Below are positions 1 through 12,645 of a DNA stretch of 12,645 nucleotides, piece by piece; position 1 is the first letter of the stretch, and each line of letters starts with the position of its first letter. The position numbers and the translations under genes are program-made. Under the pieces are notes generated by a model. The model was not told the DNA's origin. It did no database searches and saw only the letters and a list, made by a program, of their open reading frames with translations. Source of the DNA: Candidatus Hodarchaeum mangrovi (GTDB taxonomy: Archaea; Asgardarchaeota; Heimdallarchaeia; Hodarchaeales; Hodarchaeaceae); the NCBI GenBank assembly GCA_016839515.1, contig JAEOUE010000205.1, positions 1 through 12,645 on the forward strand, in the 5' to 3' direction.

Positions 1-407
1 AAAATATTGATAGCTATGTTATTCTTTTTCCTAACTCCTTTAAAGTTTTAAAACATTTAAAAGATTTAGGATTCTTACTGGGTTTGGTTACCAATAACCG
101 AAGAAAGGTGGCTTTCTCTGTTCTTAGGAAATTTAATCTATTAGAATTTTTTAATCATGTAACGAGCTTAGAAGACATGATTAAGCCCAAACCACATCCA
201 AGTGGATTAATTCATATTATCCAAAAATTAGGCAGCACAAGTCAGAATAGCGTTTATATTGGTGATTCACCATCAGATTTCGAGGCAAGCTCCTCTGCTG
301 GTGTCCCTTTTATTTTAATTGAAAGACCTAATACAAATTTTGATTTCCCTAAATTAGATCCTGAGGTTTTAATTATACAGGATTTACTAGCACTTATTTC
401 TTTTTAA
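1..407 (+). CDS. HAD-superfamily hydrolase (phosphoglycolate phosphatase-like), 5'-truncated by window edge
   Basis: The frame is open from position 3 (NIDSYVILFPNSFKVLKHLKDLGFLLGLVTNN...), so the ORF-track start at 84 is internal. HAD motif II (LVTNN), motif III (KPKPHP) and motif IV (YIGDSPSD) are present. Motif I lies outside the window. Confidence 0.88.
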   Translation, partial: NIDSYVILFPNSFKVLKHLKDLGFLLGLVTNNRRKVAFSVLRKFNLLEFFNHVTSLEDMIKPKPHPSGLIHIIQKLGSTSQNSVYIGDSPSDFEASSSAGVPFILIERPNTNFDFPKLDPEVLIIQDLLALISF

Positions 408-666
408 AATTTCAATTATTTTCCCAAAAAGACCAATCCTATTTGTGATTTGTATTAAAGAAGTAGATTCCCTATCCTAACATTAATATTGTTAACGAAA
501 AAAAAAGGGGATTTATAAAATTTCTAGTTAATTAAAAGCCTTCTTTACAATTTATTTGAAAAACTCCCTATTAATTTTCTATTTAAACTATATGTGATAT
601 TTTTAAACATCTGATTTTTAGTGTTTAATATAAGTAATTATTAACTTTACAATAAAGGGTTCAATA

Positions 667-1218
667 ATGAATGCATTTAACGGTTTTTTTTCGAAATATA
701 AATATTATGAATATTTACTAGGCCTATTAAGATTCTTTTATGGTTTTGAATTCCTATTTGCCTTTCTAGATAAATTATTAGGAATTTATTCTGTTGATCC
801 TCAGTATTCATATTTAGCGGGCAGCTCTCCTACACAATTTTACTTAACTAATATAACTAATCCAAATAGTCCATTTGCTTTTATTTTTAGTGGAGATAAT
901 TCCCTTTTAGTTCAGTTTCTTCCTCTTGTAGACCTAGCATATATGGGAATGTTACTTGTTGGAGGAATTACGTTACTAACAGGCATTGGAGTTCGCTTAG
1001 GAGCAACTTCTACAGGAATTTTCTTTTTTTCAGTATGGTTGGCAAGTTTTCCTCCAGCAAACAATCCACTTCTCGAGGCACATTTTCTGCAAATGTGGAT
1101 CTTAATCTTTTTTGCAATTACTAATTCAGGCTTTTGGCTTGGATTGGGTGAGCGATGGATAAATTATCTATCGAGGTTTGAATTTCTTCCAGAAAAAGTT
1201 AGGTTTCTTATGAAATAA
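667..1218 (+). CDS. DoxX/DoxD-family membrane protein (thiosulfate:quinone oxidoreductase subunit-like)
   Basis: About 4 hydrophobic segments. Family-typical LLRFFYGFEFLFAFLDKLLG, GSSPT, LLTGIGVRL, NNPLLEAH and GLGERW. Confidence 0.75.
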   Translation: MNAFNGFFSKYKYYEYLLGLLRFFYGFEFLFAFLDKLLGIYSVDPQYSYLAGSSPTQFYLTNITNPNSPFAFIFSGDNSLLVQFLPLVDLAYMGMLLVGGITLLTGIGVRLGATSTGIFFFSVWLASFPPANNPLLEAHFLQMWILIFFAITNSGFWLGLGERWINYLSRFEFLPEKVRFLMK

Positions 1219-1240
1219 GAATAATGAAATTTTTATTGGA

Positions 1241-1257
1241 TTTTCTTTCTTCTTTTT
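1241..1257 (+). terminator. Probable archaeal U-rich terminator after the DoxX gene
   Basis: Pyrimidine tract TTTTCTTTCTTCTTTTT about 23 nt after the stop, between convergent genes. Confidence 0.35.
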
Positions 1258-1367
1258 GCATATTCATTCCCAATTTTAGTATTTTTTTTATGACTTTCTG
1301 TTATATGACCAAATAGTTCATTACTAGAGAATAAAAAGGAATTTAATCTCAAGGAGTAAAAACGAGA

Positions 1368-2720
1368 TTATTTTTTTGGAAAAAGATTAAATTTACCTCT
1401 AATAAAATTAACAATAAAGAAAAGGGAATTGGAAAGAGAACTTTTTTGAAATTCGATAGGATCTTCAATAGTGAAATAGCTAAACCACGTGAGAAATCGG
1501 AATAGAAAAACAACGAACATAAGTATTCCTATTAGCTGTAAGGATGGTCTCTGGGTCCCGCTTAAGATCTGTAATGCTAATCCTGTGATGCTAGAACCAA
1601 TAAATGCACTAATTCCACCAATTAACCCTGCTAATGAAATGTAGGTTGCTTTTCTATTGTTGTTTTCAGGACTCATTTCTGTTATGTCAAAAATCAATGT
1701 TTGGATTGCAATAGTAGATCCACCAAGAAAAAATCCAATTAAAATATTAGTAATAAGTATCCAATAGACTTGATTTGTCAGTATTGCTACTATAATAAAG
1801 ATTGGAGGAAGAATCAAGGCTCCTCGAGAGCCAAGTATAACTTTCTTACGTCCAATTTTGTCCGTCAACCATCCACCAATATTTTGACTAACTGCAACCG
1901 TCATTCCCATCGAAAATGCTAATAAACCAATTTCGAACCAATTATGGGCAAGTTCGAAGGTAACATATGGAAAAAGCGGCCAACCTGCCCCCCAAGCTAA
2001 TGTAAATATAAAATCTGCAATAAAGAATTTTTTTAAGGGAGATGGTATTTGGGATAAAAATTTTTTCAACTCCCATTTTTCTTTCAGCGTTGAAAATTCC
2101 TTTGTTAGGATTTTCTGGCTATTGGGAAGGAAAATTGTAAGAACCATTGCAAATCCATATCCAAGCGAGCTAATATAAAATGGAAGAGTTAATGTTTGAA
2201 TATTTTGGCGAGTAGGATCAAGTTGATCCAAAAGAAAAGTTACGATTAACAATACAAAATTTCCAATAAATGTGATAAAAGAACTAATCCGACCTAAGAC
2301 TGTGCCTCTAGATCTTGAGGTGGTAAAGTCTGAAAGGTATGCAGACCATGCGGGACCAACAACGACTAATCCCAAAATAGTTTGTAATATCAATAAAAAA
2401 AGAACTATTAGAGGATTGGGAGAATGTGGAATAACTAACGAAACAAGGAATAATACTAAATTCCCTCCGAATAAAAATAATCTCCTATCAAATCTATCAG
2501 CGAGATAGCCCCAAAGAGGGTTAAACAATGCTGCCCCTAATTGTCGAAATGAGGTTAAAAATCCTTGAACAATACCTGTTGCTCCAAGCATAATTGCTAA
2601 AAATTGATATAAATTGTCAAATAACACTGATCCAATATAATTTCCTAATCCTAGTACATATGTTAGTCGAGGGAATCGATTGCTTGAAGAACTATCGTTT
2701 CTAGTTATTATTTGGGTCAT
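1368..2720 (-). CDS. Major facilitator superfamily transporter
   Basis: 450 aa, about 12 TM segments. MFS motif A occurs twice (WGYLADRFDRR, GGWLTDKIGRK), plus the SRSRGTVLG loop motif. Confidence 0.92.
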   Translation of the reverse strand: MTQIITRNDSSSSNRFPRLTYVLGLGNYIGSVLFDNLYQFLAIMLGATGIVQGFLTSFRQLGAALFNPLWGYLADRFDRRLFLFGGNLVLFLVSLVIPHSPNPLIVLFLLILQTILGLVVVGPAWSAYLSDFTTSRSRGTVLGRISSFITFIGNFVLLIVTFLLDQLDPTRQNIQTLTLPFYISSLGYGFAMVLTIFLPNSQKILTKEFSTLKEKWELKKFLSQIPSPLKKFFIADFIFTLAWGAGWPLFPYVTFELAHNWFEIGLLAFSMGMTVAVSQNIGGWLTDKIGRKKVILGSRGALILPPIFIIVAILTNQVYWILITNILIGFFLGGSTIAIQTLIFDITEMSPENNNRKATYISLAGLIGGISAFIGSSITGLALQILSGTQRPSLQLIGILMFVVFLFRFLTWFSYFTIEDPIEFQKSSLSNSLFFIVNFIRGKFNLFPKK

Positions 2721-3009
2721 AGGGGTGCATAGAAGGCGTTAAAGGATAAATTAAAAACTATATAGTACTGGATTAAATTTGATCATACTCTTTTTCAGAA
2801 GTTATGGCCATCAAATACCCCAAGTTGGCTAAATAATTACATTATCCTTAAAGTTTTGCCTTTCTATCTTCTGAACTCAATCTTGATGACCCTCAAACCG
2901 TAATTCAGGGGAGTACAGTGAATCCTGTTGTAAAGAATATTCTGTATAAATAATGCTGAACCATATATCTTTAATAAGTTGATGATTGAGCGATTTCTAG
3001 AAGAGAAAA

Positions 3010-4914
3010 ATGGTAAAAAAAGCTGAAAATGGCAATTTATTCCATATTAAATGGTTTTATAAACAAGGATTAACAATTATAGTTATTTTCATGTTTTTCA
3101 TCCAAATCCCAAATTTAACAATAGCTGAAATGGAACCTAATACAATGAATAATACAACATCCAAACTTTCACCAGGTCAAATTAAGAGGGTCGATTGGAT
3201 GCCAAATTTTCCCTCACCATATGAAATGAGAGATTGGAACAAAGTTACAAAGGATTATGATTCTTTCATATTTGATTTTGATAAGATAGGAGATTATTTG
3301 CCTTTTATTCATTGGTCCACCGAATTTCAAAATTTTCCCAGAAATACCTTTAATTTACCTTCTTATGTTGGGTCAGTTGTGGCAGATGAAGCCATTAATT
3401 GTTTAGCTGCTGTTTTAGGTGCAACATTAGTTGGAATTGACAAATCAAACCAAAATGGGGTAGATTGGGTACTTATGTGTGAGAATTGGTATAATATTGA
3501 TACTGCTCAACATCTCTATCTTAATAATCGGCGAACAATGACTGGAAAAACTTTTTGGTATGAACTTCTTCCTACTGTGTTATTTTATCAACTAGCTTAC
3601 TATTATCCAACCACTGGTGATTTTCAAAACGAGACGTATCAAATTGCAGAGCGATGGTATGAGGCCTGTGTTGCATTAGGAGGTTCAACTAATCCTTGGC
3701 AGAATCCCAATTTTAATTATACAGCATTTGATTTCCTGAGAATGAGTGGGGTAGATAATGGACAATGGCGAGAACCTGATGCAGCAGCTGCAGTAGGTTG
3801 GCTTGAATATATTAGCTGGTTAAAATGGGGAGATGAACGATTTCTAACAGCTGCAGATTGGTGTATTTCATTCTTAGATCAGCTCACGTTTAATCCACTT
3901 TATGAAATCCTACTTCCATATGGAGCTTATACTGCTGCTCGGATGAACGCAGAGCTGGGACGGAATTATGATGTAAACAAGATTATTAATTGGTGTTTCG
4001 ACCCTAGCTATGTAAGGCCTGGATGGGGAGTAATCACTGGGAGATGGGGACAATATGATTGCAATGGGCTTCATGGAAGTATGACCGATGGTGGGGGATA
4101 TGCATTCGCTATGGGGACTTTTCAAAACGTTGGTGCTCTCATTCCTTTAACTCGATATGATGATCGATATTCACGAGCAATTGGTAAGTATGTTCTGAAT
4201 GCAGCAAACGCTGCAAGATTATACTACGGAAATGGTTTACCTTATCTACACCAAGACTCTGAAGATTGGCTTAAAATATATGATCCTGATTCTTGTATTG
4301 CTTATGAGGGATTACGTAAAGATTGGAATGGAATTGCCCCTCTTGCAACGGGAGATGTAAATCAAGATCGCTATTTGAATCAACAGGGACCAACTAACCT
4401 TGGTTTATATGGTAGTTCGCATGTAGGAATTTTTGGAGGAATTATCTCCCCCACAAATATTGAGGGGATCCTCCAATTAGATTGTCTCAAAACTGATTAT
4501 TATCATGATGATGCTTATCCTACTTTCCTTTATTATAATCCATACAATAGTAATAAAACAGTTGAAATTAATGTGGGACAATATATTTGTGACTTATATG
4601 ATGCTACGACTAATAGTTTTCTAAAAAAAGGAGTTTCTGGCCTTAGCTCCTTTATTCTTCCATCTAATACTGCTGCTTTAATAGTTATAGTACCTTCTGA
4701 GGGAACTTTAAGTTATATAGATAATAAAACCCTAATTAATGGAGTTATTGTGGATTATACTCCAGAAATTTTTCAGTATTCAAAAAGTACTTCAGCCTTT
4801 TGGTTTACCCCTACACTTGCTCTAATTGTTCCATCACTCATTAGAAAACTATTCAAACAAACGAATATTAAAAAAAAACCCATTGAAAATTATAATAAGA
4901 TTGAGGGAGATTAA
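3010..4914 (+). CDS. Secreted, probably C-terminally anchored, uncharacterised protein with (alpha/alpha)6-toroid glycoside-hydrolase-like features
   Basis: 634 aa. N-terminal basic plus hydrophobic signal-like segment (KQGLTIIVIFMFFIQIPNLTIA). Trp/Tyr/Asp-rich core with helical-hairpin motifs (WGDERFLTAADW, YYYPTTGDF). Beta-rich C-terminal domain, then TSAFWFTPTLALIVPSLIRK and a basic tail. The CDS is certain; the function is inferred. Confidence 0.6.
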   Translation: MVKKAENGNLFHIKWFYKQGLTIIVIFMFFIQIPNLTIAEMEPNTMNNTTSKLSPGQIKRVDWMPNFPSPYEMRDWNKVTKDYDSFIFDFDKIGDYLPFIHWSTEFQNFPRNTFNLPSYVGSVVADEAINCLAAVLGATLVGIDKSNQNGVDWVLMCENWYNIDTAQHLYLNNRRTMTGKTFWYELLPTVLFYQLAYYYPTTGDFQNETYQIAERWYEACVALGGSTNPWQNPNFNYTAFDFLRMSGVDNGQWREPDAAAAVGWLEYISWLKWGDERFLTAADWCISFLDQLTFNPLYEILLPYGAYTAARMNAELGRNYDVNKIINWCFDPSYVRPGWGVITGRWGQYDCNGLHGSMTDGGGYAFAMGTFQNVGALIPLTRYDDRYSRAIGKYVLNAANAARLYYGNGLPYLHQDSEDWLKIYDPDSCIAYEGLRKDWNGIAPLATGDVNQDRYLNQQGPTNLGLYGSSHVGIFGGIISPTNIEGILQLDCLKTDYYHDDAYPTFLYYNPYNSNKTVEINVGQYICDLYDATTNSFLKKGVSGLSSFILPSNTAALIVIVPSEGTLSYIDNKTLINGVIVDYTPEIFQYSKSTSAFWFTPTLALIVPSLIRKLFKQTNIKKKPIENYNKIEGD

Positions 4915-4935
4915 GGAGAGAAATTCTCTTTTTTT
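4915..4935 (+). terminator. Short hairpin plus T7 tract terminator
   Basis: GGAGAG-AAATT-CTCTTT (6 bp including 2 G-U) running into 7 T's immediately after the TAA stop. Confidence 0.5.
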
Positions 4936-5184
4936 GCACCTTATGGAATTTCTAGAAAAAACGAGTTTTTTAATAAAAATCAGTTGTTGAAGGATCCATA
5001 GTTTTATATCGACTGAATTACAGATTGAAGTTAAGTAAGAGGAATATAGCTGCTTTCCAAACAGTTTGCGCAAGGTTACTTGTGTTACTTCCTAATAAAA
5101 TAATAATGCAAAGAAATTAAAAATAAAACCCAAAACCAGTTTTGACACCTTTATTGGTTATCAACTTTAAAAGATGGCTTTATA

Positions 5185-6006
5185 ATGACATCCTTATTTG
5201 ATTATATAATTTCATATTTTATTTATTTTCTACCTAGCTTAATCCTAGCTTTCCTCGCTGTTTTAATCGGTCTTGTTGTTTTTTATTTGGGAAAGAGAAA
5301 AAATATTCAACTAATGGATAATTCCATTAATCTACTTCAAAGGGATAAAGAAAACAACGGATGGAAGTTTAAACTAGCGGAGAAAACCACAAGTGGACGA
5401 ACATACCTTGTTGACTTGAAAAAAGACCTTTTATTAGACGATTTTCGAATTCACTTTACTTTAATACCGAGACATCTTATAATAAGCCGAATTGGATCAC
5501 TAATCAGAAAAAGGAGAGATTATTTGCTTATTGAAGCGGACCCGGCTGATAAAATAGTCTTTCGATATCAAATTGAAATAATGCCATATAGAGAAGAAAA
5601 GAGAAGAAAAGCATTATTTGATATGTTAGGAAAATTACAAAAAATAAGCATCGGAAATCCACAATTTGAAAAAAGTCTTGGTATATGGGTTAATGATCCC
5701 GAATTTTTTTCAGCAGTTTTTCAAGAGAAACCACAAATTCTACGTAATTTATTTTCTTATAGAGATATCATTGTCAGGTTCTCCTTATATCCATTAGAGC
5801 ATCCTTCGATTCGTTTGGTTGCTGAATTATCTGAAGGTATTGAATTTACAAAATTAATAGAAACTTTGTTTGATTTAACTGCTGGTATTGTAAACATTGG
5901 TTCTAAAGGTTTTTATGCAAAAAAGAAGGATCAGCTACGTATAATTCGAGATAAAAAACTTGAAGAAGAAAAACAACGGCATGGAGATCGAAAATTTAAA
6001 ATTTAA
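5185..6006 (+). CDS. Single-pass membrane protein resembling CCDC47/DUF1682 (PAT complex subunit)
   Basis: N-terminal TM followed by [10 protein letters not shown], then SGR, [26 protein letters not shown], and a basic/acidic helical C-terminal tail. These are colinear with CCDC47 motifs as I recall them. Confidence 0.62.
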   Translation: [273 protein letters not shown]

Positions 6007-6014
6007 AGATTTTT

Positions 6015-6557
6015 TCAATTTTTATTTTTTCCCAGATTTTTGCTTAAATTACCCTCTTTTACTTTCTCTTCTATTTTATTTCTAAGGTCAAAGACATTAA
6101 TTGATTTTGGAAAACGATAAATGGCCAAATCAACATATTCGCTTTCTAAATCTTCTTCAAATAATCTTATAATAAAACCTTTTGCACCATAATGGGAAAA
6201 AGAGACTGCTAAGGCAACAATCGAGAAATCAGTCCATTTATATTCGTGAATTCGTTTTCCGATGCTGATACTAAACTTATCTGGCAAAAGGATTATCTCT
6301 CTTTTTACATAACGAGTATGATAATAATAAGTAAATCCTACAGCTCCCAAAAGGAGAAAAGCTATAGTTACAATATTTATAGGAATAAGCGGAGATCCAG
6401 TCAATTGGGTTATTAATGATCCTGTAGCTAAGAAAAAAATCGATTCTAGAAGAAGAATAATTCCATAAACAAGTAAAATAGAAAATCCAATCCGAGTTGA
6501 AAGTTTAATAATCTCCTCTTGATTAACTAGAGAATCGTCCTTTGTAGATTGAATCAT
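6015..6557 (-). CDS. Hypothetical membrane protein: 2 TM helices plus a soluble PH-like beta domain
   Basis: 180 aa, two hydrophobic helices, then IILLPDKFSISIGKRIHEYKWTDFSIV, a pattern typical of bacterial-type PH domains. SD GGGTGA (6562-6567) overlaps the upstream stop codon. Confidence 0.7.
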   Translation of the reverse strand: MIQSTKDDSLVNQEEIIKLSTRIGFSILLVYGIILLLESIFFLATGSLITQLTGSPLIPINIVTIAFLLLGAVGFTYYYHTRYVKREIILLPDKFSISIGKRIHEYKWTDFSIVALAVSFSHYGAKGFIIRLFEEDLESEYVDLAIYRFPKSINVFDLRNKIEEKVKEGNLSKNLGKNKN

Positions 6558-6566
6558 TTATTCACC

Positions 6567-7148
6567 CTATTCTTTCTTCCAGAATTTTAATCTCAAACCT
6601 TTTTTATCCATTTCAGAGGGATTAAAGAGAGTAGCACCACGCCGAGCAATAAAACCCTCAGAGTGAATAAACTCCTTATTCTTTAAATTTGCATATACCA
6701 AACCGATTTCTCGTTGGTTAAAGCGTTTCAAATGACCCATTACATTATCAGGTAGATTTTCTTCACCAAAGAAAACTAGCCAGCTCCATTCAAATTCCAT
6801 TATCTCCATTAATGCCCTAAGATAACGTATCCAACTCACAATCGTTGACCATTTTGTTTTTGAGGCATTTTGAAGCTCTATTACAGAACATGCCACAACA
6901 TAGGTGGGAGAAGCTAAGAATGCGAAAGCTCTAGATAGAATGAAACCTTTTCCTCGTACACCCCCATAGATTAATGCATCAACTGGTTTTTTCGATTCAT
7001 CAATATTCTTGCCTTTTAATGCTTTAGAAATATCGAAATCTCTTAAGGAAAGATCAAAATTTGCTATCCATCGCCCACCCTTAAAGAATAAACATGTTTC
7101 TATAAACCGAAGATATTTCTCCTTATAAGAAAGATTGAGATGTGTCAC
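6567..7148 (-). CDS. Hypothetical protein, possible degenerate PD-(D/E)XK/restriction-endonuclease-like alpha/beta fold
   Basis: 193 aa, GTG start with SD-like AGGTTGA (7155-7161). PVDALIYG strand followed by alternating strands and helices (WSWLVFFGE, EIGLVYANL). The fold call is inference only. Confidence 0.65.
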   Translation of the reverse strand: MTHLNLSYKEKYLRFIETCLFFKGGRWIANFDLSLRDFDISKALKGKNIDESKKPVDALIYGGVRGKGFILSRAFAFLASPTYVVACSVIELQNASKTKWSTIVSWIRYLRALMEIMEFEWSWLVFFGEENLPDNVMGHLKRFNQREIGLVYANLKNKEFIHSEGFIARRGATLFNPSEMDKKGLRLKFWKKE

Positions 7149-7204
7149 AATATTTCAACCTTTACATTTCTCGCTCCTTTATAAATTATATGGCATAAAG
7201 AAAT

Positions 7205-7237
7205 AGGAAAAAAAAAAAGGGGGGAGGGGGAGAGAAA
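7205..7237 (-). terminator. Polypyrimidine/U11 terminator of the APC permease gene
   Basis: 33-nt pure-purine run on + (A11 at 7208-7218, then G6 A G5), read as a C/U tract on the - strand starting 3 nt after the stop. Confidence 0.6.
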
Positions 7238-7239
7238 TC

Positions 7240-9075
7240 TTATTCGGGTGGGATTGAAGCATAGATTGTTGTAAAGTCTACTCCGCGTCTTGAATTATAG
7301 GTTTTCATAACAAAGTAAATGATTGCTCCTATCAAAATCAGGAGAATATACCACCAGAACCACCAGTTGATAGTACCGATCGGATCTGCAAAATCAGGAA
7401 TGAGTCCTCCGCCAACGGCCAGATCAGGTACTAAAGGCGGTATAAAGCCTAATAATCCTGTTAAACCTTCTAATGGCATAAGAACCCCTGCACTTGCAGG
7501 TCCAAGAATAAGGAGGTCGAGATATATGTTCAAAATCAGTGCTATGATACCTATTACTACAACCCCTTCATACTTTCCAATCTTAGGACGCCATCCAGAC
7601 CGTTCATAGACATCTTTCAGCTTTCTAGGTAATATTATTGCTGAAACACAGGCTGTTGTAAAGAATACTGCATCTAATAGATCTGTGCCTCCGACTGATC
7701 CACCTGGATTGAAGATGTCTCTTAGAATTGGGATATCTTCGCCACCAAGTAATGCTCCTAACCCATTAGTACCATTGAAGAAATCAGCTTCACCTAATGC
7801 TCCGAGAACCGCGACAATACATGTAAAGAGAATAGCGTTCGTAGGTGAGTGCCATCGTTCATGAACTTTAGCGAATCTTTCTGGTAGGGCTCGGTCAAAG
7901 CTCATGGCGAATATGATACGGGATGAAGTTGTTACAAATGGAGGTAAGTCGTTAGCAAGCCATAAAATAGCAGCGGTTGCAAACGCGATATTTAAGATAT
8001 CACCCATTCCAAACATATTGAAACCACTTGAGGACATCATTGCGACAAATGGCATCCAAGCACGATTTGGGAAAGTAGTAGCTGCAGCACCATCACCATA
8101 CCCTAAGTAACCTAGCGACTGGAAGAATGACCATCCCTCTGAGTTTGCAACTGTACCTGTACCAACTGAGGCAGCCATAGCCATGAAAGTACTGACAGTA
8201 ACATAAACTCCAAGAATGATAAACCCAGCTGCTAGATGTGAGATAGGTAATGACCTGTTTGCTTCTTTCACTTCACCTGCTGCGAAGGAAATTGCAGCAT
8301 AACCAATCCATGCCCAATATGCAGCCATAACAGCTGAATTAACAGCTTCAACGTAGTCTGTTACCTCAGCAGTATTAATTCCCTGAGCTACTGCTTCATT
8401 AATCCACTCTGTTGGAGAATGACCTGTGAATGACGTAATACCCTCAGCCATGGTAGTGGGATTTAAGGCACCTAAAATTAAGAAAAGATAGATCATCAAA
8501 GTAATTACTGCAGGAATCCAGAACATTATATGGAGTACTTTTCCAGTCATAGAAGCTCCGAAGAATGCCAAAGCCCCAAAAGCGAATATAAAGATAGTTC
8601 CGAGTACGAAAAGTGGTATAGGATCGAAGAGCCATTCAGTTATCGGTTCTAGAGCAGGAACAGCTACTGGTAAGAATAACCCAAAGAACTCAACAACTGC
8701 TACGGCAATAAGCCCATAAGAAAGTGCAATCCCCATGAATTCAGCCCATGCTGCAGTAAAACCAATCCCTGGACTTATAGTTCTTGAAATATATACATAT
8801 CCGCCACCTGCTCGGGGCATTGCTGTTGCCATTACAGCAAATACAAATACAGTCGCTATTGCGGCTGCTCCAGTCATAGTAAAAGCAACGACAAGAGGTT
8901 CAACGGGAAGTAAGTAATTCGATGGTTTAATTGGAGATCCTCCAGCTGCCTGAAAGACTCTTTTTTGCCAACCACCGCCAATAACGTTACTTAGGATGAA
9001 AATAGTTGCTGTAATTACTCCGATCTCACGAACAAGCCCAGTTGCATCGCGGACATATGTTTTTGATTCACTCAT
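7240..9075 (-). CDS. APC-superfamily amino acid/polyamine permease (archaeal type)
   Basis: About 12 TM. Motifs RDATGLVREIG, AMPRAGGGYVYISR, AGEVKEANRS, SRIIFAMSFDRALP and C-terminal IYASIPPE. Start reassigned to ATG 9075 (611 aa) because the ORF-track GTG at 9084 lies inside the SD AGGTGA (9081-9086). Confidence 0.92.
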   Translation of the reverse strand: MSESKTYVRDATGLVREIGVITATIFILSNVIGGGWQKRVFQAAGGSPIKPSNYLLPVEPLVVAFTMTGAAAIATVFVFAVMATAMPRAGGGYVYISRTISPGIGFTAAWAEFMGIALSYGLIAVAVVEFFGLFLPVAVPALEPITEWLFDPIPLFVLGTIFIFAFGALAFFGASMTGKVLHIMFWIPAVITLMIYLFLILGALNPTTMAEGITSFTGHSPTEWINEAVAQGINTAEVTDYVEAVNSAVMAAYWAWIGYAAISFAAGEVKEANRSLPISHLAAGFIILGVYVTVSTFMAMAASVGTGTVANSEGWSFFQSLGYLGYGDGAAATTFPNRAWMPFVAMMSSSGFNMFGMGDILNIAFATAAILWLANDLPPFVTTSSRIIFAMSFDRALPERFAKVHERWHSPTNAILFTCIVAVLGALGEADFFNGTNGLGALLGGEDIPILRDIFNPGGSVGGTDLLDAVFFTTACVSAIILPRKLKDVYERSGWRPKIGKYEGVVVIGIIALILNIYLDLLILGPASAGVLMPLEGLTGLLGFIPPLVPDLAVGGGLIPDFADPIGTINWWFWWYILLILIGAIIYFVMKTYNSRRGVDFTTIYASIPPE

Positions 9076-9281
9076 ATTTTTCACCTATATAATTAATTAT
9101 ATTAGGTTTTATTTTTGTTTTATGTGTCTTTTCTGAGCTTTAAATTGACTTATACACTGTTGCCTGAATTTGTAATATCTATAAATTGTCATGATGTTTA
9201 ATCTAGACATTTACAGTTTTTTTTAAGCTCTAAATCAAATGAGCTGTATTAAGACACAAACAAATCACGCACTATATCATA

Positions 9282-9296
9282 ATTTTAAACGTTTCG
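9282..9296 (-). promoter_or_regulatory. Candidate BRE+TATA promoter for the APC permease
   Basis: The - strand reads CGAAACG-TTTAAAAT, matching archaeal BRE/TATA. Predicted TSS is near 9260. Confidence 0.5.
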
Positions 9297-9473
9297 TTCA
9301 TCTTTTATTGACTTAATTTAAACCCTAAAAAAGTTGTAATAATGAAAAAAATAGTCTTTAGACTTCTTGGAAAAAAAATTTTTTTATAAAAAATTAATTA
9401 AATTCTTTAATTACGGTTTATAACAGCATTCTGTTATTTTAAGTTATTTCAATCTTCCTGTTCTCTATAAAGC

Positions 9474-9488
9474 AAAAAATTTTAAATC
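9474..9488 (+). promoter_or_regulatory. Candidate BRE+TATA promoter for the metallophosphoesterase
   Basis: AAAAAAT-TTTAAAT about 45-50 nt upstream of ATG 9531, with SD AGGGTGA at 9519-9525. Confidence 0.45.
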
Positions 9489-9530
9489 GACTTTTTTTTC
9501 TCAAATATCATACTATTTAGGGTGAATTCT

Positions 9531-10541
9531 ATGGTCAGATTATTTTTCTGTACAGATATCCATGGTTCTGAAGCTGTTTGGAGAAAATTTTTGAACTCTG
9601 CAAAATATCTTAAGGCTGATACTATTATTATGGGTGGGGATATTACTGGAAAAAGAATTGTTCCTATTATTAAACAAAAAGATGGGACTTGGAAAGGATC
9701 TATATATGGATTGGATAAAGAATCTGTGATAATGGCAACAGAAGAAGAGGTATTAGATTTTGAAAAACGAGCACGGTTTTCAGGCTGTTACCCTTACCGC
9801 TTAACAGAAGAAGAAAATTTAGTTCTATCGTCCTCAGACTCTTTAACTGAAGATCAGAAAATGATAAAAGGAGGTCCACTTGATAAATTATTTGATCATG
9901 TAGAAGCGGAAGGGCTCCAATTATGGATTGATATGATAGATGATGTAATGGAGGATGGATCAAGACGGGTTCCAGAAGGTACAAAAATAATAATATGTCC
10001 TGGAAACGATGATAAGTTTGCTATTGATGAGATTATTAAAAAAGATCCTCGAGTGATTTATGGGGAGAATACTGTAGTTCAACTTGATAACCACCATGAG
10101 ATGCTTAGTTATGGATGGACGAATCCTACCCCATGGAATACATATAGAGAGTGTGAAGAGGAAAAAATTGAACAAAAGCTTAATGATTTAGTTTCTTTAA
10201 TAAAAAATATGAATAACGCCGTATTTTGTCTTCATTGTCCTCCATATGATTCTATTATTGATGAAGCACCCCTCTTAAAACCAGATTTGACTTATGTTGG
10301 CTACAGTGGTGGTGAACCAATCAGAGGCCCTGTTGGATGTAAATCTGTCAGAACGGTAATCGAACAATACCAACCCTTGTTGGGATTACATGGCCATATT
10401 CATGAGTCCCCAGGATATGTAAAGATAGGCCGTACATACTGTTTAAATCCTGGGAGTGAATATACTGAAGCCATTCTTAAGGGATTTCTAGTTGAGCTGG
10501 AGAAGGGGAAAATGAAAAGGATGCAACGGGTTGAGGCATGA
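9531..10541 (+). CDS. Calcineurin-like metallophosphoesterase (Icc-related)
   Basis: All five motifs present: TDIHG, GGD, PGNDD, HCPP, HGHIHE. Start reassigned to ATG 9531 (336 aa) because the GTG at 9522 is part of the SD GGGTGA. Confidence 0.9.
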   Translation: MVRLFFCTDIHGSEAVWRKFLNSAKYLKADTIIMGGDITGKRIVPIIKQKDGTWKGSIYGLDKESVIMATEEEVLDFEKRARFSGCYPYRLTEEENLVLSSSDSLTEDQKMIKGGPLDKLFDHVEAEGLQLWIDMIDDVMEDGSRRVPEGTKIIICPGNDDKFAIDEIIKKDPRVIYGENTVVQLDNHHEMLSYGWTNPTPWNTYRECEEEKIEQKLNDLVSLIKNMNNAVFCLHCPPYDSIIDEAPLLKPDLTYVGYSGGEPIRGPVGCKSVRTVIEQYQPLLGLHGHIHESPGYVKIGRTYCLNPGSEYTEAILKGFLVELEKGKMKRMQRVEA

Positions 10542-10645
10542 ATCTATAAAATTTATATATACTAATTTTTTTATGTAATATTATTGAATTTTAAAGGCGT
10601 ATTTCCGTGACAGTATTAACAAATATCCGATTTGAAGGCTGAAAA

Positions 10646-11506
10646 ATGGAAGAATCAGCAAAACAACATAATGATGAGCTCATGAAAGCTGGATATGAGA
10701 TTTTAGAAAGGTGTATTGAAGCAAATTTTCCCTGTTTCATCTGGGGAGGAGGAGCTATTTATCACTACTTAAATGGTAATTTAGACTATCGAAAAATGAG
10801 TGACATCGAATTTCTCCTACCTAAATCTGCAGATACTAAAATGCAAAATATTCTTGAACAGATGGATTTTATTCCGTACTCTACTTTTAATAATATTCAA
10901 AATATGTATGCCATGCCACGTAGAGAATTTTATCTCCCTGATCGGAAACTTACAATTCAAGAAATTGAAGATATAAAACAGGGGAGAAAAAATGATCTAA
11001 AGAGTGTTAAATTCAAGAAAGTTGAACTTTTTGTTGATGGAATCAGAATGTGTTGGAAGTTTACGCTTAAAGAACTTCCAAAAAGTTATGCTGATTCGAG
11101 AATCTGTCCTCCAGGTTTTCAGGTCGCACTAAAAGTCAACCCAATTCATCCTGATGATTTTGATTTTAAAGATGTCCAAGATATCTCGCGAATATTTAAT
11201 AAACCAGCTCTAAAGATCAATAAACTAGATACAATTATACCTGAACCTAAAATTGACGATACTTTAGAGTGCTGTCTAGGAACAAAAACTTTTGAACGAA
11301 TTTCAAAAGCGAAGGATCAATTTGCCACAGTTGCTTTTCGTAATCTCAATAGTGTTCTTGAATCTTCTGAATTGACTGATATTGGAAAATCTAAAGTAGA
11401 AGAACTTTTAACAGTCCTAGAGGTTCTTAAGAAGAATGATAAAGGTGGATTTTTATCTGGTTTAAGACGAGAAAAACCCGTTCGTGTAGATGCTAGAGAA
11501 CGATAG
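10646..11506 (+). CDS. Nucleotidyltransferase-fold (pol-beta superfamily) protein
   Basis: hGG motif (IWGGGAI), R-x3-D-I-E (D53/E55), third acidic strand KVELF, and late KDVQD helix as in AbiEii/DUF2204-like NTases. Confidence 0.72.
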   Translation: MEESAKQHNDELMKAGYEILERCIEANFPCFIWGGGAIYHYLNGNLDYRKMSDIEFLLPKSADTKMQNILEQMDFIPYSTFNNIQNMYAMPRREFYLPDRKLTIQEIEDIKQGRKNDLKSVKFKKVELFVDGIRMCWKFTLKELPKSYADSRICPPGFQVALKVNPIHPDDFDFKDVQDISRIFNKPALKINKLDTIIPEPKIDDTLECCLGTKTFERISKAKDQFATVAFRNLNSVLESSELTDIGKSKVEELLTVLEVLKKNDKGGFLSGLRREKPVRVDARER

Positions 11507-11713
11507 TAATTTTCATTGATTCTACACTAGAATGTCACAAGAAGTTTTTGAGTTTTAAATGAGGAGAAAGAACGAAAAATCACTGCTGAGTTCACATTTT
11601 ATCATAGTAAATGGAATTCGGGATATTTTCTTATTCGGTAGAATTTTCTAATAATGAAATCGAATTACACCATAATTAGGGTATTATCTTAAGATTTTAG
11701 AAGAATATAATTC

Positions 11714-11733
11714 AAAAAAAGAAGGGGCAAGGA
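11714..11733 (-). terminator. U-tract terminator after gcvH
   Basis: The - strand reads TCCTTGCCCCTTCTTTTTTT directly after tandem stops TGA TAA. Confidence 0.5.
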
Positions 11734-11736
11734 TTA

Positions 11737-12123
11737 TCATTGACAAAAAGCTTCATATTCTTTTGGGCTCATCAATTTAGCTAAATCATTATCAAGATCT
11801 GAAGGTCTCACTCTAACTAACCATTTGCCATATGGATCCATGTTTAGACTTTCTGGCTCATCATCAAGCTCTTCATTAACTTCAATAACTTCTCCAGAGA
11901 CAGGACTATAAACATCGCTAACAGCTTTAACGCTTTCAACAGAAGCAAATACCTCTCCATGAGTAACTGTATCACCTTCACTGGGAAGATCTACCATAAT
12001 TATATCTTTAAGCGTTTTTTGCGCATAATCGGAGATTCCAATCAGGCAAGTACCATCATCCTCCACTCTAACCCATTGATGTTCTTTGAAGTATTTTACA
12101 CTATTATCGATTTCATAGGACAT
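11737..12123 (-). CDS. gcvH: Glycine cleavage system H protein (lipoyl carrier)
   Basis: EHQWV, GISDYAQ, and lipoyl motif VESVKAVSDVYSPVSGEVIEVN (K66), N-x-DPYG. SD AAGGAG lies 9 nt upstream of the ATG. Confidence 0.96.
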   Translation of the reverse strand: MSYEIDNSVKYFKEHQWVRVEDDGTCLIGISDYAQKTLKDIIMVDLPSEGDTVTHGEVFASVESVKAVSDVYSPVSGEVIEVNEELDDEPESLNMDPYGKWLVRVRPSDLDNDLAKLMSPKEYEAFCQ

Positions 12124-12175
12124 GTTTTAAAACTCCTTTACGGAAACCAATTCTGTGAATATTACAAGTTACAGT

Positions 12176-12219
12176 AGCTATAAAGTTTTTTGCCTACATA
12201 GAAGCTATAAACCTTTTTT
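12176..12219 (-). promoter_or_regulatory. Tandem BRE+TATA elements upstream of gcvH
   Basis: The - strand has AAAAAAGG-TTTATAGCT and AAAAAAC-TTTATAGCT, 27 bp apart. Confidence 0.55.
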
Positions 12220-12645
12220 ATAGAGATAGATGATAGGTTGAGTAATGGACTTGAGAAATTATTTAAGGTAAAATTATGTTAAAAAAACGTTTTATTGGTT
12301 TAATAAATTAAAAAAATCACATAAGTCTAAATATAGACATGTATCGTAGTAGTAACAGAAAAACTAATAGGAATTGAATAAAAAAAATACGAATCATTTA
12401 CAAATTAAACTATTTAAAACTCGTATTGGTGATTTGTATTTTATACAGACAAGTGTTCAATAATGAGAAGCTCACTTTTTAATCCAAGATAAAAATTTAC
12501 ATTCTTTAGTTTTGAAATTTAGAAAGGTCAAATGGGTGAAGCTAAGTTTTGATTTTTTTTGAATTTTAATAATAGGTATAATCATTAGCTCGGAACAATA
12601 ATTAGGTAGGTGAGAATCTGTTAAAACACTTTTCAAATACATTAT

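What the first reader, a model, noticed from the sequence alone, without database searches (positions are those of the whole stretch)
5185..6006. Archaeal homologue candidate of CCDC47, the ER PAT-complex/multipass-translocon subunit
Colinear by-eye matches to human CCDC47 (sequence recalled from memory): [12 protein letters not shown] vs TM-IIGKNKNSRL; TSGRT vs CSGRV; [29 protein letters not shown] vs [40 protein letters not shown] vs [24 protein letters not shown] vs LTHYADKIESVHF; and a K/R/E-rich C-terminal helix. Established: CCDC47 with Asterix (WDR83OS) forms the PAT intramembrane chaperone at the ribosome-Sec61 translocon. This protein lacks the eukaryotic lumenal acidic region and has a shorter tail. 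Inference: a minimal prokaryotic PAT precursor, i.e. a eukaryotic-signature protein. I cannot tell whether it is already reported.
Basis: partly seen in the sequence, partly recalled or inferred. Interest (0 to 1): 0.8.

Follow-up and report, generated by a model that had tools for sequence, protein, structure and literature searches.

The report
Divergent archaeal paralogue of translocon protein CCDC47
This gene of a Hodarchaeales (Asgard) archaeon encodes a small membrane-anchored protein that is a real but very distant relative of CCDC47, a ribosome-docking helper of the eukaryotic machinery for inserting multi-pass membrane proteins, but its partner Asterix is missing, its function is only inferred, and relatives are already tagged in public databases.

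Summary
The ORF at 5185-6006 (+) is real and encodes 273 aa. It has a short outside N-terminus, one TM helix, a conserved GKRKN, a cytosolic alpha/beta domain and a basic helical tail.

Its AlphaFold model (pLDDT 85.8) matches three ribosome-translocon entries that contain CCDC47 (Foldseek E 4.5e-10, 8.9e-8, 6e-6). The next hit is mycobacterial TtfA (4.8e-4). Everything else is at E 0.02 or worse.

The ORF itself does not hit Pfam PF07946. Profile-profile comparison ties its subfamily to Asgard relatives, and two scanned same-class relatives pass the PF07946 cut-off end to end (35.0 and 32.6 bits against 27.7).

The genome holds two paralogues. This one (S1, tailed) was found only in the window's genus. 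S2 (tail-less) lies on another contig. The wider family occurs in 92 of 400 Asgard genomes.

Asterix was not detected (0 of 83 class genomes over the cut-off), so a PAT complex is not shown.

The scan found archaeal CCDC47 homologues before on other DNA, and one such note was later marked "in print". I found no such paper. NCBI already names some relatives "DUF1682 domain-containing protein".

Verdict: homology is supported (about 0.9). The translocon-accessory function is inferred (about 0.45). This is a new member of a known kind.

The parts
5185..6006 (+). Whole gene (273 codons plus TAA): CCDC47-like protein, subfamily S1
   Evidence: ORF list. 30 close relatives at 43-100% identity with the same start. 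Orthologue present in 12 of 12 fetched sister loci.
5206..5283 (+). Single N-terminal transmembrane anchor (about residues 8-33), N-terminus outside
   Evidence: Kyte-Doolittle 19-residue windows above 1.6 start at residues 4-21, peak 2.82. The N-flank MTSLFDYI carries no positive charge. The AF2 helix runs 4-56.
5290..5304 (+). Juxtamembrane basic motif GKRKN (residues 36-40); puts the rest of the protein in the cytoplasm (positive-inside rule)
   Evidence: G36, K37 and N40 are nearly invariant in A1. A G-K/R-x-x-N type motif follows the TM in relatives of other Asgard families.
5365..5826 (+). Cytosolic alpha/beta domain (residues 61-214), the CCDC47-like core
   Evidence: AF2 strands and helices 61-214, block pLDDT mostly 80-95. 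Foldseek matches to 7tm3_4, 9i78_4 and 6w6l_7. Holds most invariant columns. hhalign to diverse Asgard relatives 99.6%.
5848..6003 (+). C-terminal helices and basic tail (residues 222-273; 14 K+R, 8 D+E). Conserved in S1, absent from S2.
   Evidence: AF2 helices 222-239, 242-250 and 257-266, with pLDDT falling to 52-70 and below 50 for 267-273. K246 and D256 invariant, K241 and R252 nearly invariant. Tail length after the PSIR motif: median 62 in S1 against 37 in S2 and 98 in the f4 group.

Best explanation
The gene encodes a single-pass, N-out/C-in membrane protein of a Hodarchaeales (Heimdallarchaeia, Asgard) archaeon. It is a true but very divergent homologue of eukaryotic CCDC47.

Shown:
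- The architecture: TM anchor, GKRKN, cytosolic alpha/beta domain, basic helical tail.
- The fold match.
- The chain of profile links to proteins that pass Pfam PF07946.
- Its status as one of two paralogues in this genome: S1, tailed, found only in the window's genus; and S2, tail-less, on contig C138.

Inferred from what CCDC47 does in eukaryotes:
- It sits on the cytoplasmic face of the cell membrane.
- It acts as a docking or scaffold factor beside the ribosome-SecYE-beta site while multi-pass membrane proteins are made.
- Its conserved basic tail is the likeliest ribosome- or RNA-contacting part.

It is not a PAT complex as defined, because no Asterix is detectable.

My odds: homology about 0.9. 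This function about 0.45.
For: Structure:
- The AF2 model has pLDDT 85.8 and pTM 0.78. It was made from archaeal sequences only, with no templates.
- Foldseek against the PDB gave 4 matches at E <= 0.001. The top three are 7tm3_4 (E 4.5e-10, TMq 0.56, 302 columns), 9i78_4 (8.9e-8, TMq 0.63) and 6w6l_7 (6e-6). The fifth-best hit is at 0.022.
- Passages of PMC9816642, PMC12572126 and PMC7505659 say these entries hold CCDC47.
- For contrast, an AF2 model of the neighbouring 193-aa protein with the same pTM (0.78) got a best E of 0.018.

Sequence (PF07946 was the top family in every set scanned):
- 4 of 30 S1 members, best 9.2e-4.
- 37 of 65 S2 and divergent members, best 8.8e-6.
- 11 of 20 members from other Asgard families, best 1.2e-8.
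- 18 of 23 f4 members at E <= 0.01, best 3.6e-9.
- L023 (35.0 bits) and L026 (32.6 bits) exceed the 27.7-bit cut-off over profile positions 8-314 of 326.

hhalign links:
- S1 vs S2: 99.9%, E 2.3e-34.
- S1 vs 20 diverse Asgard members: 99.6%, E 9.6e-24.
- S2 vs f4: 98.0%, E 1.8e-13.

Other:
- In the ESM Atlas the only named family shown among 30 hits is PF07946 (rank 22, score 0.86, a lead only).
- The tail is conserved within S1.
Against: - The ORF itself has no Pfam hit at E <= 1. PF07946 run over the whole genome does not touch it.
- Archaeal profiles and one Pfam-passing member do not reach any CCDC47 chain in the PDB by sequence (0 such hits at E <= 10).
- The direct S1 vs f4 hhalign is only 78.8%, E 1.6e-5, over 173 columns.
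- I could not get eukaryotic CCDC47 sequences, so no direct archaeal-eukaryotic profile comparison or rooted tree was made.
- Foldseek prints entry titles only. That chains 4, 4 and 7 are CCDC47 is inferred from the papers and the Pfam result.
- Part of the Pfam score of the long-tailed relatives may come from K/E-rich composition.
- Against the function: Asterix is absent. The tail is about 62 residues against about 98 in f4.
- The family is patchy: 22 of 317 sampled genomes outside the class, and 0 of 135 in the largest family. That fits an accessory factor, not a core translocon part.
- S1 is missing from 9 of 22 genomes of its own genus.
- The fourth structural hit, TtfA, is an accessory factor of one transporter.
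Confidence: 0.5

Rival explanations
1. Same ancestry and fold, different job. It is a dedicated accessory subunit of particular multi-pass transporters, as TtfA is for MmpL3. Here that could be the neighbouring APC-type permease block. It would not be a general ribosome- or translocon-associated factor.
For: - TtfA is the fourth-best structural match (E 4.8e-4).
- TtfA has the same plan: an N-terminal TM at residues 2-24, a cytoplasmic domain and a dispensable disordered C-terminus. It binds the transporter MmpL3 (passages of PMC6593404).
- The gene converges on a co-directional block (APC permease, 193-aa, 180-aa) with 8 nt between the stops.
- That arrangement is kept in 12 of 12 sister loci (the permease in 11 of 12, one contig ends). 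None of the window's upstream genes is found in those loci.
- An earlier scan note (e1-5526733, unchecked) places a Thorarchaeial relative in a CstA-transporter module.
Against: - The orientation is convergent, so there is no shared transcript.
- All 12 loci are from one genus, so the synteny may be only inheritance.
- The S2 paralogue and the f4 relatives sit in other contexts (earlier notes).
- The match to CCDC47 is about six orders of magnitude better than to TtfA (TMq 0.56-0.63 against 0.32).
- No Pfam signal links the family to a transporter family.
Confidence: 0.25
2. A complete archaeal proto-PAT. The protein pairs through its TM helix with an unrecognised small multi-TM chaperone that plays the part of Asterix but is too divergent for PF03669.
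For: - Asterix is about 100 aa and mostly membrane-embedded, the kind of protein that profile searches miss.
- In eukaryotes the two PAT subunits destabilise each other when one is depleted (passage of PMC9816642).
- The TM helix and the GKRKN motif are conserved.
Against: - PF03669: 0 of 83 class genomes over the cut-off. The 2 marginal matches contain stop codons. The own genome gives only noise, and controls ring at the same level.
- A screen of 34 loci holding CCDC47-like genes found 22 small ORFs with two or more hydrophobic segments. The only cluster spans 2 loci of one genus, and it has no Asterix signal.
- There is none in the window.
Confidence: 0.12
3. Not a CCDC47 homologue. It is a member of an unrelated, wider prokaryotic family (DUF3137 or TtfA-like) whose alpha/beta domain merely resembles that of CCDC47.
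For: - Weak PF11335 (DUF3137) hits in 6 of 65 and 2 of 20 relatives, best 2.2e-4 at 21.5 bits.
- The Atlas feature search ranks two Chloroflexota-dominated unnamed clusters second and third (0.91, 0.90).
- The archaeal profiles fail to reach CCDC47 chains by sequence.
Against: - PF07946 outnumbers DUF3137 in every set (37 vs 6, 11 vs 2, 4 vs 0) and passes its cut-off end to end in L023 and L026.
- DUF3137 gives nothing in the own genome at E <= 1.
- The exhaustive phmmer run over 1.84 billion representatives gave only 15 proteins at E <= 0.001. The 30 closest relatives are Asgard wherever a source names them.
- The structural match to CCDC47 covers the TM helix, the domain and the tail.
Confidence: 0.06

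Closest known systems
Eukaryotic CCDC47 (calumin; Pfam PF07946, formerly DUF1682; subunit of the PAT complex and of the multipass and SND3 translocons; entries 7TM3, 6W6L, 9I78)
   Same: - One TM helix followed by a cytosolic alpha/beta domain and C-terminal helices.
- Best structural match.
- Top Pfam family across relatives.
- Basic C-terminus.
   Different: - No signal peptide or lumenal acidic domain, only 7 residues outside.
- The tail is far shorter.
- No detectable Asterix partner.
- The ORF itself is below Pfam detection.
- It would sit in the cell membrane, not the ER.
- Ribosome or SecY contact is untested.
Heimdallarchaeaceae proteins of about 300 aa, some named 'DUF1682 domain-containing protein' by NCBI (group f4; P0118, P0124, L023, L026)
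   Same: - Same class of Asgard archaea.
- Same architecture.
- Homologous by profile: the A2 profile scores E 6.8e-22 and 4.3e-18, and hhalign S2-f4 is 98%.
   Different: - They pass or approach the PF07946 cut-off and carry a K/E/R-rich tail of about 98 residues.
- The window's protein has a 62-residue tail, about 20% identity in the hhalign alignment, and lies in another clade.
Subfamily S2, the second paralogue in the same genome (G000 contig C138, 270 aa)
   Same: - hhalign 99.9% over 234 columns at 25% identity.
- Same TM anchor, G-[KR]-RKN motif and domain.
- Same clade in the tree (94/89).
   Different: - S2 ends about 25 residues earlier and lacks the conserved basic tail.
- The two same-order genomes outside the genus also carry an S2-range match.
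- It sits after E2-like and JAMM-like genes.
- It hits PF07946 more often (37 of 65 against 4 of 30).
Mycobacterial TtfA (trehalose monomycolate transport factor A; PDB 6T84)
   Same: - N-terminal TM anchor, cytoplasmic domain of related fold and a poorly conserved C-terminus.
- Works with a multi-pass membrane protein.
   Different: - Much weaker structural match (E 4.8e-4, TMq 0.32).
- No sequence link found.
- Confined to mycolate producers, according to the paper, and tied to MmpL3.

Membership tests
CCDC47 / PF07946 (DUF1682) protein family | Scores over the curated Pfam cut-off (27.7 bits) for PF07946 | tested here: not met
   - The ORF has no Pfam family at E <= 1.
- A whole-genome PF07946 scan does not hit it.
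- 4 of 30 S1 members hit below the cut-off.
- This is an operational threshold, not a biological feature.
CCDC47 / PF07946 (DUF1682) protein family | Demonstrable homology to proteins that do pass PF07946 | tested here: met
   - L023 (35.0 bits) and L026 (32.6 bits) pass end to end.
- hhalign S1-S2 99.9%, S2-f4 98.0%, S1 vs diverse set 99.6%.
- Direct S1-f4 is only 78.8%.
CCDC47 / PF07946 (DUF1682) protein family | Fold of the cytosolic alpha/beta domain with its preceding TM helix | tested here: met
   Foldseek to 7tm3_4, 9i78_4 and 6w6l_7 at E 4.5e-10 to 6e-6, probability 1.00, TMq 0.50-0.63. Chain identity is inferred from paper passages.
CCDC47 / PF07946 (DUF1682) protein family | Single TM with the bulk of the protein on the cytosolic side | tested here: met
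   One hydrophobic segment at about residues 8-33. The N-flank has no positive charge and GKRKN follows directly.
CCDC47 / PF07946 (DUF1682) protein family | Long C-terminal coiled coil or helices that reach the ribosome | tested here: inconclusive
   - Helices 222-266 exist, are basic and are conserved in S1.
- They are short (62 residues after the last core motif, against 98 in f4) and modelled at pLDDT 52-70.
CCDC47 / PF07946 (DUF1682) protein family | Signal peptide and acidic lumenal (extracytoplasmic) domain | tested here: not met
   - Only 7 residues precede the TM.
- Open frames of all matches listed for the 92 carrier genomes are 316 aa or shorter, so no long N-terminal extension was seen.
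- A dedicated 'longer' protein search was not run.
PAT complex (CCDC47 + Asterix) | Presence of the obligate partner Asterix (PF03669) | tested here: not met
   - Own genome: best E 0.57, with controls ringing in 4 of 14 genomes.
- Class: 0 of 83 over the cut-off, 2 marginal matches with internal stops.
- No conserved small multi-TM neighbour.
PAT complex (CCDC47 + Asterix) | Physical association with the ribosome-Sec61/SecY translocon | not testable with these tools
   Needs biochemistry or cryo-EM/cryo-ET. No computation here bears on it.
TtfA family (mycobacterial TMM transport factor A) | Fold and architecture of TtfA, with sequence kinship to it | tested here: inconclusive
   - Architecture is alike.
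- The fold match is significant but weak (E 4.8e-4, TMq 0.32, 7% identity).
- No sequence match to a TtfA chain in six PDB sequence searches.
DUF3137 (PF11335) | Scores over the curated cut-off (26.1 bits) | tested here: not met
   - No hit for the ORF or anywhere in the own genome at E <= 1.
- 8 of 85 relatives hit weakly, best 21.5 bits.

The most novel reading that the evidence does not exclude
Hodarchaeales run a two-paralogue CCDC47 system. A tailed copy (this gene) docks on the ribosome and a tail-less copy does not. Together with a still unrecognised small membrane chaperone they form an archaeal forerunner of the PAT complex or multipass translocon at SecYE-beta. The division of labour at the eukaryotic ER translocon would then have begun before eukaryotes, contrary to the printed statement that prokaryotes lack PAT components (PMC9630114, passage seen).
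Probability: 0.12. Interest if true: 0.8.

Novelty: new member of a known kind. Interest (0 to 1): 0.5.

Why it matters
CCDC47 is treated in the translocon literature as eukaryote-only. Smalinskaite et al. [quoted passage not shown] Eme et al. 2023 list OST and TRAP, not CCDC47, among translocon-linked Asgard proteins in their main text.

A family of archaeal homologues, concentrated in the class most often placed next to eukaryotes, means this scaffold predates the ER. It also gives a minimal version to study: no lumenal domain, a short tail and no Asterix.

What this window adds is that Hodarchaeales of one genus keep two diverged copies that differ in the very part that contacts the ribosome in eukaryotes.

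The weight is limited for four reasons:
- The function is inferred.
- The family was already met several times in this scan.
- NCBI already labels some relatives DUF1682.

Tried and rejected
- Single-sequence searches of the ORF (Pfam, NCBIfam, PDB phmmer): nothing useful. The best PDB hit was an ATP synthase b TM helix at E 0.11.
- hmmsearch of four archaeal profiles (A1, A2, A3, A4) and phmmer of L023 against PDB chains: no CCDC47 chain at E <= 10. Hence I could not get the depositors' chain names from a tool.
- Attempt to obtain eukaryotic CCDC47 sequences with the last large protein search (A6 profile, E <= 1, lengths 145-539): 34 proteins. All those that a source names are archaeal (one is labelled only 'subsurface metagenome'), and none is labelled eukaryotic. 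So no direct archaeal-eukaryotic hhalign and no rooted tree.
- Complex prediction of the organism's SecY (A5, 503 aa) with the ORF (A1): 'no answer', score 0.01 against a mark of 0.32, controls not run. Not evidence either way.
- The look-up of sequencing runs for RNA: no RNA holder listed.
- Sigma-70 promoter and terminator scan of 4850-6100: 5 promoter-like sites against 5.6 expected and 0 terminators. Uninformative, and the wrong model for an archaeon.
- Link between two SecY genes and two CCDC47-like paralogues: dropped. The second SecY of this genome lies on a 2.1-kb contig and resembles none of 20 sister SecY genes. In sister genomes, having two SecY types does not track S1 presence. By my own tally, 6 of 13 S1 carriers have two SecY genes scoring over 140 bits, against 2 of 9 genomes without S1. 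Kin are not independent.
- The 193-aa neighbour: AF2 plus Foldseek gave no match at E <= 0.001.
The searches were:
  - CCDC47+Asgard: 0 papers.
  - CCDC47+archaea: 15 papers.
  - CCDC47+prokaryot: 14 papers.
  - CCDC47+Heimdall, matched anywhere: 1 paper, an antibody listing.
  - DUF1682/PF07946/IPR012879/calumin: 34 papers, of which the 30 listed titles show none on archaea.
  - Term look-ups inside PMC12962969 and bioRxiv 10.64898/2026.10.28.762692.

Supplementary tables were closed and may hold it.
Full report
**1. What is there**

The window (about 30-43% G+C) carries an ORF at 5185-6006 on the + strand, with an ATG start, a TAA stop and 273 codons.

Thirty close relatives (43-100% identity, same length class, same start) were found among 5.8 billion clustered proteins. 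Wherever a source names them they are Asgard archaea, mostly Hodarchaeales or Heimdallarchaeota, with two labelled Thorarchaeota.

In their alignment (A1) 30 columns are invariant.

**2. Architecture**

There is one hydrophobic segment at about residues 8-33. The N-flank has no positive charge and GKRKN follows directly, which gives an N-out/C-in topology.

AlphaFold2 on A1, with no templates, gave mean pLDDT 85.8 and pTM 0.78:
- a helix at 4-56 (TM plus stalk);
- an alpha/beta domain at 61-214;
- helices at 222-239, 242-250 and 257-266, with falling confidence.

Residues 222-273 hold 14 K+R and 8 D+E.

**3. Is it related to CCDC47? Structure**

Foldseek against the PDB gave four matches at E <= 0.001:

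| Target | E-value | TMq | Columns |
|---|---|---|---|
| 7tm3_4 | 4.5e-10 | 0.56 | 302 |
| 9i78_4 | 8.9e-8 | 0.63 | 335 |
| 6w6l_7 | 6e-6 | 0.50 | 218 |
| TtfA (6t84) | 4.8e-4 | 0.32 | 212 |

The fifth-best hit is at 0.022.

The tool prints entry titles only. Passages I read say that 7TM3 holds the PAT complex of Asterix and CCDC47 (PMC9816642). They also say that 6W6L holds CCDC47 with a resolved cytosolic domain (PMC7505659), and that 9I78 holds ctCCDC47 with a well-resolved cytosolic domain (PMC12572126). That chains 4, 4 and 7 are CCDC47 is therefore an inference, consistent with the Pfam result below.

As an informal contrast, the neighbouring 193-aa protein, modelled to the same pTM (0.78), had a best Foldseek E of 0.018.

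**4. Is it related to CCDC47? Sequence**

Results against:
- The ORF alone hits nothing in Pfam or NCBIfam.
- PF07946 scanned over the whole genome does not touch it.
- Four archaeal profiles and one single member never reach a CCDC47 chain in the PDB at E <= 10.

Results for. PF07946 is the top Pfam family in every set of relatives I scanned:

| Set scanned | Members hitting PF07946 | Best E |
|---|---|---|
| S1 (A1) | 4 of 30 | 9.2e-4 |
| Second subfamily plus divergent proteins (A3) | 37 of 65 | 8.8e-6 |
| Members fetched from other Asgard families (A4) | 11 of 20 | 1.2e-8 |
| Roughly 300-aa same-class group f4 (A6), at E <= 0.01 | 18 of 23 | 3.6e-9 |

Two f4 proteins exceed the curated cut-off over profile positions 8-314 of 326: L023 at 35.0 bits and L026 at 32.6 bits, against 27.7. 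A third protein over the cut-off, L022 at 27.9 bits, matches only the TM region, and I disregard it.

Profile-profile comparison connects the groups:

| Comparison | Probability | E-value | Columns |
|---|---|---|---|
| S1 vs S2 set | 99.9% | 2.3e-34 | 234 |
| S1 vs 20 diverse members | 99.6% | 9.6e-24 | 240 |
| S2 set vs f4 | 98.0% | 1.8e-13 | 209 |
| S1 vs f4 (direct) | 78.8% | 1.6e-5 | 173 |

The ESM Atlas feature search shows PF07946 as the only named family among 30 hits (rank 22, score 0.86, a lead only). It ranks two unnamed Chloroflexota-dominated clusters second and third.

Weak DUF3137 hits occur in 8 of 85 relatives. There are none in the own genome.

Taken together I put homology with CCDC47 at about 0.9.

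**5. Family structure and spread**

The profile of A2 found 99 proteins in the clustered database. These fall into the window's subfamily (S1) and a roughly 260-aa subfamily (S2) at 24-30% identity to the ORF, from the same taxa.

The window's genome has one of each: S1 in the window and S2 on contig C138.

Across 400 Asgard genomes, 92 have a match:
- 70 of the 83 sampled genomes of the window's class (my sum of that call's per-family tallies), including 22 of 22 in the genus;
- 22 of 317 outside the class, including 0 of 135 in the largest family.

S1-strength matches (E <= 1e-99) occur only in the window's genus, in 13 of 22 genomes. One further genome has an intermediate match with an in-frame stop.

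I built a maximum-likelihood tree of 56 rows. The rows were 14 of the 30 A1 rows plus 2 S1-like representatives, 14 S2 rows, 6 orphans and all 20 A4 rows. The other S1 and S2 rows were left out as near-duplicates. There are no eukaryotes in it, so it is unrooted. In this tree:
- S1 and S2 are each monophyletic (100/99);
- they sit together in one clade (94/89);
- that clade is apart from the f3-f7 families that include the Pfam-passing proteins.

So this gene is a lineage-specific paralogue, not the ancestral-looking copy.

The paralogues differ in the tail. After the conserved PSIR-type strand, the median tail length is 62 residues in S1 (30 of 30 rows), 37 in S2 (58 of 59 rows) and 98 in f4 (14 of 23 rows carrying the exact motif). 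Within S1 the tail is conserved: K246 and D256 are invariant.

**6. Partner and context**

Asterix (PF03669) was not detected:
- The own genome gave a best E of 0.57, while the same search rings in 4 of 14 control genomes.
- In the class, 0 of 83 genomes are over the cut-off, and the 2 marginal matches have internal stops.
- A screen of 34 loci carrying CCDC47-like genes found 22 small ORFs with two or more hydrophobic segments. The only cluster covers 2 loci of one genus, and it has no Asterix signal.

The gene converges, with 8 nt between the stops, on a co-directional block made of an APC-type permease, a 193-aa protein and a 180-aa two-TM protein. The two small genes are kept in 12 of 12 sister loci and the permease in 11 of 12. 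A metallophosphoesterase and a nucleotidyltransferase-like gene beyond them are kept in 10 of 12, the misses being at contig ends. None of the window's upstream genes is found in those loci. Another upstream arrangement is shared by 6 of the 13 loci examined, the window included, and the window does not have it. All of this is within one genus, so it is weak evidence of linkage.

**7. How it most likely works**

Shown: the topology, the fold, the homology and the paralogy.

[quoted passage not shown] The conserved basic tail of S1 would be the ribosome-facing part. I give this about 0.45.

The main rival (0.25) is a TtfA-like role as an accessory of particular transporters. TtfA has the same plan and binds MmpL3 (passages of PMC6593404). 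The patchy distribution also argues against a core translocon part. A full proto-PAT with a hidden partner gets 0.12, and non-homology gets 0.06.

**8. What is known**

Smalinskaite et al. [quoted passage not shown] Eme et al. 2023 describe OST and TRAP homologues under translocon-linked ESPs, with no DUF1682 in the main text (passages). Lewis and Hegde 2024 report Heimdall TRAP homologues, and their only mention of CCDC47 is an antibody (passages).

My searches gave the following:
- CCDC47+Asgard: 0 papers.
- CCDC47+Heimdall: only that antibody line.
- CCDC47+archaea and CCDC47+prokaryot: I judged the listed papers by title and abstract and read passages of five. Those passages concern Oxa1-type insertases or general statements.
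- Two structure-based Asgard surveys lack the terms PAT complex, Sec61 and multipass in their main texts.

Supplementary tables were closed and may list the family.

Public annotation is ahead of the literature. NCBI names some f4 relatives 'DUF1682 domain-containing protein', and many carry a precomputed PF07946 hit.

This scan has met archaeal CCDC47 homologues at least eight times on other genomes. One such note was later marked 'it is in print' without naming the paper. I could not find that paper.

**9. Verdict**

The gene is a new, unannotated and divergent member (a tailed, single-genus paralogue) of a family whose archaeal branch is already tagged in databases. Interest 0.5.

Noticed in passing
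window 6015-9084 (- strand): A co-directional block converges on the CCDC47-like gene: an APC-type amino-acid permease (7240-9084), a 193-aa protein (6567-7148) and a 180-aa two-TM protein (6015-6557). The two small genes are kept in 12 of 12 sister loci and the permease in 11 of 12. Both small proteins lack Pfam or NCBIfam families. The 193-aa protein has no structural match at E <= 0.001. Its best hit is BamHI-like at E 0.018. The Atlas shows only unnamed clusters, plus a DUF8052 lead at 0.89.
   Followed up: partly
G000 contig C138, locus L003 154-3369: The second CCDC47-like paralogue (S2, 270 aa, L003 1408-2220) follows an E2-like gene and a JAMM/MPN-like gene on the same strand. Two Arf/Sar-like small GTPase genes follow on the opposite strand. 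The E2, JAMM and GTPase labels are my reading of the translations, not tool results. Earlier scan notes saw the same E2/JAMM arrangement in other genomes.
   Followed up: partly
G000 contig C312 (locus L050) versus contig C150 (locus L049): The genome bin holds two SecY genes. The C312 copy (482 aa, on a 2.1-kb contig) is 44% identical to the C150 copy and resembles none of 20 SecY genes from sister genomes (41-45% against 74-84%). It is probably a foreign contig in the bin. An ORF that looks like an Oxa1/DUF106-type insertase follows it. That reading is my own and untested.
   Followed up: partly
sister genomes G066 (one contig), G071, G074, G075, G076; loci L051-L069: These genomes carry two full-length SecY genes of the genus's own type, about 83% and about 77% identical to the window genome's SecY. 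Both lie on the same 4.9-Mb contig in G066, so this is a genuine SecY duplication within the genus. Some genomes also have a much weaker third SecY-like match at 59-71 bits.
   Followed up: partly
window 3010-4914 (+): A 634-aa protein lies just upstream, with a hydrophobic N-terminal segment, a large middle part and a C-terminal hydrophobic segment plus basic end. It has no Pfam or NCBIfam family and is not found in the 12 sister loci.
   Followed up: no
loci L024 3782-4180 and L030 410-820: In two genomes of another Asgard genus (family f24), an ORF of about 135 aa with three hydrophobic segments lies about 1.1 kb from the CCDC47-like gene in divergent orientation. It has no Asterix or other Pfam family over the cut-off.
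   Followed up: partly
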